64,000 bases of DNA, taken from NCBI GenBank assembly GCA_014905635.1, contig JABVCE010000018.1:310001-374000 (forward strand). Reading direction: 5' to 3'. The DNA is from Scenedesmus sp. PABB004. Its lineage: Eukaryota. Positions 1 through 64,000 of the stretch are shown here, piece by piece (within the stretch, counting starts at the first letter, position 1; each line of letters opens with the position of its first letter). Under the pieces are notes generated by a model. The model was not told the DNA's origin. It saw only the letters and a list, made by a program, of their open reading frames with translations, and made no database searches. A program made the position numbers and the translations under genes.

Positions 1-3000
1 CCGGGCGCGGCTGGCCGGCCAGCGCGGCGCCCTCGGCCGGCGCGCGGAGCCTGCAGGGCATGTCCACGCTGCTCAGCGGCAGCCGCCGCCAGCGCCAGGT
101 GGCGGCAATCGCGAGCATGCAGCCCATGCCCGTCACGACGGCGCAGCGCGACGCGGCGGCGGCGGCCGCCGCCGCCGCCGCGGCCGCGGGCGGCGACGGC
201 CCGCGCGCCACGCCGCGGCCGCCCGTGTTTGAGCTGGAGGTGCTGCTCAGCCCCAGCCTGGAGGCTCTGGAGCTGGAGCCCGACCCGGGGCAGCTCCAGG
301 TGTGCGTGCGCACGCGCACGGCCAGCGCCGCGCGCCAGCGCCGCGCGCCAGCGCCTGCGGGGCGCCTGTGGGGGCGCAGCCCAGGGCGGCGGCGCGCACG
401 ACCGCGCCGCCCCGCGCGCTCGCGCGCCTCGTCGCAGGCCCAGATGGCGGCCGTGCTGCTGGGCTTCCGCTCGGCCGTGACGAGCGTGCCGCGGCTGTAC
501 ACGCGGCCGGCGCTGGCGGGCGTGCTGGGCGCAAAGCTGGAGGAGCTGCAGGAGGAGACGCCGCTCGCCGAGCTGGTCGTCGCGGGCGACTGCGAGGAGC
601 TGGTGCGCCGCGCTGCGGCGCCGGCCGCCGCCGCCTAGCCTGCCTGGGTGTGGCTTGGTCGCGCCGACGCTGCGCGCGCCGCCGCCGCCGCCGCCACCGG
701 CAGGCGTCCGCGACGAGGGCGGCGCTGGACGTCGCGCTGGCGCGCGCGGGCGCGCAGCGCACCGCCTACGCGCCCTTCCGCGACATGCTGTCCTTTGCGC
801 GCGGCCTCGACCTCGCCAGCCTCGCGCCGGCGTTCAAGGCTGCGAGCGGGTTCGCGGGCCTGGCTGCGGCGGCCGGCCGCGACGGCGGCGCGACGAGCAG
901 CGGAGGTGCGGGCCCGCCCCGGCCCCGGGCCACCTGCCGGGCCCTGCAGCTGCGCCTCGCCCCGCGGCCGCCGCCGCTCACCAGCGCGCGCTCGGCCGCG
1001 CGCAGACGGCGCGGCCGCCGCGGAGCCCAGCCTGGCGGGCCTGCCCAGCGCGGCGTCGCTGGCGCCGTCGGGGACCGAGTGCGACGCCGGCGGCGCCGTG
1101 TGCCTCGGGACGTTCCGCGCGCTACTCGAACGACTGGGCGCGCACCGGGCGGAGATCGAGAGCCTGCTGCCGGCGTGCGACGTCGACGTCGTGCGGCTCA
1201 ACGTGGCGGCGCTGCAGCGCGCGCTCGCGCCCTGGCCGGCCGGCCGCCTCGCAGAGCTGCACCGCGCGCTGCCCGCGCTCGCCGCCGGTGCGATCGCGCG
1301 AGCGGCGCTCGGCCGCCCCCTGCTCCCTACGCCACTGCTCAGCCGCTCGCGGCCGCGCCGCAGAGCTGCTGCGTGAGTACATGGACGCCCTGCATGCGGC
1401 GCAGTCGCGCCTCGCAGCCGCGCCCACGTGCGTGCAGGACTACGCCGACAAGACCACCTTCCTCGCGGCGTTCTTGCGCCAGCGCGGCGCCATGGAAGCC
1501 GCAGCCGCGCAGGTGCGACCTGTGCGCGGACGAGGCGCAGGCGGCCCAGCGTTGGCCGCCGCGCAGGGCGCAGCGCCGCCGCGCGCGAGCGCGAGCTCGG
1601 CGTCGCTGCGTGGCGCACACCGCGCGTGCCGCGCGTGCACCACGTGCTGCCCCGCTGCCGCCGCCGCCGCGTGGCGCAGGTCCACGCGCTGTACTCGCTG
1701 CTGGACGAGTGGCGCATCCCCGTGCCCGCCGTCGACCGCGCCGGGTACGCGAGCCTTGACAGCAGCTCCGCGGGGCTCTGGGCGCTCGCCGAGGAGGTGG
1801 AGGCGGGGCGCGACGAGGCGGTGGCCAAGTTCGCTGCGCAGCTCGATGCGGGTGCGCGGCGGCGGGGGCGGTGGGCGGGGGTGGGGAGCGCGGAGACCGT
1901 GGCCTCCGAGGGGAACCCGAGGGGGGAGCGCGTGCAGGAACGCCCGGCGACCGCGTACGCCGCGTGCGCAGGCGTGGAGTCGCTGGCCGCCGATGTGGCA
2001 GCGCTGCGCGGCGCGGCGCAGGCGGAGCTGCTGCTCAGCGTCGACGCGTCGCGCGGCGCGGTGCTGGACGAGCTGCAGCAGCTCGCCGCGGGCCTCGAGG
2101 CCCACGCGGCGGAGCTGGCGCGCATCAACGCGCGTCAGCGCCTCTTCAAGGTGCGCGGCGGGCGGCGCAGCTCACGCGCACGCACGCGCGCTCTGCGCGG
2201 CGCGCGGCGCCGCCTCGTCCCGCCGCCGCCCGGCCCTCGCACTCGCTGCCCGTCGACCCGCCGCTGCGCCACCGCGCCGCGCAGGTCGCAGAGAGCCGCA
2301 TCGAGGACCTGCCGGCGGCGCAGGAGGACGTGGAGCTCAAGCTGAGCCTGTGGACGGCGAGCGCCGAGTTTGACGACGCCGCTGCGGCCTGGCGCGCCGC
2401 GCGTTTTGGCGCGCTGGACCTCGCCGCCATGGAGGAGGCCGTGGCGAGGTACAACAGGCTCGCCACGCGGGTGGAGCGGGGCCTGCCGCCCTGCGCGCTC
2501 GTGTCCAAGCTGCGCGCCGCCGTGGACGAGCACCGCGCGCTGCTGCCGGTCGTCGCGGCGCTGCGCAACACCGCGCTCAAGGAGCGCCACTGGGCCAAGG
2601 CCTTTGCCGCACTCGGCGCCGAGCTGCCGCGCGACGAGACGTTCACGCTGCAGGCGCGCGGCACGGGGGCCGCTGCGGGGCGCCCCGCGCGAGCGCGCGG
2701 CGTCGCTCTCGCGCGCCGCCGATCCCTCCCGCCCGCCCCGCCGCCATGCAGGCGCTGCTCGACGCGCGCGTCGGCGCCGCCGCGGACGCGCTCGTCGCGG
2801 TCAGCGCCGAGGCGAGCCAGGAGGCGGCGCTGGAGGAGCTGCTCGCCCGCGTCGTGGCGCGGTGGGGCGGCATCGAGCTCGCGCTGCTGCCCTACAAGGA
2901 CACCAAGGACACCTACGTGCTGGGAGGGCTGGACGACCTCCAGGTGGGCGCTCTGGCGCCCTGCCGCCGCGCTGGGCCAGGCCGGCCCCAAAATGTGCCG

Positions 3001-6000
3001 CTCAGCCGAGCCTGTCCTCCTCGGCCCCGGCTGGCCCGGCCCGCCCCCCGCTCGCGCTGCGGCGGGCTGAGCGACCGGCCGCCGCGCGGCGGCGCGCCCG
3101 CAGGCCGCGCTCGAGGACAGCCTGGTGACCATGACCACCATCCTCGGCTCGCGCGCCGTCGGCGGCATCCGGGGCGAGGTGGAGCGCGTGGAGCGGCAGC
3201 TCGGGCTCTTCCGCGAGACGCTCGACCAGTGGCTGCAGGCGCGGCGCGGCGCGGCGCGGCGCGGCTCACCGCAGCGGCGGCCGGGCGCCGCGCGCCTGCC
3301 TCCCCGCTGCCCGCGGCCGCGGAGCCGCCAGCTCTTAAACTGGCGTCCCCCCGTGCCCGCAGGTCCAAAAATCGTGGATGTATCTCGAGCCGATCTTCAG
3401 CGCGGCCGACATACAGAAGCAGCTGCCCGCCGAGGCGCGCGCGTTTGAGCACGTCAACCGCCAGCTGCGTGAGCTCATGCGGCGCGTCAAGGACCGGCCC
3501 AACGCGCTGCAGACCGCGAGCAACCCCGGTGCGCGGCGGGGCGCTCGAGCAGCCGAGCCCCCGCGCGCGGGGAGCGGGGGCTCACCACTCACAGCGCCGC
3601 CCGACCGCCCCGCGCTGCAGCGCTGCTCGAGACGCTGACCCACTGCCAGGAGACGCTCGAGGCGATCCAGGGCAGCCTCGAGGAATACCTGGAGACCAAG
3701 CGCGTCGCCTTCCCGAGGCGCGCCGGCGGCGGCAGCGCGTGCCCGGCCGCCGCCCGTCGCCGCGCCGCCGCATGCGCTAGGGTTTAGGGCTCCCTCTAGA
3801 CCACCTCCCTGCTGAACCGCCGCCGCCCGCGCCCCAGGTTTTACTTCCTCTCCAACGACGAGCTGCTGGACGTCCTGGCCCAGGCCAAGGCGCCGCAGGC
3901 GGTGCAGCCGCACATGGCCAAGTGCTTTGATGGCATCCGCCGCCTCGACTTTGGGGACGACCCCCGGTCGGCCGACATCTCAGCGATGGTCTCGGGTGCG
4001 GCGGCGAGGGGCCTGTTGGGCCCTTGCGAGTCGGGCCGCGGCGGCGCACGCATGGGGCGGGGGCGCGGGCGCGGCGGAGCGAGGCTCGCGCCGGCGGCCG
4101 GCGTGCGTGCGGGTGGGCGGCGTTGACGCTGCGCCGCGCGCCGCGTGCCGCGCGCCGCGCGCCGCAGCCGAGGGCGAGCGCGTGAGCCTCGGCAAGAACC
4201 CGGTCAAGGTGCGCGGCGGCGCGGAGGCGTGGCTAGGAGTGGTCGAGTCGGGTGCGCCTGGCACCGCGCGCGCGCGTGCGCGCGCACGCGTGCGGGCGGC
4301 CGCCCGGCCTCCAGCCTGCTGCCTGCCCAGCTGCCCGCTTTCACTGCCGCCGCTGCAGCCATGGTGTCCAGCCTCCGCCGCCTGGCCAAGGCCGGCATGG
4401 CGACGTACGCCGAGGAGCCGCGCGCCGAATGGGTGCTGCGGCAGCCGGCGCAGCTCGTGCTGGCGGTGAGCCAGGCGCACTGGTGCGCCGCGGCGGAGGC
4501 GGCGCTGCGCGCGGACGCGCCGCAGGACGCGCTGCGGGCCTTCCATGAGGTGCGGCGCGCGCGGAGAGGTGGCCGCCCGCGCCAGCACGCATGCGAGGGC
4601 TTGGCGGCCCACGCCGCGGACGCCCGGCTGCCCCGAGCGCGTCCGCAGGCCAACGTGGCGCAGCTCGCCGACCTCACGCGCCTCGTGCACGGCGAGCTGC
4701 CCCCGCTCACGCGCCGCGTGGTGGCCGCGCTGATCACGGTCGACGTCCACGCGCGCGACGTCGCGGCGGTGCTGGCGGCCGGGGGTGCGCGCGGCGCGGA
4801 GGCGTTTGACTGGCAGCGGCAGCTGCGGTACTACTGGGAGGACGACGACCTGGTCGTGCGCCAGGTCAGCGCGCGCTTTGTGTACTGCTACGAGTACCTG
4901 GGAGCGCAGCCGCGCCTCGTGATCACGCCCACGGTGCGCGCACGGAGCGGGTTCCAGGGAGTCGTTCTGAGGCTGCTGCTGCGCGGTGCGTGCGCGCGCC
5001 CGCCGCCGACGGCCGCGCCGCCGCCGCCGGCCTGCGCGCAGACCGACCGCTGCTGCCTCATCCTGACGACCGCGCTGCACCTCAAGCTCGGCGGCGCGCC
5101 CGCGGGGCCGGCCGGTGCGGCTCGTGGGCCGCGCCCGCGCCGCTCAGCTGGCGCTGCCGGCGCCGCGCCCTGATCCGCAGCGCCGCCGCCACGCATCCAG
5201 GCACGGGCAAGACCGAGACGGTGAAGGACCTGGGCAAAGCGCTGGGCGTCAACTGCGTGGTCTTCAACTGCGGCGACAACCTGGACCACAAGGCGGGGGC
5301 GCGGGCGCCGGGGCCCACCGCCGCAGCCCCGCGCGCGCGCCTCCCTGTGACGCGGCCTGCCACCGCCTGCCGCTGCCGCCCGCAGTTCATGGGCAGGTTC
5401 TTTGCTGGCCTCGCGCAGTCGGGCGCGTGGGCGTGCTTTGACGAGTTCAACCGCATCAACGTCGAGGTGGGCCAGGCCGCGCTGCGGCAGCCGGGCGCGG
5501 CCCCGGTGCAGCCGAGCCAGCGCGGCCGCCCTGCCGCGCTGCGCCACGCCGTGTTGACGCGCGCCGCCGCGCCACCGCCGTCGGCGGCGCGACAGGTGCT
5601 GTCGGTCGTTGCGCAGCAGCTGCTGACGCTGCAGCATGCGCTGCGCGGCGGCCTCGAGCGCTTCTGGTTCGAGGGCCGGCCCATCCGGCTCGTCCCGAGC
5701 TGTGGCGTGTTTGTGACAACGAACCCTGGCTACGCCGGGCGCACCGAGCTGCCCGACAACCTCAAGGTGCGGCTGGCGGCTGCCTGCCGTCACGCTTGCG
5801 GACGCTGCGGACGGGTCGTGGGCGCGCGCACCAGCGCTGCGCCGCGCGCCGACCCTGCGCTCCCTGCCCGCGCGCGCAGGCGCTGTTCCGGCCCGTCGCG
5901 ATGACCGTCCCAGACGCCGCGCTCGTCGCAGAGGTGCTGCTCTTTGCCGAGGGCTTCACCGGCGCGGCGGGGCTGTCGCGCAAGATGGTCCACCTGTACC

Positions 6001-7750
6001 GCCTCGCCTCGGAGCAGCTCAGCCAGCAGCCACACTACGACTTCGGCCTGGTGGGGCGCGCCGGCGCCGTCCGCGCCGCGCCAGGCCCACCGGCCCCGCC
6101 GCGCCGCGCCGCCGCGCCGCGCCGCGCCGCCGACCGCACACGGCGCCCTGCGCCGCGCCGCTCCGCGCGTGCCGCAGCGCGCGGTCAAGGCGGTGCTCGT
6201 CATGGCGGGCGGGCTCAAGCGCGGGCACCCGGGGCTGCCCGAGGAGCTGCTGCTTATCCGCGCGATGCGGGACTCCAACCTCCCCAAGCTCCTCGCCGCC
6301 GACGCGGGTGCGCCGCGCGGCCGCGGCGCGGCGCGGCGGGCGCGCCGCCAGGGCCGGCCGCCGGCGATGATCGCGCCGGCCGCCGCCGCCGCCAAATGAT
6401 CGCGCCGCCGCTCTGCCGACCGCTGCGCGCAGAGCTGTTTGGCAACATCATTTCCGACCTCTTCCCAGGCGTGGCCGTGCCCGACCAGGTGCGGCGCGTG
6501 GCGCTCGCTCGCAGACCTGCTGGCCCAGCGCTGCGCCGCTGGGGCTCCGCCGCCGCGCCGCGCCTCGCCGCGCCGCGCCGCGCCGCGCCGCGCCGCGCCG
6601 CGCCGCGCCGGGCCAGCAGCCGCCGGCGCCGCCCGGGCGGCGGCCGCAGGACTACGGCGAGCTGGAGGCCAGCGTGCGCGCGGTGCTCGCGCAGCGGGGG
6701 CAGCAGGCGCCGCCGGGCTTTGTCAGGAAGGTGGTGCAGATGGTGCGCCGCCCGGGCTGCCACCGGGCGCGGCCGCCGCGGCCGCTGAACTGATCATGAT
6801 TGATCCTTGCTGCCGGGAAGGCCAGCACCGGGGGCGTGCGCGTGCGCGCGATCGACGTGCGCCCACCCACCCACACGCGCGCCGCCGCCTGATACGCCGC
6901 GCCGCCGGCAGTACGACACCCTGACGGCGCGCTTCGGCGTGATGCTCGTCGGCCCGACCGGCGGCGGCAAGACCACCTGCTGCGCCACGCTCGCGGGCGC
7001 GCTCACCCGGCTGCGCAGCGAGCTCGCGCACCCGAGCGAGGCGTACCAGGCGCGGCGGCGCGCGCTGCGTGCTGCGTGCTGCGCACGCCCTGGGCGCGTT
7101 GCACAGCGCGGCGCTGTGGCGTGTGGGCACCAACCCGCCCCGCCCCGCGCGGCGCGCCGCATGCGTGCAGGTGGTGCACACGAGCACGCTCAACCCCAAG
7201 GCCGTCACCCTGGGCGAGCTGTTCGGCGAGTTCAGCCCGCTCACCGGCGAGTGGCGCGACGGCCTCGCGTCGAGCCTCATCCGCGCCGCCGCGGCCGCGC
7301 CGGGGCCGGACGCGCGGTGGGCGGTCTTTGACGGCCCCGCCGACGCGCTGTGGGTGGAGTGCCTCAACACGGCGCTCGACGACAACTGCACGCTCTGCCT
7401 GCCCAACGGCGAGCGCGTCAAGCTCAACGCCGCGACGCAGCGCATGGTGTTTGAGGTGGCCGACCTCGAGGCCGCCTCGCCCGCGACAGTCAGCAGGTCT
7501 GGCCACGGCGGAGCCGCCGCCGGCGGGGCCTGGGGCCGCGCGGCGCGCGCGCTTCGGGGCTCACGCCGCTGGGTGCCGCCGCTGGGTGCCGGCGCGCAGG
7601 TGCGGGATGGTCTATGTCGCGGCCGAGGTGCTCGGCTGGCGCCCCGCGGTGCAGAGCTGGCTCGCGCGCCTGCCAGAGGTGCGAACCGGTTCTTCGTGCG
7701 CCACGCGCACCCAGCGGCGGCAGCGCCCCAGCTGGCCGTGCGCGGGCCAA

Positions 7751-7806
<56 letters not shown>

Positions 7807-9822
7807 TGGCTGGTGCACGCGCGCCGTGCAGGTGGTGCCGGGGCTGTGTGCGGAGCAGGCGGACGCGGTGCTGGCGCTGTTTGACGCCCACGTGGACGCG
7901 GGGCTGGCGTGGGTGCGGTGCCACGGCAGCAAGTACCTGCCCAGCGTCGACAGCGCCCTCACGACGAGCCTGGCGCTGTTGCTGCAGGTGCGCGCGGGGT
8001 GCCTCAGCACGCGCGGCTCGGCGCGGCAGCACGAGCGCTGCTGCGGCCGCCAGCCGCTGAGTGCGGCCGCCGGTGCCGCCGCGGCGCGCAGTCGCTGATG
8101 GATCCCAGCCGCGGCCTGAGCCTCGGCGAGCTGATGGGCGAGGCGCTTGCCACCGCGCTGGGGCGGGTGTTTGCGTGGGCGTTTGTGTGGGCCCTCGGCG
8201 GCGGCCTGGCGCCAGTGGCGCGCGAGGGCTTCGACGCGTTTGTCCGCGACCGCCTCGCCGACGTTGCCGCCTTCCCGGGTGAGCCTGCTGTGCTGCTGTC
8301 TGCCCAACACGGGCCGCCTGCTCGCCAGCAGCGGCCGGGGGTCTTGCGGCCGCGGCGGCGAGCCCGGGCGGTGCGCGCTGCGCGCTGCGCGCGCTGAGGC
8401 CGCCGCGCCCGACGCGCGCCGCCCAGGTGGCGGGCTGGTGTATGACTACCGCCTCGCTGTCACCGCGGCGGGCGCGCCCGAGTTCCGGCCCTGGGCGGAG
8501 GCCGTGCCGCGCTTTGCGTACAGCAGCGCGACGCCGTTTGCCGAGGTGTGGTGCGGCGGCCGGGAGGCGCGTCGCCGCCCACGCGCGCGCGAACCTGGCT
8601 GCATCCGACCGCCCCCCGCGTGGCGGCTGCGCCGCAGATGCTGGTGCCGACGGTGGACACCGTGCGCGTGGCGTTCCTCCTTGAGGCGTTGCTCGACGCC
8701 CAGCGCGGCGTGCTGCTCGTCGGGCCCACCGGCGCCGGCAAGAGCGTGACCGCCGCCGCGGCGCTGCAGGCGCTCGCGGCCGCGCCGCCGCCGGGCGCCG
8801 GCAGCGGCGCCGCCGCCGGCGGCCGGCGCGTGGCGGGGCGGGTGCTGCCGCACACGCTGCTGTTCAGCGCGCAGACGAGCAGCGCCGACGCGCAGGCGCT
8901 GGTCGAGGCAAAGCTCGAGCGCAAGCGCAACGCCAGGTGGGGAGGGGGGGCACGAGGGCTTCAACCCCCTCCTCGGCCGCGCGCGGCGGCGCACAAGGGT
9001 CACGCCCGCCCCGCCCGTGGCGCGCTCACTGCCCGCCTCTTGCCACGCGCAGGCTCGGCGCGCCGGCGGGTAAGGCCTTGGTTCTGCTGGTTGACGACCT
9101 CAACATGCCGGCGCGGGAGCGCTCCGGCGCGCAGCCGGCGGTCGAGCTGCTGTGTACGCTCGCCGACGCGCGCGGGCTGTGGGACCGCAAGGCCCTCTCC
9201 TGGCGCGCCGTCGACGAGGACGTGACGCTCTGCGCCGCGTGCGCGCCGCCGGGCGGCGGCCGGCAGGAGGTCACGCCCCGGCTCCTGCGCCACTTTGCGG
9301 CGCTCGCGGTGCCGCCGCCGAGCGAGGGCGCGGTGAAGACGATCCTCATCGCGATCCTCGGCGGCTGGCTCGCCGACTTTCCGGCCGAGCTGCGTGCGCT
9401 CTCGGCGGCGCTTGTGGACGCGAGCGCCGCGGCGTACGGCAGGTCCGGGGAACGCGGCACGCGCGCGCGCGCGCCAGGAGCCCCGCGCCGGCGCGGCACC
9501 TGCCGACGCCGCCCGCCGGCGCAACCGACTCCACGCAGGGTGTGCGAGGAGCTGCTGCCCACGCCGGCCAAGAGCCACTACGCGTTCAGCCTGCGCGACC
9601 TCGGCCGCCAGGCGCAGGGCCTGCTCATGGCCGCGCCGCGCGCCTGCGCCACGCGCGAGGCGCTCGCCCGCCTCTGGCTGCACGAGGCCTGCCGCGCTTT
9701 TGCCGACCGCCTGGTGGGCGACGAGGACAGAGCGATTTGCCACAAGCTGCTGGTGCGGCGGCGGACGGGACGACGACCGCGCGGCGCCCAGCCTCCCTCT
9801 CGGCTTCGCGGCCGACCCAGCT

Positions 9823-9865
<43 letters not shown>

Positions 9866-12800
9866 GCAGCTCGAGGCGGCTGCCAAGCACGGCCTGCCGC
9901 CGCTGAGCGCCGCCGACTGCGCTGGCGAGCGTGCGGTCGTCTGGGCAGACTTCCTCGTGCCCGGCCAGGAGCACAGCGCGCGCGCGTACGAGGAGGCCCC
10001 CACGCCGGCCGCGCTGGCGGCGCTGCTGGAGCGTCACCTTGATGACTACAACGCCACCGCGGCCACGCCGCTCAACCTGGGTGCGGCGGCGCCGAGGGCT
10101 GCAGCGCGTGGTGGCGACGTGTGGGCGCGCCGGCGACGCCGGGCTGCGTTTGGCCGCCGCGCAGCTCTCACGCCGCCCCGCGCGTGCGCGTGCCCGTGTG
10201 TCCCGCGCAGTCTTCTTCCAGGCGGCCGCGGAGCACGTGTGCCGCCTCGCGCGCGTGCTGCGCCAGCCGCGCGGGCACGCACTGCTCGTCGGCGTGGGCG
10301 GCTGCGGCAAGGCGAGCCTCGCGCGCTTTGCCGTGCACGTGTGCGGGCTGAAGGCCTTCCAGCTCGAGCTCAGCCGGGGCTACGGGCGCGCCGAGTTCAG
10401 GGAGGACCTCAAGGCCCTCTACAGGCACGCACAGCAGCGCACCATGCTGGCGGGCAGTGCGGCAGCCGTCGATTGTGCGGCCGCTGGCTGACCAATGCGC
10501 CTGCGCGTGCGCGCCCGCACCGCGCACGGCCCTCCCGCCGCGCAGGACCGCGGGCGTGGCGGGCGAGCGCGTCGCGTTCCTGCTGGGGGACGGCCAGATC
10601 GTGCAGGAGGCGTTCCTGGAGGACGTCAGCCACATGCTCACCTCGGGTGCGCGCGCACGCCGCGGCGGGGGCGGCCCGCACGCTCTCTCTGCGCCGGTGC
10701 CGCGTGCCGTGCTGTGACCGCGGCGCCCGCGCGCCGCGCCCGCGCTGCAGGAGAGGTGCCCGGGCTGTTCGCGCCCGACGAGCGCGAGCGCATCGCGGCG
10801 GACGTGCGGGAGTGGGTCGAGGCGCGCGGCGGCGCGGCGTCCAACGACGCCTGCTTTGCCGCGTTCCTGGCGCGCGCGCGCGACAACCTGCACCTCGTGC
10901 TCATTATGAGCCCCGCCGGCGGCGCCTTCCGCGCGCGGTGCGGGCGGGCCAGGGCCCCACGCCTGCCAAGCGCGCTGCGGTGCTCTCGCCGAGAGCACCG
11001 CCGACCCGCGCCTCACACGCGCCCGCCCACAAACACGCCTGCACACACCTCACCTACCAGGTGCCGGCAGTTCCCCGCGCTCCTCAGCTGCTGCACCGTG
11101 GACTGGTTCAACAGCTGGCCGGCCGAGGCGCTGCTGAGCGTCGGCCGCCGCGCGCTCGCGGGCGCCGAGCTCGCCCTGCACGCGGCCGGCGGCGCGCCGG
11201 ACGCGATCGCCACGCTGTGCGTGCGCATTAATGGGAGCGTCGAGGCCATGGCGGTGCGCTTCTTTGCCGAGCGGCGCCGCCGCGTCCACACCACGCCCAC
11301 CATCTTCCTGGACCACGTGGCTTTGTACCTCCAAGTCCTGTCCCAGAAGCGGTGCGCCCCTGGAACCAGCTTGCCCGGCCCGCCGGCGCAGCAGGCTGCC
11401 TCGACATGCTCCCGTGCGGGGGCCGGGTGTGAGCCCGGGCACCGACCGCCGCCGCCGCCGCCGCTGCCGCCACCACGCAGCGAGGAGCTGCGCCAAGCGC
11501 GCGACCGACTGCTGGATGGCGTTGCGCGCCTGAGTGAGACCAACGCGCTGGTTGCGAGCATGCGGGCCGACCTCGCGCGCCTGCAGCCCGAGCTGGAGGC
11601 CAAGGCCGCGGCCACGGCCGAACTGCTGGTCAAGGTGCGGCGGCGGGGCGCCCGCGGGGCGCCTGCGCTCGCCGGCCGCTCCACCGCCGCGCCTGACGTG
11701 ACCGTCCGTGCTGGCGCGCGCGCGCCGCAGGTCGCCGCCGACGCGGCCGAGGCGGAGCGCGTGCGCGGCGTCGTCGCGGCGGAGGAGGGCGAGGTCGCGG
11801 CGCTCGCGCGCGGCACGCGGGGCATCGCGGACGAGGCCAAGGCGGAGCTGGCGGAGGCGCTGCCCGCGCTCGAGGCGGCGCTGGAGAGCCTCAAGTCGCT
11901 GAACAAGACTGATATAGTGGAGATCAAGAGCTTTGCCAAGCCGCCGCCGCTCGTCCAGCTCACGCTCGAGGCGGTCTGCATCCTGCTGCAGGAGAAGCCC
12001 GACTGGGACACGGTGGGTGGAGCCTCTGCGTGGGCCGCTACGATGATAGATGCATGCACGCATCGCGCCGGCCCGGCGCGCCGCCCCGGCGCGCCGCCCT
12101 GCCGCGCGCACCGCCCTCGGCCGGCGTGACACCGCGCCCGCCCGCCCGCGCTCGCGCCCGCCCGCGCGCCCGCCTGCGCCGCCGCGCCCGCCGCCGCCGC
12201 AGGCCAAGCGCGTGCTGGGTGACGTCAACTTCATGCGCAGCCTCGAGGAGTTTGACAAGGACGCCATCCCCGAGCCCGTGGTGCGCCGCCTCGCGCGCTA
12301 CACAGACGACCCCGCCTTCACGCCCAACGCGGTGGCCAAGCAGAGCCGCGCCGCGATGAGCCTGTGCATGTGGGCGCGGGCGATGGAGGTGTACCACAGG
12401 TGGGTTTAGGCGCGGCCGCGGCGGCCGCGGTGGTGGGATGCTGGGGCGCGCGCGCGTGCGTGTGCAGGGCTGCTCGCATTGAGCGGCCGGCCCCTGCCTC
12501 GGCGCCGGCGCGCGTGCGCGCAGGGTGGCCAAGGCGGTGGCGCCGAAGCGCGAGCGCCTGCGCGAGGCCGAGGCGCGGCTGGAGGCGGCGGACGCGCAGC
12601 TGCGGGAGAAGCGGGTCGCGCTCGACGCGGTGGAGAGCCGCGTGGAGGGGCTGCGGCGGGCGCTGGCGGACGCGCAGGGCGAGCAGTCGCGCCTGGACGA
12701 CCTGGTGTGGCGGCGGCGACGCCGGGGGTTTTGCGCGCGCGCGAGCCAGTGCAGCCCCCGGCTGGGCCGCGGCCCACCCTCCCGTGTGCCCGCTTGCCCG

Positions 12801-15800
12801 CGCAGGCGGAGCTGACGCGCAAGCGCCTGGAGCGCGCGGGCAAGCTGACGAGCGGGCTCGCGGACGAGGGCGTGCGCTGGCAGGCGACCGCCGACGAGCT
12901 GGGCGCGCGGGAGGGCCTGCTCGTCGGCGACGTGCTGCTCGCGACCGCGTGCGTGGCCTACGTCGGCCCCTTCACTGCGAGCTACAGGGACGAGCTCGTG
13001 GCCGGCTGGGTGGCCGCGTGCCGCGAGCTGGGCGTACCGGTGTCGCAGGTGCGGCGCGGCGCGCGGCGTGCGAGGCAGGGCACGGCTGCCTGCGCCGGCG
13101 ACGCGCGCAGCCCTCCTGGCGCGACGCGGGCGCCTGCCGTTGCTGCTGCGGTCGCCGCGCAGCCGTTCTCGCTGCGCGACACGCTGGCATCGCCGGCCGA
13201 GGTGCGCGAGTGGCACCTGGCGGGTCTGCCGAGTGACGCGACGAGCGTCGACAACGCCGTCATGGCGACGCGCGCACGGCGCTGGCCCCTCATGATAGAC
13301 CCGCAGGTGACCTGCCAGCGCGCGGCTGCGCGCCTCGGGCTCGCGCGTGCGGCGGCGCCCGCTGACGGCCGGCCGTGCGGCGTGGCGCGGCGGCGCGGCC
13401 GCGCAGGGGCAGGCCACCGCGTGGGTGCGCAATCTTGAGTCCCGCAACGGCTTGCGGGTGATGAAGCTCACCGACTCCTGCTTCCTGCGCACGCTGGAGA
13501 ACTGCATCCGCATCGGTGCGGCCCGCGCGCTGCGGCCCGCGCGCGCGGCCTCTCCGCGCCACGGCCGGCCCGCGCGCACCCGCCGCGCCGCGCGCGCCCA
13601 GGACTTGCCGCGGCCGCCGCCGCGCCGCAGGCTGCCCCTGCCTGGTGGAGGGCGTGGGCGAGGCGCTCGACCCGGCGCTGGACCCGGTGCTCGCGCGCAG
13701 CGTCGTCCGCGCGGGCGGGCGCGCGCGGCTGCGCCTTGGCGACGCTGACGTGGACTATGACCCAGGGTTCAGGCTCTACCTCACCAGTCAGCTCCAGAAC
13801 CCGGATTTCCTGCCCGAGGTGTCGATGCGCGTGACGCTGATCAACGCCGGCGTGACGCCCGAGGTGCGCGGCAGCGGCGGAGCTTCCGGCGCCGCGGCCG
13901 CGCGCGCTGGCGAAGCTCGCCGCGCGGCTTGCGGGCCGCGGCGACCGCGACACCACGCGTCCCGCCGCCGCCGCCGCCGCCCGACGGGACAGGGCCTCGA
14001 GGAGCAGCTGCTGGGCGAGGTCGTGCGCCAGGAGCGGCCGGAGCTGGAGGAGGCGCGCGACCGGCTGGGGGTATCCATCGCGGGCGACAAGCGCGCGCTG
14101 CAGGACCTGGAGGTGCCGCCGCCCTGCCGCGCGGCGGCTGCCGGCCAGCGCTGCTGTGACGCCGCCCGTGCGGGGGCGCTCACGCCGCCGCCGCCGGCCT
14201 GGCCGCCCCGCTGCCGCCGCCGCTGCGCAGGACAAGATCCTGCGCCTGCTGCGTGAGAGCGGCGGCGGCAACATCCTGGACGACGAGCAGCTGCTCACGG
14301 CGCTCAACACCGCAAAGCTCACCAGCTCCACAATCCAGGTGCGCCGGCGGCGGCGCGCACCGCCCGCCGGCGCCCCGCGCCCCGCGCCCTGCGCCCACCG
14401 CCACCGCCGCGCCAGGGCCGCGTGCGCGAGGCGGAGGAGACCGAGCGCAGCATCAACGCGGCGCGCGAGGCGTACCGCCCCGCCGCGACGCGCGGCGCGC
14501 TGCTGTACCTCACCGCGGCGGAGCTCGGCGGCGTGAGCCACATGTACGCTGGCCTCGGCCTGCCCGCCTTCAGCCGCCTCTTTGCGCACTGCATCGCGGC
14601 GAGCGGCACCGCGCCCAAGCTCGGCGAGCGGCTCCGCGCGCTGTGCGACCACGCGACGGCGCACGTCTTCCGCATAGTCTCGCGGTGCGGGGCGGGCCCC
14701 GCACTGCGGCCGCGCGCCGCAGAGCCAACGTGTCCCGCCGGCTGCGCGCGCGCCGCGGCCGCCCACGGCGCGCGCCCGCGCCCGCGCTCGCACGCCGCGC
14801 CCCCACGCCACACCGCAGCGGGCTGTTCGAGGAGCACAAGCCGCTGTACGCGCTGCTGCTCTGCGCCGCCATCCTGCGGCACCCGTCGGTGGGCGAAGTC
14901 AGCGAGGCCGAGTGGTCGGCCTTTGCGCGCGGCGCGGCCGCGACGGCGGCGGCCGCCGGCTCCGGCGGGGGCGCCCGCGCGGCGCCGCAGCGGCCCAAGC
15001 CCGACGCGGCCGCCTGGCTGCCGGACGAGGCGTGGGCGGGCCTGGCCGCGCTGGAGCAGCTGCTCCCGGCGCTGTCCGGGCTGTGCGACAGCGTGGGCGG
15101 CGCCGACGCGGCCGCGTGGAGGGACTGGTGCGGTCCGCGCTTTTGCTCGCTGCGCTGCGCCCGCCGGCTGGCTGGCGCCCGCCTGCCGGCGGCCGCCGCG
15201 TCGCCGTGCTGCCGCGACCTCCGCGCTGACGCGCAGCGCGCGCACGGCCCGCCGCGCAGGCACGGCGCGGACGAGCCGCACGAGCGCCCGCTGCCGGGCG
15301 CCTGGCAGGCCCGCGCCGGCGGCCGCTTCGCTTCGCTGCTGCTGGTAAAGGCGCTGCGGCAGGACAAGCTGCTCGCGGCGGCGCAGGGCTTTGTCGCGGC
15401 GCGGCTGGGGCGGGGCTTTGTCGAGCCAGAGCCCTGGACGCTGGACGAGGTCTTTGCCGAGACCAGCGCGCGCACGCCGATCATCTTCATCCTCTCACCG
15501 GGTGCGCCGCGCGGCGCTTGTGCTCTGTCAGCCACGCGAGCGCGCGGGCGCCCGTCGCGCCAGACGCGACGGCCACCGCGCCGCTGAAACCGCCGCACCG
15601 ACGGCCGCCGCAGGCGCCGACCCCACGGCCACGCTGCAAAAGTTTGGCGCGCGGCGCGGCTGGGCGCTGGGGTCGCGCCTGCACCTGGTCAGCCTGGGCC
15701 AGGGGCAAGGCATTATTGCAGAGGCCATGATCAAGCAGGCCGCCGCGGCGGGCGACTGGGTGCTGCTCACAAACTGCCACCTGGCCGTGAGCTGGATGCG

Positions 15801-18211
15801 CCGGCTGCAGGAAAAGGCGCGGCGCGGCGCTGGCGCGGGCGCGGGCGGTGCAAGCGCCGCCACGCCGCGTCCACGCGCGCGGGCCGTGCGGTGACGGCGC
15901 CCACCGCCCCGCCGCCGCGGCGTCGCCCCTGGCGGCGACCACACCGCGCGCCGCAGGTGGAGGAGCTGGGCGGCGAGGGCGTGCACCCAGATTTCAGGCT
16001 TTGGCTCACGACCGCGCCGTCTCCCGACTTTCCCGTCTCGGTGCTGCAAGCGGGCGTCAAGCTGACCAGCGAGCCGCCGCGCGGCGTGCGGGCCAGCCTC
16101 GCGCGCGCGTTTGCTGACGACGGCGCCGCCGCGCCCGGCGCATCGCCGGGGCGGCCCGCCGAGTGGCGGCGGCTAAACTTCGCCCTCGCATTCTTCCACG
16201 CCGCCGTGCAGGCACGGGCAGCGGGGGCGGCGCGGCGCCCCGCGCGCCCGCGCGCCGCTCACGGGAGCTGGCTCGCGCGGCGCGCCGACACCACGCCGCC
16301 GCGGCCGGCCGGCGCCGCGCTCCGCCGCGCCTCCAGGAGCGGCGCAGGTTTGGGGGGCTGGGTTGGACCCTGCCCTACGACTTCAGCGCCGGCGACCTCG
16401 AGTGCAGCGAGGCGTCGCTGGCCGCGCTCCTCGGCGCCGCGGGGCCGGGCGGCGCCGTCCCCTGGGCCGCGCTGGCGTGCGCCATCGGGGACATCCACTA
16501 CGGCGGCCGGTGCGCGGCGGGCGGGGGCGGTTTTACGGGGCGCCGGCGGGCGGAGTGCCGGGCACGCGGGCTCGCGCCGCTGCAGGCCGAGCGGCGCGGG
16601 CGCCGCCACCGCGCGGCTGACGCCGCGGGGCACGCGCGCGCGCGCGTTTGCGCGCGCAGGGTGACGGACGAGCAGGACCGGCGCTGCCTGATGGCGCTGC
16701 TGCGGCGCTTCGTCGCGCCGCGCGTCGCGGCGGGCGAGGGCGCGCAGCTCGCGCCGGGCGGCGCGTACGTGGTGCCGCCTGACTGCGCGGGCCTGGAGGG
16801 CGTGCGGGAGCTCATACGGGCCCTGCCCAGGTGCGAGCGCACGCGCCCCAGCGCACCGCCGGCGCCGGGCCCACGCGCTCAGCGGCCGCGCCGAGCCCAG
16901 CGCGCTCAGCGGCCGCGCCGGCCGCGCGCGCGCCGCTTCCGCGCCGCCGCAGCACGGACGCGCCCGAGGTGTTTGGCCTGCACGCCAACGCCACGCTCGC
17001 GCTTCAGCGCACGGAGGCGTGGCGCCTGCTGGACGCGCTGCTCGCCACGCAGCCGCGCATCAGCGCGGCGGCCGCGGGCGGCGGCGGGCCCGCCGGCGGC
17101 GGCGACGGCGGCGGGCCCGACGCGGCGCTGGCGCTGTGCTCCGAGCTGCTCGCCGCGCTGCCGCCCGACCTCGACCCGCGCGAGGCCGCGCCCGGCCTGC
17201 TCGCGCGCCCGCCCGGCGGCAAGCCCGACAGCCTGGGCGTCGTGCTGGCGCAGGAGGTGGCGCGCTTCGCCCGCCTCGCCGCCGCGGTGCGCGGCAGCCT
17301 CGCCGCGCTCGACGCGGCGCTGCGGGGCGCGGCGGTGATGACGCCGGCGCTCGAGGCGATGCACGGCTCGCTGCTGCTGGGCCAGGTGCGCCGCGCGGCG
17401 CTGCAGCCGGCGACCGCCGCGCGCGGGCCGCCGCCGCCGAGAGCTCGAGCGCGCCCCTGGTGGCCGAGCCGCCGCGCCACGCCACCGCGGCGCCGCGCCG
17501 CAGGTGCCGGAGCTCTGGTCCGCCGTGGCGTACCCATCGCTCAAACCGCTGGCCGGCTGGGTGCGGGACTACGCCCAGCGCGTCGCCTTCATGCGCGCGT
17601 GGCTCTCAGCGGGGCCGCCAGCCTCCTTCTGGCTTCCCGGTGCGGCGGCGGCGGCCGTCCCCGCGCGCGGCCGGCGCGCGCGTCGTGGCTGAGCCGCGCC
17701 GCGCGGCGCCCGTGCCCCTGCAGGCTTCTTCTCCCCGCAGGGCCTCCTCACCGGCGTGCTGCAGGCGCACGCGCGGAAGACGGCGACACCGATCGACGCG
17801 CTGCGCTTTGCGTTTGAGGTCACCGCACACGCGGACGCCTCGTCGGACGCGGCGCCGCCGCCCGACGGCGTCCTGGTGCACGGGCTGTGGCTCGAAGGCG
17901 CGGCCTGGGACGGCGCGTCGCGCTGCCTGCGCGACGGCCGCCCCGGCGACGCGTGCGCGCCGCTGCCGGCGGTGCACTTCCGGCCCGCGGCCGCCGCTGG
18001 CGGGCCCGGCGGCGGCGCCGGCGGCGACACTCAGGCGGCGGCGCCAGCTGGTGTGTATGCATGCCCCCTCTACGCGACACGCGCGCGCTCGTCGGCGGGC
18101 GGCAGCGGCGCGGGCCCTGTGATCGCCGTGGACCTCCCCGTCGCGCCCGGCTGCGCGCCGGACGTGTGGGTGCTGCGCGGCGCGGCGCTGCTCTGTGCGG
18201 TCGACGCGTGA
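1..18211 (+). CDS. Axonemal dynein heavy chain, probably single-headed inner-arm type. 5' end lies outside the window; roughly 57 introns in the window.
   Basis: Spliced exons give dynein motifs: LKERHW (2577), [18 protein letters not shown] (3375), [16 protein letters not shown]1 [18 protein letters not shown] (5091-5231) with [23 protein letters not shown] and HYDFGLRAVKAVL; AAA2 GPTGGGKT (6951); AAA3 GPTGAGKS (8722); AAA4 GVGGCGK (10291); stalk/[18 protein letters not shown] (11914); [16 protein letters not shown] with [10 protein letters not shown]-terminal [10 protein letters not shown] then TGA at 18209-18211. Confidence 0.97.
7751..7806. repeat. (GCC)n trinucleotide tract in a dynein intron; a second tract at about 9823-9865
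   Basis: Uninterrupted gcc run seen directly within the intron at about 7679-7831. Confidence 0.9.
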
Positions 18212-18817
18212 CGTGGAAACAAGGTTCTGATTCGCCTCGGTTGCCACGCGACCCCCCCCCCCCACCGCCCTCGTGCCTCGCTCGCCGCCCGGCCTCCCCC
18301 GCCAAGCGCCCGCCGCCAGGGGCCCCGGTTCTCCCGCCGCCGTCAGGTCTGTCGGGGGTTCCCCACGTGACCCCCGTGCCAGGGCTCCGTGGTCCGCTGC
18401 GCGTCAAGGTCCAAAAGCTCGGCCGCGCCGCCGCCGTTCCGGCGGCAGCGCGGCGGGGCAGCGCGCACCCGGCGGCGCACACGCGCCGCCCCCGGGCGCG
18501 CTGCTCGGCGAAAATCAGCCGCCGCCGCCCGGCGCGCAAAGAAGGCAGTGCTGCTCTCGCGCGCGCGCCGCGCCGCGCCGCCGCTCGGGCCGCCGCCGGA
18601 GCCATCGGCGGGGCCGCGCGCGCGGGCGGGCGGGCGCGCAGCCGGAACACCCAGTCGCCAGCCACACAAAATCGGATCGAATAGCCGCGCCATATCGCCG
18701 CCGCGCCGCCGCCGCGCGGGCGGTCAAGAGATGCGCCCGCGGCGCGGCACTTTGCAGCCGCGCGCGCGGAGCGCTGCTGGCAGTCAGTCAGTAGTACACG
18801 CCCTGCCGCCGCGGGGC

Positions 18818-20453
18818 TCAAATGTGGCTCGAGTGGCGCCGCGCGTCGCCGCCGCCCTGCAGCGAGCTGGGCGCGTGCTCGCTGCCGCGCCGCGCCGCGG
18901 TCGCGGAGATGCCGCGCTGCAGGCTGCGCAGGTCCTCCGGCTCCAGGTCGGTGAGGCGCGAGGTGCTCGCCAGCGCCTTGGCCCGCAGCGCCTCCACCCG
19001 CGCCGCGCTCAGCTCCGGCGCCGGCGGCCGCGCGTGCGCGGGGCGCGGCGGCAGCGGCCCCTGCGGGGCCTGCGGCGGCGCCCACGCGCCCGCACCGCGC
19101 GGCAGCTCGCAGCCCCACAGCGCCTGCTGCGCGTGCTGCTGCTGCTGCGCCTCGGCAAACGGCAGGTGCGCGCAGTGCGCCGCGTAGCCGCCGCCGCCGG
19201 CACCGCCGCCGCCGCCGGCACCGCCACCCGCGCCGCGCAGGCTGAAGGGGAGCAGCACCTCGGTGCACAGCAGCGTGCTGGCCGCGGCGTCGCCGTCGTC
19301 GCCGCCGCCGCCGACGCCGCCGCCCTCGCCGCTGCTGCAGTCCATGTCGTCCGGGCTGGCCGCGTGCCGCGCCGCCGCGTCGGGCGGGCGGTCGCAGCCG
19401 CGCCCCAGCGCCCCGGGCTCGGCCGAGGCGCTGGGGCCGTGCTGCCGCGGGTGCGCCGGCGGCTGCGGCAGCGCGCCCGCCGCGGCGGCGCCGTGCGGCT
19501 GCTGCCCCTCCGGCGGCCCCGGCGACGCCGCGCCCGGGTGCTGCAGGTGCTGCTCCGTGCGCGCCAGCAGCGAGCGCAGCAGCGCGACCTTGCGTAGGTT
19601 GCTGCCCGCCGCGGGGAGGTCGGAGGGGCTGTTGGGCGGCCGCTCCGCCGCCTTGAGCGCCACCTGACTGGGCAGCGCCGGCGAGGCCGGCGGCCCGCCG
19701 CAGGAATACGGCACGGCAGCGCCGCCGGGGCCTCGGGGCTGACCATCGGCGAGCGCGGCTCGCAGCCCGCCCGCAGCTCGCCCAGGCTGGGCGCGCGCAG
19801 CAGGCGGCCGCCGGCGCCGCCGCCGCCGCCGGGCGACGTCGACGCGGGGCGCCCGGGCTGCAGCTGGCCGGGGCCGCCGTGCCCGGGGCCGCCGCCGCCG
19901 CCGGCCCAGGTGGGCGACTCAAGCATCATCATGTCTGCGTCCTCCGCCCGCGGCGAGCACGGCCCGCCGCCGGGCAGCTCCACGAAGCACGCGCCCGGCG
20001 GCCGCTGCTGCTGCTGCTGCTGCTGCTGCGTCGACTGCGCGGCCGCCGCCTCGCCCGCCGCCGCCGCGTGCGCCGCCAGGGCCCGGCCGAAGGAGAGCTT
20101 GGAGAAGCCGCTGGCGATGACCTGCGACGCGGAGGGAGGGCGGGCGGGGAGGGTGGATCAGGGCGGCACCCCCGCCGCGTGCGCACGCGCGCTGCGCGCC
20201 GCCGCTGCTGCGCGCGGCGTCGGTTTCGCCCAGCCGCCGCGCCGCGGGGCCGCCACCGCGCCCGCCGCCGCGCCCCGGGGCCCTGGCGGGCGCCGGGCGC
20301 TGCGTGGGGGCGCACCTCGGTGAAGTAGCGCTTGCTGCTGCGCCAGTTCCCGTCGTCATCGGGCCCCTCGCCGCCCTGCAGGTCGGCCAGCCGCTCCACG
20401 GGGCTGCGCGGCCGCTTGCCGCCGCCGGGCGTGCTGCAGCCCCAGTCCTCCAT
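18818..20453 (-). CDS. Hypothetical protein with low-complexity segments
   Basis: ATG at 20453: MEDWGCSTPGGGKRPRSPVERLADL...SSKRYFTE, GT-AG intron (~20317-20122), VIASGFSKLSFG..., then ERPPNSPSDLPAAGSNLRKVALLRSLLAR and LTDLEPEDLRSLQRG. A frame switch near 19725 needs a 1-bp indel or a 47-nt intron. Confidence 0.65.
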
Positions 20454-21254
20454 GGCGCGGGGCCGCCCCCGCGCGCCTCAGGGGGCCGGGTCGGCGCTCA
20501 TCCCGCCCTCCCGCCGGCGAGGGCGCGCCCCTGGCGCTGCGCGCTCGGGAGCATGCCGGGGCCGATCCCCGCACGGGAGCGCCCTTGGCCGGGCAGCCGC
20601 GCCGGTGGTGCTGCGCTCTGGCAACCACCACCTCGCGCGCCGGCGGCGCGTGCTGTGTGTGTGGAGCGGGAGCCACGAGGAGCGAGGGGCTAGGCGAGGC
20701 CGGCCGGCCGGGTCTGTCCGAAAGGGAGGGCTGCCGCCGGCGCAGCCGCCGACTGGCGGGCCGCGCAGCGGTGCAGCGGCGGCGGGCCCTGCCGCGGCCG
20801 CAGGCGCCGCGGGCGATCGTGGCTGCCGCCAGCCAGCGTGCAAAGCGTGAGCCTGAGGGTTAGGCTACGACGGCCGCGCGCAGGCGGCGCGCGGTGATCG
20901 AGCCGTTGCGCGCGGCGGCGAGCAGCGGCGCGGCCGCGAGGGTTTGGGGGTGGGTGCTCGATCGCGGCTCCCGCCGCGCCTGGACGGTCGCCCTCCGCCC
21001 ACGCCAGCGCGTCGCGCCACGCCACGCCAACACGCTAGCCTCACCAGCGCGCCGCGCGCCCGGTGCCCCCCTGCGTAGGGCCAGCCACCCCGCGCGCGCC
21101 GTCCTGCAAGCGCTGCGCCCGTCAGGTGCGCGCAGCGGTGAGGCGGGAAGGCGTTCGGCCCGGCTCCGCCCGCGCGCGTGCACCCACGTGGGTGCACGCC
21201 GAGAGGAATCTCCTGGCCCGCGCACACCGCCCCGCAGGCGCCCCACCTCCCACC

Positions 21255-23894
21255 ATGCCGACCGGCTCGATTTCCTCGTCCCTGGACGCGGTGGGCGTGG
21301 CGGTGGTCAACTACAAGGTGCGGCGCCGCCGCGCGGCGCCGCCGCGCGCTCGGTGCCGCCTCCACCCACGCGCGCCCGCGCGCGCAGGTCCCGGTCTGCG
21401 AGACGCGCCAGGACGTGCTGGCCAACTGCACCAGGATCGCCAAGTTCATCGGTGAGCGCGCGCGCAGCGCAGCGCACAACGCACACACGGCACAGCACGC
21501 GTGCGGCCGCGCTCGCGCGCCTGTGGCCCTGACGCGCGCGCCCCTGACGCCCGGTGCCGCCACAGATGGCGCCAAGAAGGGCTACCCCGGCCTGGATCTC
21601 ATCATCTTCCCCGAGGTGCGGCGCAGGGGGCGCAGTGGGGGCCGGCTGGCGCGGCGCGGCGCGGCGCGGCGCCCGCGCGCCCCGGCCGCGCGTGCCCCGA
21701 CCGACTGCGCGCACCCAACACCCCCAACCCTCCTCCCGCGCCCCCCGCCCCCTCCTGCAGTACTCGACGCAGGGCTTCCACCCCGAGAAGTGGCAGGACC
21801 TGACCACCACGCTCGACGGCCCCGAGGTCGCGATCTTCAAGGACGCCTGCAAGCGCAACAAGGTGGCGCCCGGCGCGGTCGGCAGCACCGTGTGGGCTGA
21901 TCACCAGACAGTCCACCCGCCCGCCCCCGCACGCGCCCCCCTCTGACGCCGCCCCTCTCCGACACCGCGCCGCCCGCTGCCGCCCGCCGCCGCTGCCGCC
22001 GCCCCTCGACATGCCCAGGTGTACGGCGTGTTCTCCATCACCGGCGAGGCGCACCCCGAGAAGGGCAAGAACCCCTACAACACCCTCATCATGGTCACAG
22101 ACGCGGGGGAGGTCAACCTCGTGTGAGCGCGCGCGCTGCCGCCGCCGCGCCGTCGCGACCCGCCCACGCGCCCCGCACGCCGGCCCCCGCCGCGCCTGCG
22201 TGCGCCGCCGCGGCGTCGCGCCCTGCCACCGGGCCGCAGCGCCGCCCTCTGCTGCTGCGCCGCGGACTCCCCCACACCCCCCCTGGCGCTGCTGCCCCCC
22301 CCCCCCCGGGCAGGTACCGCAAGATCTTCCCCTGGACGCCCAAGGAGCCCTGGACGGCGGGGCACGACACCGCGGTCGCCATCGGCCCCAAGGGCCTCGT
22401 CGTCGGCGGCGTCATCTGGTGCGCGCCGCGCCGCGCCGCGCCGCGCCGCGGCGAGGCTGCCCCGCAGCCGCGGCCGCCGCGCCGCCGCAGCGCTCTCTGT
22501 GCCGTCTGTGTGGCTCACGCGCGCTCGCGCGCCTGCGCCCGCCCCGCAGCTACGACGGCAACATGCCCGAGGGTGCGCCGCCGCCCGCCCGCAGCCGGGG
22601 GCGCCGCCGCGTCCCTGCGCCGGCGCTACGCCGGCGCGCGAGCCGCGCCGCCGACGCCGCCGACGCCGCCGACGCCGCCGCCCTCCCGCCCGCCCGCCCG
22701 TTTTCCAAACCCGCCCGCCCGCGCGGCCGCGGGTCGCAGTCGTGCGCGACACGGTGATGAAGGGCGCGGAGCTGGTGGTGCGCATCCAAGGATACATGTA
22801 CCCCGCCAAGGAGCAGCAGCGCATGGTCGCGCAAGTCCGCGCGTGGGAGGTGACGCTGCGCGCGCCGCGCGCCCCCGCCCCCGCCCGCCGCCCGCGCGCG
22901 CCGCGCGGCGTGCCCCCGCCCCGCGCGCCGCCCCTCACGCGCCTGCCCTGCCTCCGCCGCGCGCGCTTGTGCCACCCTCAACCCGCGACCCCTGCGCCTC
23001 AAACCCCAAAGAACAACTGCTACATGGCCGTCGCCAACATGGCCGGCCGCGACCTGGGTGCGCGGCCGCGCGCGCGCGCGCGCGCCCGCGCCGCCGCCCC
23101 GCCGCGTGCCCGCGCCCGCGCCGCCGCGCGCCCACGCCCTCACACGTCTGTGCCCCACCGCCGCTGCCCGTGGGGCCGCAGTTTACTCTTACTTTGGTCA
23201 CAGCAACATCGTGGACTTTGACGGGAGTGTCCTGGGCGAGTGCGGGACCAGTCCGGACGAGCTGACGTACTCCACGCTCTCCCTGACCGCCATCAGGCAC
23301 GCGCCGCGCCGCGCCGCAGCGCCCGCGGGCGGCCTCTCTCCCGCGCGGCCTGGCTCCCACGCGGCCTGGCTCCCGCTCCCGCCCGCGCCCGCCCGCTCCC
23401 GCGCCCTGGCAGGGACGCGCGGCGGCACTGGACGGCCGAGAACCACCTGTACAACCTGCTGCACCGCGGCTACACGTCCGAGCCGCGCGGCCACGCGGCG
23501 TGCTGCTTCGACTTTTACAAGCAGTGGTGCGGCACGGGCAGCTCGCGGCTGGCCGCGCCGCGCGCCGGGCCCCTGGCACGCACAGACGCCCGCCCGCCCG
23601 CGCGCCGCGCGCCGCAGGGTCAACGCGCCCGACAAGGCGGCCGCGCAGGTGGAGCTGCTCACGCGCGACGCCGACTGCCCCGAGGAGGCCTCCGGCGAGG
23701 CGATCGCGCCCCCGCCGCCCTCCAAGCTGGTGGCGCAGACCCTGTGCGCGGCGGCGGCCCCCGCCGGCGCCGGCGCCGGCGCCGCGGCCAAGGCCGCCAA
23801 CGGCCTGGCCGGCCTGAAGCTCGCCGCGGCGCGCGCCGGCGCGGGGCGCGCGCCCGTCGTCGCGGCGGCCGCGGCCGCGCGCGCGGCCAACTGA
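21255..23894 (+). CDS. Aliphatic amidase/formamidase (nitrilase superfamily, AmiE/AmiF-like), 11 introns
   Basis: Spliced protein [23 protein letters not shown]...[17 protein letters not shown] (catalytic Glu)...NPYNT...[13 protein letters not shown] (Lys)...GPKGL...ICYDGNMPE (Cys)...[16 protein letters not shown]...YSYFGHS...[11 protein letters not shown]. This is the E-K-C triad with aliphatic amidase signatures. Confidence 0.93.
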
Positions 23895-24054
23895 GCGGCA
23901 ACGGCAGCTGTGTGGTGGCGGTGGCTGAATAAGTGAAGGAGTCGAGAGAGGGCTGGCTGGCTGGACCCCAACGGTCGGCGGCTGGCCGCAGCAGCACTGG
24001 CACGGGGCTCGCTGTGCACTGGCAACATGGTGATTTCGTTTAGACCTGCAACAG

Positions 24055-24059
24055 TTACA
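24055..24059 (-). promoter_or_regulatory. Putative TGTAA polyadenylation signal. Similar sites: 31690 (-), 37873 (-), 62361 (-), 49852 and 49881 (+).
   Basis: TTACA/TGTAA lies downstream of predicted stop codons on the matching strand. TGTAA is the established chlorophyte poly(A) signal. Confidence 0.55.
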
Positions 24060-24274
24060 CGCTCTTCGCGCGCCTCCTCCATCAGCCTCCTCCGCGGTCA
24101 CAAATGCGTCCGTGTCGGCTGCGAGACGGCGCAGGGCGGCGCGCGCGCGCGGGCGGCAGCGTGGCGGCGTGGAGGGCGGGAGCGGGAGCGGGCGCGGCGC
24201 CGCCGGCGCCGCCGAGCACGCGCGCGCGGCATGCGGGGCCCGCAGCCCGCAGCCCGCGGCCCGGCGCCTCTTCG

Positions 24275-24351
24275 AGAGCTATCGTTTTGGGTTGAAGTCG
24301 CGTGCCGCCAAAGGGTGGGGGCACGCGACTTCAACCCAAAACGACGGCTCT
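24275..24351. repeat. Inverted repeat/hairpin with 25-bp perfect arms, extendable to about 32 bp
   Basis: TCGTTTTGGGTTGAAGTCGCGTGCC (24282-24306) is the exact reverse complement of 24320-24344. The spacer is 13 nt, and outer AGAGC/GCTCT also pair. Confidence 0.95.
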
Positions 24352-24603
24352 AGCAGCCGACCGGTAGCCCGGCAGGCTGCCCTGGCGGCAGCCGCGCGGC
24401 GCGCGCGCGTGCGTTGGCTGCCCACTCAGGGAGCCGCGTGGGGCACGGGGCGTGGTCGCAACTGCGGCCACGCCCCTGTGCCCCACCCGGCTGCCTGGGT
24501 GGGGGCCGGAGCCCTCTGCTTGGGAGCCGGCAGCCGTAGCTGCCAGCGCAGCCTGCCCAACAAGCCAAACGCCGCTGTCCGCTCCTGCCGCCCCAGTCAC
24601 AAG

Positions 24604-30720
<6,117 letters not shown>

Positions 30721-32871
30721 TGACTGCGGCAGCGGCGGCGGCGCGGGCCCAGCGGCGGTCTGAGGAGCAGCGGCCGCGCGCCCGTGGTCCTGCGCCCTGC
30801 TGCTGGCAGGGCGACGAGGCGCCCGGGTCCTCGCGAGAGGGGCGGGAGTGAGCGAGTTGGGCCCGCGCGCCCCGGCCCCTCCCGGCGCCGTGCGGCCGGG
30901 GATGGCCCTGCACCATGGCCCAGCGCGCAGCCAACGGCCCCATGGACCCCGTGCGGCGGCCCGCGGGGCGCAGCGAGCCAGCAAACATCACAAGTGACCC
31001 CGCAAAGCGAGCGACTGGCCGGCCACGCGGCGCGGTGGGCGCCGCGGCGCGCCGAGGTCACCGCGCGCCGCGTCCCGGGGTCGGCGCGCGCGCGGCCGCG
31101 GCAGCCGGACGGTCGGGGCGCCGCGGCAGGGCCCGGCGGCGGCGGGGGCGCACCTCGCCGCTCGGAGGGCGCGGGCGCGGCGTCCGCGGGGCGCCGGAGG
31201 CCCCGGAGCTGGCGGGGACGGGCGGATCAGCGCCGGGAGCGCGCGGGTGGCGGCCCAGGGGCTGCGCGGTGCGCGCGGAGGGCGGCTGCGCGTGGCGGCT
31301 GCGGGGCGCCTGCTGCGCGTCGGCGGCGGCTGCGCGCGGCGGCGGACGGCCATATGACGCTCCCAGGCGACCGGATCGAGCATGGAGCCTGGAGCTGCCA
31401 AAACCGCAGCAGCGCCGCCGCCGGTGCCGCCGCCGCCAGCAGCGCCGCCGCCGCGCGGCGACGTGCCAGTCCTCATGTCTGCCGACCGCCGCGGCTGGGC
31501 AACAGACGCGCCAGCCCCAAGAGTCGGCTCGCCGGCTTGAACGGACGGGGCCGTCTGCGGGCTCGGGGGGGATCCACTGTACCCGGGCTGAGGCCCCGAG
31601 CGGAGCGGGCGGGCGTCTACCTGGCGGGGGCGGGCAAAAACGCGCGCTGACCGCAGCGGCCCCGCCGCCGCTACACCGCGGCTTGTTCGTTACACCGCAG
31701 CGTTCCCGAAGGGCGTCCCTGCGGCCGCGGCTCCCCCAGGCGGCAGCAGTCGTTAGAACGCGGCGCCGAAACCCAACGAAAAAGAAAGCAAACGTTGTTC
31801 GCGCAGCAGCAGCGAAAATTGGGCCAGGCGCGTGGTGCCGTGCAGATTGACGGGCCACGAGTGCGCGCGCGCCCGCGTGGGTGCGCGCAGCTATGGCGGC
31901 GGCAGACCAGCAGCACGTACAGCCGGCAACGCCCAGCAGCCAGCCGGTCGCCCGAGCTCATTGCGGGCCGAGGGCGCACGTCCCCGGACGCCGCACAGTT
32001 ATTAATTGGCGGCGGTCGGCATCTGCTGCATGAGCGCGGCGCCGGCGGCCCGCGCGGCGCCCCGCTTGCGCAGGGGCGCCCCGGCCATGTCCGCCTGGCC
32101 AGTGGTTGCCCGGCACAGTGCAGTCAGCAGTGCTCAGCAGTGCTCAACGGCGGGGCTGGCAAATGGGGGCGCTAGACGTGGTGTTGAGGTGGCCGCGGCC
32201 CACGCGCAAAACGCGCAACGCTCTCTCACACCCCTTCCCTGCTGGACGCAGCCGCGGGCGGGCGGGCGAGGCCGCCGCCTGGCAGCTGCCAGCCCCCCGC
32301 TGCCTCACGACCCCTTCCGTTCCTGCCTGCACGGCGCGCCCCGGCCAGCGCTCGGCGCGAGGCCAGCCCAGCCGGCGGCGGGCCAGCCGGCGGCGGGCCG
32401 CCGCGGCCGGCCCGCGCGCCCGCGCCGCACAGGTCGGCATCGCTGCCCGACCACGGCGACGCGTGATGCGGGCCACACTCTCTCCCGCAGGGCCAGCCAG
32501 GGCCCCGGCGCGCGCGCGCGCGCACTCAGCCGCGCGCGCCGCGCCGCGGGCCCACCGCGCCTGCCCGCCCCACACCTAGCAGCGCCGCCGCCGCCCAGCA
32601 CACGCACGCGCGGGGCGGCGGCGGCGCTGCTTATTGCCCCCGTCGCCGTCCGTTGGCTTTGTTGGGCAGCAGCACGCGTCAGCACGCGTCAGCCCGTTAT
32701 GCTGCCGGGAGCCTCCACCCCAGAGAGATGCACCACGCCCCGCGCCGGACCGACCCGGCGCACGCGTCACGCCGCGTCGCGCGCGCCGCCGGCGCCGGCG
32801 GGGGCGCGGCGCGCCGCCGCCCGCTGCTGCACGTTATTGGCGCCGCGTGCGCGCTCACGCGCGCGCGGGCC

Positions 32872-34031
32872 TCACGACGCGCTCGCCTTGACGCCGCCGG
32901 GGATGAACACGCCGGTGCCCTTGTTGCTGATCTGGCCGCTCTTGACGACGTCAGCCATGGGGTGCCAGTGCGACCCCGCCCACTTGGGCGCCTGGTGCAC
33001 CGGCGGCACGTGGCGGCCGCCGCGCGCGGCGCACTCGGGCGCGCGCACGCCGGTCGGCGAGCTGCGCCCGCTGCCGCCGCTCACGCCGCTGCTGCTGCCG
33101 CTGCTGGTGAAGGACTGCACGTCGAGCGAGCCGCGGCGCGCGGCGGCGCCGGCGGCGGCGCCGGCAGCGGCGCCGGCGGCGGCGCCGCCACACCAGCCGC
33201 CGCCGAGCGCGGCGGCGGCGAGCTCGGAGCTGTACATGCTGCTGCAGTCCAGCGACATGCGGCCGCGCGGCGCGCCCGGGCGCGGCGCGCGCGGCGCGGC
33301 GGCGGCCGCGTACGCCAGCTGGTGGCCGCCGCTCGGCATGTAGAGCGCCGACTGCAGCGCCAGGTTGGTGTTGGCCGCGCCGGGCAGGCTGCTGGCGGGC
33401 GGGAGCCCGGCCGCGGCAGCGGCGGCGGCGGCGGCGGCCGCCGCCACCGCGCCGTGGTCCATCCCCCCGGCGCCGCCAAAGCTGCCAAACGCGCCGACCT
33501 GGCCCGCGCCGAGGCCGGTCACGCCCGAAAAGCTGCCGCCGCTGGCGGCGCTGGCGATGTCGAACGCCGCCATGCGCTGCGCCAGGCCGCCCAGGTCGAT
33601 GCTGTGCCGCGCCGGCTGGCGCACGGCGGCGCGCGCGGCGGCCGCTGCAGCCGCGCCCGCCGCCCAGGCCCAGTCGGCGCTGCAGGGGTCCAGGCCCGTG
33701 GAGGAGCCGAGCATGCTGCGGGGCGGGGGCGGGGCGGGGCATGGGCGTGGGCGGCGCCGTCGGCGGCAGGCGTGCAGCAGGCGTGCAGCAGGCGTGCAGC
33801 AGGCGTGCAGCAGGCGCGCGGCCCACGACCACCGCGCGCTCGCCGCGCCGCGCCGCGCCCCACCTGCTGTCGAGGGGCATCGACGGCGCCAGCGACGACG
33901 GCGGCATGCCGCCGGGCAGCGTGAGGCAGGGCGAGGACGAGGCGAGGCAGGTGAAGCTGCTCGCGCGGGCCGCGCCGCCGTCGCGCTCCACAAACGGCTC
34001 GTCCTCGAGGATGACCTGCCCGCCCTGCGCG

Positions 34032-34062
<31 letters not shown>

Positions 34063-34441
34063 TGTTGTGGCGCAGGACCTGCTTGAGCTGCAGCAGGTGC
34101 TCGATCTGCGCGTCGATGCTCTGCTCCTCCGCGCCCCCGCCGTCGCCGAGCGCCGCCGCGTGCTGCTGCAGGAGCGCAAGCAGCTCGGCCTGCTGCGCCG
34201 CGTCGGCGGCGGCCGCGGCGGCGCCGCCGCCGCCGCTCACGACCGCGTCCGCGCTGCTGAGCTGGTCGCGCGGCGGCGCGACGTCGACCTGCGCGTCGAC
34301 CCAGACGTCCTGGGTCACGACGCTAAACATGCTGTTGCCCGCGGACCCGCCGCCCGAGGCCGCGCAGGCGTCGGGGTCGCGCAGGTCGCTGCTGGTGTAG
34401 CCGGGCCAGAGGCTGAACTCGGAAGTGGTGGCCGCCATCAT
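32872..34441 (-). CDS. Hypothetical protein with one intron and a C-terminal GTGVFIP motif
   Basis: MMAATTSEFSLWPGYTSSDLRDP...EQSIDAQIEHLLQLKQVL..., intron at about 33862-33718, repeated SLD/SID motifs (RHSIDL, RMSLD, RGSLD), ending SNKGTGVFIPGGVKASAS*. Confidence 0.7.
33766..33816. repeat. 11-bp tandem repeat (GCAGGCGTGCA) x4 plus a partial copy, intronic
   Basis: Seen directly. Confidence 0.85.
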
Positions 34442-34865
34442 CGCGCGCTGCGCCTGCGCGGGGGCGGCGCCGGCCGCGCGTGGGCGTGGCGGTCGGACGA
34501 CCGCGCGACGGGAGCGCGCGCGGCGCCCCGGTGGCCCCAGCGCGCGCGCGCAGGTCGGCGAGTACTTCTCGACCCCGCCCCGCGCTGACGCGGGCGACTC
34601 GGGCCGCGCCGGCCGGGGAGCGCGTGCACCGCGCCCCGCCCGCGCCATCGCCGGCGCCGCGGCCGGCCCGGCGGCCCTCGTCGAGCCAGGCGACGCGTCG
34701 CAACCCTTGGCTGCGCCTGCCCCCCTGCTGGCGCGCCGCGATCGCCGCGGCGCCTCCGCGCGGCGTGCTCAGCGCGCCGGCCCGGAGGCTCACCTCGGTC
34801 GCGGGCGGCGGGCGGAGGCGGAGCGGGCTGATGGTTCACCGATGGCCTGCGCCGCTGCCTGGTGC

Positions 34866-36890
34866 GCGCCGGGCGGGCGTCCGGGCTGGCGGTGTGGGGC
34901 CGCGGTCGACGGCGACGGTCACGCGCGCTCTGCGGGACGCCGCCCGCGCGGCAGGCGGGACGCACGCGCGCGGCCGGGGCGGCAGGTCTCCGGGCGCAGC
35001 AGGGCTCCGCACAGCGGTCTCCCTGCGCCGGCGCGGCGCGCGCGCGGCCGCCAGCCACGACCGACGACCGCGCGCAGCGGCGCGGCGCCGCGCTCGCCGC
35101 CCCGCTCCACCCGGCGCCTTCGCGCGGGGGGGCTCCTCCCGAGGCTGCCACTGCCCCGCCAGGCTCCCCCCGCCGCGTTCGGCCGGCGCGGGAGGCCTAG
35201 CCCCCGACGCGCGTGCCCCGGCCGCCGCGGCGCGGGCCAGCAGCGGCCGCCGCGGCGCGGGCCAGCAGCGGCTGCGCGGCGCGGGCGCGGCGCGGCGTGC
35301 GCTGCTCGGCGGCGCTCGTGCGCGGCTGTCGTGCGCTGAGCGCAGCGTCCAGCCGCGGTCTCCCCACGCAGCCGGCGCGCTCCCTCGGGCCGGGGCGAGG
35401 GCTCGAGCCAAGCGCTGCGGCGCTGGCCGGCCGGCGGCGGGACGGTCGGCGCGCGCACGGCGCGGCTGGCGCGCGGCCAGCGGCGCGCGGGCAGCAGCGT
35501 GCAGCGCCGCCGAGCAGGGGGCTCCGTCACATGGCCAGGCACATGGCCCGGTCGTGGTGCCCGTAGCCCACGCGCCCCGGCCGGACAGGGTCCCACAGCG
35601 CGGGGCAGGGGTGCCCGGCCGCAGAGAGCATGTACCCCACGAGGCGCAGCGCGGAGACGGCGGCGAAGCGGTCGTCGCGCGGCGCAACCTGCTGGCCCGA
35701 GTAGATGTCGCGAAACGTGCCGCCGCGGCAGCCCGCGCACGACGCGCCGACGCCGCTGCGCGCCCGGCTCGGCGACGCGGGCGCGCGGGGGTCGGCCGCG
35801 TGGCGTGCCTCGAAGCGCGCGCGCGCGGCCGCCACGGCCGCGGGGTCCAGCAGGCGCGCCGCCTGGGCCTCAAAGGCAGCTGCGTAGAGCCCGCCGACCA
35901 GCCGGTCAGAGAGCTCGCCCTGGCGGGGCGGGGAGCGGAGCGGCGCGTCACGGCGGCGCCGGCCGCCCGCGCGCGCGGCGCGGCGTGCCGCGCCGCGCCG
36001 CACCAGCATCATGCGCTCGTGCGCGGCGGCGTAAAACGCGCACAGCTGCGCCGCCAGCTCCGCGCTGCTGCTGGCGTCGCTCGCGGCGCTCAGGCGCGGC
36101 CCGCACGCGACGGCGCCGAGCAGTGCCGGCCCAAAACCGGCGTCGCACACGCACGCCGAGCCCCGCACGGCCGCGTTGGTGCAGTCGATGCACTCGCCGC
36201 CAAACTGGCCGCTCAGGAGCTGGCCCGGCGCGCAGGCTGCGTCTGGCGGCGGGCCCCCGCCCGCCGCCAGCGGCGGTGCGGTGAAGGGGAACGCGGCCGT
36301 CAGCCCGCCCGGGTCGGCCGCCAGCGCTGCGGCCAGCGCGGCCAGGCAGGCCTGCGCAGCACGGCGGTGGGGCAGTGAGTGCGCTGACGTCGGCGGTGGC
36401 GCCGCCGCCGCCGCGCGGCAGGCGCCCGCGCGAGCGCGAGCGCGCGCGGCAGGTCCTCACCGTGCTGTTGGCCGCGTCGGCCGGCACCAGGCCCCGCGCC
36501 GCCGCCTCGCCGCACGGCGCAAACATGCCCGGCAGCGCCGCGGCCGCCTGCGGCCTGCGCCGGAGCGGCGGCAGCGCCGCGCGCAGCTGAGCTGGCTGGC
36601 CATGGCCCGCCAGGCCACACATGCAGGCGCGCCGCGTGGCTCACCGCAGGCTGCACAGCTGCCCGGCCTTGCTGCCACGCACGTGCACCGCACCGCCGCC
36701 GCCGCCGCCGCTGCCAGCGCTGGCGTCCAGCCGCGGCTCGCCGTAGGTCAGAGGCGCCAGCCACAGGTCAGGCGGCTTGGGCGGCGCACCCGGCAGGGTC
36801 GTCGGCGCCGGCGGCGCTCGCAGGGTCAGTGTGATCTCGTATCGCGTGCCTGCCCGCCAGCGGCCTGCGGCAGGCAGCGGCGCAGTCGCC
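34866..36890 (-). repeat. Inverted segmental duplication, copy A (~2.0 kb)
   Basis: Reverse complement of 41157-43161. The ORF track gives identical translations, e.g. 35705..35887(+) = 42166..42348(-), and 35527..36168(-) = the C-terminus of 41363..42526(+). Confidence 0.97.
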
Positions 36891-37585
36891 GGTGCGCGCG
36901 CGGGCCGCGCGGGCCGGCAGCCGCCGACCGCCCTGCGCGTGCGCGCGCCCGCCGCAGCGCACCCGTCAGCACCATGCAGCTGCCCGCCGCGGCGCTGGCG
37001 CCGTCCTGCTCGTCGCTGCCGTTGCGCGGCGCCGCCGCAAACGTGCCGGGCGGGACGGGCGTGCCGTCCTGGTCCGCCGACAGGCCGCCGAGCCTGCGGC
37101 GGCGGCAGCAGCGGGGCGACGCGTGAGGCTGGGCGGCGACGCGGCGCGCGCTGGAGCTGCTGCTGCGGCGCGCGGTTGCGCCGCGGCCGCGCCCGCGCCC
37201 GTGCCCGCGCGCACCCCGCGGCCGCGTAGTGCGGGTCGCGCTGCAGCACCGACGGCGCGTCGATGACCGTGAGCCCAGGCGGGAAGGGCGCGTCCGCGGC
37301 GCCCGGCGCGAAGAACGGCGCCGCGCGCCAGTCACCGCCCGGCGCGAGCAGCTGCTCCGCGCCGCCCGCCCACGGCCCGCCGCCGGCCGCCAGCGCCGCA
37401 ACGCTCGCGCTCCCGGCGGTCTGGGCCCAGGACGGGTCCGTGAGGCAGAGGAGCACGCCGTCCGGCGCGACCGCAAACGGAGTAGAGAACTCCAGGGCCG
37501 CCGCCGTGCTGCTGCCGCCGTCGGGGCCGCTCCAGGCCAGGCTGCTCCACCACAGCAGGCGACACAGCACGCCGTAGGGGTTCAT
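35527..37585 (-). CDS. Hypothetical multi-exon protein with a Cys-rich (EGF-like spacing) segment; start uncertain
   Basis: MNPYGVLCRLLWWSSLAW...LEFSTPFAVAPDGVLLCLTDP..., RWRAGTRYEITLTLR..., CAPGQLLSGQFGGECIDCTNAAVRGSACVCDAGFG, ELSDRLVGGLY...GYGHHDRAMCLAM*. Exons are bounded by GT/AG. Confidence 0.6.
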
Positions 37586-38386
37586 GAGCCCGTGAGGCGC
37601 CCGTGGACGTGGAGGAGGCCGTGGCCGCGATGTGGCAGCGCGCGCAGATGATGGCTGATGTTGACCGCCCTGCCGCGCACGACGCTGTCGCCCCTGACGC
37701 GCGGCGAGCGGTGGCGTGTTGCGAGGAGATTGGGCGACTCGGTGGCGCAGCCTCGCTGGACGCGGCGGTCGTGCTGCTGGACCCCAGCTGCCGGCGCCTC
37801 GCTGCGACCCCGCTGTCCTGCGCGGCCGAAGCCGGACGCGGCGAGCGAAGGGGAGTGCGGCCGTGTCGTAGATTACAGGTGCAGCGGCGACGGCCGCGCC
37901 CCCGGGCGAGGCCGCCGCGCGTGCAGCACACGCCCCTGGCCGCGCGCGCCGGGCGCCACGCAGGCATCCGCCGGTCCCCTGCTGCGAGCCGCAGCCTCCG
38001 CCCCGCCGCCCCCCAAAACGGCCCCGCCCCGCCCCGCCGCCTCGCCCGCCCGCCCCGCTCACAGCGCTACCTGACGCCCCGCCGCCGCCCCGCACTCCGT
38101 GCCCGCGCCGCCGCCCGCCCGCTGAGCAAACTCACAACTCGTCGAGTACAGGGGGGATACACACGCCGGCCGGCGCGCCGCGGCGCGCACTGCGATGCGT
38201 GCTGCGGCAGCCCGCCCCGCGCGCGAGCCAGCGACCGCGCCCGCCGCGGGCGGCGAGCTGCCGCGCCGCTCGGCTGCGGCCGCGCGCGCGCGCGCCGCCC
38301 GGGCGCCTCGCCTCCCACACGCCGCGCGCCCGGGGCGCCGCGCGCGCCGCGCGGGCGCCCCGCCGCCGGGCTTCGGCGGCGCGCGC

Positions 38387-40655
38387 TCAGTAGCGCGCGG
38401 CGGGCGCGCCGAACTGGTTCTGGGAGGTCTGCAGCAGCAGCCTGCGCGGGCGCGGGGCGGCGCGCGGCGTCGGCGGCCGCCCCGTGGCTGAGAGCCGGGC
38501 GCCCGCCCGCCGCGGGGCCGCGCGCGCCGCGGGGCCGCGCCCGCGCGCCGCCGCGCGCTCACCGCCTGCGCGAGGACTCGCCAGCTGCTGCGTCCGCGGC
38601 CGGCGCCGCGCCGCTGCCCGCCGCCGCCAGCGCGGCGCGCTCGGGCGGCGCGCCCGCCGGCTGCTGCTGCTGCTGCTGCTGCTCCGCGCCCGCGCCCTCG
38701 GGCCGGGGGTTGGCCTGCCGCTGCAGGTTCTGGTTGTGCACGTGCTTCAGCACGGTCCAGTCAAACACGTAGTCCCAGTGGTAGCCTGCGCCGCGGCGGC
38801 GGCAGCGTCGGCGTCCCGCGCCCGCGCCCCGCGCCGCGCCGGCGCCCTCTCCCCGCGCCCCCTGCCCGCGCCGCTCCCCGCGCCCCCTCCCCGCGCCCGC
38901 GCCCCCGCGCCCCCGCGCCCCCGCGCCCCCGCGCCCCTGCGCCCCCGCTCGCCCTGCCCGCCGCGCCGCACCCTCGCGCGCGAAGAGGTCGCGGAAGACC
39001 TTGCGCAGGTAGGAGTAGTCGGGCTTGTCGTCGAAGCGCAGGCTGCGGCAGTACTGGAAGTAGGTCGTGAACTCGACCGGGTAGCCGCGCGTGAGCAGCT
39101 CGATCGGCGTGCTCATCTTCTTCTCGCTGATCTTCTCGTACTTCTGGCGCTTCGTCGCGGCCTTGAGGCCCTGCCAGGGCAGCGAGCCGCGCAGGAAGTA
39201 CATGAGCACGTAGCCGAGCGACTCCATGTCGTCGCGGCGCGACTGCTCGATGCCGAGGTGCGTGTTGATGCTCGCGTAGCGCGCGGTGCCGGTGAGGTTC
39301 TTGTTCTCGCGGTACGGGATGTGGATGTGGCTCTTGGGGTCGCGGTACTTCTTGGCGAGCCCAAAGTCGATGATGTGCACCTGCGCGGGGCCGGCCGGCC
39401 GCGCGGGCGACGGGCGCGCGCACGCGCGCGCGCGCGTCGGCGCCGGCGCTGGCCGAGGCGGGCGCGCGGCGCCGGCGCTCGCGGGCGCGCGGCGCCGGCG
39501 CGCGACTGCTGAGGCGTGCGCGCGCCTGGTTGGCCTTCTTGCCGAGGCCCATGAGGAAGTTGTCGGGCTTGATGTCGCGGTGGATGAAGCTCCGCGCGTG
39601 AACAAACTCCACGCGCGACAGCTGCGCCACGGCGCGCGCGCGGGGCAGGGCCGTGGGCGCGCGCGGCCGCCGCCGCCCGCGCCGCGCCGCCCGATCGCCG
39701 CCGCCGCGGCGCCCGCCGCTGCCGTGCCCGCCGCTGCCGCGGCGCCCGCCGCCAGCGCGCGGTCTGCTCGCTGCCCGCCGCTGCCGCCGCGCCGCGCCGC
39801 GCCGCCCGCCGCTGCTGCTGCGCCACGCGCCGCGCGCCGCCGCCTCGGCGGCCGCGGCCGCACCAGCTGGTCCGCCAGCATCAGCACCGTCTTGAGGCTG
39901 AACTTTCTGTTGCAAAAGTTGAACAGGTCCTCCAGGCTGGGGCCGAGAAGGTCGATGACCATCACGTTGTAGTCGCCCTCGACGCCGTACCAGCGCACGT
40001 TGGGGATGCCGACTGCCGGCGCGGCGCGCGCGTGGCACGGGTCAGCGGGGGGCCCGCCCGCCCCGCGCGGGCGGCGCGCGCGGCGCCGATCGGGCGCGCT
40101 GCGGCGCGGCGGCGCGCGCGCGCGGGGCAGCAGCGGCGCCGGCGCCGCGCCCGCGCCCGCGCCGCGCGCGCACCGCCGCCCTGCAGGATCTTGTAGAGCT
40201 TCGACTCGTACAGCAGCTGCGGGTGCTTGGTCTTGACGCTCTCCTGCGGGCGGCCGGCTTGTGAGGGGCGAGGCCGGGGCGTGCTGCTGCTCCCGGTGGC
40301 GCCAGCGCGCCAGGACGCCCCCTCGCGCGGCGGGGGCGCACCAGTTTGATGGCCACCTCCTCGCCGGTCTGGATGTTGGTGCCTGCGGGGCGGCGGGGGG
40401 CCCGGGCGCGCGCGTGGGCGGGGCGGGAGTGCGCGATGCGGCCCCGCGGTCGCCCCCGGGCGCCCCGGGGCGCTCCGCGACGCCCCGCCGCGGCGGTCAC
40501 CGAGGTAGATGTCTCCGAAGGACCCGCCGCCTGCGGGCGGGGCGCCAGTCAGCGGCGCGCGGCAGCGGGGCGCGCGGTGGTCGCGCCGCGGGCGCCGCCC
40601 CACCTATCTTGCGCCCCAGGCGGTACCGCCCCGCGATACGGATGTCCAGCGCCAT
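38387..40655 (-). CDS. CK1: Casein kinase 1
   Basis: [56 protein letters not shown]..., [68 protein letters not shown] probable last exon [17 protein letters not shown] ends at 38387. Confidence 0.98.
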
Positions 40656-41156
40656 GGCTCGACGACTCGCGGGATCGCCACGCTCGCCCAACTACTGCGC
40701 CATCGCGCTCCGCCTCGCGCGGCCGGTCTCGCTCGCAGCCCGTCGCGGGGAGGCGGCCTGCTGTCGGCGGGCGGCGCGGAGCAGGGGGGCCCGGGCGGGC
40801 TGGGCGCGGCGAACCTCGGCGCCCGCCCAGCTCTCTCGCCGGTCGACGACGCCCCGCGCCCCCGCCGGCGCCGATCAGAGCGACGCGCCCCGCCTGCCGC
40901 CCGCCGCGCCCCGGCGGCGCAGCAGGCGGCCGCCCGCACGCGGCGGTTGCCACCGCGGCGGCGCCAGCGCGCCGCGCGGCGTGCGCGCCGGCCGGCCTCG
41001 CCCCCGGCACGGGCGTGCCCCCCTGCCACGCTGCCGGCAGCCCGGCTCCCTCAGGCGGCGGCCGCCGCCGCTGGCCGCCGCGCGCCGCCGTGCACGCTGC
41101 TGCCCGCGCGCCGCGGCCCGCCGCCGGTCGAAGCAGCGCGCCGCGCCGCACGAGCG

Positions 41157-43161
41157 GGCGACTGCGCCGCTGCCTGCCGCAGGCCGCTGGCGGGCAGGCA
41201 CGCGATACGAGATCACACTGACCCTGCGAGCGCCGCCGGCGCCGGCGCCGACGACCCTGCCGGGCGCGCCGCCCAAGCCGCCTGACCTGTGGCTGGCGCC
41301 GCTGACCTACGGCGAGCCGCGGCTGGACGCCAGCGCTGGCGGCGGCGGCGGCGGCGGCGGCGGTGCGGTGCACGTGCGTGGCAGCAAGGCCGGGCAGCTG
41401 TGCAGCCTGCGGTGAGCCGCGCGGCGCGGCTGTGCGGCCCGGCGGGCCATGGCCAGCCAGCTCGGCTGACGCGCGGCGCTGCCGCCGCTCCGGCGCAGGC
41501 CGCAGGCGGCCGCGGCGCTGCCGGGCATGTTTGCGCCGTGTGGCGAGGCGGCGGCGCGGGGCCTGGTGCCGGCCGGCGCGGTCAACAGCACGGCGAGCAC
41601 CTGCTGCGCACGCTCGCTCGCGCTCGCGCGGGCGCCTGCCGCGCGGCGGCGGCGGCGCCACCGCCGACGTCAGCGCACTCACCGCCCCGCCGCCGTGCTG
41701 CGCAGGCCTGCCTGGCCGCGCTGGCCGCAGCGCTGGCGGCCGACCCGGGCGGGCTGGCGGCCACGTTCCCCTTCACCGCACCGCCGCTGGCGGCGGGGGC
41801 CCGCCGCCAGACGCAGCCTGCGCGCCGGGCCAGCTCCTGAGCGGCCAGTTTGGCGGCGAGTGCATCGACTGCACCAACGCGGCTGTGCGGGGCTCGGCGT
41901 GCGTGTGCGACGCCGGTTTTGGGCCGGCACTGCTCGGCGCCGTCGCGTGCGGGCCGCGCCTGAGCGCCGCGAGCGACGCCAGCAGCAGCGCGGAGCTGGC
42001 GGCGCAGCTGTGCGCGTTTTACGCCGCCGCGCACGAGCGCATGATGCTGGTGCGGCGCGGCGCGGCACGCCGCGCCGCGCGCGCGGGCGGCCGGCGCCGC
42101 CGTGACGCGCCGCTCCGCTCCCCGCCCCGCCAGGGCGAGCTCTCTGACCGGCTGGTCGGCGGGCTCTACGCAGCTGCCTTTGAGGCCCAGGCGGCGCGCC
42201 TGCTGGACCCCGCGGCCGTGGCGGCCGCGCGCGCGCGCTTCGAGGCACGCCACGCGGCCGACCCCCGCGCGCCCGCGTCGCCGAGCCGGGCGCGCAGCGG
42301 CGTCGGCGCGTCGTGCGCGGGCTGCCGCGGCGGCACGTTTCGCGACATCTACTCGGGCCAGCAGGTTGCGCCGCGCGACGACCGCTTCGCCGCCGTCTCC
42401 GCGCTGCGCCTCGTGGGGTACATGCTCTCTGCGGCCGGGCACCCCTGCCCCGCGCTGTGGGACCCTGTCCGGCCGGGGCGCGTGGGCTACGGGCACCACG
42501 ACCGGGCCATGTGCCTGGCCATGTGACCGCGCCTCCTGCTCGGTGGCGCTGCACGCTGCTGCCCGCGCGCCCCTGGCCGCGCGCCAGCCGCGCCGTGCGC
42601 GCGCCGACCGTCCCGCCGCCGGCCGGCCAGCGCCGCAGCGCTTGGCTCGAGGCCTCGCCCCGGCGCGCGGGAGCGCGCCGGCTGCGTGGGGAGACCGCGG
42701 CTGGACGCTGCGGTCGGCGCACGACAGCTGCGCACGAGCGCAGCGCAAAGCCGCGCACGAGCGCCGCAGCGCACGCCGCGCCCGCGCGCCTGCGCCGCGC
42801 AGCCGCTGCTGGCCCGCGCCGCGGCGGCCGGGGCACGCGCGTCGGGGGCTAGGCCTCCCGCGCCGGCCGAACGCGGAGCCTGGCGGGGCAGTGGCAGCCT
42901 CGGGAGGAGCCCGCGCGAGGGCGCCGGGGGAAGCGGGGCGGCGAGCGCGGCGCAGCGGCGCTGCGCGCGGTCGTCGGTCGCTGCTGGCGGCCGCGCGCGC
43001 GCCGCGCCGGCTCGTGCCGGGAGCCCTGCTGCGCCCCGAGACCTGGGCCCCGGCCGCGCGCGCGTGCGTCCCGCCTGCCGCGCGGGCGGCGGCGCGCCCT
43101 CACACCGCGCACGCCTGTGGAGTGCGGCCCCGCCAGCCAGCCCGGACGCCCGCCCGGCGCG
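41157..43161 (+). repeat. Inverted segmental duplication, copy B (~2.0 kb)
   Basis: Matches the reverse complement of 34866-36890. The core is near-identical and the ends are more diverged. Confidence 0.97.
41183..42526 (+). pseudogene. 5'-truncated duplicate of the 3' exons of the 35527-37585 gene
   Basis: Starts at an intron acceptor (ccgcag|gccgctgg, about 41182). Exons are open and end at the same GYGHHDRAMCLAM*. No upstream exons or ATG are evident before the CK1 start region. Confidence 0.7.
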
Positions 43162-43287
43162 GCGCTGCGGCGCAGCGGAAGGTTCTGGCGGCGCGGCGCG
43201 CCGCGCCGCGCCTCAAGGGCGGCCCCCCGGGGTCTCGCGCGCCACTCGCAGCGATCTGAATCGGCTGCTCGGGTTTGTTTAAGCACG

Positions 43288-44086
43288 ATGGGACTCGACT
43301 ACTACTCGATTTTGGGCGTGGCGCGCGGCGCGAGCGCGGACGAGCTCCGCAAGGCCTATCGCAAGCAGGCGAGCCCCGAACGCGTCGCTGCCGGCTCGCA
43401 GAAGGCCGCGGCACCGATCCGCGGCGGCGCCGGAAGCCGACGCGGGCCGCGCGCCGCTGCTGCGCGCCGGAACCGCCGCTGCGCGCCGCAGGCGGTCCGG
43501 TTTCACCCGGACAAGAACCCCAACAACCGCGACTACGCGGAGGCGCGTTTCAAGGAGGTTGCAGAGGCGTACGACGTGCTGAGCGACCCGGCGAAGCGGC
43601 GAGTTTACGACGCGTACGGCGAAGGTGCGCGCCGCGCAGGCCGGCCGCGCTGCGCGCCCGCGCGGCGTGCGTGCTGCGCGCGCGCGTGTGCTGCGCGCCC
43701 GCGGCCGCCGCCGACACCCGCGCGCGCCGCGGCGCCGCAGAGGGCCTGAAGGGCGGCGCGCCGCCCGGCGCGGCCGCGGGCGGCGCGGGCCCGGGCTTCA
43801 GCTACGGCGGCGTCGACCGCGCCACTGCGGAGCGGCTGTTCGAGAGCCTCTTTGGCGGCGGCGGACCGTTCGGCGGCATGGGCGGCATGGGCGGCGGCGG
43901 GGGCGGCCCGTCGAGCTTTTTCTTCAGCACCGGCCCCGGCGGCGGCGGTTTTGCGTCCGGCGCCGGCCGCCCTGGCAGCGCGCCGGAGGGCTTCCACCAC
44001 GCCTTTGGCGGCTTTGGCGGCGCGCCGGGCGGCTTTGCCGGCTTTGGCGGCGGCTTTGGCGGCGGCGGCGACGAGGAGATGTTTGA

Positions 44087-44128
<42 letters not shown>

Positions 44129-45108
44129 GGGGGCCGGTCCCTTCTCCGCGTTCCCGCGCGCCGCGCCGCGCGGCGGCGGCGCGCAGCCCTTCTTCCAGGC
44201 CCGCGCGCCGCGCCGGCCCAACGCTGCGCCCGGCGCCGCCGGCGGCTGGGCCGGCGCGCACCGCGCGGCGCCCGGCGCCAGCGCGGCGCAGCACCAGGTG
44301 GTCGCGCTGCAGCTCAGCCTGGAGGAGCTGTTCCGGGGCGGGACCAAGCGGCTCAAGGTGAGGTGTCGGAGCGCGCTGCGCTCAGCGCGCTCCGTGCGCG
44401 CCTGGCGCTGCCGGCGGTGCGCTGCCCGCGCGCGCTGCCGCGCGACGCGCAGCCTCACGGCCGCCGCCGCGCCGCCAGGTCACGCGGCACGTGCTGGATG
44501 CGGCGAGCGGCAAGTCGCTCCCGGTGCAGGAGGTGCTGGAGGTCGCAGTCAAGCCGGGCTGGAAGGAGGGGACCAAGGCGCGCTCGCGCGCTGCCAGCCG
44601 CCGGCTGCGCGTGGGGCAGCCGCAACGGCCGCAGCGGCGGCAGCCGCTCGCCGCTCGCGCGCTCACGCCGCCGCTCGCGCTCACGCCGCCGCCGCCGCTG
44701 CGCGCTGCCCGCCGCCGCGCGCTGGCGCAGATCACGTTTGCGGGCAAGGGCGACGAGCTCGCGCCGGGCGGGCCGTGCGCCGACCTGGTGTTCGTGGTGA
44801 AGGAGGCGCCGCACCCCACGTTTGAGCGCCGCGGCGACGACCTGGTCGCGGCGCTGCGCGTGCCGCTCGTGACCGCGCTCACGGGCGGAGCCGCGTCGCT
44901 GGTTGCGCTCGACGGCCGGCCCCTGGAGGTGCCGATCGCGCCGCCGCTCGCGCACGGCGCGGCGCTGCGCGTGCCGGGCGAGGGCATGCCGCGCAGCAAG
45001 CAGCCGGGCGCGCGCGGCGACCTGCTGCTGCGCGTGGAGGTGGCCATGCCGGACCGGCTCACCGCGGCGCAGAAGGCGGCGCTCCGGAAGTGCCTGCCGG
45101 CCGAGTGA
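43288..45108 (+). CDS. Class II (DNAJB-like) Hsp40 J-domain protein
   Basis: [37 protein letters not shown] (HPD motif)...[13 protein letters not shown], a long G/F-rich region, then C-terminal [30 protein letters not shown]. No zinc finger. Confidence 0.96.
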
Positions 45109-45451
45109 GGGGCGCGCGGCGGGGGTGGTGGGCTGCGGCTGTTGTCGTTGCGCGCGTGCCCTCTGCACGGCGCAGGCGGGGTGTTGGGCACGGGATTGAT
45201 TGCTTTCACAGCTCCGTTGGGCCTCGCGCATAGCCCGCCGTCGAATGCGGGCGGGCGGCCGTCGTGTCGTGCCGCGCGACGGCCGCGGTAACTCTCAGCT
45301 TGCCGCGAGGAGCTCGCGGGCACCTTTCCGAAGCGGCCAGGGGCGCGACCAGGGTCGCTCGGCGCCCGCCGGGCCAGCCACAGCGCGCCGCCGCGCGCCG
45401 CAGCCCGCCGCGTCGCTCTCGCCGGCAACCGCGCCTCTAGACCGCCTGAAA

Positions 45452-47245
45452 ATGGCTCCCGCCGCGCTTCGCGTGCTGGCCCTAATCAGCCTCGCGGCCG
45501 TCGCGGCAGCGGCTGCAGCGCCCGCGGCCGAGCTGCGCGACTGCCTGAAGCCCCCCGCGCAGCTGCGCCCGACCACCATGGACGACTTTGTCAGCGGGCG
45601 GCCGACGCGGTGAGGCGGGAGCGCGAGCTCAGCGCCGAGCGACAGCCAGCTCGCCGCCGCTGGCGAGCGCCCACCGCCGGCGCGCGCCACCGCCGCAGGC
45701 TGCTGCTCCACCGCGCCTGGACGAGCGAGGCCCCGGCCGTGCCGCTCACGCTCTTCACGGGCCTCACGGCTGACAGGCTGGACCAGCTCGAGGCGCAGTG
45801 CCGGCACTGGCCGGGCGGCCTCGCGGCCGCGCTCTACGTGCCCGTGCTGTGGCCCAGCGGCGACGACGCCTCGCCGCCCGCGGAGCTCGCCGCCACGCTG
45901 GACGCCGCGGCGGCGGGCGTGGAGGCGCTGCGGGCGCGGTGAGGAGGCCGCGCCGCGGGCGCGCGCGCGCGCGCGGACGGCGGCCGCGGCGGCCCGGCCG
46001 ACCCGCGCCCCGCGCGCAGGCTCGCGGCCGCGCCCGGCAGCTGCGCGCTGGACGTGCTGCTGCTGTACGAGCCCGTCGCCGACGCGCGTGTGGCGGAGCT
46101 GCTGCCGATCAACGCGCTGCGCAACCACGCCGCGCTCGCTTGCCGCACGCGGCTCGTGGCAATGGCCGACGTCGACCTGCTGCCGGGCGCTGAGCTCGCG
46201 GCCTTCCTGCGCGACGCCGACGGCGTGCGCTGGCTCGAGCGCGTCACGCGCCAGCGCGGCGTCGCGGTGGTGCCCGCGTTCCAGACGGCGGTGCAGCTCA
46301 ACCTCAGCGCGGGGCACGGCCTCGCGGCGGCGGTCGCGGCGGTGCCGAGCAAGGCGCGGCGACGTCGCTCGCGCGGCGCGGCGCGCCCCGCGGCGCCGCT
46401 GCCGACCCGCCGGCGCCCACTCCCCCGCCGCCGCTGGCGGCCGCCAGGACGCACTGCGCGGCCTGGTGGAGCAGGGCTTGGCATACCAGTTTCACGTGAC
46501 CCACTTCCGCTGGGTGCGCCGACGGGCCCGCGCGGGCCGCGCCTGCCACGGCCCCTGCTCTCTGCCGCGGCTGACCGCGCCGCGCCGCGTATGCGCCAGG
46601 GGCACGACTGCACCAACGTCAAGCGCTGGCTGACCAGCGACGAGCCCTACTCCGTGCGGCGCTGCTGGAGCGGCAACTACGAGCCCTGGTGCGCCACGCT
46701 GCGCCGCCGCGCCTGCACACAGCCCCGCGCGCTCACGCCGCACCACCGCTGGCGGCTGCAGGTTCATTGTCGACCGCAAGCTCAACCCGCCGTATGACTC
46801 GGTCTTCCGGGGCTACGGCTGGAACAAGGTCTCCCACGTCACCGCGGTCTACCACGCCGGGTGCGCGAGCGGCCGGCCGGCGAGGCGCGCGGGCCGCCGG
46901 CGCAAGGAGCAGCGGCCGGCCCCTCTGCTCAGATCAGCCGCCGCCGCCGCCGCCGCCGCCACCACGCGCCGCAGGTTTGACTTTCAGGTGCTGCCGCGCG
47001 GCTTCTTCGTCCACCGGCAGCACGACGTGTCGCCCATTTCGGCGCGGTACTACGCGTCGCCGGCGAGCGAGGCGGCGCCGGCGTCGCCCGGGGCGGGCGG
47101 GGCGCGGCCGACCAACGTGCGCGCAGTGGTCGGGAGTTTTAGGGATGCGGCCCTCGCGGCGCTCAAGCAGGGCTCCTACTCGCCCGCCGTCGACGACGGT
47201 GTCAAGGCCTGCCGCGCCAAGCTCTCCTGGTGGGGTGCGCAGTGA
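45452..47245 (+). CDS. Glycosyltransferase family 49 (LARGE/B4GAT1-like) with an N-terminal signal/anchor
   Basis: Hydrophobic N-terminus, [25 protein letters not shown], DxD motif [51 protein letters not shown]. Confidence 0.88.
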
Positions 47246-47503
47246 GCGCCGGTGTGGGTCGCCGCGGCGCGTGAGCGGCGCTGCTGCGCGGGGGTAGGCG
47301 CAAAGCCCTGCCGGCGCCAGACCCCGGGCGTGCCGCGGCGGCCGGTGTGTGACGCGCGGCCTGGCCCGGTCGACCACATTCCCTGCTGCCCGAACAGCCG
47401 GCGCCTCAGCTCCACCGGCCTCTGCGTCTGCGCGAGCGCGAGCGCGAGCGCGTGCGAGCAGCGCCCGCGAGCGGCGGCGGCGGTCGCGCAGCCGGCGGCC
47501 ACG

Positions 47504-48141
47504 ATGCCGTCGCCCGCGGAGGTCAAGGCGCTGTTCCGGGCCTACCTGCGCCTGGGGCGCAGCTTTCCCAACTACAACATCCGCCAGTGAGCGCGGGAGG
47601 CCGGCCTGCGCATGCGCGGGCTCCTACCGAGGCCCAGGCGCAGCGGGCGCGCGATCGGGGCGTGCGCGCCCCTCCGCGTCCGCATGGACCCGCGCTCGTC
47701 CAATCGGAGCGGCGCGTGGAGCTCCACACCTGCCGCTCACGCGCCGCGCCGCCCGCCGCTGCCGCTGCTGCCGCTGCCCGCCGCCGCCGCCGCAGCTACC
47801 TCACTCGGCGAGCGCGGGAGGAGTTCCACGCGCTGCCGGGCAAGGACGCCGCGGCGGCGGAGGCGGCGTGGGCGCGCGCGCGGGGCGAGCTCGAGGTGTG
47901 GCGGCGGCAGAGCGCGGTGTATGGCCTCTACGGCCGGCGCGTGAAGACCGTGCTGGTGCGGCAGCGCGCGCGGGGCGGCGGCGCGGCGCGGGCGCGCGGG
48001 CGCGGCGCGGGCGCGCGGGCGCGGGTGGGGTGCGTTGCCGGCCGCGCAGCTGTGCGCGCGACACCGCACCGCGCCGGCGCCGACCGCGCGCCGCGCCGCT
48101 GCCGCGCGCAGGAGCTCGACGCCGCCGCGCAGCGCCCCTGA
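47504..48141 (+). CDS. ISD11: LYR-motif protein, ISD11/LYRM4-like (mitochondrial Fe-S assembly)
   Basis: MPSPAEVKALFRAYLRLGRSFPNYNIR|HYLTRRAREEFH...ELEVWRRQSAVYGLY...VL|ELD. About 90 aa with 2 introns. Confidence 0.88.
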
Positions 48142-48310
48142 ACGGCTGCAGCGGCAGCCGCAGCAGCAGCGACACTGCAGACTGCGCGTCCACGCGAACT
48201 CAATCGACGGCGGCGGGGGGCGGACAGCGAATAAGCGGTGCACAGGGCAGCGGCGAGGGCCGCGCCTGCCGCTGCGGCGCCAGGAGCCGGTAACCCGGCG
48301 TCGCCCCTCG

Positions 48311-48718
48311 CTACTCGGCGACGCCCGCCCGCGCTGCAGGCGGCCGCGCGGCCGCGCGCTGCGCCGCCGCCGCCGCGGCCCGCGCCAGGCGCGCGCGCCA
48401 CGCGGCCAGCTCCTCCGGCGGCGCCAGCTCCTCGGCCGGCAGCGAGCTGGACATGTGGGCGAAGCGGCCGCTCGGCAGCGGCGCGTCGTCGTCCTCGGGC
48501 TGCGCCGCCCCGGCCGGCGGCGGCGGGCGCCGCCAGCGCAGCAGCTCCGCCTCGAGCAGGCGCTGCTGCAGCGCCGCGACGGCGTCCAGCCGGCGCGCGA
48601 GGATGGCGTTGTTGCGCGCCGGCAGCGCGGCGCCGCCGCCGCCGGGCGAGTGCGCAGCGGCAGGGGGGCCTCCCGGCTCGCTGTCGCCGCACGGGAGCAG
48701 CACCCGGCGCGACGACAT
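48311..48718 (-). CDS. Small hypothetical protein
   Basis: MSSRRVLLP...RNNAILARRLDAVAALQQRLLEAELLRW...GRFAHMSSSLPAEELAPPEELAAW. Coding-like codon pattern. Confidence 0.45.
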   Translation of the reverse strand: MSSRRVLLPCGDSEPGGPPAAAHSPGGGGAALPARNNAILARRLDAVAALQQRLLEAELLRWRRPPPPAGAAQPEDDDAPLPSGRFAHMSSSLPAEELAPPEELAAWRARLARAAAAAAQRAAARPPAARAGVAE

Positions 48719-49189
48719 GCGTTGACCGCCGCGCCCGCCGGCCCCCCGCGCCGCCCCGCGTCGCCGCCGTTGGTTCGGAAGCGGTGAGAACTCCGGCTGT
48801 GGTGGTGGGGTGGAGCAGCCCACGCCGGCTCGGTCCACGCGGCGTTCCAGCGACCGGGCGCGCGCCGTCACGTCGTTTCACGTCGTTGCCGCGCCGCGCG
48901 CGTGCCGCCGAAAACGCAGCCGCGCGCCTCGCCCGTGCCGTGGCCCTTGTCAGACGCGCGCCCGCCGCGCTCCCGCCCGCCTCGCCGGACCGACGCCGCC
49001 GCGACGGAGCAGCGGGCAGCGCTCGCCCCCGCTCCGCCCCTGCCTGGGCGCTGCCCGCCCTGGGCGTGCTCCCTGGCTCCTGGGCGTCGTCGGCCGGGAG
49101 CCGTGGGCGCGTGCGGGCCGGCACGGGAGCGGGGGTGGGCGGCGGCAGCGGCGGCAGCGCGCGGCAGAACCAACTGAGCGCCCGCCCGC

Positions 49190-49654
49190 ATGGCCAGCCG
49201 CCCGGGCGCAGGCGGGCTGGACGAGGTGGTGGACCGCCTGGAATACACCTACATCGACCTCCCCGAGCTCATCGGCTCCGACGACGACCTCGCGCCCCCC
49301 GAGCCGGAGTTCACGCAGCCTGCGCAGCACCAGCACGCCGGGGGCGCAGCGCGGCAGCATCAGCAGCAGCTGTACGCCGGTGGCGGCGGCGGCGGGCCGA
49401 GCTACTGGGAGCAGCTGCAGCAGGCCGGCGGCGGCGCGGCGCGCAGGCAGCTGCTGGGCGCGCGCGCGCCGCCGGGCGGGCTGGGCGCCGCGCTGGCGGC
49501 GGCGGCGGCGCAGCAGCAGGCAGGCGCGCCGCAGCTGCAGCCGCAGCAGCATTGGCAGCGGCCGCAGCAGCAGCCGCAGTGGCAGCAGCAGTGGCAGCAG
49601 CAGCAGCCGCCGCCGGGGCAAGCCGCGGCCGCGCAAGCGCTCCCGAGCTGGTGA
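49190..49654 (+). CDS. Small Q-rich hypothetical protein; may splice further 3'
   Basis: MASRPGAGGLDEVVDRLEYTYIDLPELIGSDDDL...poly-Q/W. Ends at TG|GTGAG, a possible donor. TGTAA signals lie downstream. Confidence 0.5.
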   Translation: MASRPGAGGLDEVVDRLEYTYIDLPELIGSDDDLAPPEPEFTQPAQHQHAGGAARQHQQQLYAGGGGGGPSYWEQLQQAGGGAARRQLLGARAPPGGLGAALAAAAAQQQAGAPQLQPQQHWQRPQQQPQWQQQWQQQQPPPGQAAAAQALPSW

Positions 49655-49816
49655 GTGCTGCCGCGCTCGAGCGCCGCGCGGCACGTGCGCTGCTGCAGCG
49701 CGGTCGCCGAACGTCGCCGCGCTGCCGCTGCTGCCGCGCGCGCAGGGCCCTGCCGGCGCGGGGGGCGGGCGACGGCGGCGGCGGCGGCGGCATGGACGAG
49801 GGCTGACCTCCGGTTG

Positions 49817-49852
49817 GTTGCCTCTGGTGTTGCCTCTGGTGTTGCCTCTGGT
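49817..49852. repeat. 12-bp tandem repeat (GTTGCCTCTGGT) x3
   Basis: Seen directly, abutting TGTAA. Confidence 0.85.
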
Positions 49853-50058
49853 GTAACACACAGTCGATGCTGAGGCGCGTTGTAATGGTACAGTCATAGT
49901 ACAAAACTCATGCCGCACACGCGGCGGGGGGCCGGCAGCCAACTGCGCACGGGGCGGCAACGAGCAACAGCTAGAATACAAGCGCCCCGCGGCCGGCACA
50001 GTGTTGACACAGGACACAGCGTTGCGTTGGTGGTACAGGCCCTCCGCCGCCGCCTCAC

Positions 50059-53000
50059 CTAGCGGCCCCGCGCGGCGCCCGCGCGGCCGTCGCCGCCCTC
50101 CGGCTCGTCCTGCAGCGCAAACGCCTCGAACACAGCCTCCGCGTCCGCCGTGGGCTCGGAGCTGTCCCAGTCGCGCTCCTGCACAGCCCAGGCGAAGACG
50201 TCGGGGCCCGTGGACCAGCAAGCGGCGGGCGGCGCCGCGGGCGCCCGCGCCGCCGCCGCCGCACGCTGCTGCTGGTGCCTCTTCTTCTTGCGCGCCCCCT
50301 CATGCTGCGCGGGCCGCGCGCCCTGCTGCTTCAGGCCCTGCTGCTGGCCCTGCGCCGCCGGCGCCGCGGGTACGACCGGCGGTGCTGCTGGCGCCGCCGC
50401 CGCCGGAGCCTCGGCCTCGGCCTGCAGCCCCGCGCTCGCTGCCTGCTGGGCGGCGGCGGCGGCCTGCCGCGCCACCTCCTCCAGCCGCCGCATCATGCGG
50501 TGCGAGCGCGCGGGCGGCCGCACCACGCCCGCGCGGTCGACCCTCGCCAGCACCCCGCCCAGGCCGTCGGCCAGGCCGGCGAGGCCCGGGGGCTCGCGCT
50601 GTGCCGCCGGGCCGCCGCCGGCCACAACGCGCAGCATGTGGCCCTGCAGGCGCCCCAGACCCTGGTCGCCGGCGGGGGCCGCGCCGGCGGGCGCCGCGCC
50701 GGCCGGCGCCTCGCCGCCAAACGCCTCCTCCCAGGCCGCCGGGAACGCGCAAGCGTACGCGGCGGCGTAGCCCGGCTCCACGGCCGGGCCCGGCGCGGCG
50801 CCGCCGGCGACCGCGTCGCCCCCGCCCGCCTCGCGGCAGCGCGCCGCGAGCACGGCGGCCGCGAAGCCCGCGCTGCGCGCCGCCGCGCGCGCCGCCGCCG
50901 CCTCGGCGCGCTCGGGCGCCAGCGCCAGCGCGGCCGCGTCCCAGCGGCCCTCCTCCTGCGCGCCGCCGCGCCGCAGCTCGCGCAGGGCCGCCATCATGCC
51001 CGGCAGACGCCCCGCGTCCTCGGCGAGCGACGCGAGCACGCACAGCAGGCGGCGCGCCTGCTCCTCCGGCGCGTCGCGCGCGCGCAGCGGCGCGTTGGCC
51101 GCCGCCGCCGGCAGCAGCGCCGCCACGCGCGCGAGGGTCTCGGGCTGGCCCGTGCGCGCGACGTGCCCCGCGACGCGCCACGCCGCGTCGCCCAGCTCGG
51201 CGCTGTCGCCCACGACCAGCGCGACCGCCAGCGCCCAGGCGGGGCCCAGCGGCGCGGGCGCGGCCGCCAGCGCGGTCGCGCACGCGGCCGCCACCGCGAG
51301 CGCCGCCTGCGCCTCGCAGGGGGAGCGCGGCGCGCCGTGGCCGGCGGCGGCGGCGGCGCCCGCCTCCGCCAGCTGCACCAGCAGCTCCGCCACGCCCGGC
51401 GCGGCTGCGCCGCCGGGGCCGGCGCCGGCGCTGCCGAGCTCGAGCGGGAACGAGCTGGGCGGCGCGGCGGCCGCCGCTGCCGACGCCGCCGCGCCGCCGC
51501 CCCCCCAGCGGCCGGCGTCTTGGGCGGCCGGGCGCCGAGCAGGTAGCGCGCGGCGGCGCTGGCCAGGCTCCACTGCTCGCCGTCGTCCTCCGCCGCGCCG
51601 CCCTGCGCCGCCTTGGCGCCGGCGTCGGCGCCGACACCGCGCGCCGCGGGGTCGGCGGGCGCCGCCGCCGCCGCCGCCGCGACCAGGGCAGCCCCACATG
51701 GCGCCGCCGCCGCGCTCGTCGCACTCGCGGGCGCGGCGCCGCCGCCGCCGCCGCCGGGCTCGCGCCAGCGGTAGCTGGGGGCGATGTCCTGCGGCAGGTA
51801 GTGCTGGGCGCCCGGCCAGCTGACGCAGGCGATGGGCCTGCGTCGGCTGGCCAGCAGCGCGGCCTCGCGCGCGCGCTGCGCTGCGGACGGCACTGCGCGC
51901 GGCGGGTTCGCGGGGCGGGCGCGCGCGGGTGCGGGTGGGCGTCAGGCGCGGGACCGAGCAGCCGCCGCCAGGCGCGCCGTGGCTCCGGCAGGGCAGCGAC
52001 GCGCGGCGGCGCGGCGGCGCGGCGGTGCACGGCGGCGCGGCTCACCCCGGCCGCCAGCGAGCGCCGCGAGCGCCGCCGTGAGCGCCGCCAGCAGCACTGC
52101 CGCCACCGCGGCGCCGCCGGTCACCGCCAGCATCGCCGGCAGGCCAAGCGGCTCGCCCGGCGCCACGCGCTGCAGCGCGGCGGCCAGCGCGGCGCCCTGG
52201 CCGCCGCCGGGCGCGGCCGCGGTGCCGGGCGTGTCCGCCACCGCGGCGCCGCCCGCGCGGAGGGCGCCCGCGCAGAGCGCCGTGAGCTGCTCGCCCGCCT
52301 CCTGCAGCCGCCGTGCCGCCGGGGCGTCGGCGAGCTGGCTGCGCGCCGCGGCGAGCTGGCCCGGCAGCGCATGCGCGGCCGCGGCCGCCTGGTGCGCCAG
52401 GGCGAGCGCCCACGCCCGCGCGGCGGCGACGTGCGCGGCGGCGGAGGCCTCCATGGCAGGCGCCTCAACCCCCGGGGCGGGGTCCTCAGCATCCGCGACA
52501 GGCGCCTCGGCCTCCGCGGTGGGCGCCTCGGCCTCCGCGGCAGGCGCTTGCGCCGCGGTCGCCGACGTCGCGCTGCTGGCGGCATCAATGCCGGGCAGCG
52601 GCCTGGCGGGCGCGGGGGAGGGGCCGCGGCGGCGGGGTCAGCGCGCGACATGCGCGGGGCCGGCGGTGCTGCCGGGCACGCCGGGCCGGTCTGCGCCGCC
52701 ATCACCGCACCTGATGAGCTCCGCATCTGGGAAAAGCAGCGAGTCCTGCAAGCGGCGGCCGGGGCGCCCCGGCGCACGCCGAGTCAGCGTCGGCGAGCCG
52801 CACGCGCGCGCGCGCCGCGCAGTCGCCCCCAAACGCTGCGCGGCGAGGCCACCCACCAGGAGCCGCAGCGGCAGCACAGCAGCGCCCACCACCGGGCGCG
52901 CCACCGCGCGCAGGACGCCGCCGCGGCGGGCGCCCTCCGCCGCCGGGGCTGCGGCGTCAGCCGGGGCGGTCGGCGCGGGGCGCGCGGCGGGCTCGCTGCC

Positions 53001-53360
53001 CGCCGCCAGGCGCGTGATGGGCGGCAGCAGCGGCGGAATGATGGGGCTGGTGGCGCGCTCGCGCAGCACCGTGGCCGTCAGCTGCGGCACGCGCGGGCGG
53101 CGCACGGGGTGGGGCGGGTGGCGGTGGGTCGAGTTCAAACGCCGTGCCGCGCATTGCCGCGCCGCGGATGCCACGGGGCCGCGCGGGGCTGGCAGGCAGG
53201 TGCTGTCGAGCACGCCGAACGACCTGCGGGCTGGGCCCGCGGCGGGTGCGCGCGCGGCCGAGCGCGCCCGCGCCGCGCCGCGCCGCACCGCCGCCGCGGC
53301 CAGCGCGGTCGCGCCGAGCAGCTGCTTGGCCGCGCACGACAGGGCGCCGTTGGTGTGGGG
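50059..53360 (-). CDS. Ala-rich multi-exon hypothetical protein; 5' end uncertain and may extend into the direct repeat
   Basis: Coding-like segments MEASAAAHVAAARAWALAL...LAALAGG|, PIACVSWPGAQHYLPQDIAPSYRW, ELLVQLAE...CWSTGPDVFAWAVQERDWD. A frame switch occurs near 51505. Confidence 0.5.
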
Positions 53361-53881
53361 CTCGCCGGTCGGCTCACGGTCGCCGCTGGCGCGCGCGGGG
53401 CGTGCGTGTGCGTGCCCGCCCCGCCCGGCGAGGCCTGGCGCCGCATGGCGGGGCCCGCAGCGCGCGCACGGCAGCGCCGGGGCGCGGCCCTGCCACGCCG
53501 CGCCGCCGGGTCGCGCCGCGGACCGGATCGGGCCCGGCGTCGGCGCGCGCGCCGGGTGCATGCTTGCAGACGTTGCGCCCAAAATCGAGCTCGGGGCGCG
53601 CGCTCGCGCGTCGGCGGCGCCGCGGGGTGGTCGCTGTGCGTGCGGGCGCGCCGAGGACGTGGCTGGCCCAAGGGGTGTCCCCACCTGACTGGCCTAGGGT
53701 TGGGCGGTTTGGCGCTGCTGCGGCGCGGCGCCGGCGTGGTCTCGCCTGAACGGGCGGCTGTGTGCTGGCGCGCGTCCCAGAGCGCGCACAGCGCGGCAGC
53801 TGCGCCCGCACGTGTGATCGCTTAGGACCGGCGCAGCACCGCACGCCCCTTCCGCCCCTGCTGCCGCTGCTGTGCCGCGGC
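53179..53881. repeat. Direct segmental repeat, copy 1 (~700 bp)
   Basis: Near-identical to 55580-56216. Confidence 0.96.
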
Positions 53882-53942
53882 GGCGCTCACCACCGCCGCC
53901 GCTGCGGTGGGTGCAGCGGGAGGCCCGCCGGCGATCGCCTGG

Positions 53943-55549
53943 ATGCAGGGGAGCGGCGGTGCGGTGCTGGGCGAGCCCGGCCTCGCGCTGGCGGTCGGGC
54001 TCCAGCTCACGCGCCGGGACGCGGCGGCGCTGGCCTGCGCCTGCCGCGGCGCCGCGGCGGCGCTGCGCGGCGCCCTGGCCAGCGCGCACGCGCCGCACCT
54101 GTTTGCGCCGTCGCTGGCGATCGTGGCGTCGGGCAGCCACAAGCTGCTGCGCCTGGACGTGGCGCACGGCGGCGCGCCCTACGAGCACACTCCTGACGGC
54201 TCGCACCTGATCCGCGCGCTGCCCGCGCGCCCGGCGCGCAAGCGCCGCCGCGGGCTGGGCGCCAGGCCGCCCGCGCGGCGCGGCGGCTGGCTCACGGGCG
54301 TCGCCGCCGACCCGGGCGGGCGCCGGGTCTACGTCTGTGACTACCAACGCGGCGTGCTGCGCTTCGCGGCGCCCGGCCTGCGGTGCGAAGCCCTCGGCGC
54401 GCGGCGCGCGGCCGCCGCGCGCCGTCGCTCACGCGCGCGCTGCCGGCCCGCAGGCCGCTCGGCGCGCTCGTGCCGGCGCGGCGCCTGCGGCATGGCGAGC
54501 CCGAGGGCCTGGCCGTGCACGGCGGGCACGTCTTTGTGGCGAGCGTTGCGGGCGCGTGCGTCACTGCGTTCCCGCTGCGGGGCGACGAGGAGGAGCCGGC
54601 CGCGCCGGCCTGGACCGTGGCGCTGATGGGCAGGACGCCGGCGGAGGGCCCCGTGCCGTGGGGAATGTGCGTGTGGCCCGGCGGCGCCGGCGGCAGCGAA
54701 GCGGCGGACGCAGCGGCAGCGAGCGCCGGAGCGGCGGGCGGCGCCGTGGCCGGCACGGGCGAGGGCGAGGGCGCGGGCGCGGCCGCGGTGGCGGCGGCGG
54801 TGGCGGACGCCGGCGCGGGGCTGTTCCTTGCCATCGATGTACCTTACGTGACCAGCAACTATGCGGCCCCGCCCGCCGACACGACGGGTGCGCGCGAGCG
54901 GCGCGGCGCGCGGCGTGCGGCGCGAGGCACGCGGCGCGAAGCGGAGCGCCCAACAGCTGCCGCGCCGCCGCCGCAGGGAGCGTCTACGCGATCGCGCTCC
55001 TGCCGGGCGGGCGCGCCGGGCGGCACGGCGGCTACAGCCGCGTGGCGCTAAAGCGACCCTGCGGTCTCTGCTTTGACCACGCGGGTGCGCGCAGCGCACG
55101 GGCGCCGTGCGCGCGGCGGGGCCCCTTGCCGCGCTCACGCGCGCCGCCCTCCGCCGCCGCCAGGGCACCTCTGGGTGACGTGCATGGCTGGCCGCCTCGT
55201 GCGCCTGGCGGGGCCGCGCGCCGCGCGCCCGGGCGCCGCGCTGCAGGCGCTGGACGTCGGCACGCTGCTGCCGGCGGGCGCGCCCGCGGCGGCCCCGCAG
55301 CTGCCGTTTGACATGCAGGCGGTGCTCGAGCCGGCGGACCGCCTGGCCGCGGCGGCGGCGCCTGGGAGCGAGCCCGCGTGGGCGGGCTGCCTGCTGGTGG
55401 TCACGCTGCACGCGGGGCCGCGCAGCCTGGGCACGCTCGCGCTCGTGCACGTGGCAGACCGCGGCGGCGGCGCCTGCACGGTGCGACCCGCCGCAGTGGT
55501 CGCCGGCCACCCCGCGCTGAGGCAGGCCAACATGATTGCTGTGCTCTGA
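53943..55549 (+). CDS. Beta-propeller protein (NHL/SMP-30-like blades) with a possible degenerate F-box-like N-terminus; 3 introns
   Basis: LTRRDAAALACACR at the N-terminus. Blades: WLTGVAADPGGRRVYVCDYQRGVLRF, EPEGLAVHGGHVFVAS, PWGMCVW, RPCGLCFDHAG|HLWVT, LPFDMQAV. Confidence 0.7.
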
Positions 55550-55579
55550 CGCGCCCAGGGCGCGCACGGACGGCGCGGA

Positions 55580-56216
55580 CCGCGCGGGGCTGGCAGGCAG
55601 GTGCTGTCGAGCACGCCGAACGACCTGCGGGCTGGCCCGCGGGGGGCGCGCGCGCGGCCGAGGGCGGCCGAGCGCGCCCGCGCCGCGCCGCGCCGCACCG
55701 CCGCCGCGGCCAGCGTGGTCGCGCCGAGCAGCTGCTTGGCCGCGCACGACAGGGCGCCGTTGGTGTGGGGCTCGCCGGTCGGCTCACGGTCGCCGCTGGC
55801 GCGCGCGGGGCGTGCGTGTGCGTGCCCGCCCCGCCCGGCGAGGCCTGGCGCCGCATGGCGGGGCCCGCAGCGCGCGCACGGCAGCGCCGGGGCGCGGCCC
55901 TGCCACGCCGCGCCGTCGGGTTGCGCCGCGGACCGGATCGGGCCCGGCGTCGGCGGCGCCGCGGGGTGGTCGCTGTGCGTGCGGGCGCGCCGAGGACGTG
56001 GCTGGCCCAAGGGGTGTCCCCACCTGACTGGCCTAGGGTTGGGCGGTTTGGCGCTGCTGCGGCGCGGCGCCGGCGTGGTCTCGCCTGAACGGGCGGCTGT
56101 GTGCTGGCGCGCGTCCCAGAGCGCGCACAGCGCGGCAGCTGCGCCCGCCCGCGATTGCTGGAGCGGCGCAGCACCGCACGCCCCTTCCGCCCCTGCTGCC
56201 GCTGCTGTGCCGCGGC
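55580..56216. repeat. Direct segmental repeat, copy 2 (~640 bp; lacks a 71-bp block)
   Basis: Near-identical to 53179-53881. Confidence 0.96.
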
Positions 56217-56472
56217 CGGCACGTCGCAGCGACCGCCGCCCGGCGCCGCCGCTCGGGTGCGTCGCATCGGGGCTTGGCGCCGACCAGGCCGCCGCGTCGC
56301 CGACCGCCGCAACCGGTAGCCACAGTCCACACGCGCAGCCTGGTCGAGAGAGCAGAGCAGAGCGCCCCAGCTGTTGCGAGGGCTCGCCGAAACGGGCTGA
56401 TCGGGCCCATGCCGCCGCGCGCGAGCTCCTAGGCCGTCGGCCGTGCCGCGGTGACTGCCGGAGCCGTCCCGG

Positions 56473-57336
56473 ATGGAGCGCCAGGTGCGGGCCGGCGATG
56501 CGCGTCGGCTTTTTGCTGCCGCACCGCCGCCCCACGCGGAGCTGGGGCTGGCGCGTGGCGTGGCGGGCTGCGGGCTCTCTCATGCTCTGCCTCTGGGCGG
56601 GGTGGACGGGCCCGCGGGCGCGCCTGCGGGCGGCGGCGTCGCGTGCCGCTGCTGCTGCCGTCGCTGCGCCCGAGCCCCCCCCCCCCCCGCCGGCGTTCCC
56701 GCCCCCGCACCGCTGCTCACGCCCGCTGCCTGCCTGTCGCAGCCGACGCGGGAGGAGCTGCGGCGCGAGGTGGCGTCCGTGCTGAGCCTGCACGGCGGCG
56801 CGCCCACCAAGGTCGCGCCCGGCACGCCGCGCACGCCGAGCCAGGCGGCGACGGATGAGCCGCTGCCCACGATCAACGGCAGCTCGGACGCCGCGCTCGT
56901 CGCCGGCAAGGACAGCGCGATGCCGGACGCGCGGGTGCGGCAGCAGCTGGGGGCGGACAACTCGGTGGCGAGCAGCGTCGGCCGGCTCTGGGTCGCGGAC
57001 GCCGCGGGCGGGGCCGGGGCTGACGACTGGGGCCGGTCCATGCGGATGCGGCTCGCGATCAAGGTGGGGGGTGGGGGGCGCCGCGCACGCCGCGCGCGCG
57101 GGGGGGGGCGGGCGCGGCGCCGGCGCGCCGACGCCGCCGCGCGCGGCACGCTGGCGCGTGTGTGCCCGCAGAGCTTCCGGCAGGTCGTGCGGGCGCACCC
57201 ATACATCCTCGTGGTCGCGCTGCTAACGACCGCCGTGCTCGCGACCGCGGGCGTGCTCGGCGTGCTCGCTGCTGCGCGCACCGAGATGCGGCACCGCCGC
57301 GACTCCGCCATGGGTGCGCTCGCGGCGGCCGTCGGG

Positions 57337-57368
<32 letters not shown>

Positions 57369-57875
57369 AGCGGCCAGCCGCCCACCGCCGCCCCCCCCGC
57401 CCCGCGCGCCCGTCCCGCTGCTCACGGCCGCCAGGCTTTGCGAACAACGCGGCCGTCGCGTTCACGGTGCAGCTGCAGCAGACGTTTGCGCCGCTGACCG
57501 CGCTGACCACCATCATCCACTTCCAGCCAGACTTCACCAAGCTCGCGCCGCGCTTCGACGCGCTCGCGGCGGAGCTCCTCTCGGCGGTGCGCGGGCTGTG
57601 CGGCACCCGGGGAGGCGCCGGCGAGCCCGCGGGCCGCGCGCGCGACGCGCGACGCGCCGCCCGCCGCCGCCGCGGCCGCAGCTGCCGGTGCCGGGCAGCG
57701 TGGCGAGCCTGCAGCTCACGCCCAACGGCGTGGTGAGCACCTTCTATCCACTCAAGGGCAACGAGCAGGCGCTGAACCACAACCTGCTCAAGGGTGCGAC
57801 CCACATGCGACCCCACACGCCCCGGCTCGCCTGGCCACCCGCCCGCCGTGCCGCGCCGCGCGCGCGCGCCGCCCG

Positions 57876-57906
<31 letters not shown>

Positions 57907-60900
57907 CGCCGCCGCGCCGCGCAGACCCCAAGCGCCGCGTCGCGGCGCTGGAGACGATCCAGCGGCGCAACCTCACGATGCAGGGCCCGATCACACTGCT
58001 CCAGGGCTGGCGCGGCGCGGTCGCGCGCGTGCCGGTCTTCATATCCAACGTGTCGGAGAGCGTGACCTTTGGGTGCGCGGCGGCGCCCGCGCGCCGCGCT
58101 GGCGGCGCCGGCCCCGCCGCGCGGCGCGGGCGGCCCGCCTGCCCCGCACGCCGACGCCCCCGCGCCTGCGCGCCGGCGCAGCGCGCCCAACCCGCCGTAC
58201 GACTGCCCGCCTGGGCTCTGCTACGACGCCGCGACCCGCACACGCTGGTGGGGCTTTGTCTCCTGCATCGTCCGCCTCGACGACCTCGCCAACGGCCGCG
58301 ACGCGCGGCTGCGCGGGCTCACCGAGATGGTGCGCCGCGCGGCGCGGCAACGCGACGCGGCGGCGGCGCGGCGGTGGCGCGTCGCGGCGCCGGCCACCCC
58401 GCGCCCCGCCCGCGCCGCGCCGCCACCTGCGCCGCGCCCCCGCCCACCCCGCGCCGCCCCGCGTGCTGCTGCGCCGTGCCGCGCCGCGTGCCGCCTCCCT
58501 GCGCCGCCGCCGCCGCGTGCACACAGGAGTACGACTATGAGTTCACTGCGCCGCAGCCCGACACGCGCGAGCCGATCGTCATCGCCCGCTCGCCCGACCT
58601 GCCGTTCGACCCCGTGTCGGCGACGGTCTTCGTGCCCAACGGCGAGTGGAGCCTGCGCGTCGCGCCGCAGGGCGGCTGGGTGCCCGCGTGGCGCGGGCCG
58701 ATGCTCGCGACCGTCGTCGTGATCAGCTGCCTCGTCGGCCTGCTCGTGCTCGCCACGCTCGTGAGCCGCCGCGTGCAGCTCTGGCTCCTGCGAGAGATGA
58801 AGGTGCGGCGCCGGCGACTCGCGCGGCCGGCGGCCCCGGCGCCGGCCGCGCCCCTGCCGCCCCCGCGCCGCGCCGCGGCCGCCCAGCGCCGCGCCGCGCC
58901 CGCGCCCGCGCGCCGCGCAGCTCTCCAACCGCGCGCTGGCGTCCGAGAAGGAGCGCACGGACGTGCTGCTGGCGCGGCAGTACAACCTGATCTCGCTCAT
59001 GGCCCAGCAGGGCGCGCTCTCGGGCCGCGGCGGCGGCGGCAGCCTGCAGGAGAAGACGCTCGGTGCGCGCCGCGGCGCGGCGGCGGCCGCGGCCCGGGGC
59101 TGCGCGCGGCGGGCCGCGCCGGCGGCCGGGCGCGGCGGCGCCTGCCTGCGTGGCAGCTGCGCGGCCGCTGCGCTGACGCGCGGCGCCGCCGCCTGCCTCG
59201 CCCGCCGCGCCCCGCCCCGCGACCCCGACCGCAGATCAGATCGAGAGCATGCGGCGCAGCATCGGCGCGGCCGCGACTTTCAGCGAGAGCGGCGACCAGC
59301 TGCAGCTGCTGGAGCTGCTCGGCGAGGGCACCTTTGGCAAGGTCTACAAGGGTGCGCCGCCGCCGCGCCGGCGCCGCCGCGCGCGCGGCCAGCACGGCGG
59401 GGCGGTGCGGGGCGCGGCGGGCCGTGCCCGGCCGCCGCCGAGGCCCGCACCGCGGCCCTCACGCACTGGTACACGTGCGCTGGCGCAGGCGTGTGGCGGG
59501 GCAGCACGGTCGCGATCAAGACGATGATCCTTCCCGCCAAGATGAGCGGCGCGGAGAAGCGGGAGCGCATGGCCATCATGGAGGCAGCGATCTCGAGCTC
59601 GATGTGCCACCCCAACATCGTGCAGACCTACACCTACACCATCAAGCCCGCCACCAGCGCGGCCGCCACGAGCGTGCGCAGCGTCGGGCCGGCGAGCCCG
59701 GCGCGCCCGCCGGCGGGCGAGCCGCCCCCGGGCGGCAGCGAGAGCGCGAGCCAGGGCTTCGACGTCGCCGGCGACAGCGCGGCGGTGCACAGCTTCGAGG
59801 TGGGCGTCGCGCGCCGCCGCCGCCGCCGCCGCCCCGTCGACTGGACTGCCTGCGCCGCCCGCCACCCCACGCGCCCGCCTCGCCCTCCCCTGCCCCCCCC
59901 CCACACGTGCGCACAGGTGAACATCGCCATGGAGTTCTGCGACTGGGGCTGCCTGCGCGACGCGCTAGACTGCGGAGCCTTCTACACACGTGCGCGCCGC
60001 CGTAGCCCGCGCCGCCCGCGCCGCCGCGCAGCCGCGCCCGCGCCACCGCGCCCGCACCGCCGCCCTCCCACCGCGGTGCCCCTCCCATCGCAGGCGACTG
60101 CACCGTCAACTACGCGGCCATCCTCGACACCGCCGCCGACGTGGCCAAGGCGATGCTGCACCTACACTGCAACCAGGCGCGCCGCGCCGCCGCGCCGCCG
60201 CGCCGCCGTGCCTGCCGGCCCCTAAACCGCGCCCCGCCGCGCCCCTTCTGCCGCCTAAACCGCGCCGCGCCCGCCTAAACCGCGCCGCGCAGGTGATCCA
60301 CAGCGACCTCAAGGTCCGCAACGTGCTGCTCAAGAGCGACGGCAGCTCCGAGCGCGGCTGCGTGGCCAAGGTCGCCGACTTTGGGCTCGCCGTGCGCATG
60401 GAGAACGCAGACACGCACGTCTCAGCCTTCCAGGCGCGCGGCGCCTGGGCTGCGCGGCGCGGCGCGGGGGCGCGGCGTGGCGCGCGCCGGCGTTGCCGCC
60501 GCGCGACGGCGGCGCGGCCCCGCTGCCGCCGCAGGGCACGATGAGCCACATGGCCCCGGAGTGCATGCTGCGGGGCCACATCTCCAAGGCGGCCGACGTG
60601 TACAGCTTCGGCATCACCCTCTGGGTGCGGCGCACGCCACGCACCGCGCGCCGCGACCACCGCGCGCCGCGACCGAGAGCCCCCCCCCCCACACACACAC
60701 ACACATGCACGCTCCCACACCCACGCCCCTCCTCGCCGCCGCCGCGGGCGCACCCGACCTCCCACCCTCCCTCCCTCCCTCCCGCCCGCCCGCCCGCGCG
60801 ACAGGAGCTCTACACCGGCGGCCACGCGTTCCACGGAATCCCCCGCGCACTGCTGGGGCACCAGGTGCGCGCCCGCGCGCGCGCGCCGCCGCCGCCGCGG

Positions 60901-61916
60901 CCGGCCGCGGCAGCCCCTGAGGGTGCCGCCGACGCACGGCGCACCGCCGCCCCGCCCGCCCCGCCCCCGCCCCGCCCGCGGCGGCCCGGCGGCGCAGGTC
61001 GCGGTGTGCGGGCTGCGGCCGGCGTTTCCCGACTTCACGCCGGGGGAGTTCCGGAGCCTCGCGGAGCGCTGCTGGGCGACCGAGCCCGACAAGCGGTGCG
61101 CGACGGCGGCCGCGCCGCCGCCGCCCGCCGCGCGGGGACCGGAGGCGGGCCCGCGCGCCGCGCCGGCCGGCCCGCCGGCGCCGCCGTGCTCGCGCTGCGG
61201 CCGGCTGACCGCTCGCCGGCCCGGGCCGCGCGCGCGCGCGCGCGCGCGCGCGCGCGCGCCGCGCCGCGCCGCGCAGGCCGAGCTTTGAGGAGATCCTGGC
61301 CACGCTGCAGCGCATGCGCGCGCGCCAGGGCGGGCGCACGGCGCCCATGCCCCGCGTCACGCCGCGCTCGCACCTGATGGCGCAGCGCGAGGCGGACGAG
61401 CTGGCCGCCGCGGAGCGCGGCGCGGGGGCCACCGGCGGCGACAGCACGGGTCAGATGGCGGCGCGGGTCGGCGCCGCGGAGGCGGCGGGCCTGGTGCAGC
61501 TGGCCTCGTTTTACGTCGACATGGGCAGCAGCGTCGGCCTGCACGGCGGCCCCTCGGCCTCGCCGGGCAGCCGCAGCAGCAGCACCAGCAACACGGCGCC
61601 GGCGCGGCGGACCAGCAGAACGGCGGCCGCCAGCGCGCGCCGCAGCAGCTGCCGCCCATCAGCGACGCCGGGGAGCTGGAGGAGGGCGGCGGCGCGGGCG
61701 GCGGCGGCGGCGGCGACATCGAAGCGCCGGCCGACGCGGGCGCGGGCGGCCCAGCCGCGCGCGCAGCCAGCTAGCGGCGCCGCGCGGCGCTGCCGCGCCG
61801 GCAGCTGCCGCTGCGAGGGGTCCCGGGCGCCGCTGTGCAGCTCGTGGGTGATCCGAATCTGCCCTCGACTGGTTGCATCCACTAGCGCACGCCGGCCTTT
61901 CCATGATGTGTTATGA
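56473..61916 (+). CDS. Two-TM receptor-like protein kinase: TM-CHASE-TM-TKL (Raf/MLK-like) kinase; ends uncertain, true stop may be 61774
   Basis: TM1 ILVVALLTTAVLATAGVLGVLAAA. CHASE-like LQLTPNGVVSTFYPLKGNEQALNHNLL, MQGPITLLQGWRGAVARVPVF, WWGFVSCIVRLD, VPNGEWSLRVAPQGGW. TM2 LATVVVISCLVGLLVLATLV. Kinase LGEGTFGKVYKG, VAIK, HPNIV, IHSDLKVRNVLL, KVADFGL, GTMSHMAPE, DVYSFG, RPSF. Confidence 0.88.
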
Positions 61917-62447
61917 ACGCACATAACCGGCGTACACAGCCCCGTCCTTTGGGTCGCTGGCCCGGCTGAGGCGCTGCGCTGACCGAGCGCTAGGTTGACG
62001 GGTTGCTGCGGGGCTGCCTCCTGTGCCTTTCGGCGCGCACCGCGCCGCGTCGTGAGTCAACCCGCTCGTGACCGGCGTGGCGGGCTCCGGCGGCGCCTGG
62101 CACCAAGTTCTGGGGAACGGGGGGGGGGGGGGCAGCAGTGTTGCGCTGCGCCAAGAAACGCGCGCCCCGCGGTGAGCGCGCTGTCTGCGGCGGCGACGGC
62201 GCGCCGTCGCTGGCACGGCGCCGGCGTCTGCGACCCTGGCGAGCGGCTGGGCTGCGAGCTCCGTGTTGCTGCTAAGTGCTGCGAGTCATCCTAATGTGCC
62301 TGCCATGATCATCCGTGAGCGGCGAGCGGCCTCGCTCTGCACCGCTGTTGTAGCGGCTAGTTACACACACACACACTGCGCTGGGGCAATGCGGGCAACG
62401 ACAAGGACTGTTGTACACGCGGCACGCGCGCGTCGCGGCGCGGCGCG

Positions 62448-64000
62448 TCAGTACCCGCCGACGCGCACGAGGCCGCCCTTCTTGCCGGTGCTGAGCGCGG
62501 CGCCGTCGTAGCCGCCCGCGTCGGCGGCCAGGCCGCGCGTTCCCTTGGTGCGGGGGGCCTTCTTGTGGAACTTGTGCTCCGCCCGCTTGGCCTTGGCGCG
62601 CGGGCCCTCGCCCAGGCCCTCCAGCAGCTCCAGGTCGGCGTCGCTCAGCAGCAGCGCGCCCGCCGGCGGCGCGCCGGCGGCCTCGCCGCTGGCGCCGGCG
62701 GCCGCGCCGCCGCCGCCGTTGTCGCTGCTGCTGCCGTCGTCGTCGCTGCTGCTGCTGCCGTCGCTGTCGTCGCTGCTGCTGCTGCTGCTGCCGCCGCCGC
62801 TGCTGCCGCCCCCGCCTGGCGCTGCTCCTCGCGCTGCTGCGCCGCCGCCGTCGCCGCGGCCGCGGCGAGCTGCTGCTGCCAGCCCTGCGCGAGGCGCATG
62901 CCGTTGACGCTGCCCGGCAGCGGCGCGACTGTCGGCGCCCAGCCGCGCCCCGCGGCGCAGCCCGGCGGCAGCCTGCAGAAGAGGAGCCTGCCGTTGGTGT
63001 AGTCCCGCAGGATCTGCCGCCCCGCGCGCACCTCGTCCGGCAGGCCCGCCGACGCGGCCCAGCCGCGCGCGCGCGCGAGCGCGCGCAGCAGCAGCGTGCC
63101 CGGCGACAGCGCCGCGGGCGCGTCGGGCGCCGCGGCGTCGCGCCCGGCGTCAAAGCCAGGCCCCAGCGCCGCGCCGTAGACGGCCTCGAGCTGCGGCCGG
63201 GCCACGCGCGCCGCGACGACCTCGATCGGCGCGCGCGTGTCAGTGAGGCGGTCAAGGCTGATCACGCCCGCGGCGACCATCTCCGCCTTGCTCGCCGCAA
63301 AGCGCGGGAACACCAGGCCTGCGCGGGGGGCGAGGCGCGCGGGTGAGGGGGCGGAGGGCCGGAGCGCGCGGCGCGGCGCGAGGCGGCGGGCGGCGCGCGG
63401 CTCGGGGCGGCGCGGCGCGCGCACCCGGGCAGTCGCAGAGGCAGCAGGTCGGCGAGACGTTGAGCGTCTGGAAGTGCTTCGTCTTGCCCGGCGTCGGCGC
63501 GACGGCGGTCTTCTTGGCGCCAAAGATGGCGTTGATCGTGGACGACTTGCCGACGTTGGGGTAACCCACCAGGCCGACCACGACGCGGCGCCCCGGGTCG
63601 GCCCTGCGCGGCGCGGCGCGGCGCGGGCGTGTGTGCGCGCGTGCGCGCGGCGCGAGGAGCGGCTGCGCGGGCCGCGCGCGGCGCGCGGCGCGCGCGCACC
63701 TGCGCGGGTCGTCGTCGCCCGCCGCCGCGACGGCGTCGCGCGCGAGGCCCTCCAGCAGCTCCAGCAGCTCCTCGACGCTGAGTATGCGCGTGCGCCCGCG
63801 CCCGCCCACCGCGCCCGCGCCCGCGCCGGCGCCCGCGACCGCCGCGGCGGCGGGGAGGCCGAGGAGCGCGTAAAAGTGCTCCAGCACCGCCGCGCTGCTC
63901 GGCGCCACCTCACCGACCGCGAGCGCGTCGTGCCGCGCGCGCGCCTGCGCCTCGGACGCGGCGAACGCCGACCAGAACCCGTAGCGCACGCCGGCCGCCT
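62448..64000 (-). CDS. LSG1: Large subunit GTPase 1 (circularly permuted GTPase), 3' part
   Basis: RYGFWSA, VVVGLVGYPNVGKSSTINA, TPGKTKHFQTL, LCDCPG|LVFP, ILRDYTNGRLLFC, C-terminal HKFHKK...GGY*. Confidence 0.92.

Follow-up and report, generated by a model that had tools for sequence, protein, structure and literature searches.

Genes and repeats at the locus

The window analysed here is a stretch of 64,000 nucleotides from Scenedesmus sp. PABB004, a green alga with a very GC-rich genome. It contains a pair of inverted repeat arms, a casein kinase I gene (CK1), a six-exon gene designated gene X and the gene of a DnaJ-type chaperone. The features referred to below, in window positions, are as follows.

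34865-36890, minus strand: arm A of the inverted repeat (blastn and feature mapping)
35526-36261, minus strand: near-identical core in arm A with a single mismatch over 736 nt, putative gene-conversion tract
35527-37585, minus strand: gene X, intact copy (copy A) with six exons (model from homology and splice sites)
36891-41156, no strand: unique spacer of 4266 nt with the whole of CK1 and gene X exons 1-2, which would invert upon a crossover between the arms
38559-40655, minus strand: CK1 coding region with several exons (phmmer against PDB; ATG at 40655; Pkinase fragments)
41157-43161, plus strand: arm B of the inverted repeat, in which the copy of gene X is truncated at its 5' end and lacks exons 1-2 (blastn and feature mapping)
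41183-41411, 41499-41592, 41706-42049 and 42134-42526, plus strand: copy-B counterparts of gene X exons 3-6 (pairwise alignment)
41593-41594, plus strand: copy-B intron-4 donor, GC where copy A has GT
41792-41840, plus strand: 4-nt deletion in copy-B exon 5 (within 41792-41797) and the resulting premature stop (41838-41840) (alignment and translation)
41792-42527, plus strand: near-identical core in arm B, putative gene-conversion tract (repeat mapping and alignment)
43288-45105 (end approximate), plus strand: DnaJ-type chaperone gene (ATG at 43288)

A single blastn HSP aligned 34865-36890 with 43161-41157 in inverted orientation (93.9% identity over 2047 columns, E = 0), with 62 mismatches and 30 gap openings between the arms. 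Both arms, of 2026 nt (A) and 2005 nt (B), are sharp-edged, and together they flank the unique segment of 4266 nt as long inverted repeats. Arm A comprises the last 26 nt of intron 2, gene X exons 3-6 and 662 nt past the stop codon; in each arm, 26 nt separate the inner repeat edge from the exon-3 acceptor AG downstream of it. These results bear out a sequence-only reading of the locus, which had placed inverted copies at 34866-36890 and 41157-43161 and their inner boundary about 25 bp before an intron acceptor. It had further assigned the whole of CK1 and the 5' exons of the 35527-37585 gene to the enclosed interval of about 4.3 kb, and indeed the CK1 start and stop codons as well as gene X exons 1-2 were found inside 36891-41156.

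The CK1 read-through ORF matched 3sv0_A with E = 2.9e-102 and CK1 delta chains with about 1e-99 when PDB was searched by phmmer; its ATG is located at 40655 and its stop codon at 38561-38559 on the minus strand. The spacer includes 501 nt upstream of this ATG, and there arm B begins, head to head with CK1. The only TGTAA between 33 and 45 kb is located at 37873. On the other side, the DnaJ gene (Pfam DnaJ, E = 5.9e-21; DnaJ_C, E = 6.6e-27) starts 126 nt past the outer edge of arm B. Additionally, the window contains another duplicate of about 95% identity, which is in direct orientation (53176-53902 and 55577-56239); thus, segmental duplicates of such age are not unusual here.

Gene X is a predicted gene, modelled from homology and GT-AG rules. 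Its exons were placed at 37585-37215, 37093-36963, 36864-36645, 36554-36461, 36351-36004 and 35919-35527 on the minus strand; all introns are GT-AG, and the predicted coding sequence of 1557 nt corresponds to 518 aa. The copy-A model aligned end to end with nine full-length chlorophyte homologues at 29.0-45.6% identity. Gene X was matched by 53 proteins at E <= 1e-3, 11 of them at E <= 1e-10, and every full-length relative (443-558 aa) carries two matching stretches, with the exon-1 and exon-3 regions in one protein. Named members come from Tetradesmus obliquus, Haematococcus lacustris, Chloropicon primus and Tetraselmis chui; an alignment of 14 members contains 29 invariant columns, 11 of which are cysteines. 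A Pfam search with gene X matched no family. Judged by these homologues, gene X is a member of an unnamed family conserved across the chlorophytes, and copy A, still joined to exons 1-2, is predicted to encode the full conserved protein. Neither blastn nor tblastn revealed a second copy of exon 1 or the 5' part of gene X in the window.

Copy B and the divergence between the arms

Copy B has kept the parental exon-intron structure, with exons 3-6 and introns 3-5 present at 90-100% identity by feature. It is incomplete and disabled: exons 1-2 are absent, the intron-4 donor is GC, and a 4-nt deletion is followed by a premature stop. The deletion is evident both from a shift of the repeat register by 4 at exon 5 and from a gap of 4 in the alignment of copy-B exon 5. 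Joining exons 1-2 to copy B through the homologous splice sites gave a stop at 41838, codon 320 of 520; hence, the conserved C-terminal half would be lost. Furthermore, copy B has two in-frame indels, and its intron 4 is longer by a 4-nt insertion; no difference between the copies occurs in exon 6 or the stop codon. In the conserved frame of copy B the first in-frame ATG does not occur before 42041, and its long open frame of 406 codons (41306-42526) consists of two different frames fused by the 4-nt deletion. The sequence-only reading had quoted protein differences between the copies (PPAPTT vs PPAPAPTT and ADAANST vs AGAVNST), both of which are present. Its statement that both copies keep open 3' exons to the same stop did not hold, given the exon-5 frameshift, the GC donor and the stop at codon 320, and an arrangement of two intact, differing 3' cassettes was rejected on the same findings. 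By its predicted reading frame, copy B is no intact alternative cassette.

The identity between copies A and B varies along the arms. It amounts to 94.8, 96.8, 98.0 and 100% in exons 3, 4, 5 and 6, to 90.1, 91.2 and 100% in introns 3, 4 and 5, and to 86.5%, with 18 gap events, in the 3' flank. A near-identical core extends from the copy-B exon-5 deletion to the stop codon, with a single difference in 736 nt and a longest identical run of 643 nt (36168-35526). The one difference compares with 22.9 expected (Poisson P = 2.6e-9), and an identical run as long as 643 nt occurred in 0 of 200000 uniform simulations. Distal to the frameshift, the coding sequence of copy B shows one change against copy A, which is synonymous. 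Intron 5 is free of differences and no synonymous differences were found over 651 coding nt, which argues for conversion rather than selection. We infer from this pattern that arms A and B recently exchanged sequence by gene conversion over a tract of about 736 nt.

Outside the core, mismatches are less frequent in exons (8 of 404) than in non-coding sequence (49 of 817; Fisher P = 0.0013). The exons are somewhat less divergent here than we would expect under free drift, and some constraint on copy B, or an older conversion, is possible. That the core begins precisely at the frameshift and ends with the stop codon might be a sign of selection acting on this coding block in the two copies. Consensus polishing of the assembly could also be an artificial source of the core homogeneity, a caveat that is likewise voiced in section 10 of a yeast study (PMC9731477).

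Origin of the duplicate and alternative explanations

We consider it probable (about 0.75) that the locus consists of the nuclear gene X and an inverted, 5'-truncated and decaying duplicate, a fragment resembling an unprocessed pseudogene, with arms that still exchange sequence. A duplication or inversion scar had been the fallback of the sequence-only reading; it is now the best-supported interpretation, to which recent gene conversion between the arms has to be added. In a single event, the final 26 nt of intron 2 together with exons 3-6 and some 660 nt of the gene X 3' flank would have been duplicated, and the duplicate would have come to lie 4.3 kb away in reverse orientation, with the CK1 upstream region on one side and DnaJ on the other. 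This event may have been a duplicative insertion, or an inversion with staggered breaks that duplicated the breakpoint segment. Inversions with inverted duplications at their breakpoints, arising from staggered breaks, have been described for Drosophila; as in these, a unique segment lies here between inverted copies, one of which keeps its original neighbour. Copy B has afterwards gained the GT to GC donor change, the two in-frame indels, the intron-4 insertion and the exon-5 frameshift. The arms would still interact by homologous recombination, with about 736 nt from the frameshift to the stop homogenised recently, and because the arms are inverted, a crossover associated with conversion would now and then flip the 4.3-kb spacer.

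During homologous crossing-over, the spacer would carry the inner portions of both arms along with it. The core is the sole long identical stretch shared by the arms; a crossover within it, from distal exon 5 to the stop, would flip 4.3 kb and change only the 3' flank of gene X, so that the gene X protein would remain unchanged and the event would be protein-neutral for CK1 as well. As a result, the locus may be an inversion polymorphism and not a 3'-exon-switching device. If the exchange took place nearer the inner edge, proximal to the 4-nt deletion, the gene X product would be frameshifted and truncated. The sequence-only reading had proposed that a crossover between the arms inverts CK1 and the 5' exons and rejoins these to 3' exons. 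The geometry allows this; the restoration of a full gene from an alternative 3' cassette fails with the frameshift of copy B.

That the locus is a site-specific switch with invertible 3' cassettes, as in bacteria and phages (shufflon, Gin/Hin-type), appears extremely unlikely. The Mu G segment with Gin and the R64 shufflon combine intact, divergent cassettes and short crossover sites with a recombinase of the serine or tyrosine type. The locus resembles them in geometry, as a constant 5' gene part could join either of two inverted 3' parts, the repeat edge lies near a splice acceptor and small coding differences occur in exons 3-4; unlike them, it showed none of the three components in the sequence analysed. 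The repeat is an entire 2-kb gene tail instead of short sites, and cassette B is frameshifted, with one synonymous change against A beyond the frameshift. Of the 155 stop-to-stop ORFs with 130 aa or more that overlap 24000-54000, five matched any Pfam family (Pkinase twice, DnaJ, DnaJ_C and Glyco_transf_49) and none a recombinase, integrase or transposase family, in a scan that would miss an intron-split or remotely encoded recombinase; this agrees with the earlier remark that no recombinase is visible. Moreover, the sequence comes from a eukaryotic host whose genes are spliced, and we know of no nuclear system of the shufflon or Gin/Hin type. Nothing at the locus points to a programmed 3'-exon switch. 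Copy B might function as RNA, either antisense or in a hairpin with arm A that yields small RNAs directed at gene X, or as a truncated or non-coding transcript from a divergent CK1 promoter. Small-RNA loci of plants are known to arise from inverted duplicates of their target genes, arm B begins 501 nt from the CK1 ATG in head-to-head orientation, and the exons outside the core are somewhat more alike than neutral sequence. However, a hairpin would require a transcript of about 8.3 kb through CK1, and one block of 100% identity beside a decaying remainder fits conversion better than constraint, which makes such a function very unlikely. Distinctly unlikely, too, is an assembly artefact, in which one arm or the spacer orientation was mis-joined or two haplotypes were stitched together. 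Short reads could not bridge the identical 643 nt, so that a short-read assembly could have joined inner and outer arm parts arbitrarily; yet 62 mismatches and 30 gap openings distinguish the arms, whose sharp edges lead into different, well-formed unique genes (on the inner side CK1 and gene X exons 1-2, on the outer side DnaJ and one further gene), and a fold-back chimera would be a perfect palindrome without the unique spacer of 4.3 kb.

Finally, homologous recombination between the 2-kb arms might invert the 4.3-kb segment often or under regulation, so that gene X would acquire a different 3' UTR and neighbourhood or, through an imported frameshift, would be turned off. The architecture recalls the flip/flop mating-type region of Ogataea polymorpha (PMC5720833; see also PMC4238957): there, a 2-kb inverted repeat that holds a truncated copy of part of a flanking gene (SLA2') bounds the invertible MAT region, and inversion involves no dedicated site-specific recombinase, just as none was seen among the ORFs scanned here. 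The conversion tract indicates that the arms have recombined, and a core crossover would leave gene X and CK1 whole in either orientation. In Ogataea, however, the repeats are "two identical copies", and an induced flip alters the choice of silenced MAT genes (PMC5720833). A 24-kb flip/flop polymorphism on Saccharomyces chromosome XIV likewise has inverted paralogues that are homogenised by conversion, with occasional re-inversion as a by-product and stability on laboratory timescales; both of its copies are functional and about 4 kb are homogenised, in contrast to one broken fragment and 0.74 kb here (PMC9731477). Where known systems, in these accounts, keep their repeats identical or continually homogenised along their length (PMC5720833, PMC9731477), only 736 of about 2030 nt are homogenised in the algal arms; the remainder is 86-97% identical (3' flank, 86.5%) with about 30 indels, which leaves 93.9% overall and identity in the core only. 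A core crossover would alter no protein, and no consequence for expression is evident from the sequence. Flipping that is frequent or regulated is therefore very unlikely. The same holds for recurrent flipping of CK1 with the 5' segment of gene X by homologous recombination, in which distal crossovers would swap the 3' UTR and downstream neighbour and rarer proximal ones would toggle gene X off and on.

Resemblance to human gene-pseudogene pairs and meaning of the locus

An inverted, decaying duplicate of gene X has close counterparts in human SORD/SORD2P, IDS/IDS2 and F8 int22h, inverted pairs of a gene and an unprocessed pseudogene which are prone to inversion by NAHR and to gene conversion (PMC12632684). 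The three characteristics of such a pair, preserved structure, a disabled copy and signs of sequence exchange, were all found at the algal locus. A working gene stands near an inverted copy with its exon-intron structure and high identity retained and with gene conversion, and a crossover would invert the intervening DNA, here by geometry. Unlike in these human pairs, the algal copy has 3' exons only, and a core crossover would spare the gene instead of breaking it. Furthermore, the host is a green alga and the locus is known here from one assembled orientation.

As it stands, the locus looks like an ordinary duplication scar and the finding is of small import. It is a clear case, from an extremely GC-rich algal genome, of a gene duplicated in part and in inverted orientation, with sharp limits to the conversion tract. 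It points to a site at which an inversion polymorphism is likely, and it calls for caution in annotation: the 406-codon open frame of copy B is no gene. If the segment flips often, recombinase-free flip/flop regions would extend from yeasts to green algae, and a simple on/off or 3'-UTR switch of natural origin would become available for study.

Inverted repeat, gene X and neighbouring genes

Comparison of the window with itself revealed an inverted match between 34865-36890 (arm A) and 43161-41157 (arm B) with 93.9% identity over 2047 columns, 62 mismatches, 30 gap openings and E = 0. The same match was recovered as a chain of blocks I1-I8 by a repeat search of the window. The arms are 2026 nt (A) and 2005 nt (B) long, enclose 4266 nt of DNA and have sharp edges at both ends. 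The inverted repeat is real and well above chance, and the inverted copies of about 2 kb noticed in a sequence-only reading of this DNA were borne out. G+C content is 74-84% in each 2-kb bin of the window (1-64000) and all six frames are therefore open nearly everywhere, with 351 stop-to-stop ORFs of ≥130 aa in 64 kb; hence, ORF lists and open frames are uninformative here. Long GCG or CTG triplet runs were observed at 33128-33235, 34009-34071, and 44029-44184.

A word-indexed protein search with a 309-aa ORF returned a single match to the 3′ part of the arm among 8000 scored candidates; GC-rich low-complexity words had probably saturated this list. The matched protein (P0001, 520 aa) also matches unique sequence immediately inside arm A. 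An exhaustive search with the 496-aa read-through ORF 36641-38131 yielded 53 proteins at E ≤ 1e-3, of which a few of the weakest resemble low-complexity matches, and 11 at E ≤ 1e-10. Full-length family members (443-558 aa) showed two matching stretches, corresponding to exons 1 and 3 of a predicted six-exon gene, here called gene X. Its model rests on homology to family members and splice rules.

Predicted exons of gene X (homology and splice rules)
37585-37215, minus strand, exon 1
37093-36963, minus strand, exon 2
36864-36645, minus strand, exon 3
36554-36461, minus strand, exon 4
36351-36004, minus strand, exon 5
35919-35527, minus strand, exon 6

All introns of the model are GT-AG, and the CDS of 1557 nt encodes 518 aa. 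Over its full length, the model could be aligned with nine family members, to which it is 29.0-45.6% identical; Tetradesmus is the best match. From these matches the host would be a chlorophyte, perhaps close to the Sphaeropleales. All named clusters among the 10 looked up were green-algal (Tetradesmus obliquus, Haematococcus lacustris, Chloropicon primus); furthermore, the family includes a Tetraselmis chui member and MMETSP transcripts. An alignment of 14 members contained 29 invariant columns, 11 of them cysteines. Some members among the matched proteins P0001-P0061 carry a C-terminal REL or GEL. A Pfam search assigned gene X to no family, and the best feature score in the ESM Atlas reached 0.86, short of the lead level of 0.9, with a pLDDT of 0.37 for the Atlas model. 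AlphaFold2 gave a poor model of the homologue P0022 from 14 sequences (mean pLDDT 55.9), with which Foldseek found no PDB match at E ≤ 0.001; the best match, to Ig-like adhesin domains (E 4.8e-3, TM 0.18/0.26), was taken as no result. A metagenome scan with the exon 5-6 ORF of arm A gave 596 pattern matches, none of which was confirmed, and a scan with the matched protein P0002 yielded a single contig (L001, 3.7 kb) that matched over 29 residues. None of 594 pattern matches was confirmed when genome contigs were scanned with gene X exon 6.

The spacer between the arms contains exons 1-2 of gene X and the whole CK1 gene; the arrangement of repeat, CK1 and 5′ exons had been described correctly from the sequence.

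Neighbouring genes
40655 (ATG) to 38561-38559 (stop), minus strand, complete CK1 gene in the spacer (read-through ORF match)
43288, start of a DnaJ gene, 126 nt past the outer edge of arm B (Pfam)

The CK1 read-through ORF matched the solved CK1 structure 3sv0_A with E = 2.9e-102. Its ATG is located 501 nt from the start of arm B, which lies on the upstream side of CK1. An 8-nt tandem array at 38875-38968, CCCCGCGC-like and with at least six overlapping copies of a 54-nt register, is found inside the CK1 gene region and is probably intronic. The sole TGTAA of 33-45 kb on either strand is at 37873, where it follows the CK1 stop by about 690 nt and precedes the gene X ATG by 288 nt; TGTAA is absent from the 3′ flanks of both copies of gene X. 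Downstream of DnaJ, a Pfam Glyco_transf_49 fragment on the plus strand (45943-46794, E = 1.2e-8) is probably a single exon of a glycosyltransferase gene.

Truncation and damage of the copy in arm B

The inner edge of the repeat falls within intron 2 of gene X, 26 nt upstream of the exon-3 acceptor. No second copy of exons 1-2 was found in the window, and the sequence upstream of arm B gave no tblastn match; blastn with the 5′ exons yielded two weak GC-rich matches elsewhere (72% and 69% identity). Since exons 1-2 are single-copy in the window and the edge lies in intron 2, arm A is the tail of an intact gene (copy A), and arm B (copy B) duplicates its exons 3-6 along with about 660 nt of 3′ flank.

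Identity of copy A and copy B by segment
Exon 3: 94.8% (3 mismatches; in-frame insertions of 6 and 3 nt in B)
Intron 3: 90.1%
Exon 4: 96.8%
Intron 4: 91.2% (4 nt more in B)
Exon 5: 98.0% (3 mismatches; 4 nt fewer in B)
Intron 5: 100%
Exon 6: 100%
3′ flank: 86.5% (39 mismatches, 18 gap events)

The peptide differences quoted earlier (PPAPTT in place of PPAPAPTT, ADAANST in place of AGAVNST) are correct. The intron-4 donor of copy B is GC, not GT. The blocks that flank its 4-nt deletion adjoin without a change of frame both in copy A and in the Tetradesmus protein. When exons 1-2 of A were joined at the homologous splice sites to the B versions of exons 3-6, a frameshift led to a stop at codon 320 (window 41838), and the conserved, cysteine-rich C-terminal half was lost. 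The sequence-only reading had held that the 3′ exons of both copies are open to the same stop. This is only superficially true because the long open frame of copy B (41306-42526) consists of two frames joined by the deletion, with the first in-frame ATG not before 42041; the frame is open, but the predicted spliced product is frameshifted and ends at codon 320.

The additional 4 nt in intron 4 and the missing 4 nt in exon 5 of copy B are 190 nt apart and cancel in length (36446-36260 / 41611-41797). Rescue of the frame by read-through of intron 4 was considered and rejected, as ORF translations showed that the frame at the end is not the conserved one. The pairing may be a coincidence; no rescued frame was found.

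Probable sequence exchange between the arms

A 36261-35526 and B 41792-42527 extend from just after the 4-nt deletion to 1 base past the stop and show one difference in 736 nt, an identity subject to the caveat that repeats can become homogenised when an assembly is consensus-polished; the same caveat is raised in section 10 of a yeast study (PMC9731477). The longest identical run in this core is 643 nt. On a conservative estimate, 22.9 differences would be expected if coding sequence differed at the rate of exons 3 and 4 and proximal exon 5, and intron sequence at that of introns 3 and 4; 1 was observed (Poisson P = 2.6e-9). When the 83 difference events were distributed uniformly, 0 of 200000 simulations produced an identical run of ≥643 nt. 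The core comprises an 84-nt intron without any change and 651 coding nt with one difference, which is synonymous; this pattern points to gene conversion rather than purifying selection. Outside the core, exons were more alike than non-coding sequence (8 mismatches in 404 nt and 49 in 817 nt, respectively; P = 0.0013), and constraint on copy A accounts for part of this likeness but perhaps not for all of it.

The putative conversion tract is confined between the 4-nt indel and the indel-rich 3′ flank. We infer that either heterologies halt heteroduplex extension or conversions bringing the frameshift into copy A were selected out. The homogenised tract (35526-36261) covers exactly the coding block still intact in copy B; chance, heterology barriers or selection may be responsible for this coincidence.

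Consequences of inversion and origin of the locus

Upon homologous crossover between the arms, the inner part of each arm would travel with the spacer. A long perfectly matching stretch is the likeliest site of such a crossover, and the core would be this site because it is the sole long perfect match between the arms. Here, exons 1 to proximal exon 5 of copy A would be joined to distal coding sequence one synonymous change apart; the gene X protein would remain unchanged, its 3′ flank would be the sole change, and CK1 would retain >1.1 kb of upstream sequence. The region proximal to the deletion comprises 630 nt with about 94% identity and identical runs of ≤92 nt; crossover at this place would carry the frameshift into gene X and truncate it. 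The earlier proposal that crossover restores a full gene in either orientation would thus hold within the core and fail proximal to the deletion. The proposed alternative 3′ cassette did not stand: cassette B is broken, and its intact coding part is one synonymous change from A. Because core crossover would be neutral and proximal crossover truncating, cassette B could not yield a full-length variant protein; at most, a silent flip or an off-switch would result.

A Pfam scan covered 155 of the 351 ORFs, namely those overlapping 24-54 kb, and would miss intron-split recombinases. Families were assigned to five ORFs (Pkinase twice, DnaJ, DnaJ_C, and Glyco_transf_49). In agreement with the initial impression that no recombinase is visible, none of the 155 ORFs matched a recombinase, integrase or transposase family, although one encoded elsewhere would escape. 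Bacterial and phage cassette switches depend on intact alternative cassettes, on short sites and on a recombinase; none of the three was found at the locus. Recombinase-free flip/flop regions do exist, as shown by two yeast systems. Ogataea polymorpha has a 19-kb invertible MAT region between two identical 2-kb inverted repeats, in which part of SLA2 is present as a truncated copy (PMC5720833). On Saccharomyces chromosome XIV, a 24-kb region lies between 4-kb inverted repeats that are continually homogenised, and re-inversion occurs on evolutionary timescales (PMC9731477). Their architecture is like that of the locus, but full-length repeat identity is found in the yeasts only. Regulated or frequent flip/flop of the segment would be moderately interesting, if true; we regard it as quite improbable.

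Among known arrangements, the locus comes closest to a gene paired with an inverted unprocessed pseudogene. The human pairs SORD/SORD2P, IDS/IDS2 and F8 int22h are described as undergoing gene conversion and NAHR inversions (PMC12632684).

The structure could have arisen by duplicative insertion of the gene X tail or by an inversion with staggered breaks that duplicated the breakpoint segment, a mechanism from work on Drosophila; both lead to an identical structure. The window harbors a second, direct duplicate of about 95% identity (53176-53902 and 55577-56239, start-to-start distance about 2.34-2.41 kb), with blocks of 394 columns at 94.9% and 298 columns at 95.0%, the latter including 205 nt of 100% identity. 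This second duplicate suggests that such duplications are ordinary for this genome. The best reading of the locus, with a probability of about 0.75, is a gene accompanied by an inverted, truncated pseudogene copy, the two sharing a recent conversion tract. Such a gene/pseudogene pair permits occasional inversion.
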